A stretch of 64,000 bases of DNA from Geosiphon pyriformis uo1 (lineage: Eukaryota > Fungi > Glomeromycota): positions 1 to 64,000 of the forward strand of contig JAAOMT010000608.1 in NCBI GenBank assembly GCA_016748015.1. Reading direction: 5' to 3'. Below, one piece after another: positions 1 through 64,000 of this stretch; positions within the stretch are counted from its first letter, which is position 1; each line of letters opens with the position of its first letter. Below the pieces are notes generated by a model. The model made no database searches. It had not been told where the DNA came from and was given only the letters and a program-made list of their open reading frames with translations. The position numbers and the translations under genes were made by a program.

Positions 1-161
1 TTTATTTCAAGAACACTAGGTACTTGATAAGCAACTGCAGTTTCACCTCGAGTAACTGAGTTTATAGGGGTGGCGTTGGTTAAAAAGTTAAAAAATGTCA
101 AAAATAAAACAGATTTAATGAAAATCCTTATATTTTTAGAGGAGCCTAATAAGAGCTTCAT
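1..161 (-). CDS. 5' end of a putative secreted protein running off the window (possible tandem lipase-like paralog)
   Basis: Manual translation from ATG 161: MKLLLGSSKNIRIFIKSVLFLTFFNFLTNATPINSVTRGETAVAYQVPSVLEI..., open to the window edge. Signal-peptide-like N-terminus ending in xPI, like the lipase-like genes (TKPINN, ANPISL). Confidence 0.5.
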   Translation of the reverse strand, partial: MKLLLGSSKNIRIFIKSVLFLTFFNFLTNATPINSVTRGETAVAYQVPSVLEI

Positions 162-614
162 ATTCACTATGTTAAGAAAGCGCTAGACTATTTTATGAGT
201 GATTTTTCTTTGGCAAAGAATTTTTTTAGCCAAGTGAGGTTCTCTTTATAATCGTATTACTTTGCTAATAAATACTTTTCATTCATTCATATTTTATTTA
301 TGTTTTATTTATTTGTTGCTATGTATCCTCCGTGAGGTCTTTAAAGCGATTTTCATTTCCTCTCTGGTTGGTATAATTTTGGTACTCTATGTGTATGTTT
401 TTATATCCCTGTTTGAAGTTGGAGAAGAAATACTTTATAGAAGTAACCTATCTTTCTTGAAGCTGCAATATGTGAGATGTTATTAAATTTATTTCACATG
501 AATCCTGAGAAAGTCAATTGTAATTTCGTTAACTTCTTTGTTATTAAATTTTCTATTTGAAGACTTGGGTCAAAAAATATTATATTAAGCGTTAATTTCG
601 AAATCAGATTTCTG

Positions 615-2144
615 TCATAGCAGCAAATCAGTTGCGTCACCTAAATTTAAATCTTTTACATTTAAATTTTCAATATTAACATTATTACTCAGATTCAGAG
701 GATACAGGGAATCATTTAATGTAGCGAATTGGTTATCAGGCAACTCTAAGCTTGACTCAAGAGACTTTTCTTTTTGGTTGCAATCTTTCATATTTATACC
801 AATGTAGGGCCCAAAGTGGTCTTGGATTATAAAATTCTTTTTGATAAGACAAACCTATGAAACAGTGAGCTGCTTTAGAATTGATAAATTTTGTTTCCAA
901 AAAAACGAACTATTCATTTACCTCTTCGTTAGGACACCAATACGCAACACCATTTGCTGGATTTTGCCAAATTGCGATTCCTGCAGAAACATAAATTGAA
1001 TTTTTCCCTCTCGAAGCTAGAGTGGGAAATGGATCATTTCCGTTTAAGTAACGAATTACGTTGATGTTTGAGCTCAGTGCATCCACGAATGGACGATTTC
1101 CAACTTGTGGTGTCCCAAAAGCATATACAGAAATCTTGAGTTGGGCTGTGGCTAAACCAAAAATTTCTTTAGCTGAAGATTTTAAAAACAAACCAACTGG
1201 CTTTTAAAAAAATATATACATACATTTAAGATTTAAAGATACTGCGGCGAATTGCGCATAAGCTATTCAATTAATATTAGACAAAATTTTTATTCATATA
1301 GGAAACTGATGAGGTAGAGGTCAAAATCAAAGAGTAATAAACAAAAAAAGCTAACCTCCGCCCAAACCGAATCCAGTTAAAACTATGTTCGATACTCCAG
1401 ATAATTTTTTTAGGGATTCCACAATCCTATCCAAATTGGCAGCCGCCCATTCTTCGTATGGTTTATATAAGCTTTTAAGGACCTTAGAATTCGAGATTCC
1501 TGGAAATTCCGTCGGTTCAGACTGCATGATACGATAAGGAAGTGGAGAATAGTCCTCATCACCACTAAATCCTAGAATTAATAAACCTTTTGTTTGCCTC
1601 TCACTTACTAGATTCGATATTTATGTTTGGAATAGCAAGAATTAGATTAATAAATATTTAAAATGTACAGTACATTTAAAAGTGACTTACCAAATACCTG
1701 GGCAGATTGGATTTTGTTTGCTTTTCGCTGACAAAATGTCTCTTTGGCTAGATAAGCATAGTGCTTGTGCACAGCCAACTCTTTTGAAGAGACTTTTTCA
1801 TAATTTTGATATGATATTTGATTTGGCATCAACTCTCCTAGTGTAGAATCGTGAGGGAATTCTGAGGGTGTTACTTGGATATTCTCATTATTTAAGATTG
1901 TAAAAGGTTCATTTCTGTCACTTTGCAAATTTTGGGTTGTATCAATATTCGAAAGGGAAGAGTATAACTCGGCATCATCTGGTGTTGCAAATAAGATATC
2001 AAGTTGGTCCGGAATTGGAGCGGAAAGTCTATCATTATTTATGGAATTATTAATCGGTTTTGTAATTACTACGTGGATGAAAACAGAAAGCAGAACTGAA
2101 ACTATGATGAAACGCTGCAAAAGCTTGAATAACAAAAGTAGCAT
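615..2144 (-). CDS. Secreted lipase class 3-like protein lacking the catalytic Ser (GFGLGG)
   Basis: Exons about 2144-1691, 1607-1356, 1262-1224, 1172-922 and 854-615, GT-AG introns, frame maintained. Signal peptide; motifs IVLTGFGLGG, FGTPQVGN, RYLNGNDPFP, DHFGPYIG. Confidence 0.85.
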
Positions 2145-2899
2145 TTTATTGATAAAAAGTTATTAGGATTAGAGAAGAATTGGAAAATTTTTAAAGAACT
2201 GCGAAACCTTATATTTGTATTGCCTGTATAAGATCAACAAAAAACCTTTGCCCGACTCTTCAAAGAGCGAGAAAAAATATTTTGATATTGTGCCCAGATG
2301 CTTTTGAAATTAGAAACATATAATAGATGACTAAAAAATTGATGTTTATATTTGATAGGAATAAATAGATGTGCGTCGGATAAAAAATCGGTATTTTTAG
2401 ATTTATCCTTTTCGAACGTCTGCACAATTGAAAATGGTATTTAAAAAATTAGGAATTGAAACTCCATCACTATATCGCAAATTTTTTGCGATGAAATTTA
2501 AATCTAAAGTCTGGTACACAAGGTATGTGAGTAATTTATTATTTTTCCACATATGCCACCAGCTTCAACTTTTTGTCAAAACACGTTCACAATATATGAT
2601 AAGGTTAGAAAACTCAAAAAACTGAGATGGTAATAGCCAAAAGAATTATTATAAATGCTTATACAAAGATTCTTCCATTTCAATAAAAACTTTACTGAAT
2701 GTAGGTTTTTTGAAAATGACCAAGGCAAAATTTTACAGATAATATAATTTCGAGAGACTTTTAGTTTCACATTAATTATTTTTTGAGCTCTTGGCATTCT
2801 AATAATAAAATTCCTTATTTCATAAATATCAGTTAAGAATTCTCAAGAGAGTTATTAAAGAATGGTTTTTTTGGTGTTTGAATAATCACAGATTTCTAA

Positions 2900-5450
2900 C
2901 ATGGAAATCAGTCTACATTTAAAATGTAATTATATATTTTTAGATACTTTAATAATTTAAATTATTATTAAAATAGCAATTTTATTAATATTTTCATTAA
3001 ATTTATCAATTAATTGTAATTACTATTTTATTTAATTAATATTAATATTAATATTAATAAATACACAGCATTAATAAATAAAATTTATAGAAATTAAATT
3101 CTTAATTGATAATATAAAACATTTACTTTAAATTTGTAACTTTAAAAAACTGTATAAATTAATATATATTTTAAATTAATATTTATTATATAATATTATT
3201 TTTAAAACCAATATCTGTAATAGATAGCAAAAATAATAAATAAAAAAATATAAAATTAACCAAAAAAATCTTAGCAAAGAAACAAAATTGAATGTGTAGG
3301 TAATTTAATTGATATAATCATTTTTAAATTTAGAGTTGTAATATTTTCAAAAAAAATCTGAAATAAACATATTTGTTATTTTCAGCAAAAAATAACTATT
3401 GCTATAATTTTATGTCTCAATTAGCACTTTTAAAATTATAAAAGCAAATTTCTTACTTCTTAAACTAATTCAAAATGAAAAAAATATATTGAATTACTTT
3501 AATCCAAAAAAAATGTTAAAAGCGTAATTAATTCTTTATTTTTAAAATGTTTAAATATCTTTTTACAGTTTTAGAAGATTTTAATAACATAATTAATAAA
3601 AATGACAAATTAACAAAAATTAAAAATTGAGTCAAAAATTTGGTTAATAATCAAATGAATAATTAAGTTAGCAATCAAATCATTGATCAAATTAACAATT
3701 AATTCTAAATATTAATAAATTTAATAAAAATATAAATAAAATTTTCAACTTGAAAATTCAACTATATATTATTCTCTTTAAAAAATCAGAGCTTTAGCAA
3801 AATATATTCTATTTGTTCTAATTTAATAACTGCAAAGTTTGAAAAACTTTACAAATTGTTTAATGAAAATTTAAAATATAATTTTTAAATCTAAAATTGT
3901 CAATATTCTTAAATTGTTTTTTTCAAAAGTTTTATCTTGTTAATAATTTTACCAGATTTTTCTTACAATTCAATTTGTTGTTTGGTAAAATTTTTTTAAT
4001 TATGTTGAAAAGTAAAAAAAAGTTATACTGTTAAATAATTGTGTATATATTTTTCTTGAATTGATAATAATATGTACTTAGTGTATTAATACTTTTTATT
4101 TATTGTTAATTGATTAAAAAAAATGTTGAAATAGTTTTCTGCAAAATATTTTGAAGTTTATTTTAAAGATTTTATCCAAAAAAATAATTGTTTATATTAA
4201 ACAAATTTTTTATTTGAAAATTTGGGCTTTTATTTACTTTTTTAAAAAATATTCGTGTTTTCAATAATAATTCAAAAATAATACTAAGTTTTCATGGCAA
4301 AATGTTTTTATATTTATTTCTATTATTTACTTGAAAAATATAAATATTATTTTAATTAACAGTTCATTAAGCAAAAAAAGCTGATAATAAACTTTATTTT
4401 ATAGATTTGTGTTTTTACTTGTTTTTGCTAATATTTTACACAATTTTTTTTAACTAAAGAATAAAAAAAAAGTTTTTTTTCTGTTAAATAATAGGCTTTT
4501 GGCAATTAAAATAGCAAGTTAATTAGATATATCTTTGATTTCTATCTATTTTGTAAAGTAATTAGTGTTTTTTAGTATTAAGACTTTTGTTTATTTATTG
4601 ATTTCAATATTTTTTATTTTTGTAATGCAATATTGAATAGTTATATTTGATTTTTTTTTGGTTTCGAAAATATTTTAAAATAAAAATAGCTTTTAATATG
4701 TGTAGTTGTTTGTATAAAATAAATTAATATGAATTAGAGTAACATATTAACAGATAGTAAGTTAGAACAAATATTATATGACGAGAAATGATTAAAAAAC
4801 AATTCAACTAAATAAGCAAATTGAATTTGTAAAAATTTAATATGTAAAATGAGTTTGCATAAATATTTTAGTTATTATTATTTTTAAAAGAAACAAAGAA
4901 ATCTCTACTATTAGTAAAAGATAATACAGTTATTATAATTGTATACCTTATGTCAACACTTTTATAATTTAATAATATATATTATTTGTATTTTCTAGTA
5001 AACATTTATTCAATATACTTTACAAAAAACTAAAAATATACAAATCAAGAAAAAAAATAGTAGAATATCAATGATTAATACATAATTGATAGAAATAAAA
5101 TTAATTAAAGTATAATAATTTATTTTAATATTTGTAAAATAAAATTTTTTTGTATTAATTAAAATGATTTAATAAAAAAAATATATATTAAAAAATTTTA
5201 ATCAAATAAATTTATTAATTTTTGATTACTTTTTCATTCAATTAGTCAAAATTTTAAAGCATAAAATTTTTTGATCAAATTAAGTTTGACAAGTAAGTTT
5301 TTGTATCTGTGATTTTTTTAGTGAAAATATATCCATTAATTTGTTTTACAACAAATTAAGTTGGTTTTTGCTTTTTACATAATCTATTTTATGCTAATTT
5401 TTTTGTTGGCTTTTGGATATAGAAAAACTGGATCTTTTCAAAATAGTTAA
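2900..5450. other. Extremely AT-rich island, probable hypermutated repeat relic
   Basis: Almost no G/C or CpG, no ORF of 60 aa or more, texture similar to the decoded LINE relic at 51-54 kb. Family not identified. Confidence 0.5.
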
Positions 5451-5696
5451 ATGGGTTGTTTTTAACGAAAATAAAAACTCATTATTCACATTTTTTCCTC
5501 ACACGTCTTCGGAACTAAAAAATTTCATTTGCTAAAATATAGCATCCTAGTTGTATGAAAATTTAATTATTAATAAGATTTTTAGGATATTGGGAAAATT
5601 TTTCTACATATGAGAAATATCTCATAAATACTCAAAAATTACAACTTCGTTAATACATGTATCAGGTAAAAATAATTGTACAAACAAAGCCTGTTA

Positions 5697-6918
5697 TCAA
5701 TCGATTTTTAAAATAATCTTACCCACAGCGCGACATGTCTCGCTAGCTTCATGAGCTATTGCTCCATCTTTCAATTCAAACACTTGACTAACAAGCGTCA
5801 CGATCTCCCTTCTTTCTAAATATGGAACTAACTTGGCAAAATCTTCAAATGGTAATCCCAAAATAGACCTATAGCCTCGTAGACTGGAAGCTTTTCTCCA
5901 CAAAGATGTACCAACCACCGACAATAATTTACTGATTCCCAATTTCTGTTCACCAATTGTTTCATCCGGTCCAACAGCCGTTACAAAAACTCCTTGCTTT
6001 TTTAAGAGAGCAATTGATTTTGTGTAGTTATCCTCTCCACCAATTAGGTCTAAAACCAAATCAAATGTTTCCCGTTCAGATTTTAGAGCCTCTGAAAAGT
6101 CTTGCGTTTTGTAATCGACCAAATGATCGGCTCCAAGAATTTCGACTATCGACGCGTTTTTACCAGAGCAGATTGCTGTTACGTGGGCTTGGTTAATTTT
6201 TTTTGCGATTTGTACGGCAAACGTCCCGACACCACCTGAAGCACCGATTATTAGAACTTTAGTGTTGAGCTTTTTTGCTGATTCACCGGTTGGGAGGTTA
6301 CCACTTGTGATGAGACCATCCCATGCTGTAAGTGAACACAATCCAACACCTGATGCTTCAATATGAGTCATGGTTGACGGCTTTTTAGCAATTGTTCCTT
6401 TTAAGGCATCCACTAGAATGTATCTAAAGAAAATGGTTCAAGAAAAATTTGATTATAAAAAAACATTTGATCAATATTTGCAAGAAGGAAAAATTACTCT
6501 GCATATGATCCAGTCCCACTGAATGAATTTCCTGCTAATCCAAAAATATCATCCCCAATATTATATTTGGTAACTTTTGAGCCTATTGCTACAATAGTTC
6601 CCTTAAAAATTCAAACGTAATTTTCAGCTTGTAAATTTTATGTTTTAAATTTTCAAAAGATGGCACTTTCACAATAAAATACGGTTAACATACGGAAAAA
6701 TCAGTTCCTAAAATAGCGGGAAACTTGAGCCCCTTTACTGCTGAAAAAATTCCTCGTCGAATTTTCCAATCTATAGGATTGATACCTGCTGCAAATACTC
6801 TTACAATCATTTGCGTTGGAGAGGTAATTGTTGGTGATATTGTTTCTGCATATTGAAATACAGAGGGTGGACCATACTCTGTTGCTTGTAATGCTCGCAT
6901 AGCTGTGGGGACTTTCAT
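5697..6918 (-). CDS. NAD(P)H quinone oxidoreductase-like, MDR / zinc-binding dehydrogenase superfamily (RTN4IP1/ceQORH-like)
   Basis: Exons 6918-6694, 6601-~6498 and ~6423-5697. Motifs AAGINPIDWK, ILGTDFSG, GSYAEY, VLIIGASGGVGTFAVQIAK, C-terminal RAVGKIIL. Confidence 0.92.
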
Positions 6919-9705
6919 AACGATGGATTAGATTAAATTCAGGAAAATTAAAAATTTCAAAATTAATTACAGAATGAAGGCTATTACCTTCCGATTCATT
7001 CATTTAATTGTTAGGCTCAGATGTTGAGTTAAAAATTTTCTCTGTTGTTTTGAAGACAAGATTGATAAAATTTAAAAAAATGGAAGTTTCATTGTTAATT
7101 TCAACTTAAAAGTTAAAACAGAAAGGGAAAGGTAACCTATCTAATGAATCCGGAAAAATTACAGCCCGAAGCTAGACATTGTGTTCTCAAGTTAGTACCG
7201 AAATGATGTCATCAAAATATATTATTTTCTTATTAATTTGGGACCATGTTACAATCGGAGAGGTTTTAAAGTAACTGGCTTCAATAACAAAATTAACGAG
7301 TAACTTTTCAAATGTAAAAATCATGGCTGTCGTGAAGCATAAGATGTATAAATGTAGTAATTTCGGCTTTTTGCGTGGGCCCTCAGTTTTTAATGTCAAT
7401 ATTCTAGTATTGTGACGTAATTGTACTCTCCAAATTAAATGCCGAGTTACATTCTTTTACATATCGAAATTGAACGTCATACTTTTAATTTAAAGGTCAA
7501 CTTATCAATTAATTAAATTTCTTCAAGAATAGAATTCCGGAACCGATTTCACTTCAAAAAAATTTCCTTTTTGGTTTCTATGGTGAAAGATCAAAGTAAA
7601 ATCTGAATAATATATGAGTAAAATAAGATTTCAAACTGATTGGTATAAGATTTATTTACAGCAAATTTAGAATCATGAAATGGGGATTTAGAAATTAAAG
7701 GTAGTTGGAAAAACATTAATAACCTTGGAGAAAAATCTTCAAACCTCTAAATTGAGAAAATCTTAATTTATTTTTAAGTTTGACCTACTTTAGAAAATTA
7801 CTTTTTTTTAATTGATTAATTTTAAAAATTCTTTTTGAAAACAATATTTTAGTCATTATCTCAGCATTTGGCAAAGATTCAAATATATATTTTATTTCAT
7901 TAAAAATAGGCTTTATTTCTCTTTTTTTCCTGTGTCATAAATTAATATGAAAATGCTATATACTAATTTGGAAGGAGCATAAATGTTACTTAATATTTCA
8001 ATCTTTTTCCTCAACTTGAAAGCTAGAAAATTGATTTAAAAGGTTGAAAATTTATTCTGAATGATTGATAATAAATTAGGTTACCAGGTGCGAGGTTATA
8101 GATTAAGCCAAATTTCCTGAGTCTCATAAATAAACGTAAAAATTCATTTTTGTCAGAGAAATTTGTTATCATTTTGATGGATGCTGCCAAAAATATATTC
8201 GGTTTCAGTTTCATGATTAGAATTTTTATTTTAATCTTGAAAGATATTTCTACTTTCTCCCCAAATTCAAATAAAATAACTTGATCTCCTGAATAATATT
8301 TAAAAATGAAGTATCCATTCATGTTTGAATGTAAAAAAAAAATCTAAAAAGTTCAGTCTTGCTATTCAAAATTTAGATGAAACTTGTGCATAAAGTTTTA
8401 ATATTGTCAATCTAACTTAGAAATAGAATTTTTTTTTTGAGATTGGGAATAAACTTTATGTCCCAAAGATTTAATTATGAAGAATTTTAAATTGACGACA
8501 TATGCTCTTGGATCAGACTGTGATACTTATCGTATAAGTGACAGTTTTAATATACGTAGAGGCTAGATGGTTATTCAAAAATTCACTCTTTTCTTTTTTT
8601 TTATATCTAAAACTCTTTCCTTTGATCTTTATTTTTAATTTAAATTCTTTGAAAATATTTAATCAATTACTGATCAAAGGCTAGCTGCCTCTTGAACATG
8701 TTAAAACTTCAAAATCATCATTTTATTAAGTACAAAAACCCATGACAACAAATTATAAAAAAATTTCCCTAGATAATAGGTTTTAAGTTCGAGAAAATAT
8801 TAAAAGAAAGAGTAAGGAAGAGTATGAAACTTAATCCCGAAAAATTAGTAGGGGCAGTGAAAGATTTAAAAGGTATGGGCATTTTTTAAAAAGTTGTTGT
8901 TATTTGAGAAACGGCCATCGTTATTTTTCTCCTTATGAAATAGTTAAACGTCATAGTTTTTTGGAGCTGATCCAGGTGATTTGCAAAGAAGATTAATCTG
9001 AGATTTGAATGATCTACCTGTTTTTGGCATTGAAGCAAAAATTCTCCGTGACTGACGCATGGATACAGTAACTCTAATTTTAAATTTTTTTCTTCAATCT
9101 ATAAAAGATAAAAGGCTGTTTCAAATTTTAATTTCAGAATGCAATAATTTTTAACCAAATATTTGGAATTCTAAAATAGGAAATTTCAAGTTATTTACTT
9201 TTTTACCACTACATGTTTCATAGAACAAATATCAAACTTAAATAAAAAACGAGATTCTGCAAAACAAATAAGCATTCTCAAACATTTGAAATTGGCGCGC
9301 TTTTTCTACTTAAAAATTCTTAAACCATCCTTGACATCTGAAATTGGATTCACAATGAATAAGAATAGTAAACACCTAAATAATTCTTTTCTGAATGATA
9401 TCTTTGAATAAGATGAAGATTACACATTATCGCGTCTCTTTGATTATAAAATAGACAAAACGCAGGATAACTGGGATTTTTTTATTCTCTTTTCGAAAAT
9501 ATATATCTTTACCTCAATATTTTTCTATAAATTTTAGTGAGTTTTTCTTGGAATATTTTATTCTACTTTTTCTTAAACTTTTTTTTTATTCCTGTTTGTT
9601 TAAAAATCTATCACTAGTCAGTTAATCTCCTAAAGAAAAAATATCAGTACTATTATAATTTGGATTGATAAGAGTCAATATTTAACATATTAAAAATATT
9701 CTGAT

Positions 9706-12700
9706 ATGGTGAATTTCAAATATTCCACACCTTTGGTTCAGGTTGTGGTAGTGGGTAAGCTTCTGGCTCGTTTGCGATTCTTCGCCAAAGCAAAGGCTAA
9801 AGTGAAGATTGTAGTAAACTCATGAATAGGTTTCCTTCTTTACAACCACAGGGATCGTACTGCTCCTTACGTCTGGCATGTTTAACGCCTTGAATGGTAA
9901 ATTTGGGTTAAATGATTTATTCTTTAATCTTTTCAATCTATCTATTATTTCGACCTACTTTTAACTTCATTTATCACTCCATCTCAATTGAAAAAAAGGA
10001 ATGGGTGGTGGTGGTCAACTTAATAGCTCCGTAGCTTCAAACGCAAATGTCGCGCTATACACCACCTTCTCTGTAGGTGGTTTGATATCGGGTGCGATTG
10101 TAAATATCATTGGTCCACGGATAGCAATGGCCATTGGTGCCACGACTTTTTCTTTATATGCTGGCTCCTTGTTAAATTTTAATCATAACCAAAACGAAGC
10201 ATTCGTGATCATAGCAGGAGCTTTGCTTGGATTTGGTAAGTTAGATAATTGGCTAGGATCATGTGATTTTGTCAGATTCCGAATCCTCGATTCTGTGTAG
10301 GGTCGTCTGAGCTTTAGACTCTGAGTTGATTTAATCCGATCATGTAGGTGCGGCGTTAATATGGACTGGCGAAGGGGCCATTGTTACGTCGTATCCGTCA
10401 GAAAAAAACAAGGGAAAATATATAGGAATTTTTTGGGGGATTTTTAATATGGGTATGTAAAAATCAACTTTTTTGATTCTAATGATCCATTTACTATGTC
10501 AAAAACTTAATAATTTGCATCTTAACTTATTAATTCCATCTAATGCAGGTGCTGTGCTTGGCTCCATCATAGCTTTAGTACTTAATTGGAATTCAAAAGA
10601 GGGAAAGGTAAACGATGGAACTTATATCGGTTTTTTAGTGCTCATGGGATTAGGATCACTTTGCGCATTAGCATTGCTGCCACCCAGCAAGGTATTTCAT
10701 AAAGATGGCCGTCCTGTTGCGGTTGAAAGATTTCCATCATGGAGGAGCGAGATGATCGAGATTGCAAAATTGTTTTTTGACTGGCGCATGGTTTTTCTTG
10801 TTCCCATGTTTTTAGCCAGTAACTGGTTTTACGCATATCAAGTAACCATTTTTTCCTTTATGAAATCGTTTTTCTTTTCAATTTTGAAATAGTAAGAAAT
10901 TGACTAAATCTTGTAAATTTTGTGAAATCAATATGAAGTTTAATGACGTTAACGGGATTTATTTCAACATACGGACACGAGCATTCAACGATCTCTGGTA
11001 TTGGGGGGCCCAAATCCTTGGCGCCATTATCTTTGGGAAATTTCTTGATACACAAATTCTGGATCGACGTCAACGTGCCGTCTACGGTCTCTTGATTTTG
11101 GCATTAACCTTTATGGGCACCTGGGCTGGTGGCTTAATCTTTCAGTTAAAATATACACGACACGATTCTGAGGACCTTTCATGGCATGCGATGGACTTAA
11201 AAGAGAAAGGTTATGTCCAAAAGCTTATCCTCTACATCGCTTACGGACTAAATGACGCAATGTATCAGGTGATTATACCAAATCATTTTTGAGATTTAAT
11301 TGTTATAGTCTTATTAATGCTTTCATTTATTACTAGTGTTATGCTTATTGGATCATGGGTGCATTAACCAATGATACGGCCAAACTTTCCCGATACAACG
11401 GGTATGTTTATTTTTTTNNNNNNNNNNNNNNNNNNNNTGGACTGGCGAAGGGGCCATTGTTACGTCGTATCCGTCAGAAAAAAACAAGGGAAAATATATA
11501 GGAATTTTTTGGGGGATTTTTAATATGGGTATGTAAAAATCAACTTTTTTGATTCTAATGATCCATTTACTATGTCAAAAACTTAATAATTTGCATCTTA
11601 ACTTATTAATTCCATCTAATGCAGGTGCTGTGCTTGGCTCCATCATAGCTTTAGTACTTAATTGGAATTCAAAAGAGGGAAAGGTAAACGATGGAACTTA
11701 TATCGGTTTTTTAGTGCTCATGGGATTAGGATCACTTTGCGCATTAGCATTGCTGCCACCCAGCAAGGTATTTCATAAAGATGGCCGTCCTGTTGCGGTT
11801 GAAAGATTTCCATCATGGAGGAGCGAGATGATCGAGATTGCAAAATTGTTTTTTGACTGGCGCATGGTTTTTCTTGTTCCCATGTTTTTAGCCAGTAACT
11901 GGTTTTACGCATATCAAGTAACCATTTTTTCCTTTATGAAATCGTTTTTCTTTTCAATTTTGAAATAGTAAGAAATTGACTAAATCTTGTAAATTTTGTG
12001 AAATCAATATGAAGTTTAATGACGTTAACGGGATTTATTTCAACATACGGACACGAGCATTCAACGATCTCTGGTATTGGGGGGCCCAAATCCTTGGCGC
12101 CATTATCTTTGGGAAATTTCTTGATACACAAATTCTGGATCGACGTCAACGTGCCGTCTACGGTCTCTTGATTTTGGCATTAACCTTTATGGGCACCTGG
12201 GCTGGTGGCTTAATCTTTCAGTTAAAATATACACGACACGATTCTGAGGACCTTTCATGGCATGCGATGGACTTAAAAGAGAAAGGTTATGTCCAAAAGC
12301 TTATCCTCTACATCGCTTACGGACTAAATGACGCAATGTATCAGGTGATTATACCAAATCATTTTTGAGATTTAATTGTTATAGTCTTATTAATGCTTTC
12401 ATTTATTACTAGTGTTATGCTTATTGGATCATGGGTGCATTAACCAATGATACGGCCAAACTTTCCCGATACAACGGGTATGTTTATTTTTTTTGGGTCT
12501 TATTTGTTCCAGATTATTTATAAATCGCTTCTCATTATCATCCAGGTTTTATAAAGCAGTACAATCAGCAGGAGCAGCAATATCATGGCGCATTGATGCA
12601 ATTGGCACGCCATTCTTATCACAACTTCTCATATGCTGGGGTTTACTTGCACTATCAATTCCTGGAGCATTAGTAGTAGCAATGCGCATCAAGGACACAA

Positions 12701-12774
12701 ATTATCAAGAAAATAACGAAGATGATTTAAATCTTAAAAAGGGGGATCTTTCCGAAAAACTCCCTCAGGCCTGA
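9706..12774 (+). CDS. UNC93-like (DUF895) MFS membrane transporter
   Basis: Multi-exon gene from ATG 9706 (MVNFKYSTPLVQVVVVG). Motifs GMFNALNGMGGGG, WTGEGAIVTSYP..KGKYIGIFWGIFN, FLASNWFYAYQ, FNIRTRAFN, RFYKAVQSAGAAISW. The middle part appears twice because of an assembly artefact. Confidence 0.9.
10362..12493. repeat. Apparently exact 1056-bp direct duplication (10362-11417 = 11438-12493) flanking a 20-N gap; unmerged contig overlap
   Basis: Identical ORFs offset by 1076 bp; N run at 11418-11437 exactly at the junction; introns also appear identical. Confidence 0.9.
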
Positions 12775-14438
12775 TCATGAATAGGCAAAGGTTTGAAGAA
12801 TTACGATCAAACTAAAGTTTATTTTACATATATAATTTTTATTACATAAAACGTAATTTTGCTTTGTAAATGGTATGGGAGTTTTCCCTCGTAGTGATAC
12901 AATTAAAAAACGAAATTTTTCGAGACACCAGTGTGCGTAAAATTGAGGCTAAAAGCTTTTGTTTCGCAACCATTTTTTGATATCAAATTAGGAAAATGTA
13001 GAGCCAAATTGGAATTTCTTTAAACCAGCAAAGTGTCTCCTTTAACAGTATAACCGCTTGAATTCGGCGGGTCATAGAACTAATCAATTTACGAAATTAT
13101 TCTTTTGGACTCATCTGTCCCAACTCTCGAATATTAGAGGGCTTAGGTTTACATTTTCAAAGTTTTGATTCAATAGAGATCAAGACTTTGATGTGGCCAT
13201 GGTAAAAGTTCTACCTTTAAGCGTGAAGAAAATCACGTGCGAATTTTGCATGCACTGGTGCATTGTCTTTTTGAAAAAAAGCTTTTTGACTTGTCTTGAT
13301 TGAGAGTTGATATTGCATAAGTGGCAGTAATATAAACTTTTAAATTTTTTGATATCAAATTTTGAAATTCTGATATGTTAGAACTTCTGAATCAATAATT
13401 ACACCTAAAATAATTCTAGTTTTTTTTTCAAAGGGAATATTCTTCCTAATTACTTTTTAAAATATCTTGACCAAAAAATATTTGTAAAAGTAAAATTCAA
13501 AAGGACAAATGATTGCTCGAATTTTAATGAATTCAAAGTTGTGGAAAAATACTCTTATCTGGTCAAAAATTCAGAATTTTTGAAATATTTGTTTTTTCAA
13601 AATTAAAAAACTGGAGAATATATTTAAAACTGCATTGGAAAAAGTAAAATTATAATAAATAACTTGCCTGTGTAAAAATTTTTCAGAAACCTATCTTTAC
13701 TTATATTTTTTTATCACAGTTTAATAAAAAAAAATTAGAGATAAGATATTTTCAAAAAATGAAAAGTAAATTTTATAAAAATATTCATTTGTAAAGTGTT
13801 TTTTTTTATTGAGACTATATTTTGTAAGGTTAAAAATGGATATTCTCGATGATTTTTTTGCAATTTTAAATTCTTGAACATTTTAAAATATTTTTATTCA
13901 ATGAAAACTTTCAACATCTAAAAACAACCACACTTAAATCTATATACACAATATTTTGGGTTGAAAATATTTATCCGATCAAAAAAACTTTTTTATAATA
14001 TTATGGATTAAATTTTTTCATTCTCGGGAAATCAAATTCCCTTTCCCTAACCTACAAAGGAAATTAATTTGATTCTCCCGAAATATTTAATTCTTCAATG
14101 TCAAACTTTGTAGCATATTTCTTATGATCTAATTTCCACAATTACACTACGAAAAAGTCTATTGCTATTTATACAAAAACATTTTAAATTGAATTTGTGT
14201 CAAGTGTAAACTAATTTTGTGATCCAGATAAGAAATAACATGTTTATAGAATAGATGAGTCCCCGTCGATGTTATCTCTTTGTGTATAAATTCCGGAAAA
14301 ACTATTCGAGATTGAAGATCTTGAAATTTTTAATAATATTCGCACGGTTGTTCAATATATAAAATATCCAATGAAAAAGATCAAATTGCAATTTACTTCA
14401 ACTTCTCATTTTCTTCATTAAATAATCAAAATAATAAA

Positions 14439-17400
14439 ATGGCAAAACCTGAAGCTAAAGAGTCCTCATATAAGTGGCAACATTCCCCAAGTACCGATAG
14501 TTCTAGTGATGACAATGATGACGAGGATTCCTCGGTATTTTCGCATGAATATCGTTATCCTCAAGATACACTTGAGGGTAATCATAGTACAATAAAACAT
14601 TTACATCAAATTAATCATGGATCTACACTCTCTTCCTCAACTTCAAGTTTTGTAACAATAACTACCGGAGGCAATGACCCCTCAATAAATACTGTTTGGA
14701 AAGCTGCCGGCAAAGCTATTCACATCCCTGGAGATGATTCTTTATGCGATGGAGTATTAATACGTGAGGGTGGTCATTTTAGTAAACGACAGCGAAAGGA
14801 ATTTATTGTTTTGACGCAGACAAAATTGCTTCGATTCAAAAGCTTTCAAAGAGCATGCGAACATTTTACCTCTTTGTTTCATGATAGTAAAATAGCTGTA
14901 GGCATTACTTCATCCACAAAATTTTTAATACTTGAGCTCGAGGATGTTCTAGCCGTTCATGAACTTCCGAATAACCGATCTGGTAAAATTCAAATAGATT
15001 ATGAACATCAAAATGTCATATATCATGTAACCTTTACTGCTAAAAATGTCGATCAACATCGAAGATGGCTTGGGAAATTTTGTGAGACGATACGAAAACG
15101 AATCCCTCGAGCCATAACTTTATCATCACGACATCGAGAGTTGGTCACAGAAAAATTGAAGTCGCTAGATGATTTGCCCGAAAGATCCGAACATTTGGTC
15201 GCTTTACGAGTTTTACAATTGGACAGATCGAAACACAACTTAATTGCTGCGAATAAAATTCAAGAGGAAAGTCAAGTAGTAATATTCGCCTTGGGAAAGA
15301 ACAATTTATTTATTTTCACCTCAATGGAATCTTTTTCCCCAGAAAATGACGGTAGACAGACCCATCAAACCCAACGATTTAGTTTGCTGGCAATCACCCA
15401 CATAATCTTTAAGGGGCAAGATGATACATTAGAATTGATTGTGAGGCGACCTTACGAAAAGCCACAAAGTATTTTCATATCGTCATCAGCCTGTGACTTG
15501 ATTCTTCAAGAGCTACAAACTGCTATGCAATCATTGACTCCTTGGTATAAAAAGTTATTATGTCACATTGAAGCGCCAAGTTCAGGCAGAGCAAGCTCTA
15601 TATCATCTACAACTTTATCTACTCCAGGTATTCAACCAGATGGTGATTTTTCTAATTGTTTAGAAGCTTATTGTCAAGCATATCATGTTGATCGTGAACG
15701 CATATGTGTCAAGGTGGCTCGACTCTACAATCAAAATACAAGTAGCAGCCAAATTTTTGATGAAGACACTAAAAGTAATACTGATAGGCAAAATTCAGGT
15801 CAACCTAATGAAGAAGCTAGTTTATTGCAAAAAAAGATTCTCACAAGTAGCATGGAAAGTATTTCTCGCCATTCTCTTGACTCATCATTTCTTGGAGTGC
15901 AAGTCATCATTCTACCACCAATTGTACGTAAAAATACTACAGATACAAGTGAATATAGTGCCAGTGAAATCTTGGTCCTCTTAAGATCAATGCGTCATAA
16001 TGAATCAATTCGTGAGATTATTTTCAGATGTGGAAGTTTAGCTGCCTTAGAGGTTATTGATCCCTACATGGGCAAAGTAATTGATGAAGAACTTGAACAA
16101 TACCTCAACCAAGGTCAATCAGCAAATGAAATAGCTGCCAAATTATTTCTAAAGAATACATCACACGCCAAAAAACACCAACAACCCAATCATAATCCAC
16201 TCGTATTTGAATTATATCGTCTATTGACTGGAAACTCGAAACTTTCCAAAATCGATTTTTCTCATTGTGAGCTCAAAGAAAATTATACCTCATCTGGAAC
16301 AATGTCTGTTTTTGGAGCCGTGCTCAAATCACAAATGGCAGGCCTTGATAGTTTACATTTTGGTGGGAACAAAATGTCATACAGAGATATTTCATCATTG
16401 GTGCAAGGCATTCAAGCTCACAAAAAGCCAATTAAAGTACTTGATATTTCTTGTACAGGGCTCCAGGAAGATTCAGTTAATTTAGTGATTGAAAATTTGC
16501 TTTCTCGATTTCCAAAGAGTCTTGAAATGCTCGATATTAGTCAAAATTCGTTTAACATGAGTAGAAGCATTCTTACATTGCTATTTTCCAGTTTTCTATC
16601 ATTATCCACACTACGGCTTGGGGATTCCTTGCACCCAGATTACGTTCTTAATTTACCCTGCCTTACTTTACCAATGTTAGCTAATCTTGTTCTTTCTGGA
16701 ACATCAGTATCATCAAATTCTGCTCATGTTATTTCACAATATATTCGGAGTGATAAATCAGCTGCTCTGAAAACTCTTGCTATAGAAAATTGTAATTTGA
16801 ATGGAGAAGATATTTCCATCATTTTTCAAGCAATCTCGGAAAACCGACCCAATGTAAGATTGCTGGCCGGTTCCAATCCAATTGCCAAAACTACTCATGA
16901 CTTTAAAAAAATTTGCAATTGTATTGCTCTTAATCAAACACCTTGTTGGCTCGGTCTATCTCGTATCGAATGGGTCGAATCACAATTGCGCACTTTTCTG
17001 AGAAGTTTATGTCTCAATAATACCATCGAAGTTTTAGACCTTTCTTTCCCAATTCTAACCCGAGACATTGACGATACTACGACATTATTAATTCGACAAT
17101 TATTTGCGCAAAACTCAACCTTGCGAGAAATCAATCTTGCTGGGGAAGATATTTCACCAATTATAGAAGATTCTATTAAATCTTCCAAAGGAAAATCAAC
17201 AGACAGTTTTCTCTTATCATATAACACACGCTATGGCCCAAAGTTAGGAAAAGCTTTAGATGGTCTAAAGAAGAATACAGCGCTGGTAAAATTAGATTTA
17301 ACTGGAAATGATTTTGGCGATGAAGGAGCCGAAAAATTAAGTGAATCATTGCAAGTTAATACTACATTACGTGAGCTAGGAATCGATAACAATAAGGTAT

Positions 17401-18082
17401 CCCATCACGATTTTGAATGCGCTAAAATATCCGAATTTCACCCAACTTATATTTTCCGAAATATTTTTAGATTGAGGATATAGGTTTTGTGAAACTCTTT
17501 GTGGCGATTTCGGCCAACAAAACTTTGATTCGAATGCCCCAACCCAAAAAAGATCTAAATGCGTTTTTCGCAACACGAACCGTGGAACTTCAACAACTTG
17601 CAAGAGGAGAAGTAGCTGCTGAATATGCCAGGCAAGCAGCTGGGCCATGGGATCGTAAGAAGCTTCAAGAGCAATTGGAGATGCAAAAAGAAGGTCGACG
17701 AGCCACTGAGCAAATGGTTGCCAAAATTGGCAGAATAACGCGGGATATAAGATTAAAGCTCGACGCAAATCGAAAAGAAATCAAGAAATTAACGCCACAG
17801 CTAGTGAATCATACTGTTTTAAGCACTGATACAACAGTTGTCGGGAAAAGCTGGGGATATTATGGCACGTCTTCTAAAACTAGTGATTTCAGAAATGGTG
17901 TGCACTTCGTCGTTTCTAGAAGTCCAACAAGGGCATCCACAAAAGATGTATCCCGTATAACATCGGTTTATGCCGATTGGACTGAGGATAAGCAAAAAAG
18001 TCTGGTTGATAGCGAAATTAATGCAGGAAGGAAAGTGAAGAAAGAAATTTCCATCAGATCACTAAGGCAAGCTACTATTTGA
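14439..18082 (+). CDS. Large protein with PH-like domain(s) and RNI-like leucine-rich repeats (CARMIL-like architecture)
   Basis: Exon 14439-17396, intron 17397-17470 (GT..AG), exon 17471-18082 in frame. N-terminal PH-like signature (RKEFIVLTQTKLLRFKS ... QHRRWL); RNI LRRs (NTALVKLDLTGNDFGDEGA, NTTLRELGIDNN). Confidence 0.8.
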
Positions 18083-18670
18083 AAATTTCGAGATCTATGT
18101 ACCTATAGGTCAAAGATATATCAATTGAGGACCTGCAGCATGATGTATCTTCGTTTCTATATTTTATCACTTTATAAACTTAGTTTTTTCTTCCCATTAC
18201 TTTAACTATTCAAAGCTGAAATTAATGCTAAAAGGAAGAAAAATAACATATAATTTATTAGTTTCTATTTATTGGACGTAAAAAACAGTTAAATTAGGAT
18301 CAAAAAAAGCTACAATTGAAATAAACTTAACCCAACTTTAAGTTTAGTTTGTCAAAATTCAAGACTAAATATTTTATTCCAACTTAATCATTTACAGAGA
18401 AATAAAGTAAACAATAATCATGACGTTTGAGGGAATGATTTGATTAAATCCACCTAATATAACTCAAAAATTAAACTTGCACGAAATTTGGTTGCAAGCC
18501 AAAGTTTCTTGTATGCAATAAATTCATTAATGAATATTAAACTTCCAATATAATTTCTGGAAATGACTTTTTGAACTATCAATTTTGTTTTTGGAGCTAG
18601 ACACCTGCTTTCAAAATTTCTCTATTCTTTAGCAATTTCCCCGGTACCACCTGCTTGCTTAAAAACTGGT

Positions 18671-20337
18671 ATGTCTAGCCGTAAAAATAAGAGTGACAAT
18701 GGATTATGGAGCAATTGCGCCTTAGACCAATCTTATACCTGGGAAAACTTTGGTTTTGATTCTGATGGGGATTCTCCAAAGTGGGGAGAATTTGGTCAAG
18801 GTATTTCATCATTTTTTGAAGATTATAGCTTTATTCCCTCGTAGTCCTTACAGAGAAGTTGGGTTGCTAGAAATAAAAACAAAGTTTAATCAAATAAAGG
18901 AGAGGAATTTGATATTGGGGGCCATGACAATACAACACAATGCGGCAATTCCAATAAAGAGCTCAGCTCAACCAATATACCCACCTCACATTCTTTTGAT
19001 AAAAGTTGGGTTGATACCACAAATTTAAAAAATCTGAACAGAAGTCAATTGAATTTGTCGAATGGTCCTGAGATTGCAACACAACGGGATGGATTCATTC
19101 AGGGTAAAACCAGTTTTAAAAAGATAATTTCTTATAAAAAAAACTTCTAACAAAATCTGAATATATCCCCTCAAGCTATGAGTAATCAGGCAAAAGGCCA
19201 ATTAAATTCATGGGATGCCTTTAAATTTGGTGGTAATAAGGATATACCACAATTGGATAAAATCAGTTCAGCTAAGAAGACAGTTTCTGATAGTAAGAGA
19301 TCAAGGCAAATTAGCTCGAATTATCCCATTGTTGGAAATGAATCAAATGCATGGGGTGACTTTGGTTTCGATTCTGATGAAACTCCACCGAAATGGGGGA
19401 ACTTAAATCAGAAATTTTCATCTATGAATAGATCTGGTTCCAGGAGTATCCCCTCCCCCTCCCCCTTTGAGTTTTTAAAAAAAAGTCAATTTAATTTTGC
19501 GGCTGTCGAAAATAAGCTTCCAAGTAATAGAAAAGCAACTGAAAAGCAGGTCAATGATGTAAATTTTGACAATGGATATTACAATAAGAGCAAAACCAAT
19601 TCATCCGGCATCAGATGTTCCTTGAGAAGTCAAACAAGCTCAAATAAGGATTTATTTTCAAAAAGACCTGAAGCTCATCATGAAATTCAATCAATTCTTG
19701 ATTCAAAAAAAGATGATGTAAGTTTATAAATGATTTTTAACTTCATTTATTTTACCAACCTTTATTATGTATCTTTTTGGTCAAGGGACAAGAATGGTTT
19801 TACGCAAAATGGACTCACATGAAATTCCCAATGTATGTAGTTTTATCAAAATCAACCGAGTTTCAAACTTTGTTTAAATAACCAAATAATTCTCTTTGAT
19901 TGTCAATTTTGAATGGTTCAAACAGATGGCAAAGTGAACAAAGTCTTAGAGATTGGCCAGAACAAATTGCGAGCTATAGGAATATCGAATGGTTTCAAAA
20001 GAGAAATTATGAACAGTATTACAAGCAGCCAAGGGAAAATTGTCCTAAGTGGGATAATTTTGCCGGCTTGGTATCAAGTAAGTTAGAAAGAATAAACCCC
20101 AATCCCGACTCCACTTACGAGCATGGATCACGGGAAATGATCAATATAACGTTACAAAAGATGCATCTAGTCTTACAGGCAGCGTATCGCGAAGGAAAAA
20201 ATTTACACTTACAAATGTATGATAAACATGTATTGGAAAGGACAAAAAATGAGCTACAGAAAAAGTATGACGGTGTGAGAATTGAGGAAATAAAATTTGC
20301 GGAAATAGGAGTTGAGACAGATATGAGTATTACATAG
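18671..20337 (+). CDS. Hypothetical multi-exon protein with repeated WxxF/FGFDSD motifs (exon 2 frame unresolved; may be partly pseudogenised)
   Basis: ATG 18671 (MSSRKNKSDNGLWSNCALDQSYTWENFGFDSDGDSPKWGEFGQ), then a GT donor; downstream ORFs 19178-19729 and 19900-20337. A TAA near 18887 interrupts the most protein-like frame of exon 2. Confidence 0.55.
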
Positions 20338-21172
20338 GTCCAAGCTTGAATGAGTTCCCTTTGCGTCAGGCTTCTCGCAATCAGAATTTACTGCAATACT
20401 TACTACAGGTAATTAGGAAGACTGAGATGAAAATTTAGTTAATTTTGATAGTATTACTTGATATTTGTATCAATTTGCAAATTAGAACACCAAAGATTGA
20501 ATTTCTGTGCATGATATTTTTTAGCTATGTCATATCCTTTAATTCAAAAATTTTGGTTTAGTCAATATTTTTGATGTTTGAACGTCAAATTGGTATTTTT
20601 TAAGACAAATTTTAAACAATATTCGGTTGTGAAAATACAACGATCCCCAATTTTGTGGTGTCATTCGACTTATTTTGGTTCCTATAAATCAGCAGGTTAA
20701 ACGTCGACAAAAGTCTCTAAAGACGTCAAGATTTGACGCCAGAATTCACAATTAATCATGATACATTTTAAAAGAAATATACTTCAGCAACTACTCTTTA
20801 GCTTGGTCGTATCCACCGGACAAATAGAATAATTACATTATTTTCTCTTGGGGTTGAATAAAGTGGATTACAAGAATGTTATATGGCTTAAATTAAGTTG
20901 GACTTCTTGACTTTTTTGGTACCATTCATTAAATTCTATTGAAAAGGGATTATAAATTAAGGTTTCCTAATTGCTTAGTGGCCTTCCTTTTGGTGAGTTC
21001 ATTAACAAAATGACGTAGAAAACTTATTGGTTTGAATAGATACGTAACTAATGGAGAATGAACTTTGGTACCCACTTCAATCAATTATAATAATTTTTGA
21101 AAGTAAGCTTGATATTTAATTGATCATTTCAAGAGATTTAACAAGTTTGTTTGCTAGAGACCTTCCTATTAA

Positions 21173-21648
21173 TTAAATAAAAAATCGATATAGGCCGACG
21201 AAAACGAAACCTGATGGAATATTTTTAAGTAAAATGTAAAGTGAGATTAATAAATGAGTCTAAATTAGTAGAAACCCAACACAACCTTCATTGTGAAGAA
21301 TTTGATTTTTTTAAGATCCTAGGCTTCATCTTTTATATTCTTAATCTCAAAAAGTTTAAAATTTCACTTGCCAGATCCAAGGACATTCAATCCGACACGT
21401 TTGAGCCCAATCATTCTTATTGTTCTTAAATCTGTTTTATTTTTCGAGCTCAACTGTCTACGTTGACTAATTATATAAAAACCTATTCCAATAAAAGCAC
21501 CACCACCTATAATTTTGCATGACAGACAATCTTTGTATTGTTTAGTAGCTGGTTCGTCAGGCTGCTTAGATATTTTTTGCGGTTGGTTGTACAATGAAGA
21601 ATGATTTGCTGACGATGTAGAATTTGTAGCGTTTTGAATATCAGACAT
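21173..21648 (-). CDS. DUF4536 / DMAC1-like small mitochondrial membrane protein
   Basis: Motif YKDCLSCKIIGGGAFIGIGFYI. Exon 21648-21372, GC-AG intron 21371-21211, exon 21210-21173 giving ...VLGSGFVFVGLYRFFI*. Confidence 0.8.
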
Positions 21649-22486
21649 TCTTCGGGGCTTTTTGTCATGTTTAGAAATATTTACTTGAGCGTGCTGATTA
21701 GTATAAATAAATCAAACGAACCAATTAAATGATTTAATCAATATCTTTAATTAAATCTGATATTTTAAGCTTTTGATATTAAGTATAATCTTAACAGTTA
21801 AAATATGTTTAAGATTTTTCAGAATGAATAATCCACTGGATTATACAAAATTGGATAATATTTAAAATTAATCAACAATTGGTTTAATTTTTTTTAATTA
21901 GAATTTGGAATACTTAACATTTTAAAATATCATCATCTTTTGGAAACTTACAATTTTATCCTGAAGCAAAGCGTTTTCTAACCTTTCATTATATACTTCC
22001 CGATACCCTTCAATTAAAAGTGAATAACCCAATATATTAAAGAGGTTTTAAAAAAATATTTAAAGGATTTAAGAAAATATTTGAAGACAAAATTACTTTC
22101 AAAAAAAAAGCCTTGCGATATTAATCCATTCAATTTCATATATAAATTAATAAAAAGGTCAACAAAAAGATCGTTAGAAAGACGAAGACTTTCAAAACTC
22201 ACCCAAAGATCTAGAAAGGTTGTAATGGCTGGGCTCTTTTAATAATACTGACTAAAGATATTGAGTTTTCAAATTAATTTACGGTTCCCGGTCCAATAAA
22301 TATTTTTAGCCATGAATTTCACATATTCTTTTTAAAATTCTGAGACGCTTTCTATACATGATGCATGAATAAGTCTTAGGCATTAAAGCTTGAATTGGTC
22401 AAGTATATTATTTAAATTTCAAAAAAGTTGGCATTGAATCTTATCCTTTAGGCTTTTATCCAATTTTAGGCTTCAATTAGGGTATA

Positions 22487-23685
22487 CAGTGTGTTGCGAA
22501 AAAATTGGACAGAAAAAAATAATCGCTGTGCTTTATCCAATGCACCAAAAGATATAAATTATATACCATTAGAAAGCTAAAAAGCACATAATTTTATTAA
22601 AAAAAATTTATTATGATATTCTTTCCCCCTTATTCGCAATTATCATCTCACAACGGTGTTTCATTGATCCCACTAACCCAATTAGAGTAGATCGGGGAAT
22701 ATTTGGCCACTCTTCCTTCATAAACTGATCTAATTCATCCCGATTTTTGGGCATACGCTTCTCCGCATTCCTTTTCACAATAGCCCATAAGTTTTCAATG
22801 AGATTCAAGTCAGGACTATTAGAAGGCCAAGCTATAACTTCAGGCATATTCTCTTGAAGAAAGGCTTTGGCTAGATGGCTTGTGTGCTTTGGGTTATTGT
22901 CCTGTTGAAACCGCCACTCATTCCCTAACATTCCTCTTATCTCAGGTAAATTTTCACGTATAATTTCTACATAGAACTTAGCATCCATTATTTGGGTAAA
23001 ACAAAATAAACTTACCTTTTCTTTCTCATAAAAACCACCCCACGCCATAATTTTTGTTCGATCTTTTGGTATAGCACGAGTTGGTCGCTGGCCTTTATAC
23101 CAACGTTCTACTGTATTTCGGAATAGACAAAAAGCTGTTTCATCCGAAAAAACAGTTCTTTTCCAATTATCATTCAGATTTTCTTGAGCCCACTTTACAC
23201 AATTTTCCTTGTGGAGATTGGTGAGCATTGGAGTTGCCAAAGGCAAGTCTTTTTTATATCCATGATTAATTAAATGCCTTTGGATAGTACTAGGAGAAAC
23301 GTCTACATTATTTTTTGCTAATTTTATTTTCAAAGTCCTCAAAGATATTGAAGAATCTCGACGGAGGTATTGTCCTAATGTTCGCATCTCCTTTAATTTT
23401 TCGCGGCCGACCATTTCCACCCGCATGCTCCACAATTCCTGTTTTTTCGAGTTTTTTAAGGATATTATAGATAGTAAAGTGTGGTATATTTGTTCGCTGT
23501 TTTATTTCAGTTGCGTCTCGCATCCCTTCATTCCAAAAATATAATACGGTTTGGCGCTGTGTTTCTTGCTTGGAAGGTAGCATTGTGCAAGAAAATTTCT
23601 AAAAAAATTATTAGCCTAATTCAACCGCCACAAACTAACTAAAATTGGTTAAACTGTATCAAGTTTTGTGATGAGCAACACATTG
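22487..23685 (-). mobile_element. Tc1/mariner DNA transposon (Tc1, DD34E), about 1.2 kb
   Basis: TA flanks at 22485-22486 and 23686-23687. Imperfect TIRs CAGTGTGTTGC... / CAATGTGTTGC...; internal transposase. Confidence 0.9.
22611..23583 (-). pseudogene. Frameshifted Tc1 transposase
   Basis: N-terminal HTH and GRPRK motif (ORF 23308-23583), frameshift near 23385, then FSDE, FQQDNNPKH and SPDLNLIEN, with 34 residues between the second D and the E. Confidence 0.9.
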
Positions 23686-23905
23686 TATGCTATTAAGGGT
23701 ACAGGCTGGAGTTGTATCACCTTACTTTTCATCAGTATAAAAACTAGCTTAACTTTTAAAATCTATTTTGAGGATCATCGTTTCAAAGCTTTATTTAAGA
23801 AACCTTTTTTATTATCTAAAAACTTTTGAAAATATCAAAGTCACAACTTTAATATTCCCTAGGTTTTTGAGTATTTTTAAAACCCTCGCTGAAAAATTTG
23901 AAAAA

Positions 23906-24397
23906 ATGATCCAACTATCATTCAACTCGAGATTCTTAATCTCCTTTGTTTTATTCTTCCTCGTTAACATTTCCATACCTGGTACGCTAGGAATCCCACA
24001 ATCATCCAATCTGAAACAAACCCTTGTAGCCAGATCAACTTTTCAGACAGACCCATTGCTGGGAAATACAGTATCAGGAATTGTAAACTATTATAAAACC
24101 TCGAACTCTGATATCATCATTTCGGGTGAATTTGACACCGGATTCGAAGACCCTAATATCACAAAATATGCTTTTGCGATCCAAAAAGATGGTGATATTA
24201 AGAATTCATTCTCTTTAGATGGATTATTTCAATTTAAAATATTCAGTGCTGGAACTGATCATTGGACTACGGGACCGATTCCAAATTTGAGTGTAGATAA
24301 TGAAGTAAATGGAAAGATTAATATCGTTGGTAAAACATTTTATGTTCGGTATCAACGAACGACTATTATTGGTGCTGCAATTATCAAAAAGGTCTAA
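23906..24397 (+). CDS. Secreted 163-aa protein, possibly a Cu/Zn-SOD-like beta-sandwich without metal ligands
   Basis: Single exon from ATG 23906 with a hydrophobic signal peptide. Strand pattern VSGIVNY...IIISGEF.TG...YAFAI...NIVGKTFYV...IGAAII parallels SOD1. Confidence 0.7.
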   Translation: MIQLSFNSRFLISFVLFFLVNISIPGTLGIPQSSNLKQTLVARSTFQTDPLLGNTVSGIVNYYKTSNSDIIISGEFDTGFEDPNITKYAFAIQKDGDIKNSFSLDGLFQFKIFSAGTDHWTTGPIPNLSVDNEVNGKINIVGKTFYVRYQRTTIIGAAIIKKV

Positions 24398-25032
24398 ATG
24401 ACATAGATTTTATAGGTCATGATTGGAAGAGGTATTGTGAAATAAAGTGAGAAGTTATAATATTTTTATTGTAAAAGCCTCTATATGAGATTAGTTATAT
24501 AAGTGAACTCAAGCTTCGTAATTGCATTCCAAAAGCTCTAAATACTAGGATATTAGATGAAATAAAATTTACTTTTTATTTTCAGATTTTAAGATTTCAG
24601 AAAATAAATGAATCATCAAAAATTTCATTTTAGTATGAAAATTTATAAATTTCTTTATTAAATTAAAATCATCCTTAGAAACTTGACCCAATTTATTTTC
24701 ACAAGTAATTAATGAAACAACTTCACATCAGAAAAAACACGAAGGGGCGTGCTTTCGCTAAAAGAAAACATCCGATTGGCTTGCTCGGGAAAATTGAGGT
24801 TTGTTTAACGAATGCAGAGATAGTAGATTTCCGTATCGGAAATATTAGATACCGTAATTTCCCGGGGCAAATATCATGAAAATTTAGTTCATCCGAGTTT
24901 TTATTCATGAAAATAAAGAGATATCTAGAGTCTTTGGCCAAAAATTAATCGAAAAAACCTTTTTTCTCTTTCTCAGAATTGTCTCAATTTGTATTTGTTA
25001 TTAAAATTCCTTGTTTTCGAAAACACTTTACA

Positions 25033-26561
25033 ATGGCAACCGGGTCAAAAAAGTTCTGGTATGAACCACTGATTGATAACGGCTATCTACCCGATTTCCT
25101 AATGCGAGTTGCAATTCGAATGATTCTCAAAGGCCGAGCAAAAGAGCTAAATAACCTTGTAGTGGCAGCAAACTATGGTCAGAAAGTTTCCTACATTGAT
25201 AGCTTGAGACAACGATTGATCGCTGAAGAACCCGACGCTGCTAATAAGCAGCATTATGAGGTCAGAGGAATTTAATGATATCATTCAAGTTGCTATAATT
25301 TAATTTTGTAATTCCTCATTGATTTGAAATAAGATTTTTTCCAGGTTTCGACAGAATTCATGCAAATGAGTTTAGGCAAGCGAATGAAGTATTCAGCTTG
25401 TCTATTTCCTACAGGTTTTGAATTTTGATTGAATCATGATATTATATTCGTGAATTTCATAACAAGTATTTTTCCTTTTGATATTTTCTATAGGAACCGA
25501 AACTCTAGATGAAGCAGAAGAAAGAATGCTTGAAACCTATTGTGAGAAAGCCCAGATCAATGACGGATTAGAGATTTTGGATTTAGGATGTGGTTGGGGA
25601 AGTTTATGCTTGTTTTTATGTGAGGTACGCATTTTTAAAAGATATTTCGAGCTGTTAAACATTTCCTCAAAAATGGGTCAACAAATAATTTTTAATTTTT
25701 TTGACTCAAGAAATATCCAAAAGCTAGCATAACAGCACTTTCAAATTCAGCTACTCAACGAAAGTATATTGAGGGAATCGCAAAAGACAAAGGATTCAAC
25801 AATTTGAGAGTCATTACTGCTAATGTAGACAACTTCAACTTTCAAGATGAGAAAAAGTGAATATACTTTGCTTTTCCAAGAAAAGTTTCATATTGTAATA
25901 AAACTCTTGAGATTCAATCATTCTTTCCCTATCGTTTAGATTCGATAGGGTCATCTCGATTGAAATGTTTGAACATATGAAAAACTATCAAACCTTGCTC
26001 AAAAAAATTGCCGGATGGTTGAAACCGGATGGATATTTGTTTATACATACTTTTTGTCACAAAAGTATGCCATACGATTTTGAAGGGGATGATAGCTGGA
26101 TGACCAAATATTTTTTCACGGGTAAATAAATTTCTCAAATCCCTGAATTCCCTTCCTATTACTGTAAGACTGCCTTTTTGTTAAAGTACATAATTTTTTA
26201 GGCGGTACAATGCCATCGATCGACCTCTTCCTTTACTTTCAACAAGACCTTATAATAGAAAACCAATGGGTTTATAATGGGAAACATTACGCCCAAACCA
26301 GTGAAGAATGGTTAAAGCTAATGGATAATAATAAATCTGATGCGATCCCATATCTCGTGGAGACATATGGTAAGTTTTTGAAAAACCTTTCCATAATGTT
26401 GTATACCTTATTAAAATTTATCATTTTGACTAGGTGCCGAAAATGCAAACTCATGGTTCAATCGTTGGCGAGTTTTCTACATTACTGTTGCTGAATTTTT
26501 TGGGTATAATGACGGAAATGAGTGGTGCGTTGTGCATTACTTGTTTAAAAAACGGGCTTAA
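25033..26561 (+). CDS. SAM-dependent methyltransferase, coclaurine N-methyltransferase / cyclopropane fatty acyl synthase-like
   Basis: Multi-exon gene. Motifs ANKQHYEV, LGKRMKYSACLF, ILDLGCGWGSL, ISIEMFEHMKNY, FFTGGTMPS, NGKHYAQTSEEWL, C-terminal EWCVVHYLFKKRA*. Confidence 0.92.
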
Positions 26562-28689
26562 TGTTGGGTAAATGCATTAGAAAGGAAGAAGATGATTAAA
26601 TTTTCTGATCCTGATTAAAATTTTTGTCAGTTGATTTCGTGAATTTTTGGGTTGCAAGATGACCAATCTCAAAAGCTAAATAAAATATGGTTAACATAAT
26701 TTTTGATAATTTTTTTCTCTTATATTTTTCATCTTTAAAATTTTTTAATTTATTCTTAAAACTTTTGGTTTCAAATTATACAACCTTTTTGAGAAATTTT
26801 GTTGCTTTTTTTTTGTTTTAATATGGTTTTTTTTGCATTTTTTTGCATTTTTTTGTTGACATTATTAAGTTAAAGTTACTGTTTTTTAATTTTCAAATTG
26901 TTGTTTGCTTTTAACATTTTAAATATTAGAAATGGATTAATTTTTTTATTTTTTAGTTTCAAAACAAATAACCAAAATATTAATAATAATTTAAATAACA
27001 AAAATATTCCAAATTATAAATATAATAATATATTGCTATAAACTCTTGATATTACCATTTCAGGCATTATCACTTCGGCTGCTTCCGGAAGAATAGATCC
27101 CGTAGAATATCCAGTATACAATCTACGTCTATTGATGAAAACATAATAATTAGAGGGCCACCACTCTGGGACGCGATCTTAGGCATGATTGAACAAGTTT
27201 TTTTTGTACGGTCACGTTGTCAAGGTCTTTTGTGTATTTTAAAAAGCTTTCAGTAAATCAATAAGCGTTTCAAGTAACCAATGAAGGCATAAAATTTGAG
27301 TATATTCATAAACACATTGATATATTGCTAATAAAAACTCAACCAATAAAATATTTAAAATTATTGCTCTAAAACAACTCTTCAGACAACTGTTAGATTT
27401 TTGTCACGTTATATCCAGTATTATATATGGTTCTAGTTCAATTCAAGAAAAAATTCTCCATTTTATTATTTAAAGTTTAACAGGTTTCAATTGAAATCTT
27501 GGATTTATATATAAAGATTATTTTGTGTAATGAGAGATACAAAAAGAATTTTTTCATCATGTGATGGAAATAAATATTTGATAATAAGCAAAGTATCAAA
27601 TGATTTATGAGTCAATCTGTTATGTTATGAATAGGTGAATGATTTTTACTCCATCAAGCAGCCAACTATTTGGATTTTTTTTATTACATACTAGTTTGAT
27701 TTTCTTTTCTTTTCTCCTGCCATTGTATATAAAAATGTGAATCCTATTAAATGTTTTTTAACAATTATAACACTATTTTCTTATAATAATAATAATAATT
27801 ATTATTATTATTTAAAGTTTTAATTGAAATTTTTTGTATAAAAATAATTTTTTAATTATAATTATATTATTTTTATTATAAGAAAATGGTACAATAAAAA
27901 ACAAAGAAAATTATTTGACAATTTAAAAACCTGAGAAGAAATTTTTTTGTCTTGTTCTTTTTCTAATAGAAAAGGGAAATTTTCACCATGGGTATAAGTT
28001 CTGGAATGATAGTTGTTAATACTTTCTAATTAATATCCATCTAAATCTAAATTTATAATATGAAAAAATCAACTCCCTTCACTGAGTAAGCGCAAAAGAA
28101 AGGCCAGAAGGTCAAAGATGATCTACAATTAGGAAAAGTTTTTCCATCTTAGGAAGTCTTTTTTTTACTCTGGGAAGCTTCTCGAAAACATGTCCTTTGC
28201 CGATTAATTAAAAAGATTCAGAGAAAAAGCAGAAATTGTTACTTGTAATACCCATGATCACAATTCGAATATTGGAAAACCAAATAAAACAATTAAAAAA
28301 AAATGAGAAAGAAATATTCATGAAATCAATCCAATACTATTTGCTATTAGGTTGATTACTTTCGATTATCCTTGATAGATGGTATTAAGAAATTAAAGCA
28401 CAAAAAGAGTTGTGGCAAATAATTTGAGCCCTTGCAATTCTTTGTGGGATTATCTGTTGAATTTAAGCAGAGAAAAGGCTAGATCATCGTCTCACCTTCA
28501 AAAAATTATGGATTATATAAAATTTTTGCTTTTTAAATTCTGTGGACACATTTGTTATACTTGAACTTTATTATCCAGTCAAATTAATGTAAATTGCATT
28601 TGTGATTTATTATGATTAATAGTCATGAGAGCTATGGTCTAAACAAGGAACTTATAGAAAGATTTCCCCAATGTGTCCATTTCAATATC

Positions 28690-30042
28690 TCATTTACAAG
28701 TTGCCATTGAAATAGTCAAATATGGGCCAAAGTGATCTTCAGGCTTTAATATCGGATCCTTATTGACACAGAGCTTGAGGAAAAAATTATAAGGAATCTT
28801 AAATATTTAATTTTTAATATATATAAAAAAAAAGTTAAATTTCACATACCTTGCTTTCATATTCGCCTTTATTTATTTCACAACCAATGAAATCTACTCC
28901 TGGAGCACTACTCCAGAATTCAACGCCGCTATGTATATATTGCTGATCCCCTGATTTCACAGGCTGACGAGGGACTGGATCATGACGAAAAGTAAACCTT
29001 GCAACTAAGAAAGTGTTGAAAGCATCTGCTAGAGCTTTATTTCCAAAACGGGGTTGGCCAAAAGTTATAACGGTTATTGATTCAGAATTTAGTTTTAGGT
29101 TTAAAAAAAAGCCAGTAAGGTGGGCGTATACTGTTAAATTGATTTTAGAAGAACTGAATAGATGAGAAACGGAAGCTTGAAAGGATGTAATGATTTAATA
29201 AAATGTTTAAGAGCTTACCACCAGCCAACCCGTAACCAGTCAATACAACTTGTTGTATGTTTTTCTCGGCGATCGATTTAATAATTGGAAATATATGGTC
29301 CTTTGCCCATTTCGTGTAAGATACAAAAAAGTTACCATTGATCTTAGCATCGGGAATAGCTTCAAAATCAATCATTTCTGCTCCTGATCCTTGTAAACTT
29401 TTTTCCAAGTTTTTTTCATTTGCCCCGAAAGCCAGAGTATATTGCGAATTTTTCTCTATAGTTTTTACTATTGAGGTTATAGTTTTTTGTGAATAAAAGT
29501 AAAGTTTAAATAATGTCAATCAATAATAATTTCTTTAAATTCGTACCCCAAAGCTCATCAATTTGATTTTGGTTTTTATTTCCTTCACAATATGCCTCTT
29601 TAGAATAGGATAACAGCTGAGGCACATAAAATTCACGTTTTTCTTCATTAGAGGGACTGACTGAGTTAACTGCAAAATCCTTATTGATTGGATTATTTGT
29701 TGTCAAAGCTAGCTCGATTTCAGGTTTATCCGAAAATTGTGAAATGTTGTTCTGATAAGTACTTTCACCATCAAAATCAAAATATTCGTTTGGGTTTGGA
29801 ACATTTAATGAGCTTAATTGTAGTTCTGAAGAGCTTTTAAAAAGTTCATCATCATCATCACCATAATCATTTTTCACGTTATCAAGATTAATTTCTGAAA
29901 AATCTAGCGTTGAACTCGGGGCAAATGAGTTTAAAAAATTATTTCTTTCCAGCTGCAAAGATATTGGGTTTGCATTTACAATATATTTTAAAAAACAGCA
30001 GTTGATTAACTGCCAGAAAAAAAAATTTTTAATTAAAATCAT
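28690..30042 (-). CDS. Secreted lipase class 3-like protein lacking the catalytic Ser (GYGLAG)
   Basis: Exons 30042-29547, 29467-29219, 29130-~28850 and 28773-28690. Signal peptide; motifs VVLTGYGLAG, TFGQPRFGN, RFTFRHDPVP, YIHSGVEFW, DHFGPYL. Confidence 0.85.
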
Positions 30043-31149
30043 TTTTTGAAGCGATTTTTGGTTAGCTTATGAATTTTATACAGAGTTATACTGTAGGTGA
30101 GGAAGGTATTTAACTTTTCAGGCTTTATTTTTATTTTTAAGTTATAAATGTATATTTAGGTGAAAATTTTTGAGACTTTCCAATCGTTTCATAGAATTAT
30201 AATTAATATTTTGTATATGTTTTTAATAAATATTTTTAGCCGTTAAAAGTCAGAGAAATGACTTGATTTTGAAAAGTTACTTCATAGAGATAAGCATTTT
30301 AGGTAATGAGAAAATTTTTAGAGGGGAAAATTAAATTATTATTATATATGCGAGGTGTTATGATTGTATAAAAGTTGCGATTTTTATTGAATATTGATAT
30401 TAACCCCCCTTGCTCAAGTTTAAACCCACGAGATTTCCCTGTTTCCGCGACTTTTCTTTACTGGTCAAGGTAACAGATTTCTTCTTCTATATAGATTTAA
30501 AAAACATTATTTGTGTATGTTCTTTGTTCCTCTCGAAATTTTATTCACATAAAACGGTATTAGATTATTGCTTCTTAAATCCGTTTATCTCTATTAAATT
30601 CTCTTTTTGATAATTAATCTTAAAGGTTTCTCCTGTCAGGTAGTTTGCTCTAAATCTAAAATGATAAAGTAAAATATACATTATTTCTTCTGGAAAACAA
30701 AATATATATGTTTATAATTTTGCTAAACTTGATTCCCAAAAGAGCTTCTGGGGGAAAATTTGCGGTGACCACTACTCTAGATAGAGTTTTTGTGTTATAA
30801 TTTATCAAATTAAAAGGAAATTGATGAGCTTTTGTTATCGCAATCATTCTGAAAGATCGCTTTGATGCAAAATTTTCATCCATAATATGAAATCAATCAA
30901 CTTTTTCAGAAAAGCAAATATTTTAAATAGATAGGCACATCAATATGCCGTTGAAAATTTCCAAAATTATGTTTATAAATCAAGAGAAAACATAAATGAG
31001 AAATCAATAATCCGTTGATATGAGTGAATCTATGATGATGATGGAATAGATTAACTAAAAAGGGAATGTTTTTTAATCTGAAAATATTCCCATGCATTTG
31101 AGGAGTTTGGGAAAATAATTATATTAAAAATTAAGCATAAAGCATGTGA

Positions 31150-32850
31150 AATCAATAAAGAATTACAAATATCCAAAAGTTGAAGAAATTTTGTTAAAAG
31201 TTCAAGCAAAGCAATTAATACTTTATATGTCTTTTAAAAAAAAGTGACTGTTGGAATTTTTAAAACAAATAATAATTTATCATGTAAAATAAAAAAGAAT
31301 TATTATTAAATTGAAGATGTTTTAAATTTATAACTTTTTTGTTTTTGAATTAAAAATCAACTTAATATAATATATGTATTCTATAAAAGAAAAATACTGC
31401 ATACTAAAAATTTATACTCAATTTAAAACTAATACTTTGTTTAATAAATTTTTTATTAAATATATAATTAAGATTTTTACCAAATAAAATAATTTTATTT
31501 TCTTATTAATTTCTTAATATTTTTCAAATTTTTTTACTTTTGCCAAATTATCAAGCTTTAATAAAAAATATTTTTGGATAAAATTTATTTTTATAACTAT
31601 ATAAACATGTAAAAAACATTTAAAATTTTAATTAATTACAACTTTTTCTTAAACAATTATTAAATACAAAAATAGATGATTGAAATTGCAAAATTTGCAT
31701 TTCTTTTCCTTCTAATATTTATAGCAATATTGTGGTTTTTTAAAGATTAAAGCCTGGCTGAACTGGTAAAAAAAATTACTAAGATACTAGAAAATTTGCT
31801 TCAAATGTATTTTTCTTGTTATTAAAAAAGCCTAACAGACTTCAATTGCACTATATTTGTTTTAATTCATTTGATAAAAAAACTAATCTTGTAAATTAGT
31901 GGATTAAAATAATTGGAAAAAAAATAATTAAGAATAAAATTGAAGAAATTTTTTTTCAAATATATAAAATATAACATTATTCAAAAATAATAGAACATAT
32001 TTTTAAAATTTTGCATTTTGGGTGTAAATTTTTATAATCAATATAAAATAAACTTGATTATATTTATGCAATATTTTAAATAATAATGTACATTAAATTT
32101 TTTAATAAAAAAAAATTAAATTATAAAGGTTTTATAATATTAATTGTCAAAACTTTATTCCTTTACGTAAAAAAAACAAAATTTAATTGGTAAACTTTAA
32201 TGAACCTGATATCTTTGAACAGAATTATGAACTTAATCCTTAACAACTATTTTCATTGTAATTCTACAGTTTGAAAAGTTTTTTTAGTTTTTTTCAAATT
32301 TAAAATAAATTTTGAGTCTATTTCGCAAAAAACATAACCAATTCGAACTGAACTTTTTTTTTGTTTTAGGTTTTCAAATTGACTTAAAACAAGGATACTA
32401 CTTTTTGTAATCTGTAGAAAAACTATTTTTCACTCAATATCACAAAAAAGCTGTTCATCTTGTATTTTGAAATGGTTAATACCAATTTTACCATTTTGGA
32501 TTAAAAATAAAATTTAAATATTATGAAATTTAAAATTAAGTTCTGAAATTAAATTTAAAATTAATTAATTATAAAATAAAATTCACAAAAGATAAAGTTT
32601 CATGCTTAAAAAAAATTGCTTAAAGTTTCCAAAAAACAAATATCACCGAAATTTGACGAAATAAACAAATAATAGACTATTGAATTCAATTCTTATATTC
32701 TTTAAAGTCCAAATTTAAGAATTTAAGGATTAGAATAAAAGTAAATTTATAAAATAAGGTTTTGCAAACAATTTTTTTTTTGAAAATTTTTATATTTATT
32801 TATATATTATAAATTATTGTATGATTCATGTTGGAAAAATATTTTAGGTG
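31150..32850. other. Extremely AT-rich island, probable hypermutated repeat relic
   Basis: G/C- and CpG-depleted, no ORFs; family not identified. Confidence 0.45.
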
Positions 32851-33484
32851 AGAAATTAGTCAACTATCGATATTATCGTAAAGGAGGTCAATTAGATTTG
32901 ATGGTTATGGCAAAATGAAGAATTTGTCTTCCAATTTGGATATTTGACTTCAAATTTCACTAAATTAAAAACTGGGTTTCGTTCCAATTGGCTAAATATA
33001 TTTACTTTTGGAGCTGAATCTGAAATATTCATTCCAAGAAATATTTTGACGCATGAATTTGGCTCAAATAAATTCTTAATAAAACTATATTAAATATTTG
33101 CAGAACGAAGAAAAATTTTTTTATTCCCCCACTCAAATAAATTTAAAAAGTCTGAAAATATTTTGATGAATTTATAAGCGAAAAGATTGTATTTATTTCG
33201 AAAAAATAAAATATTCTTTGGATTAAAAAAGGTTTTGGATATTTAATTTCAAATCATACTATTTGCCTATGTGCAAAGTTCGAACCATCAAAAAGAAATA
33301 TCTCAACTGTTAAATTTAAATAATGAATCAGGCATAGTTTAGAATTTTGAATGTTGATTAAAAATATGAAATAGCAGACTGTACAATATATTAAATGAAA
33401 AGATAAAATTGAAAAATTGAGCGGAAGGATTCTCAGATCCGCTCTACCTCCATTGTTCAGTTCACCAAAATTGTTCTATCCAAA

Positions 33485-35026
33485 TTAAATATCCCACCAT
33501 CCAGAATTGTCATTATACGATCGATGAGAATCACTCCCATCCCTTTCGTCGCCCTCCTCTCCCTCGCCCGACTCACGCAGCATATCTTGCAAATCCGCTT
33601 CATCATTTTGAAGGTCTTGCAAAATTTGCTCTATCCTAGCTTGCAGTTGTACCCGCCTATGAGACTCTTTGCGAAGCAGAAACTTCTGTCTTTGAATCTG
33701 TAAATTTTCTTGTGTCAGTTTATCCTCCAATTCAAATAATTGTTCATGTAAAACCCTATTTTTCTGCTCTTCCTCATCAAGTTTTTCTTTGTCTTGGATT
33801 TTCATCTGTTGATGTACCTCAATTATTTGTTTTTGCAGTTCAAACATTTGAAGGAATCGGCCAATATTTCTACTTTCCCGTTCCGAATGTTCAGATGATT
33901 CATCGCTACCACCGTCAAGCTCTAGTTGCAACTCGAGTCGTTCAATGGCTTGATGATATCTTGGTATTTTTGAAGAAAGTGGATGATTTTCCTTGGATGC
34001 ATATTGTGAAGCTTCCGAATCGTCTAAAATTTATTAAGATTAGTGAGTGTTGAGTTTAGTAAAATACATATCAAGTATAACATATAGCTTACCCATAACA
34101 ACTTTTCCTTTGCCCTTATGAGCAAAAGCTGATTGAGAGTTAAGTGTGAGCTCTTTCAACGTGGAATTTGATTGCCACGTATCACTGCTATTAGCAGTCG
34201 AAACTCCTAAAAGGCTGGTTGTCGGGGATAATTCTTTCTTATTTAAGAACGCTGAAAGTTGCTTTGTTGCCACACTGGCAATTTCTTCATCATTCTTGCC
34301 AACAAAGCCAATTTTTCCTCCATCTTGATCTGTAAATGTGACGCCAATCACTGAAATTACATCAAAATTTTTTTCATTCGCCTCCAAATACAAAGATTTA
34401 TATTTCCTTGCTTGGTCTATAACTTTATTCAACTTCTTTCCTGGTCTTATGGTATTTTGAACTACCTTCACCTCGACAACAGCAAATACGCCCGACCCAT
34501 TACTTAAAATAAGATCGTTACGTCCAAATTGGGGCATATTTTCAACGGGATGCCAATCAAATTCATACAGATATTGAAAACCAGGAAGATGAGTTTCGGA
34601 ATACTTCAACAGCCTATCTTGCCATTCAATTTCATTAGCACTCACAGCCTTTTGTTTAATTTTAAAACTTTCCCATCGTTGCCTTTCTTGTAAATCTCTG
34701 GCAACAATTTTCTCGTGGACAGCATAAGTCTCACAGGTCAGTTTCAAAGCAGCATTGATTATTTCCGTTGTCTGATTTGGCAACCAGCTATATATAACAC
34801 CACGTTCAACGATTTTTTTTTTAAGATAGTCTGATAGAAAACATTGGTCGTATGTTTGGGCGAGTTCTTCTTTGAGAAGAAAGGTTTCGAAGTTGGATAA
34901 GTTCTCAAATTGTTTAGGAATATATTGAAATGTGGTTTTATCTTGATCAAGAGCTTCAAATAAGAGTTTTAATTTTTGCGAGATATCTTTATTCCTTGGT
35001 TTTCTTTCCATATTTGAGGTGTCCAT
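33485..35026 (-). CDS. PD-(D/E)xK restriction-endonuclease-fold protein (NucS/RecB-like motifs) with C-terminal coiled coil
   Basis: Exon 35026-34093, intron 34092-34024, exon 34023-33485 in frame. Motifs NEIEWQD, GRNDLIL, FAVVEVK, VIDQARKY; heptad-rich tail and acidic C-terminus. Confidence 0.75.
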
Positions 35027-35882
35027 AATGATGGCGTAATATTTCAATAGAAAAACATTGCATTCCCAGCGCTTCCTTTTATTAAATTCAGATTGGATGA
35101 AATATAGCCATGATTTTCACACAGGAGTGTACAGTTCTGGCGAGACGGTCCTTGAACGCAGTGAACTTGCCTTATAAGGAAATATTAAATAAGACGAACA
35201 CACTAAATCTCGGGTATTCTAACTTTACACCGGGAATAGAAACTTTGACACTGGTTTTTCTAAACTCGGAACGAGGAAACTTGGTAAAACTCCACATTGA
35301 CCCACTCACAAACATGATTTCCGGAGATTGACTCCATTAATTGCCGAGAAGGGCAGTGAAACCATAACCAAAATATCATACAAAAATGTAAAATGGCAAA
35401 ACAAGGAGCCTATAAAAAAATGATGAAGTCTGGAGAATTACATGACTTCCAAATATGGGTGGTGTGCTCATTGTTTCTCGTCCGTTCCTTAAACAGACAA
35501 TAATTAATAAACAATATTATGTCATTTTGTGGTTGGCGCTGATTATTTTGACAACATATGACTAAAATTTCTTGGGAGGCAGTTTTACAAACAGAGTTTC
35601 TATAAAGAATTGGTATCTCATTATGAAACTTTTGATTGTTTATTTAATTTTGAATTCAAACCTGGAACCTAAACACTTTTGTACCATTCAATGTTAGTTT
35701 TCTTTGGAATTTAGGAATAAGATATTTTAAAAATGATGTCAAGGTTAAGATTCTAAACTCTTTCAGGTTGAGAATCTCGATACATCTATTAATATATATT
35801 CGTTGAAATGTTATTCACAAATTTATACATACTTTGGCTTTGAGTTCAAAGTGTTCAATATTAAAAATGGATTCTCTGGGAA

Positions 35883-36899
35883 TCAATCAAACTCGTCAAA
35901 TTCAAATTTAGCTTCTTCAAACTGTTCCCGCTTAAGATCATCCAAAATATTCTGAAGCTGTTGTTTCAACCCTGCCCTATGTAAACATTCTTTTTCAAGC
36001 AACATTCGGTGTTTCTTAATTTGAATATTCTTCTCCAAGAGTAGGTTATTCTTCGCCTGCAACTGGCTCTGTAGATTAAAATTTTCCAGTTTTTGTTCTA
36101 GGAGCTGATCCTTTAAATCAAAATTGAGCTGACTGTGAATCGATTCTATTTTCAATATTGGGGCTGCTTTCGCTACCATTTTTGCTACAAATTTATCCTT
36201 CTTGTTAACAAATCGAACAGTTCCTCTGTCTTCATCAGTAAAAATCATACCAATTACACAAACAACCTCTGAATTACTTTTATGTGTTTGGGTAAATTTG
36301 GTTCTATATCCTTCCATTTTTAGGGTAGCTTTTTTAACCTTTTCTGTGACCTTATACCCATTGGTTTGTTTTACTACCACAATAACAAAGATCCCCATGC
36401 CATCGGTAAAGATCAAATTGTCTCCCAACCCTGTAGAATCCGTAAGCCGATCAAAATTATAAAGGAGTTCTAAACCGGGGAGGTAATCACATGAATTTTT
36501 AATCAATATATCTTGCCAAACTCCTGCTGGACTCTTTTTGATTTTTTTTCGGGGGATCTTTTTCCATTGTAGTCGTTCTTGCGTATCAATTGCAACAATT
36601 TTTGGGTGTTTGATATAAAGAATTTCGCGGGTGAGTTTTATAGCGGCCTTGGTTACAAGGTCAACTTTATATGAGGCCCATTTGTATGTAATGGTGTCAT
36701 TTTCGAGATAATTTGGTTCAATAAATCCTGGCAGAAATTCTTCTTGTGCAAAGTCCTTTTTAAATTCCGGGAAACCATCCAAGGCTATAAATGTATAATT
36801 AAAGAAATTTAGACCTTGCTGCAAAGCTTTGAAAAGTAGATTGAGCTTGTACAAAGTTTCTTCGCGAATGACAATCTTTTGGAGTGTCATTGCGTCCAT
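35883..36899 (-). CDS. Intronless paralog of the adjacent nuclease with degenerate active site, plus coiled coil
   Basis: 338-aa intact ORF collinear with the neighbour (KLNLLFKAL/KLKLLFEAL, KIVAIDTQERLQW/KIVARDLQERQRW, VIGMIFTDEDRG/VIGVTFTDQDGG). Catalytic positions read GDNLIF, VIVVVK, KMEGY. Confidence 0.75.
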   Translation of the reverse strand: MDAMTLQKIVIREETLYKLNLLFKALQQGLNFFNYTFIALDGFPEFKKDFAQEEFLPGFIEPNYLENDTITYKWASYKVDLVTKAAIKLTREILYIKHPKIVAIDTQERLQWKKIPRKKIKKSPAGVWQDILIKNSCDYLPGLELLYNFDRLTDSTGLGDNLIFTDGMGIFVIVVVKQTNGYKVTEKVKKATLKMEGYRTKFTQTHKSNSEVVCVIGMIFTDEDRGTVRFVNKKDKFVAKMVAKAAPILKIESIHSQLNFDLKDQLLEQKLENFNLQSQLQAKNNLLLEKNIQIKKHRMLLEKECLHRAGLKQQLQNILDDLKREQFEEAKFEFDEFD

Positions 36900-37195
36900 T
36901 GTGGGAAAATTGGCAACTATCAGGTACGAAAGATTGAGTCTACTGAAAAGATGAAAACAATTTTAGCCGGTAATAAATAAAGGATGAAAAACCTAGTTTT
37001 TAGCCTTTTTTAAACAAGCAAATCCCTAACAACTTTGATCTCCAAACTGAATGTAGCTACCATTGGCTTTTAGCAATGATATATTTTTGCGAAAAAATCT
37101 TTGGATAGTGATGTAATTACGAATAAATAATGATTAATTGAGAGTTGAAGGTGATAATGATCAAGCCAAAGTAAGAAAGTGGTTGGAGGTAACAG

Positions 37196-37219
37196 ATGAT
37201 GATGATGATGATGATGATG

Positions 37220-37274
<55 letters not shown>

Positions 37275-37314
37275 TAATAATAATAATAATAATAATATAA
37301 TAATAATAATAATA

Positions 37315-37374
<60 letters not shown>
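37196..37374. repeat. Compound microsatellite (GAT)n-(AAT)n
   Basis: Directly visible trinucleotide array. Confidence 0.95.
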
Positions 37375-37377
<3 letters not shown>

Positions 37378-38573
37378 CCCGACTATGTGTATAAGAGAGT
37401 AATTTAAACTTTTAAAAAACAATATTTTCTTTAAAAGATTCAATATTTTTTTTACAACCACATTTATCAAATATTAAAATAATATTTATAAAATCAGATA
37501 ATTAGAAGTAGAATCTTCAAGAACATAATAATTAGGGTATAAAATATTGAATTAAAAAATATTCATTTAAAAAATACCAATAAATTATTTTAGATTATTT
37601 AGTATTGATATAGAAACATATTAAATGTTAAAAAATTTTGTATAAAAACAGTTTTTATATATTGAATTCAATTGAAAAAAATTAGTTAATTTAACAAAAA
37701 AATTGAAGAATAAAAAATAGGCTATTATTATTTTTTAGCCTGAAATAAATTTCAACTATTGTAAAAGTTAAAAAAATTATTGCATTTTTGAAAACATTCT
37801 AAACTATTTGCGATTTTAAGGAAACAACCATAAATAAAAGGTTAACCGTTTTTAATGCCATCATCAATCTTTCGGGTAACTTTGCTCATTTAAAAGAAAA
37901 ATTAAAAAGAAATTCTAATCAAAAAACATCTTTTGATTTTTCCAGCACAATAACTTATAAGATAAAAAAAACACATTTAAATATAGAGTCCTTTAATACA
38001 TTGGAGATAACGCGTTTTGTACCTTTTTCTACCCACAAAACTTAAATGGCCAAGGTATGAGTTTAAAAAACTTGAAAATTTTAACCGAGAATAAATTAAA
38101 AGGGTTATAAATCGTAACGAGTCACATTATAAAATTCTTTGGGTAAATGTGCCTGAAATTACAGGGCAATTGAAAGAGACCTAAAAAATCAATAAAAACT
38201 CAGCTCCTTGTAAACTTCAAATTTCAAATAGAGTTTTTAATTTTCTTTAGTCACTTGTGTTTTGAATATCTTTGGATAATTTTTTTGGATTGTTTCATGT
38301 GACCTATTTATTTTAATTCTATAACTGTACTTTTTTTGGTATTCATTATTATTAATTTCTTCTTTAGAATTACCACACTTTTTGAAAAATGGTTCACAAA
38401 TCAATATCATCTTAAACAGCAATGACCACGCGATGTTTACATTAGAGAAATATTTTAATTAATTTCTGAACTTTTAATAAATTATTCATAAATCTCTTTA
38501 AAAAGTAATATTATCTCACCAAATTTGTTTTCATCAAATGCGGTACACATCAAAATAATTGCTTTGTGATATA

Positions 38574-38608
38574 AAATCAAATCAAATCAAATCAAATCAA
38601 ATCAAATC
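38574..38608. repeat. (AAATC)n pentanucleotide microsatellite
   Basis: Directly visible, about 7 units. Confidence 0.9.
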
Positions 38609-40690
38609 TGTATTAAATTAACCATATTATATTAGCCAATATCATAAATTTGCAAGTTAGAAACTCATTAAACTTTGATGTGATACGATTTTTACTTTTC
38701 ATCAAGTGATTTTAATCTGGGAAGAAAAATCTAGATCGAAAATTTGAAATTATTTGAAATTTTGCCAATATCCTAAATGTCAAAGGTCTGTGCTAATATT
38801 GACCAAATTTTGAAGATGTATTAAATGATCTTTCATGACATAAAAAATTCCCTTATGATGATCACAATTGATGCAAGCTAATTCTCATGAGAATGTATCT
38901 CAAAAAAAGAATCAGACAATCAATCAAGTAAAAAAAGATTTTAAACCCTATTTTTGGCTCTATTCAATTTAAAAATCCCCGCATAATTCTAATCGCCTTT
39001 TCAATTTGGTTTTCCCAATTTTTTTTGACCCACCTATTAGGTATTTATTAATGATCCAAAAGAATTTTATTTCAGATAAAGTATTAATTTTTTAGCCAGG
39101 CATTGTAGATTATACAGTCACTCCAATTTGAATTTTCTGAAAAAAAAAAATCTTTTTTTCAGTCATCCCCTTAACCCATTTCATTAGAAAAACAAAGATT
39201 GAGCCTTTAATGAAATTTTTATTTTAGGCAAATTTATAAAATTTTTAGCACAAAACGGGTGCTTTAACTTATCCCTTATTATAATTAAAATATTAAATTT
39301 TACTCTCTAGAAATAGATACTTTTGAACAAAAAATTTTTGAAAAAGAAAATAAAAAATAGTACAACCCTTATTATTTATATTCAATCCGTAGCCACTTCC
39401 AAATTGGCTTGACAAATTTTGGAATTGAATTTACTTCTCATTTCATTAGGTAATATATTAAATTTGTTTTTGAGGAGAAAATTGAGTTTGTGAACACAAT
39501 TTAATTTTAAAAAAGAAATTCATTATTGGAATGGTCACTACATACCCGAATTGTAAATAAACCACTTTAAAAATTTAGTTCGAAATTTTTAATATTTATA
39601 TATGGGCGTACTTTGCACGAGATCTCATAGGCGATTATTTTGATTGGCCGGCCTATCAGTAGATCTTTGAAACACAAAACTTTAATTAACCACGCTGTGT
39701 CACAAAATGATCAAACTGAAATTTTTTATTTTCTGAAAATCACAAGAACGCATTGCCTCCATGTGGTCCAGAATGAGACCTTGTCCTAACTACAACAAAG
39801 ATAAATGACTAAAAGCTTCATTAAATTGGAAATCTCAAATTTATGTACAATGAAATCCTTAGATTTTGCTTTTCTTTTTCTTTTTTTTTTTTCACAAAAA
39901 AGTCAGAAATTAAAATGTAACCATTTTTGGCTGAAAATTTCAAGTTTGGCTCTATGCCGATCTTAGTTCAGTATGTTACAAAATTCGCTAAAGAGAACAA
40001 TGCACAAAATGTGGTACAAGGGAAATTGGGTGATACCTACTAGATTTTACATGGAGTTCGTTTGTTTCCTGATGCGAAAGTTGACTTTTGAAACATCACC
40101 TGCTCTATTTATATGCTTGGTTAATTTCAAATCAAAAAATATTTGGAGGTTGGAATCATAGTTCCGTTTCTCATAATCGTCAACTTAATAATAATTGAAA
40201 CCATGCTAATAAACTTTTAAGGTTCAGGATTTTTGTGAGTTGCCACTTGATTTGGAAAATTCTTTTCTTAATAAATTGTTGATTCCCCAAAGAATTTCTA
40301 CAATGAATCATTTTGAATAAGAACGTTAATATTATTTACAAACTCTTGATAAGGCACTATTAATAAAAAATACAGTTACTATCAAGTCAAAAAGCAAATT
40401 TCACATATAATACCATTTCTTGCCTTAACCATTACCAAATACCAATACCAATACCAATACCAAAAACTCACTTCAATCCTTTCATCAAGTGGTTCAAACT
40501 CATACATCACAATAGTCACTTCCTTTCTGCTGACAAAATAGGAAGAGTTTATTCATTTTCTGTCGAGTGCTTACTTGGTTCGTTCCATCTTATTCCTTGT
40601 CTACAACAGACAAGTAGCCGAGTAAGACAGTCGATAAAACAAAAAGCTCTTGACTTCAAATATATACTAGTGGCAAAGATCTAACACATT

Positions 40691-42811
40691 ATGGCATCAT
40701 CAAATGAATCACACTCACCTCAAGTTCAGCACCAATCTTCGACACATATGATGAAGACCACGAGGTCAGGAAGACCTTTTGTCAAGGTTTGTTGATGAAA
40801 GGTCTAATATTTTATTGATTGATATTTTGGGAAGGATTTCGAAATAATTCCCAGTTTAGATTTATGACTTGAACTTCATATCGCTCATTTCCACTCATAC
40901 TTCGATTCGACTCCTTTGTTTGAACAGGATATTCATGATTTATTCTCGACCTTAGTTGTATCACTACCCATGGACACCCATCGACACTTATTTCGTACTT
41001 ATCCAAACACTTTTACAACTGAAGAGGCTGTTTTGAATTTGGGCTCTTTGAAATTCACTCAATCTAATCGTTCTCCAGATCCCAAAGATCCTTCAAGAAT
41101 TATAACTACCACTACTACGACTACATTTAGCATGACCAAAGATATGGCAAAGAGTGTTTGTCAAACATTTATGGACGCAAAGCTTTTCGAGCATTCTTCA
41201 GATACTACATCAAGAATATTTCGAGACAAAAATTTATATTGCCTCACACCGAAGGGTGTACACATTCTTGAGAAGTTTGTAGTACAAAATGGAATAATCG
41301 CAAACAATCTGACACGAATGTTCACATCTCAACTAGCACCAATCAAACTATATTACTTGGAAAGAAATCCTGATAATGATGCTTTATTGCTGAATAAGTC
41401 GGTAATTGATGAAATATTTCGGAGATTTGTTGGCCCACGACCAAATGATATCACACCGCATCAAAAAGATAAAGACAGTGAAAAGGATACTGTTTCAGAT
41501 GCTGCATCAAGTTCATCTGCAGAAAAAGGTGATCGTAATTTGGGAATTGAATTAAAGGATCGACAGCAAAATCATAGAGTTTTTCGTCAAACCTTTTATG
41601 GTCTACCAGCGTTAGATTGGATATGTGATTTTACTACAGCAATTGCTCGTGAGGAGGCAAGCAAAATTGCCAACGAATTTTTAAGATTAGGTCTCATTGA
41701 ACCTGTTCCTGATAAAAAAATTGAGAAAGATAGTCATCATGAACCGAGACTTTCACGGAGCACATTGTATAAAATAACCAGTGAAGGACGACGTGTTGCG
41801 GGCTGGGATCAAGTAATTTCACAACCAATCCCTATTAATCCAGAAAAATTCGAAAGAAATGGAATACGTGGGATGCTTAGTATTGCGCATATGAACAAAT
41901 CGGACAATTCAAGAAGTAGGAATGTTCAATTATCATCATCACTTGATTCTGAAAGTGGAAGTCATCTTCATAATGCTACAATCAAAGGGCATCGACCTCG
42001 AGGTAATTCTGTTAGTGAAAGACATTTTGAAGGGCACTCAAGTCATCACGAATCAAATACAAAAAAACTTTCCCAGATTCTTGAAGATCTAACACTTCGA
42101 TCCCATTTTATGGACTTCTTGAAAGCGAATTTTTGTGAAGAGAACTTACTATTTCTCTTGGACATTCAACAATTTAAAGCAAAACATTCCCATAATTTGG
42201 ATGAGAATGGTGAACCGAAAGGTGAAGAGGAGCGGCAATCATTAATCGCAGACTCTTTTCGAATCTACAATAATTTCTTAGCACCTGCATCAGTCAATGA
42301 ACTCAATATTGATTATGGAATGCGACATCAAATGATTCAATACATGACATCAATCATGTCTCATAAGCGAGAAATCGAGAAATTAGACTCGGAGCATCTC
42401 TCCAATGTTCCGGGCTCGTCTCAAACCCAGGCAACTCCGATCACTGTTCGCTTATATGATGAAATTCAAGACACAATCTTTCGATTAATGGCAACGGATT
42501 CTGTTCCAAAATTCAGCAAAACAGATATATATCTAACCACTGTATTCGGACGACCCGGTCATGAAAATGGAGTAACACTTACAAAAAAGAATAGTATACT
42601 GAGTTCGCATGGTAAGAATGAAACCAAAGCAGCTGCACGACACAAGAAGGACTCTTCCAATGGATCGAGTGGATCAGACGGAACGAAAGAAACGCCTAGA
42701 ATTATTACAACAAAGCCTTCGGTTGCTACTATTATGACAACAAAGCCTTCGGTTGCTACTGTTATGACTACAAAAACGAATGGTATTGTAGTAAACGGTC
42801 AAGCGTTATGA
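40691..42811 (+). CDS. flbA: Regulator of G-protein signalling, FlbA/Sst2 type (DEP-DEP-RGS)
   Basis: Exon 40691-40786, intron 40787-40927, exon 40928-42811. Motifs GRPFVKDIHDLFSTL, SQ/TQSNRSPDPKDPSRIITTTTTTTFSM, LTPKG; RGS domain NFCEENLLF, FLAPASVNELNI, FRLMATDSVPKF. Confidence 0.93.
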
Positions 42812-43269
42812 TTAGCTGAAAATATTGCGATACCATGAACTTGATTTTGGAAAAACTTGTAAATTACCCAGGGGTATTTCAAATTTATTTTTAATTAATA
42901 CTATATTATAAACTATACTTGAGTCTACCATCTGTATTATTTTCCTTCAAAAGCCCATTTAGATAGAACCCATAGTCTATTATCTCAATACCTAATACCC
43001 TTGTTTATCTATATCTAAAATTTAATTCAGCATCTGTCTGCTCCTTTCGCTCTCCAAAAGTCAAGTAATATTTTTCGCGGCGAATAAATAAAAAATTGAG
43101 AATTAAGAAAGATAAAGTTATATGTAAACCATTTTTGTTCTATTTAAATAAGTTCATTATGTAAGTGTTTAATTGCATATCCCAATAAGTAGTTGGGTAT
43201 AAACCACAACTGCTAGCGAATTCCAAATAATTTAAGAATATTTTATCACAGTTCTTTGAAGGTTGATTC

Positions 43270-44042
43270 TTAAACCCATCCAAAATTTGACAAAATCCAT
43301 CCCAACCAAACGACTATATATCCCAAAAACACTTTCAGGAACATAATTACTCCAGATACCATCGAAAAGTAATTTTCAAATTGAAATAAATCTTCTTGAC
43401 TCGAGATGTAGTATTTTTGATCATGTGGATTTTTGCGAAGAGTCAGAATTACTATGTGCCTAAATTTTAGGTATTTAATTTCAGGTTGAATTTTTTTGTT
43501 ATTTGGCGGCAGTAAGAAATAAATTTGATGCAAATGCCTACCTTGCTGCGATAATACGTTTCGGGAAAATACGAAGTTGCGTGTTAGCTGAAAGATCAAT
43601 AACGGCCTTTGAGGTTAGCGTGACATCAGTTTTTTCAGGGCTGAACCCTGTAATGAAATCGTACTTGTGAATTCAAGCTGAATGGCTTGAAAGAAACTTT
43701 GGAAAGATATAAAATTTGAAAACTCACAAATGTCATGGACGACAGGCCTGCTAGGCAACAAGATAACTGCTTAAAAGTTTTTATTTATTTATTTAATTAA
43801 TGCATTTCTTGAAAAGGATCGATTACATTTTGTCACTGTTATTACAAACCTCGAAAAAATCGATATATATTGATAACAGCATCTCTTGATCCTGGGTTCC
43901 CTTTGACAAAGAGGAAAGGATGCCTAAATTCTACATTATTAACAAACGTTTCTCTGATCTCTTTGATGTATCTGAAAGAATTATCTGGTGAAGCAATAAG
44001 ATTGTTTATAATTATTGGAATGTCCTGAAGTGGATTTTGCAT
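43270..44042 (-). CDS. Fungal SigF-like NTF2-like domain protein with C-terminal hydrophobic segment
   Basis: Four inferred exons giving MQNPLQDIPIIINNL..EFRHPFLFV..SRDAVINIYRFFR, PVVHDIWFSPEK, HIVILTL..KYYISSQEDLFQ. Matches my recollection of the fungal MENPVxEI...FxHP...YYIxxQxDLYQ family. Confidence 0.7.
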
Positions 44043-44187
44043 TGAAGAGTAGCTCTTTAGAATTAAAATAAATTGTAAAAATTCATGTTGAGAGCCCATT
44101 TTATGTGTTTTCTTTTTAGCTATTTGAGATTAATTGACTCCTTTTTATCATGAACATTTTGATTGTGTTGTTTAGATTAGTAATTTA

Positions 44188-45594
44188 TCAATACATTTTG
44201 GGATATAGAATTGAAGGCCTCAGGTTACATTTCCCGAAAGTGACCCCAAAGTAAGGCCCTAAAGGGGAGCCTTCAAAGTCTGTTGAATAATCAGATGTTC
44301 CAACGTTACAATTCTGTAATTAAATAACTTTTAGAAAATTGTCTCCAAAATAAAAAGCACCTTTCTAAATTTTTTACTTACATGATTTTCCTCACCAGTA
44401 GAACTATCAGCTAAACACATATAAATCGGTAAATTGAGGTCGTGGGTTCCCATATACGTAACTCCCTGCCCTCTTTCATGTTCACAATCACAATTTTGAT
44501 TAGCAATCCAAATTTCTACTCCATGATGTCGGAAATATGGAGTTGGTAAGAACAATCTTGAAATATAATCGTTTGTGTGTGTAATTCGATATACTAGTAT
44601 AGTACTTTCGATAAGTTGGGCAAATTCAGGTGTACCTATTCGAGGTTGACCAAATGTATACGTTTCTACAATAAAATTCGGGTTAAGCCAATCTTGAAAT
44701 TCTCCCCCGTTTAGTTTTAGCTGAAATGATAAAGCGGCAAGAACAGCGTAGACTATCAAATAAAATTTGGTGTTTTAAGAATTGAATTTGAAGCCTTTGA
44801 TTGATCATGAAAGAAACTCTACAAAGGGTAGGAATTTCACACGTACCACCACCAACACCATGCCCTGTGAATATAATTCGGTCGTAATACGGACTATGTC
44901 TAATAGGGTATAAAATACTCTCGATTTTAGTGAAAAGAGCAGGTAACACCTCTTGAATATCGCCATTCCAAAGAAAATCAACTTTAGCATTTGGAACTTG
45001 AGCCATTCTAAAGTATAATGAACTATATCGTTCAATCATTGTACGTTGGGCCAATTGATATGGCGTGTATTTCTCCCCTCTGAAATATGCTATTATGCTC
45101 CCCTCTTTGGCTACGACGTCGGCTGAGGATATAAAAAAAAACTCATGAAAAGAATGCATGATATTAAACAGTGAAAAGAGAGAAACACTCTATGCCAAAC
45201 CTTTGATATCACGATTACTTAAATACTTTCCAATTTCATTTTCGTGACGACAGTACCCATAATTTGCATATTTTGCTATTTTCGAAATTTTGAGTATCAA
45301 ATGCCAGTTGGTTATATCTAACTCCCGATCATTTATTCTTTTCTGAATACGATTCTGTGCATTATTCTTGAATTGAGAAATATTCGTAGAATTGTCCTCA
45401 ATCGAAAAATAATTTGAAATTTTTTTTTTATTACTTAAATTCTTAAAGTTCACAATATATGTATGACTCAAATAATAGATCTTTAGAATTTTCCACATAG
45501 AACCAAAGACTATGAAGAATATTATCATCTGAAATATCAAAGATTTTCGTCGCTCTCTAGAGATATATGTAGTAAAATTATAAATTAGCTTCAT
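44188..45594 (-). CDS. Lipase class 3-like protein with N-terminal anchor, lacking catalytic Ser and His (GHGVGG; GSPLGPY)
   Basis: Exons about 45594-45201, 45122-44847, 44752-44382 and 44313-44188. Motifs KYANYGYC, IIAYFRG, IIFTGHGVGG, TFGQPRIG, RITHTNDYIS, FRHHGVEIW, LGPYFG. Confidence 0.85.
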
Positions 45595-47525
45595 TGGTAA
45601 GAAGCTAAGCTCCCAAGTAAATTTTAAATTTTTCCGTTACTAGAGGATAAGCATTAGTATTTGAAGTTTTCGACTCTCGTCAAAAATCGGCAATCTCAAA
45701 AGGAGTACCCGGAAAATCTTAATAAAGTAGTTAATGGTTGTAATTCTCAGAATACATGTAGTAGATAACAAAATTAAATTAATAAATATTATTTTCAGGC
45801 CTTTTAAATTTTGATCTGTTTATCTATCCTATTCAAATAAATTAGATTGCCTCTTTTATATATATATATATATATATCAAAAGTATTTAGAATAAAATGA
45901 TCGAGTTAGAAAAGAAATTGTGCAAGAATTGGTTGAAATTGAAAGAACTTGTGTTCAGTCCCTAATTATAACGATCCTTTTGTAGGACATACAGAAGCTT
46001 GTAGGGAATCTTCCGCATGAGTAAACTTTCACGTCTCTGTTTTGTTAAAGACAAGAGAGATCTGGTCTCTTGGCTCTTTAATAGATGATACAAAATACAG
46101 CTCTTTCGAAAGGTATATAATACGAGTTGAATTAATTGTTTTTCCGTTGAAAAAAAAGATTTTTCAAATTTAAAAATAAGCGTGCTAGAGCATTTTTCAA
46201 AAATTTTTCTACATATACCATAAATTCTAAACAGCAAAAATAAAACCCTACAACTAAATTTGCTTTAATTTTAATTTGGCAAAGATCCAGTTATTTAAAA
46301 ACACTTATATTTTTTTATAATTCAAATTACATGTATATTTAATATTTTAATAAATGCAATGAATTTTTTTTAAAAAATAAAATTAATATTAATATGTTTA
46401 AAATTATGTATTTGAGCTTTCAAATTAAAATTAAAATACCTTGGTTTAATTTTTATAATATTTATGAATTTTCGATTATGATTTTTCTATTTACAGATTT
46501 TAAAAAATATATTATTATTTAATCAATTTCAATCTTTCTATAACGTTTGATTAAAATGAAATATATAAATATATCAATTAAATATAAAAATTAATTTCAA
46601 ATAAGAAATATTTAAAAGTTGACATAAAAATATTTTTTTACTCAATTCATCTTTTGTTGAACTTGCAAAATTTATGAATATTGCAGAATTTATGAATATT
46701 ATAGAACATTTTAATCACTAATTTGTTTCAATAAACATCTAAATTATATGGTAATTTCTGAGATGAAATTTCTAAAATTATGAAGCTAAGACATGTATAA
46801 CCTGAATTTCTCTCTCTTAAGTTGCAGAGATGTACTGGATTTTGATATCATCTGGCATTTATAGTTTTTTAATCTGGATAATTAAAAGATTTTTCTTTGG
46901 CAGTTTGATGAAATACGTATTATTATTTATAAATGTGCAATCTTTATGATTAACCTTAAAAAATATATAACTTTTAAAAACAGCGAGTAATAATATTTTA
47001 CAAATTTCAGCTAATAAACCCTAAATTGAATTTTTGAAATTTCGTGTGATTGATTATTTACTTTCGGTTTGGTTCTCTGAGAAAAATATTGCAGTCCTGA
47101 GGTATACTCAAGAATTGTTATGAATATAAATTTTGGAACCATATTAAAAAAAAACTTTTTAAATAGTTTTACCCTTGTCATTTGCTAGAGTGTTATGATC
47201 CACGCTCTTGGACGAGTGCATCGTAGATCAGTGACTTACACCCTTTTGATTGGTTCTGAGAAATATTTACTTTTGCCTAATTCGACAAAATTTATGTCAA
47301 AAACAACTTTTCCAAGTAGAGCTTTTTCACCAGTTTGCGTTCTCAGCCGAAAATTTTGGTTTGCTAACATTCTGTGGTAAGTTTGGGAGTCTTGAAATCA
47401 CAAAAACTTTCATATTACTCTAACCCACCTAACATGAATAATGTTTTTTCTCCTTTCATTCGAAGATATTTGTAAAACAACTGAAAAACTTTTTCAAAGA
47501 AATATCTAACGGTCATACACTTAAA

Positions 47526-48627
47526 ATGAACGATTTACAAACACCTACCCGATTGGATCCGCAGCATACAGCTCAGATTATGCAAAAAACTGAAGAGGTT
47601 GGGTAAATTGATGAAATCTTTGACATTTGAACCAAATGAGAATTCGAACAAAACAAAAATACAGGATATCTCATTGACTTGAGACTTATTTCAAAATTCC
47701 AAAATTTATCATTCGTAGGCTATAGAAGCGTACAGGATAGCAGGTCAACAAATGCGTAAGGTATCCCGGATTTTAGGGGAATTACAAGTCATGCTTCCAG
47801 AAGGCATGTGTATTCGATTACCATCTGGTGAAGCTAATATTTATGCACACTTTGAACACATTCAACAACCGACACACCCATTCGATAATCTTCCACAAAG
47901 TGATCAATTAGTCTCACCATCGCCAATTCCGTCTACTTGGCTAAAAGAATCAAAATGGGGAAATATTGTTCCAAAGAAAGCCATAAGATTTCAAGAATCC
48001 TCTATGGATGAAGGCGAATCACATGATGAGTTCTTTTTATCCCCCTTAGCAGATTCCGCATCTAAGACAAAGAAACCTCGGAGAAAAAGCAAAGCAAAGA
48101 AAAAGATTCGATATAAGCCTTATAAGAAACCTTCTCTTTCCAAAAGTAGACTCTCCCTGAATGAACCCCAAGTCTTGACGAGGTCTAGAAACAAAAAAAA
48201 CCCAGGAAAATCTTCAACTTCCGGTTTACAGGAAAAGATTATTCTTACACTAAAGCAGAAACCGACAAAAGCCAAAGAACAGGCTACTTCTCGCTCGAGT
48301 TCAATTTCAACGGCAAAAAAATCTGGTCCATCATATAGTAAGAAACCGTTGACGGCTGAAGAAGCCGATCTCGTGGAAGAACTCCTTAAATATATGGAAC
48401 CACGTCTAGCTGATGGTGCCATCTCTCAAAAAGGGATCGCAACCGAAATTCGAGAAAGATCTGGGTTTACTTCGCAAATTGCTCAAGGTACCATCTCCAA
48501 AATGTTACGACGCCTTGAGGTACCTAAAGATCCGGTTACAATTGAAGCTATTCGTAGTTGGATTGCTGTTGAGAAATCTCGGAATAAAACTACCACCAAA
48601 GGAAAGAAAAGAGCCAGCAAAAAATGA
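47526..48627 (+). CDS. Basic nuclear protein with C-terminal lambda-repressor/POU-specific-like HTH
   Basis: Exon 47526-47597, intron, exon 47719-48627 in frame. K/R-rich NLS-like tracts; ISQKGIATEI...SQIAQGTISKML...AIRSWI. Confidence 0.6.
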
Positions 48628-51249
48628 CATCAAGCCATAGCTAAAGATTCCTTTATAAAAAATTTTTGTTTTTCACCACATTCAAAACCATATTTCTTGT
48701 AAATTGATCCTTATCCACAAATTTTGCATATTTCAATATAAACGTCACGTTCTCTAATGCTGGCTATAGAATATAATAAAATTAGAAAATCAGACATTGT
48801 TCACAATAAAAATAACGAATGCAAAAATTTTGGGAGTTTTATCATTTAATTTTGGGTAACGTTTTTAATTAAGTATTGTTTCTGAAGCCCATGAAAACAC
48901 TAAAATTTTTTCAATACAGATTAGAAATTTTCAAAACAAAAGAAATCCATTTCAGAACTTTCAATTCCTTCTAAGCTTGTAATCTTTCCGTGTTTATTAA
49001 CAGGTTTTTATAACAATTGACACATCTATGAGAAATATATTTTAAAAAAAAAGACCATATTCAGAATCAATTAGACTGTCAAAATTTGAAACGATTGTTA
49101 ATTTAATCAATAATGTTTGTAAAAAATTCTAACTCGGTTAAATCAATTTCAAAATACCAAAAACTATGGCTCTAAAGTATCAATAAACAAAATGTGTACA
49201 AATATTTGCATGAATTTTTTACATTTCAGCTAGCTTACCAGAAAATCTTTTTTTTTTTAAAAAAAATATATTCATTGAATTTATTTGTCCTAAAGTTTTT
49301 CTGTCCCCATTACAATTTTTGTTCCATTTATTGCAACCCCAATTGTCATTAACATTATTTGTCTCCGTTACTAAAATTTACGTTATTATTGCCATTGCAA
49401 AATGAAAAATAAAACTTTTGTAATTTTTGATTTCTGACAAAGCTTTCAACACATTCATGAACTTGAAAATAATAAATTTACTCTGGATATTTTTAGCTTT
49501 CAAATTTCCTTTTTTCCTATTGATGGGGAAAAACCAGAATCAAAAGTAGGGGCTGAGGATGGCTCCAATATATATGTCCACGCCCCAATAATTAAAACTA
49601 ACGGAAAAAATCATTTGGGTTTTTAGTCTTCTATGGATTTTGGTTTTTTTTGAGAGTAGGAGCCTCAAATTGAAGCCTTGTTTCTTGTGGCTTTGTTATG
49701 TCAATTTTGGATTACTTTTTAAAATATTAACAAAAAGCTTATATGCGATCTCGAAATTGAAGGAAATATATTTATCCTTGGTTCAGGCTTAAAGATGATG
49801 TATAAGGCTTTCAATAGCAGCCATCTTTCAACTATTTGGCTAAAAATATTTAGAAATTGGGTTTACATCAATTTTTTAATGTACCCATTTATTTTCATAA
49901 GATTTCGCTTTCCAATATTTAGCGAAATCAAATGATGAAAAGTTTTTTGTTTAAATTTAAATGAAATATCAAATGCTTTATATAAAAATTAACGCTATTT
50001 TAATTTACTCCAAAATGATTGTATTGAACATGATAAATAGTAGTATGTAGTAACTTTCAGTTAGAAATCTTCACAAGTTGAAACTTTTCAATTTCTCGTA
50101 CTTTAGAAATTTTAAGAAAATCAGATCCCAAGTCTGCAAAAATTTAGTTTCGCATCCAGGTTAAAAATTTTGCTACCAATTCAAAGAGACCCACCTAGTT
50201 TTGATGATTTAATATGAAAAAATAAGCTCTTTAAAACTATATTAAAAGTTTCTAAAAATGATTCGATAATGTTTATTTCAAGTATAAGAAACTGAGGTTG
50301 CAAGAACGAGAGTTTCCTATTTTATTTGCAAGACTAATTTTCGATTTATTGGATATACTGCTTTTTGAATTGGAAAGCTCCCATCACATTTAAATCGAAG
50401 AAGGGAGATTATTTAAAAAGAAGCTAGGAAAGATTTCAAAATTTCAAAATGTTCATATATAATATTTTCAATCTTTGGGAATAGGCCAAGTTGTCTCGTA
50501 TTTCTAAGATATTTATTGTAATAAAACGTTTTCCGGACAGGAAATTATCATTGATGAGTTACCGCAACACAAATAAGCGTGAAGAGAGAATCGATATTCT
50601 TTTAGTTTTTGGGTTTGTTGCTTAGAAAATTCGGCTTGTGTCTTGACACTTTTGGGAAAGGATATTGGGAAAAATAATTCTTGGGAATGTGTAGATATCG
50701 ATTGACGTAGTTTACAAGGTAATGGTAGTTGAAGAGTCATCCAAGGTCTTGGCTTAAGAAGTATATTTTTTGAGGATTCACCTAAGCAGAGAATCATGTC
50801 TCTTTATGTAGACTTTCTTTTTAATCATATATAATGATTTTGCTTTATCATCAAATTTCCGGTAACTTGTCAAAAATAAATCTAATAAAAGTGATTAAGT
50901 GAAAGTTCTAACTTTTTGGCAAACATTCCCTTGGCAACTGAGATTTATGCAGACTGATTTAAAGCATCACGCCAGATAATGAATTGATTTGAGGACAATG
51001 GTAGACCTGTTGAGACAGGGTGATAATTAATCGCTGATCGAATCAAATCAGGGCCTACTATCTTACTTTACTATTTATGTTATGCTTTAGATAAGCTATA
51101 TTTTTAAATTCATTTTTTTTATTAATTAACGAGTGCGAAAGATTCTAAAGTAAGTGAGGCTCATGCTTTTTCTACACGTGAACAGCCACTCGAGCCAATT
51201 AAAGCTACACTACGCGATGATCTTGCACAAAACCCCCTCCACATACAAA

Positions 51250-52235
51250 TTCTTTAGAGCTAAGTACTGCCAAACCACGAACATCAACCAAAATTAACTC
51301 ATTATTAATAATTACTAAAGTCTTTGCTCTATTATAAGAAACCACATATAAAAAAGTTTTTTAGCAATTCTAGACACTAAAAGCTTTAATTCAAAAAATT
51401 TGGAAGATTATTTGTTTTTGTTTTTCTTAAATTTATAAAACCAAGTCTTAAAGAAAATTTTATCAGCTAATAAACATAAAACTTCTTAAATGGAATCCTA
51501 TATATTATTTAGATTTCTATTCTTTTTTAGTTTATTAAACTTATTTATCATATTAAGAGTCTTTGATAAAAAAAATCTCTTATACTGTTTTTATTTAGAA
51601 TCATTTAACATTTATTATTTGTCTGTTTTTACAATGCACTGAGTTATATATTCAAAAAACCACTCGAGTCTATTGACATAAATACAGCCTTCTAGTTGGT
51701 ATTAAAATTTTTTTTACATTATGTACTTTCTGTTGGATTATAATAAAAGATTTATTAATAAAAAATATAGTTAATAGTTTTTTCCACTTTTGCATTATTT
51801 TAAGTTGAAATTTTAACTGTAAAACATCTCATTAAAATATTAAATAAATTCAAGTTTTAGTACTTTTAAAAACTAGTATTTTATTTGATGTTGTTTTAAT
51901 TAAAATTATAATTTACTGTTTTAACAATTATAGCATTAATATTACTAGTTGTTCTAATTTAATTTCAAAAAAACATCTGTATAAAGGCTTAAAATACTAA
52001 TTAAAAGTTTATTTCTAACAACAAACAAAATAATAAAAGCTCAATTTATTATTTTAATAATAATAGAAACCAAATTATTTATATTTTTATCTCGTCTTAT
52101 AATATTTTCTTGTTTTCCAAGATTTTTTTATCTTTTTTATATTGTAAATCACAACTTTTTAAATTAAATTAATTATTAGAACAGTAGTTTATCAAGCTTT
52201 AAATATGAATTAAGATTATTTATTTATTTTGTTAA

Positions 52236-52275
<40 letters not shown>

Positions 52276-53700
52276 AGTTTTGTTGTTAATAAACACATTC
52301 AAATTTTTTCTTATTATTATATCCTTTACTTAATTCTGCTTAAAAAGATTACTAATAATTTATATTTGAAATTAAATTGAAAAATTATTAACATAAATAC
52401 ATTTAATCTTTTTAATAGCTTATTTACTTGTTTTATAAGACTAGTAAAACCATATTTTAAATTAACAAAACATAAATCCAAATTTTTTAAAATTAGCAGA
52501 TAAGATTTAATGTTTGTAAATGAATTAATATTAAAATAACATTAGAAAAAAACTAACAAACAATATTTTTAATAATTTATGCCAAAGTTTTTTTTAATTA
52601 AAAAAGATAAAATAAACAATAAAAATCTGCTTTTTGGTATATATATGTTTTAAACATAGTTAAATAAGCATAATTGTTTTCTTTTTAATTTAATTAAAAC
52701 TTTTTTAACAGAATTACATTTTATTATAACATGTTAAGAATTTTTGTACTTAAAATAACAAGTCAAAACCAAATTAGTTTAATTTTAAGATTGGCAAATT
52801 TTATTATAGTTTTCTGTTACAAATTAATAAGCTATAATTTAATTAATACTATTTAATCAAATTTTAAAAAAAGCTAATTTTATAACTGTTTTAAAACATT
52901 AACAGAAATCTATTTAACAATTACTTTCTAATTTGTATATATACTTACATACTTTAAATTAGTATTTACTGTAATGTTATTTCTTACAGCCAATTTTTTT
53001 GTTCTGTTTAGATTAAATTCGAACATAAACATTAATTAAATAATCTTTTAGAACTTTAAACGAGTAAAAACTCTTTCAAAATTATTCATTTGGTAAAAAA
53101 AACCTTTTTAATGAATTTCGACTTCTTTTAAGAGCTTTTTTTTTCTACTATTGTCAAATTAATATTCAAAACATAAGACTTTATTGATTTAAACTCAAAT
53201 TTTCTTTTTAAAGACACAAAAAGTAAAACACTTTTTTTATTTAAAGAAAAAAAGAAATCAAAAATATTATTTGTACTTATAGTATTAAAATTAAGCTGTT
53301 TAATAAGCCTTTTTAACAAAAAAACTTGGTATAAATGCTCTAAAAGTTATGTTATCTATTGCTTTAAATACATTTACATTTTTTTATCAATAAAATTAGT
53401 CTCTTTAATATAGCACTTCTCTATGCTCTTAATATTTGATCCTTTACTAATACTACTATGAAAGCTGCCAACTTTACTGTTCCAAGACATAGATTTAGAA
53501 GTTTTGTCAGACTCAACTATTTTCATGTTTAAGCTACCAGCAGAAAAATCTAATATTAATGTCTTAATACCAAGCTTTCTGGCTTTTTTGTCTGCTTTAT
53601 CAGAAATATATTCAGCTTTTTTTGTCTTTTTTATGGTCAGAGAAATACAAGAAAAAGAGTCAGTTCATTTTTTTTTACAAATGGATAAATATTAGTGTAA
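51250..53700 (-). mobile_element. Heavily mutated non-LTR (LINE) retrotransposon relic: ORF1 plus the APE-endonuclease part of ORF2
   Basis: Minus-strand translation with many stops. ORF1-like FYQMNNFERVFTRLKF*KII..., KVIVK*ISVN, FD*IVLIKL*LINL*QKTIIKF. ORF2-like NLI*KVVIYNIK, KQENIIRRDKNINNLVSII, NKLLISILSLYTD, FNTN*KAVFMSI, SSKFFELKLLV. These match LINE proteins as I recall them from glomeromycete genomes once G->A/C->T changes are reversed. Confidence 0.75.
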
Positions 53701-54344
53701 AAATATTTTTATAAATCAATTCATAAAGGAAAGAGTTATATTTAGTTCAAAAATTTTTTTTTTAACATATTTTACTTCATTTACAATTAAGATTTTTGAT
53801 TAATTTAAGTTATTATTATATTTGAATTTGATAAGTCTTAAAAATTAGCAAAATTTATTTTTAAAAATTATAAACAATTTTCCCTTTATGATTATAAATT
53901 CTTTGATTTTGATTTTATAGTTGATATTATTTTTTCATTTTTTTTTTTAAGAAATAAAATTTTTGGTTTAGACTTAGTAATTAATATTATATATTAATTA
54001 CCTTATAACTTGATAAATATTATTAATATTCAGTATATGAGCTTTTAGTTTGATCTCAGAAATAAATGCACAACTTCTATTCAAAAATTGGATTTAGAAA
54101 TAATCAAAAAAGTAACCGTATCACTTTTTGCTCGTTTAAGCATATAGGGTATTTTAGGAAAGTAATCCCCAATTTTGTAAAAGTCTTATTATATTTTTGT
54201 TTAGAAAAATTTATTGCACTTGTAAAGTTTTAGTAAAACTACATAGTTTACTAAGCCAAACAAAAGGATATCAGTCCGCAACATCCTTTGAAGAAAAATT
54301 TTATAATGCTGTCAGGAAGTTGCAATTCCTTAATGATGCTGAGG

Positions 54345-55058
54345 TCATTCTTGATTTTTGATATCACAATGTGATAGGGGCCTAGTGAAAAGAAACTCTG
54401 CAAAAGGCTCATCGATTATATCAGTAGGAGTTTTCTCCGTATTTTCAGGATTTAATATATTCAGAGTATAGCCAAATGTTGCGAATTTTTTTTTCGGTGC
54501 GACACGGATGAGATTAGCAATGCGGGGATTCAATGCATCCATTGTCAGGGTGAAATATGCTGCATTAGAAGTCCATTCGACGCATTTGATGCAAGAAACC
54601 TTCGAATCCGACATAACCTTCATCACGAACGAATATATCATCGTGAAATTTAAATTCTTCTCTTATTGGATAATCTACAGGAAATCTAGATGATGCCTCC
54701 AAAATATCTGAAGCTTCCAAGGGGATGGAAACACTCGTATGTTCGAGTTTCATTGTTGAAAAGCTACCACACATCCTTTTTTCGTTGCCAGACTTAACAA
54801 GGTCCTTCGAGTTTACAATTTCTATTTCTACTGCAAGACTGAGCTCATTTCACGGGTTGACTTCTTCGAATAAGACTATTAAATGTATTTCATATTCCAT
54901 TGGGCCGTGGGTTTTGACGAACCTGGGTCTTTTAGAGTTAATTAAACCTGGCTTCTTCCGTGGCAGCCTTTCTTTCCACTGAGTGTCAAGAAATTTATTT
55001 GTCGTCTAAGCAATGGTTGCTTACGTAATACATCTTCAGAAACGTTCTTCATATCCAT
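54345..55058 (-). pseudogene. Disrupted coding sequence of unknown family
   Basis: GC-richer, coding-like stretch split into overlapping ORF pieces (54942-55166, 54565-54774, 54345-54641) by stops and frameshifts. Confidence 0.35.
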
Positions 55059-58000
55059 GCTCGTATTTTGATAAATAACGATAGGTGAGCGTTTTTTAAT
55101 TTGTACACAAATATGAAGATATAATAAGCTAAACAATGTTTGGGTGGAGAAACGAGGATAGAACAAGATACAAAGGTATATAAGAATTTTTGCATTTCAA
55201 AAAAAGCGAGTGTTATTATAAGTACTGGAAAAAAAGGTAATATTGTCAAGCTACTGGATATTGAGCTAAATTGTAACGAGAAAGCTGCAACATTGGATGA
55301 ATCAACAAAAATTACGTATAGATGATGAATAAGAGGGTGAGATAAAAGCGAGAAATCAGTAATGTTTGTTTTTGAAGTATTTGAATTTTGCGCGTTTATC
55401 AAGAGGCCAAGAATAAGTGGAAATGCAAACGATGAGGTCCTCAGGAAAGCCATTGACAATCGTTATCAGCGCTTAAAGACTTTGGATTCTTTGAAGTGAG
55501 TTCATGAATTTCGTATCTTTCATTATTGTGATTAACTTTGGTTATTTTGGTTGAATTCCCAGATGACCTTTTTTGAGTTCAGAAACAAGCTCGTCGTTCT
55601 TTATTTAAACCTTGAAAAATGTTAATTAAGCAGACAAACTTTTATCGCTCAACGATTGCTATGGAAGAAAAAGGAAAGCTTTATGTTTTCCTTGATTCTT
55701 TTTCGGGGAAAAATTTTAAACGGAATCTCTTGCAAAATTTGATAGAAAAAGCCTTTTTTTTATTCTGGAAAGATAACCATTTTTAATATAACTTTCTTCA
55801 TTTAATTTCTTAAAACTTGAGAAAGGAAAAAGATTTTGATAAAAAGAATAAACAATTCAAAACATTTACTCGTGAATTTCTCTTAAATCATAGATATTTT
55901 TCAAAGACATACATGTTATTCAAAGATTAACGCGTTAAATTTTTAATGGAACTTTCTCTACAGATTAATATTTAGACAACAATAACAGTTCATTGAAAAT
56001 TGGGTTAATAGACTATGAAAAGTTTCCTTTTAAAATCTTAAAAATACAAATTTTATTTCTTTGCTTGTTTTTCCAACTTGACAAAATATAGCTATTTTGA
56101 AAACTTTAGTTTGTTAAACTTTTTTAATTTGGGTTAGTTAATTTTGAATCTACTGTATATTTATAGTAATCGCATTAAAAATAACACAGATATTGAATAT
56201 TAAAATATAAGGTTTTAAACCTGTTCTAAGTAATAAAACTTTCCTTGATTCATGCTGCAGTTTCAAATGCATGTAAATGTATATGATCTATTTTAGTACC
56301 AACTTTATATTCGGGCTTTAAAATAAACCTCAAATTGGGTAGACTTTAAATATCCAAACCTTTTTTATTCTGTTTCAAAATTATTATTTTTCTTTTACCA
56401 TCTTCTTATGTAACAAAAGACAGTTTCACGAAGCTATTAGCTAATTGTTTTTGTTATTATAATTGAAGTTGTAAATCAGTGATTGAAATTTTCTTTATTT
56501 TAAAATTCTTTTAATTTTCCAATAATCTTGGTTTTTAAATGGGGGCTTTTGAAGAAGATTTTTTATAAATGGTATTTTACAACTTTAACCTCAAATAATA
56601 AGGTAGAATCTCGTAAAAAGTACAGAAAAATCAGAAAAAAGTTTTCAAATTTTTTTTTCTGAAATTCATCATTAGGAATTATTTAACAAATTTTCTTTTA
56701 CTAATAAAAAGAAAAATAATTAAAGAAATCAAAATCTGTGAAATTCTTTAAGCTCATAAAAAGTCATAGACTGACAAATTGTTGCTAACAATTCATAACA
56801 AGTCATCATAAAAATTATTAAAATGGGTACAATTAAAATGTAAAAATTGAGTGAATAAAAAAATATTAATTTAATTTTGAAAAAAAAACCGAAAAACGAA
56901 AAAAATAATATTATGACCATCAAGTGCATAGTAGTTAAAAGGTAAAAAAGATAAACATCTTTATTTTCACATGCTGGGAAGAGTTTTCCATATATATTTC
57001 TTCTTCAAACAACTCTAAAATTCCGTGTTTCATAACATTTTTACAAAGATGATTTAATCTCTCTGTGAATTCGTTTTTCTTTTTTCCGTGAGGATCTTTT
57101 TGAGAATCGACGATACCGAAAAAGGATTTTTTGTTGATCAAAAAAACTGGACATCTGTAATTATTGAATTAATCAATCAATCAATCAATCAATCAATCTA
57201 TTAATTAATTTCCTTCTTCATATTAAAAAATTGTTAATAAATATTAATAAATAAATAAATAAAATTTTTGTAAGAAATAATCACTTTTAAAATCTCACAA
57301 TTTCTTGTATATCACAACATAATCATATCATAATATCATTAATTTGATCGGATAATGAGAATTTTAACAAAAGCTTTGCACCCTTTAACTTTTTCTGCTA
57401 TTCAGCCAAAAGAAATAGAAGTTAAAATAATATCAATAGATCTTTTCGGAAGTCAGATCTAATTTAAACGATTGTTATCGATCATGACCATGAATGGAAA
57501 TTAGCTAATGAATAATCCCTTTGTCTATTATAAGTTTAATAATTTAAATTTTTGTACCTAATGTTACTCCGTATGTATCGAAGGGTATCCAAAGTTCCTT
57601 TTTACCTTGTACAGATATTAAAATCTCCGACTAAATTTCCGCTCAATCCTTGCTAAAATAATTTTTTTCGGTATTTTTAGAAACCTGTTTTTTTAACGCG
57701 ACTTCGTATTGTTTTAATTATAATTCTAGAATAGATTCAATCAAGATCTCGAGTTACGGAAAAAATAACTTCGCTTTGATTTACTAATGAGTATTTATAA
57801 CGAAATGTTTCACCAAGAATTATAAAAAAATAAATTTTAAAATAAATTTTTTATAAATTAAATTTCTTAAACCATGAGAATGATAGTTCAAGTACAGTAT
57901 CGAGAAATCTTGTGAGGCTCGTAAATAATTTTTGTTTGTTGTTAATGATGAATGTAATGTCTACAGATTCACTGTATGCAGCTGGTCTTGCAATCTAAAA

Positions 58001-59007
58001 ATAATTCAAATATCCCTTTTAAGTTTATAAAGTCTATCTTTTAAACTTACTTTTCATAAAAAATAATTAGTGTTATAAAAATAATGTAAATTCTTGCATA
58101 ATTAATTTAAGTTTTGAATTATTCTGTTTTTTATCAAATTCTATTTTATTTCTGCTTATTAAAATCGAACTTTTACATTCTAACGAATCAAAAATGACCT
58201 ATGATGAATGAAAATTAAAGGTTGAGTTCAGAGTCGGATGGGAATCAAAAAAGGTTTGATAGATATCACTTGATTAGATTAGATTAAATTAGATTAGATC
58301 TCGGAAAAGGAGTTTCTAACATATTATTATTATTATTATTATTATTATTCGAATAGGTAGTGGATATTAAATAGTAAAAAAAAAATTTTTTAAAAAAGTA
58401 TTATACTCAAATAAAAATCTAAGGTTTCTTTTTGTGTAAAAAATTTTAATTTATGATTAGATTATCAAAAGAATTTAGGTTAAATAATATTCTTAAAGTA
58501 AAGCTATGCCAAGTTGAAGGAATTTGGACTACATTTAATCTTCTTAGTTAATTCTCACAAATGAAAAGTAAAATCAGTATTTTTTGTTGTAATTATTTGC
58601 AAATTAGTATGTTTAAGTCGTAATGGATATTAAATAAAGCTCAAAAAATCAAATTTGAGTTCGAATCTAACAAAAAAATGGAATGAAATCCACAAATTAA
58701 AGATTATCTTTAAGTTTCTAATACTTTAATCAATTAAACATAAAATTAGAAAAAAGATTTTAAAACTTTCTTTTGGTCATTTGATCACAATATTTTTCAT
58801 TTATTTGATGAGCAAATAAATAGGTATCAGTAATCAAGTTATTGTGATACACACCTTCAAATTGAAAAGGAAAATCTGGATATTAAAGAAATCCCTTTCA
58901 AGGAGATCTTCTTAATGAGAGCAGCGATTAAATAAAGCTTTTGTTCAGATATTTCTTTATTTGCAATAACCATTCTCAAATTATTGTTCAGCCCCCAATC
59001 ATTTGTC

Positions 59008-59091
<84 letters not shown>
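59008..59091. repeat. (AAT)n microsatellite
   Basis: Directly visible perfect array. Confidence 0.95.
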
Positions 59092-59092
<1 letters not shown>

Positions 59093-59534
59093 TTTGCTCA
59101 CTTATTAATCACACGACACGAATAGAAGACTCCATGAGATTATTTTGAAAAGTAAAAAAAAAAAAAATAGGAGAAATGAACTTGCTTTTGGAAAAAAAAT
59201 TTTTTTTACAAACAATAAATTTTATATATCTAGGTCAAAAAAAAGAGAATTTTTTAAACCAAACTAAATAAAAATAAAGGTGCATAATCTCTATTAATAA
59301 ATAACGCAAAATAACATACGTCTATGTTTATGGGCTGGGTAAATTATTTCTATAAAGAAAAAATATGATCTTCGTTTTGTGAAAATAAAAAAATTTTTGA
59401 TCGGTTTTTACTATTTACATTCCAACAAATTGAAGACCCATTAAAAAGATAATTATTATTAAAATTTACAGTGATCAGAGAGAGAGTTTTCTAAGTTTAT
59501 ACACCAATTTTTTACGAAAAATTAAAAAAATCTT

Positions 59535-59566
59535 TATTATTATTATCAATTATTATTATTATTATC

Positions 59567-59597
<31 letters not shown>

Positions 59598-59602
59598 GTT
59601 TC

Positions 59603-59633
<31 letters not shown>

Positions 59634-59641
59634 GTATTATT

Positions 59642-59673
<32 letters not shown>
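59535..59673. repeat. Imperfect (TAT)n microsatellite
   Basis: Directly visible array with TAG/TAT variants. Confidence 0.9.
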
Positions 59674-61189
59674 CGAATTTGAAAATCAACTTCGAAAATA
59701 AAACCAAATATGTACATGTATAAAATTTGAAAATTTACCTTTCTGAAAAAACATGATCGAGAGAAAAATTCCATTTAAAGAAAATTTTAATTGTCCTAAA
59801 ATTCTAAATGTGGGATGAATGAATAAAATATTTTAAATTTTTTTAAATTTTTTTTTGTTTTGTTATTATTAAAATTCTAAAAAAAATTTTTAATCACAAA
59901 TAGTTAACTGTCTGGGATAAATTTTTTCAAAAAAAAAAAAAATAAAAAAAAAAAGTTTTGTTTATATAAATATTTCCGATTCCCTCATGATTAGCTTTCA
60001 TTCTTTTGAAACAATTCGACTCCTGAAAATAACCTAAAAATCTTTGATCTCATGGCGTAATCTCTAATCATAATTTTTTTTTCTTGATTTTTTTAATCAA
60101 TCATTATTCAAATAAAATATATTTCATGATTCCGTCACTCCAAATTATTTATATTACTAAACTAATTTTTCATTTTTAGATTGGAAACATGGAGCTTTGA
60201 GATATGTTCAAAACGCGTTTTAGAAGAGATATACATGACATTTTTGCGTAACTTGTTCCAAAAATGATTTCCTATAGGTAGCTTTTTATTTAAAAAATAA
60301 ATAAATACTATTTACCTTAAATCATTTATGAAAAAATAAGGAGTTGAACCAAATATTTGTAAAAATAACTCAAAAAAGGTATAAAAAGTGGATTTTAATT
60401 AAATTCTTAAACCATCCTAAATTTTGATGGTCAAACTTTCTAAGAAGCACTGGTCAATCTTTTTTGTGATTAAAAACGTCTCAAATTCTTAATCCTTCGA
60501 ATCATCAAATAGTTTAGACTATAAACAATAAAATTCTGGGTAAATTTGTCTTTCAAAACCAAAAGTAAAACACTTGGTGCACACATAAAGGGTTAGAATA
60601 TTTTTTTAAAAAAACATGGTCTTTCGGAAAAACAAATCGGACATTCGTAGAAAATCTTGACTCACTATATTCTAGTGAATTCCATAGTTAGGAGCTACAA
60701 TTGGCTTTCACCTTTGAAAGTGTCACCTTTGCATGAGAAAGTTCAATAGATGTACCGAGGATAAAACCCCGATTTATGCAGGAGCCTTTGTTGGTCACAC
60801 AACTTTTATTATCGGACTAACCGAGGAAGTTGTTCTAGGTTCAAAGTTAAATCTTCATTGTTTGTTTTCTCTCTCTTTTTTTTTTTTTTCTCTCTCTCAC
60901 TCTCTCTCACACATAAAATGATTGATTGATAATTAAACGTGGTGATCAACAAAGTTTTTGACCATTATCGGGTTATATGGAAACAAACGCCTGATAAGTA
61001 ATTACAATGGAATAACTGTCACTGTCAAAATGCTTACCGCATATCACTGTCTTTGGTGATTTCTTTTTGCGCATAATTTCATCATCAGCAGCTGTGACAC
61101 CGTTTAGAAACTGTATATTTATTCCCTCTCGCGTCAACTTGCGCGTTTACTACCACGTTCAAAATTCTGAATTAATATATCGAAAAAAA

Positions 61190-63159
61190 ATGTTGTTTTG
61201 CCCAAAGATAGATTTTGCAACGAAAAATATAACCAACAAACCTCCACGGAGTAAATTTTCATACCCTATTTTAGGGGACACGATAAAAATAGTAAAATCA
61301 GCTTGTCTTTGGTCTAAAGGATTATCAAGACAAGGCAACGCAATAAGGGCTCACGTTCGTTACCTTGATGGGACGTTTAAAAAGAAAACTGTATACCATT
61401 TGTCGGGAATGGAAGGAATGCAGGCATTTTACAATCAAGATAATGTATCAAGAGGAAATGTATCCACCATTATTGACCCATATCTTACGGATGGAACAAA
61501 AATTACCGCAAATACGATGAATCAGGAAGAGCATAAAGAGCGGAAAGGTAAGAAATTTTTCACCTGATAAAACGTAGATTTAACTTCTTTTTTTTTAATT
61601 TTTTTAATTTTTTTAATTTTTTTTTTGCTACCAAAAATCAGGTATACTGTTGTCAGCTTTTCATTCACCAAAACATACCCATCATTTCTTAAATGTTCTT
61701 CGCGACATAACGAATCAATTCCATGCCGATATTAAGACGAAAGCCAAAGTTTACAAATATACGACATTTCAGTTTGATTCAATGTTTCGAGATTTTGTGG
61801 CTCGATTTTCAACCCAGTTCCTGTGGAGCCATGAAGCCGATGACGAACTGGTCAAAAAGATAAGAAAAATGACTGGTCATCTTTCAAGTGAGACCTTTAA
61901 ATTTATAACTTGTCAAATTAGTTTCTTTCTAGCAAAAAATAAACAAACTTTTCTGCTCCCAAAATTGTAAACATTAAATATAGGCTTTCGTCCAGCAAGC
62001 GTGCCGTTTTCACCGTTTAAAAGAGGACTTGCTATTGCAAAAGAATTGCGAGATTTTTCACACGGCAGATTGGCCGAGCATCGTGCAGAGCCAGATAAAT
62101 TCACGGATACAATGAAATATTTAATGACGGCTCAGCCTCCATTAGCCAATGACGCTATCGTAATGGAATTAAATAATATGTTAATATCATTACAACAGGT
62201 GGCAACAGCCTTTTCGGCTGCAGTTATATCAATACTTAAAAGCAAGAAAACAGGTAATTATCAATTTCTGTTTAAAAATTAATACACTTCTTTTAAGTTC
62301 CTAACATGAAATTTTTTTCATGGAATATGTTGACGATACAGCTCTCTACAATAAGATCATGGTCGAGTTAGAGCAAAATCAAAACATAATAAATTCGAGA
62401 CGAGATGATGCCTGGATGCACATCAATATTGAATCAAAATTTCCAAATTTAACCAATGCCATAAAAGAGGCTTTCCGATTATTTCCGGTTAACCCCCTTC
62501 AAATCGGTATGTTTTCATAATCGTGGCTTGAAACTTTCTCAAGTTAACCTGACAAACAAACTATTTCACTTGTATTCAATAGGAACTTCTTCAAGAGATT
62601 TTTGGGTTGATGGGTATCGGATACCTAAAGGCAAAATAGTTGTTGGAGGGCTTTGGGCAACAGGTAATTAATATGGGTTGTTGAAAAATTTTCTTTTCCT
62701 AAAGGAAAACCTCTCTAATTTCCCTTTTCCTTCATTATCCCGATCAGGCTTTGATTATAACCTTTACAAAGATCCCGAGGGTTATCGACCAGATCGATAT
62801 AAAATGCAAGATTTGACCACAGAAAAGGGTATCGACTGGAGTCCATTTGGTTGTGGGTATAGTGCCAGAACACATCGATGGTAAGCTTATTAATTTTGAG
62901 AAACACAAATACAGACAATTTTTGAATAAAAAAACTAAATGACAATCTCTTCCTATTTTCTGGCATTAGTCCTGGACAATCAATAGTACTTAATGTCTGC
63001 ACATATTTGATCGCTCGTTTACTTTCCGATTTTGATCTGGAGTTAACAAGTCCCAAACAAGATTTTGATTATCATAAAATATTTCCCTCACCCCAGGATG
63101 GGTTACCATTGGATATAAAGATTCGACCTTTAGAAAAAGTTGGAATCTTGATCGGATGA
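61190..63159 (+). CDS. Atypical soluble cytochrome P450, CYP152 (fatty-acid peroxygenase)-like
   Basis: Exons 61190-61547, 61642-61887, 61984-62253, 62342-62506, 62583-62663, 62748-62880 and 62970-63159; all introns GT-AG with frame kept. ExxR (KEAFRLFP), PERF-like (YRPDRY), heme motif PFGCGYSARTHRCPG. Confidence 0.88.
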
Positions 63160-64000
63160 ATAGGCAGACCAATCGTTTATCTTTGTAAAATAGTGATCAA
63201 ATTATCGTGTGGTACGGCCAGGTCTTTTTCTTTGTTTTCCCAATAAAAGAGAGTCATTTCTATGATATTGTATATTAATCTATATTTTAGTGTATTGCAA
63301 ATATTTTATTTGTATTTTATCCTTTATAATTATGTATCTTCAAAAAATATTATTAGTTATTTAATTTTGAAATGTGGAATAGGACTCTTTTTAACATGAA
63401 GTTTTAAAGGCCAATGTTTAAAACGAGATCATTTGTAATCTATGCTGGGTGATAATTTTAATTGAATATTTTTATTTACTTATTTTTCCATTAAGCCAAA
63501 ATTGAGATAAAGATATTAAATCCAATCCATAAAATTGGGAGAGCCCAAGAACAAAAATTTAGGAATAATTTGACAAGAAAAATTTATTTCTACAATGAGA
63601 TTTTTAAATCATTCTTATGGGGCTTACGAATTGGAACCATTGGACAGGTTGATGGCTGAAGCATGTGAGATATTATTAAAAAAAATTAAATTAGATTCGA
63701 AAATTAAATCTACATTCTGTAGTTTTCTCATTAATTTTATTGGCAGAAATATAAAACCATATTTGTAACACCCAAAATGAGTGAAAATCGATGACATGTA
63801 CAAAAATTTTATTATCAAAAACTTTTTTTTTTGTTTCTTAGAGATGGTATGCAAAATATAAAATTCCCAACCACTACATCACTTTAGTTATCTCTTTCTT
63901 TTAGTTTATCTCTTTCTTTTAATTCTTTCTTTCTTTTTTATTTATTTCTTTCTTTTAGTTATATATTTCTTTAAAATTAATTCTCAAATAATATTTTTTG

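Follow-up and report, generated by a model that had tools for sequence, protein, structure and literature searches.

A predicted nuclease of an undescribed PD-(D/E)xK family and its retained pseudo-nuclease paralog lie in tandem in Geosiphon pyriformis

In a 64,000-nt stretch of the Geosiphon pyriformis uo1 genome (contig JAAOMT010000608.1 of assembly GCA_016748015.1; hereafter the window), the list of open reading frames (ORFs) and the sequence place two paralogous genes head-to-tail on the minus strand at 33485-36899. The upstream copy is referred to as UP and the downstream copy as DOWN; their features, in window coordinates, are the following.

35883..36899, minus strand: UP gene, degenerate (pseudo-nuclease) paralog; intronless ORF of 338 aa, coordinates including the stop codon (ORF list and sequence)
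36156..36539, minus strand: UP nuclease-like core, aa 121-248 (VIA-align and residue states)
35889..36149, minus strand: UP C-terminal single long helix, aa 251-337, of coiled-coil type with an acidic-aromatic end (AF2 model)
35027..35882, no strand: intergenic spacer of 856 nt, from the UP stop codon to the DOWN start codon (sequence)
34093..35026, minus strand: DOWN exon 1, 311 codons plus 1 nt, with the N-terminal family-specific domain and an intact PD-(D/E)xK core
34250..34645, minus strand: DOWN nuclease core, aa 128-259 (AF2 model, VIA-align and conservation census)
34024..34092, minus strand: DOWN intron, 69 nt, phase 1, with GTAAGC donor, TTTTAG acceptor and a CTAAT branch-like site (sequence)
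33485..34023, minus strand: DOWN exon 2, read in frame from 34021 as 178 aa followed by the stop codon (translation), in which a linker, a coiled coil predicted at about 33572-33859 and a tail of acidic character ending in WWDI are found

UP is an intact ORF of 338 aa, as stated in a preliminary description of this DNA, and is identical to entry P0005 of the public protein library. Two other paralogs are also present in that library and DOWN is absent from it, so that the DOWN gene model rests on splice sites read from the sequence; the exon frames on both sides of the intron agree with the ORF list. Exon 2 would hold a coiled coil, its tail being homologous to the UP helix and aligning loosely with the tails of Ambispora proteins. 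In every search, fold and complex prediction, exons 1 and 2 were used as separate pieces of the full 490-aa product. No ORF in the list bridges the two genes across the spacer, no N-terminal hydrophobic signal sequence is obvious in either protein by inspection of the translations, and the assembly of 128 Mb contains the 4.4-kb locus as a single copy.

The same description held the two same-strand genes to be alignable, and this was confirmed by BLASTP, which gave 34% identity over 257 aa between UP and DOWN exon 1 (E 4e-30) and 32% over 74 aa between the two tails (E 3e-7). UP and DOWN are sisters, with weak support (74/71), in the best ML tree, where branch lengths of 2.15 for UP and 0.88 for DOWN correspond to an evolution of UP about 2.4 times faster. 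Relatives of the two proteins are characterised by the motif E...GD...ExK...QxxxY, and all six of its conserved residues are present in DOWN; of 147 aligned relatives, 111-130 share each of them (116, 125 and 130 for D171, E185 and K187, respectively). The corresponding codons of DOWN are:

34631-34633, minus strand: E132
34514-34516, minus strand: D171
34472-34474, minus strand: E185
34466-34468, minus strand: K187
34412-34414, minus strand: Q205
34400-34402, minus strand: Y209

The earlier proposal that DOWN keeps every catalytic element therefore stands for all six residues and requires correction only with regard to the helix glutamate, which is E132, the leading E of NEIEWQD, and not E134, a position occupied by E in only 33 of the 147 relatives. 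The companion claim that UP has lost all four elements was overstated. Three conserved residues have been lost, namely the helix Glu, the Glu of ExK (Val175 in UP) and the Gln of QxxxY (Lys194), whereas Asp160, Lys177 of ExK and Tyr198 of QxxxY are retained; MAFFT and HMM alignments agree that the Asp of GLGDNLIF in UP falls on the Asp of the family GxGD and is followed by a one-residue insertion. Because UP retains the Asp, the Lys and the Tyr, it is possible that it possesses a residual or altered activity.

The AF2 models of DOWN exon 1 (pLDDT 85.1, pTM 0.81) and UP (pLDDT 87.6) share the order alpha1, beta1-3, alpha2, beta4-5, alpha3, which is that of the PD-(D/E)xK alpha-beta-beta-beta-alpha-beta core, and the DOWN model places D171 and E185/K187 on strands 171-175 and 180-187. 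The superfamily signature, in which beta2 begins with an Asp and beta3 carries (D/E)xK, is present in DOWN and broken in UP, where the Glu is Val175. By VIA-align, for which a Z below 8 is moderate and not decisive alone, DOWN was best matched by NucS (2vld; Z 7.9, rmsd 2.7, 90 aligned), further by an XisH-like protein (2okf, Z 7.2), Sen15 (2gw6, Z 6.7), Hjc (1gef, Z 6.5), 1ob8 (Z 6.0) and the structural subunit of an archaeal splicing endonuclease (3if0, Z 5.5), and UP by Hjc (1gef, Z 6.9, 102 aligned), NucS (2vld, Z 6.5) and 1ob8 (Z 6.3), so that, with Z between 5 and 7.9, the top of both lists is occupied by PD-(D/E)xK and splicing-endonuclease folds. Helix 251-337 of the UP model (pLDDT about 90) matches dimeric coiled coils (Z 6.2-6.7). 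Foldseek against the PDB returned nothing at E<=0.001, its weak top rows being nearly all PD-(D/E)xK nucleases, and PDB sequence searches, whether started from one protein or from the profile of 147 rows, gave no match. The structure searches that had been suggested as a check thus agreed with the proposed fold as far as VIA-align is concerned and did not reach significance in Foldseek, and the assignment of the pair to the PD-(D/E)xK superfamily is upheld by the fold in both models together with the complete D-ExK-QxxxY of DOWN. A predicted restriction-endonuclease-like fold common to UP and DOWN is supported.

While a word-index protein search gave two Ambispora proteins only, an exhaustive profile search brought out a family of 191 relatives, mostly proteins of Glomeromycotina and Endogonales, plus short bacterial proteins; one distant profile match is annotated as 'Holliday junction resolvase-like predicted endonuclease'. 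Within the Glomeromycotina the family is spread broadly and vertically, with orthologous clades. A conserved N-terminal family segment, LLFxAL, falls in helix 11-27 of the DOWN model, and the long C-terminal coiled coil is a feature of Archaeosporales-type members. Scans of the window proteins against Pfam, NCBIfam, PADLOC and PHROGs returned nothing significant, and neither UP nor DOWN has a Pfam match at E<=1. Among the relatives, sub-threshold Pfam matches are restricted to NERD (8 members), PDDEXK_9 (4), UPF0102 (YraN; 2) and the Shedu family SduA_C, all of them below the gathering score, with best scores of 19.4 versus 22.1 bits for NERD and 19.1 versus 23.6 for UPF0102; in the Atlas, SduA_C appeared at 0.86 in the feature search and UPF0102 at TM 0.61 in the fold search. 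Membership in NERD or UPF0102 was rejected, as the window proteins have no match and the relatives remain below the gathering cut-off. Lineage-specific restriction-endonuclease-fold domains have been described in CRN-like proteins of Rhizophagus and AM fungi (PMC6131194); Crinkler (CRN) membership, defined by an N-terminal header (LFLAK / HVLVxxP) with or without a signal peptide, was rejected as well, since the Pfam scan of the 147 relatives yielded no Crinkler family match. With no relative at a curated cut-off and no match for the window proteins, the family falls outside the current Pfam models, and DOWN is a predicted member of an undescribed PD-(D/E)xK family with an expansion in Glomeromycotina and Endogonales. 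The genomic neighbourhoods of the bacterial relatives are inconsistent, one of them adjoining McrBC and another an ABC transporter.

In simulations of neutral substitution starting from the UP sequence, the ORF remained open in 4% of cases after 0.05 substitutions per site and in 0.2% after 0.1 (P about 0.002), and a random frame of 338 codons at the base composition of the window would be open with P about 5e-13. UP retains 16 of the 30 conserved family columns, structural glycines and core hydrophobic residues among them. Synonymous sites differ so much between UP and DOWN (pS 0.70, near saturation) that their dN/dS carries no information. As the simulations indicate, the UP ORF has been held open by purifying selection and not by neutral drift; the earlier claim that the dead copy has been retained is borne out in this respect and by the preserved fold and coiled-coil tail. 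Together with the retained fold, N-terminal domain and coiled coil, such selection would make UP a pseudo-nuclease and not a pseudogene. It might be argued from the long UP branch and the three lost residues that the gene is a decaying pseudogene that happens to be still open, but with a frame that so rarely survives neutral simulation, a fold predicted at the pLDDT given above and structural glycines and core hydrophobic residues that are kept, we find this hardly credible.

The best structural matches of both proteins, the C-terminal nuclease domain of NucS/EndoMS and the archaeal Hjc/Hje Holliday-junction resolvases, share with the family a Glu carried by alpha1, an Asp opening beta2 and an ExK on beta3, and QxxxY on alpha2 occupies the same position as in NucS, RecB and HsdR. 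Unlike NucS and Hjc, the family has a different N-terminal domain, a C-terminal coiled coil, a eukaryotic (Mucoromycota) distribution and no membership at the sequence level; NucS/EndoMS membership, including the two-domain layout in which a DNA-binding domain precedes the nuclease, was rejected on the lack of a Pfam match at E<=1 and on an alignment limited to residues 131-239 against 126-230 of 2vld. NucS and Hjc/Hje-type enzymes are dimers. In XPF-ERCC1, Mus81-Eme1 and Sen2/Sen34 with Sen15/Sen54, heteromeric nucleases which use a restriction-endonuclease-like or related fold, a duplicated subunit has lost catalysis but persists as a partner that contributes structure or binds substrate. 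No homology of UP-DOWN to these heteromers was found beyond the superfamily, and an interaction of UP with DOWN is putative. Both the general principle of dead-paralog partners (PMC5201418) and the transition from homomer to heteromer after duplication (bioRxiv 10.1101/2024.02.12.579783) have been described.

Considering these data, we think it rather probable that DOWN is a nuclease of an undescribed family, as predicted, that UP is a retained pseudo-nuclease duplicate and that the non-catalytic copies act as subunits. DOWN would be a metal-dependent PD-(D/E)xK nuclease composed of an N-terminal family-specific domain, a NucS/Hjc-like core and a C-terminal coiled coil. UP would be the tandem duplicate of DOWN, a copy from which the metal-binding Glu of ExK is gone along with two more conserved residues and which evolved faster while staying under purifying selection. 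By analogy, the likeliest state of the non-catalytic copies would be an assembly either among themselves or with the one catalytic copy, in which they might provide a scaffold, bind substrate or regulate activity, as Eme1, ERCC1, Sen15 and Sen54 do for their catalytic partners. Such an assembly is suggested by the dimeric nature of PD-(D/E)xK enzymes of this type and by the homologous coiled coil in both proteins. Heterodimerisation of UP and DOWN is plausible; complex prediction with DOWN exon 1, DOWN exon 2 and UP scored 0.42, and scored the same 0.42 when chain 1 was swapped for an unrelated protein, so that this score is not specific and weighs on neither side.

The genomic distribution of the degenerate copies bears on whether such a role depends on a neighbouring nuclease. 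DOWN is the single catalytic copy among the five paralogs of this genome, the other four being degenerate (without D-E-K) and all of them intact ORFs; apart from UP, these degenerate paralogs are unlinked, solo copies on contigs C673, C596 and C640. A dead lineage in Ambispora (with V, F and D) shows 66.7% identity between two species and a dN/dS of 0.37 over 211 codons; active and dead paralogs are located on different contigs there, with no second copy within the 2.5-7 kb of available flank. L005, L007, L008, L012 and L013 hold one copy each within 2.5-10 kb of available flank, and only P0011 of Rhizophagus clarus consists of two units in tandem, both degenerate and neither intact. UP and the other degenerate paralogs might have an independent non-catalytic role, such as nucleic-acid binding or scaffolding, and the tandem would be the footprint of a local duplication. 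The solo paralogs of this genome, the Ambispora dead paralogs, which are conserved with no active copy nearby, and the doubly degenerate Rhizophagus protein speak in favour of this explanation, and the unlinked degenerate paralogs fit an independent function as well as a partner role. However, an intact copy accompanies the dead one in every sampled genome that has a dead copy (this one and both Ambispora species), P0013 and P0062 combine intact with degenerate domains in a single polypeptide, and UP and DOWN can still be aligned in their coiled-coil tails; we regard an independent role as unlikely, if worth serious consideration. What is recurrent is the co-occurrence of active and dead copies within a genome and the fusion of intact with degenerate domains. 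The preliminary description had asked whether active/dead pairs recur together and had named their failure to do so as refuting its proposal; an adjacent active/dead pair was not found in the other genomes or other loci sampled, and with degenerate copies mostly unlinked to active ones, tandem pairing is not recurrent.

That proposal was of a conflict module, in which DOWN is a toxic nuclease and UP its linked antidote or regulator, the pair serving as a selfish poison-antidote element, as a switch for allorecognition or cell death, or in defence. A precedent exists in SPOK of Podospora, a fungal drive gene which kills via a PD-(D/E)XK domain with a QxxxY-type motif, carries a coiled coil and loses killing upon the K240A substitution (PMC6660238). 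The tight same-strand linkage of UP and DOWN, 856 nt apart, and the McrBC beside one bacterial relative point in the same direction. However, SPOK unites its nuclease with an N-terminal coiled coil and with a resistance-giving kinase domain in one polypeptide, in contrast to the two genes, C-terminal coiled coils and lack of a kinase seen here, and a SPOK-type single-gene toxin-antidote was rejected since the Pfam scan revealed no kinase domain in UP or DOWN. Neither a kinase nor any other known antidote part was found, no PADLOC defence model scored meaningfully, and the locus is single-copy and lies outside any repeated element. The family's broad and vertical spread, the lack of recurrent pairing and the ABC transporter, not a defence system, beside the second bacterial relative also argue against a conflict module, which we consider very improbable; the pair gives no evidence for a toxin-antidote element, and that reading finds no support. 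A wider version, in which a coiled-coil UP-DOWN heteromer would gate or target the sole nuclease and the family, many of whose copies were inactivated independently, would serve inter-nuclear or intragenomic conflict with dead paralogs as antidotes or decoys, is given an equally small chance. Its setting would be a coenocytic, multinucleate AM fungus, and its conceivable forms are nuclease-based incompatibility, drive or an anti-parasite system.

The family is a predicted NucS/Hjc-like PD-(D/E)xK nuclease with an N-terminal domain of its own, outside the coverage of Pfam, NCBIfam, PADLOC and PHROGs. Its degenerate paralogs, which have arisen repeatedly and been kept by selection, would provide a clean natural case for the passage of dimeric nucleases to active/inactive assemblies after duplication, and the family is a candidate for taking part in some lineage-specific transaction on DNA or RNA in these fungi, the nuclear genetics of which are poorly understood. 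A SAM methyltransferase that neighbours the family gene in two further fungi was not found in the 64,000-nt window. P0016 is the only relative bearing a kinase; its apparent nuclease-kinase 'fusion' spans a 3.8-kb gap and probably represents merged gene models.

The two genes of interest, a degenerate paralog (UP) and its neighbour with a complete active site (DOWN), are located head to tail on one strand, as had been stated in the preliminary description; the strand is minus, and 856 nt separate the genes. UP is also the uninterrupted ORF that had been reported, while the structure of DOWN was read from the sequence:

36899-35883 (-), UP, intronless ORF of 338 aa
35026 (-), DOWN, start codon ATG as read from the sequence
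34092 (-), DOWN, donor GTAAGC, into which the first ORF runs
ending at 34024 (-), DOWN, acceptor TTTTAG, after which the frame resumes into an ORF ending at 33485

Exon 1 of DOWN thus comprises 311 codons and one base, followed by a 69-nt phase-1 intron and an exon 2 of 178 in-frame codons; the two exons were treated as separate pieces in every search, fold and complex prediction. The window is AT-rich (G+C about 29%), and the 4.4-kb locus is single-copy DNA across the source assembly (128 Mb in 792 contigs). The public protein collection holds UP (P0005) and the paralogs on contigs C673 and C596 of the same genome, and a counterpart of DOWN is absent. Therefore, the sole intact nuclease of the family in this genome seems to be missing from the public gene set annotation. 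Upstream of UP, at a distance of about 220 nt from its start codon, a long ATT/ATC-type trinucleotide microsatellite occupies 37117-37470.

Neither protein yielded anything significant in the family libraries or in a sequence search of the PDB, and a word-index protein search returned two Ambispora proteins and no others. As this left the protein unexplained, an exhaustive profile search was carried out, which identified 191 proteins at E<=1e-3, 67 of them at E<=1e-10. Members occur in the Glomeromycotina (Ambispora gerdemannii, A. leptoticha, Funneliformis geosporum, Glomus cerebriforme, Dentiscutata erythropus, Scutellospora calospora, Acaulospora morrowiae, A. colombiana and Rhizophagus clarus), in the Endogonales (Jimgerdemannia flammicorona) and in the transcriptome of the jakobid Stygiella incarcerata (P0062), so that the family reaches beyond fungi or the transcript is a contaminant. 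Bacterial and metagenomic members are short (110-190 aa), one being annotated as 'Holliday junction resolvase-like predicted endonuclease'. The closest relatives of DOWN are Ambispora proteins (37% identity), which points to a host among glomeromycetes of Archaeosporales type. A Pfam scan of 147 relatives gave sub-threshold matches only, to NERD (8), PDDEXK_9 (4) and UPF0102 (2). The proteins constitute a new, unannotated family inside a well-known superfamily. In both A. gerdemannii and F. geosporum a class-I SAM methyltransferase (Methyltransf_23/31/11; L005:4235-5590 and L008:2540-3888) resides 1-6 kb from the family gene; none was detected in the window by tblastx. The nuclease-kinase 'fusion' P0016 of F. 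geosporum (L008:10001-15541) consists of two blocks 3.8 kb apart and probably represents two merged gene models.

Structural modeling with AF2 gave confident predictions for DOWN exon 1 (147-row alignment; pLDDT 85.1, pTM 0.81) and for UP (89-row alignment; pLDDT 87.6). Both models display the PD-(D/E)xK order, in which alpha1 is followed by three strands, a long alpha2, a further two strands and alpha3. In DOWN E132 is placed on alpha1, D171 opens beta2, beta3 carries E185 and K187, and alpha2 carries Q205 and Y209. Foldseek returned nothing at E<=0.001; its weak top rows were nearly all PD-(D/E)xK nucleases (RecE, HincII, cap-snatching endonucleases, SfsA, MGME1, SduA, Cas4, XisH, CinB and Dna2). 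In a VIA-align comparison against 48,161 chains, in which a Z below 8 is not decisive alone, DOWN matched best to NucS (2vld; Z 7.9, rmsd 2.7, 90 residues aligned), followed by XisH-like 2okf (Z 7.2), Sen15 (Z 6.7) and Hjc (1gef; Z 6.5) and, lower still, Hje, HsdR, SduA, Dna2 and Cas4-type proteins. UP scored Z 6.9 against Hjc, 6.5 against NucS and 6.3 against Hje, and its C-terminal helix of 87 residues resembled dimeric coiled coils. With matches so one-sided, and with this topology and these motif positions, the predicted PD-(D/E)xK fold of both proteins is a solid assignment, and the structural interpretation put forward earlier is right.

All six conserved residues are present in DOWN, in agreement with the complete catalytic set ascribed to it; among the 147 aligned relatives they are found in 115 (E132), 116 (D171), 125 (E185), 130 (K187), 113 (Q205) and 111 (Y209). 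UP had been described as having lost all four catalytic elements, which is too strong: the alpha1 glutamate is gone, the glutamate of ExK is replaced by valine and the glutamine by lysine, but the lysine of ExK and the tyrosine of QxxxY are retained, and GLGD corresponds to GxGD of the family consensus, the aspartate being followed by an insertion of one residue. Apart from such details, the initial observation was largely correct. Members of this superfamily are normally inactive once the acidic, metal-binding residue of (D/E)xK is lost, and since UP has no glutamate there, it is a fair inference that the protein is catalytically impaired and probably dead.

The two genes align along their length, as claimed, with 34% identity over 257 aa between UP and DOWN exon 1 (E 4e-30) and 32% over 74 aa between the UP tail (aa 250-323) and DOWN exon 2 (E 3e-7). 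The full-length ML tree places them as sisters with weak support (74/71) and end branches of 0.88 for DOWN and 2.15 for UP; in a core-only tree UP was unresolved and DOWN grouped with Ambispora proteins (SH-aLRT 87). The most economical reading is that the gene was duplicated locally, in tandem, and that UP then evolved faster, an older duplication being a conceivable alternative. Both C-terminal tails are acidic-aromatic (DOWN ...NSGWWDI, 33485-33520, -; UP ...FEFDEFD, 35886-35915, -), and the end of the DOWN tail conforms to [WFY]xx[LIV], a loose description of Atg8-interaction motifs, as a pattern match only.

UP is a selected protein. A random 338-codon frame at the base composition of the window would be open with P of about 5e-13, and in simulations starting from UP, 0.05 neutral substitutions per site left the frame open in 4% of cases and 0.1 in 0.2%. 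At synonymous sites UP and DOWN have diverged almost to saturation (pS 0.70). Of 30 columns strongly conserved in the family the protein retains 16, including the structural glycines, and its fold is predicted with confidence. Together these results speak strongly against a decaying copy.

Within the source genome (G000), the D171-E185-K187 triad is complete only in DOWN among five family members. UP reads D, V, K, and the other three are solo genes on other contigs with intact ORFs of about 285-295 aa. Degenerate members outside the locus are:

G000:C673:301859-302713 (L003 ORF 1399-2256), C673 paralog, intact ORF, triad N, E, M
G000:C596:10279-11139 (L004 ORF 1045-1932), C596 paralog, intact ORF, triad Q, G, A
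G000:C640 (L009 ORF 5316-6170), C640 paralog, intact ORF, triad G, F, K
L012:5745-6470 (A. gerdemannii) and L013:2698-3417 (A. leptoticha), Ambispora dead lineage, in both species

In the Ambispora dead lineage (P0012, P0058) the aspartate is replaced by valine, the glutamate by phenylalanine and the lysine by aspartate. It forms a long branch nested within the active clade, with 66.7% amino acid identity between the species and a dN/dS of 0.37 over 211 codons; the active Ambispora proteins compared share 45-46% identity, their orthology being uncertain. The annotated model P0058 omits part of an uninterrupted ORF. No second copy was found beside dead or active Ambispora loci in the 2.5-7 kb of flank present on the contigs, and the Glomus and Funneliformis loci have one copy each. 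Rhizophagus clarus P0011 (L006:10001-12282) contains two tandem units in one gene model, both degenerate. The triad is incomplete in about 45 of 159 aligned domains, some of them truncated or conservatively changed. Active and altered domains also coexist in single chains: metagenomic P0013 has a first domain with E to Q and an intact second, and in P0062 only the middle one of three domains is intact. The recurrent feature is thus active and dead copies sharing a genome or polypeptide, in a family notably prone to spawning conserved pseudo-nucleases. Physical linkage is not recurrent; as the copies are unlinked, the one testable prediction of the earlier functional reading, recurrent pairing, fails for tandem linkage.

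Nucleases with the PD-(D/E)xK type of fold work as dimers, and active/inactive heteromers derived from duplicated enzymes include XPF-ERCC1, Mus81-Eme1 and those of the Sen subunits. UP and DOWN may be likened to these, their association being one that we infer. Dimeric enzymes, once duplicated, often turn into active/inactive heteromers (PMC5201418; bioRxiv 10.1101/2024.02.12.579783). In Archaeosporales-type proteins a loose alignment of the tails can be made between active and dead paralogs. Because of this alignment and the dimeric precedent, we favour homo- or hetero-oligomers that would form through the coiled coils, with DOWN, which has a complete nuclease site, providing catalysis, and UP as a conserved non-catalytic paralog of the same fold with a homologous tail. 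The main rival is an independent, non-catalytic role of UP. It appears quite improbable that the pair is, as previously proposed, a toxin-antidote, allorecognition or defence system. A fungal precedent exists in SPOK, whose PD-(D/E)XK domain is required for spore killing while a kinase domain of the same protein confers resistance (PMC6660238); however, UP and DOWN contain no equivalent of this kinase. REase-fold domains also occur in Crinkler-like proteins of AM fungi (PMC6131194); the Pfam scan revealed no Crinkler family match among the 147 relatives. Further arguments against a conflict system are the lack of recurrent linkage between active and dead copies, the absence of a repeat or mobile-element signature at the locus, a defence-model scan without match, and bacterial relatives without consistent defence context.

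Elsewhere in the window, a Tc1/mariner-type transposase ORF is located at 22611-23435 (-; DDE_3, E 3.7e-15; HTH_Tnp_Tc3_2, E 4.3e-10), and a single ORF at 40916-42811 (+) encodes a G-protein signalling regulator of 631 aa that carries DEP and RGS domains. Fragments of a class 3 lipase (Lipase_3) in two adjoining ORFs at 44331-45159 (-) probably belong to one intron-containing gene.
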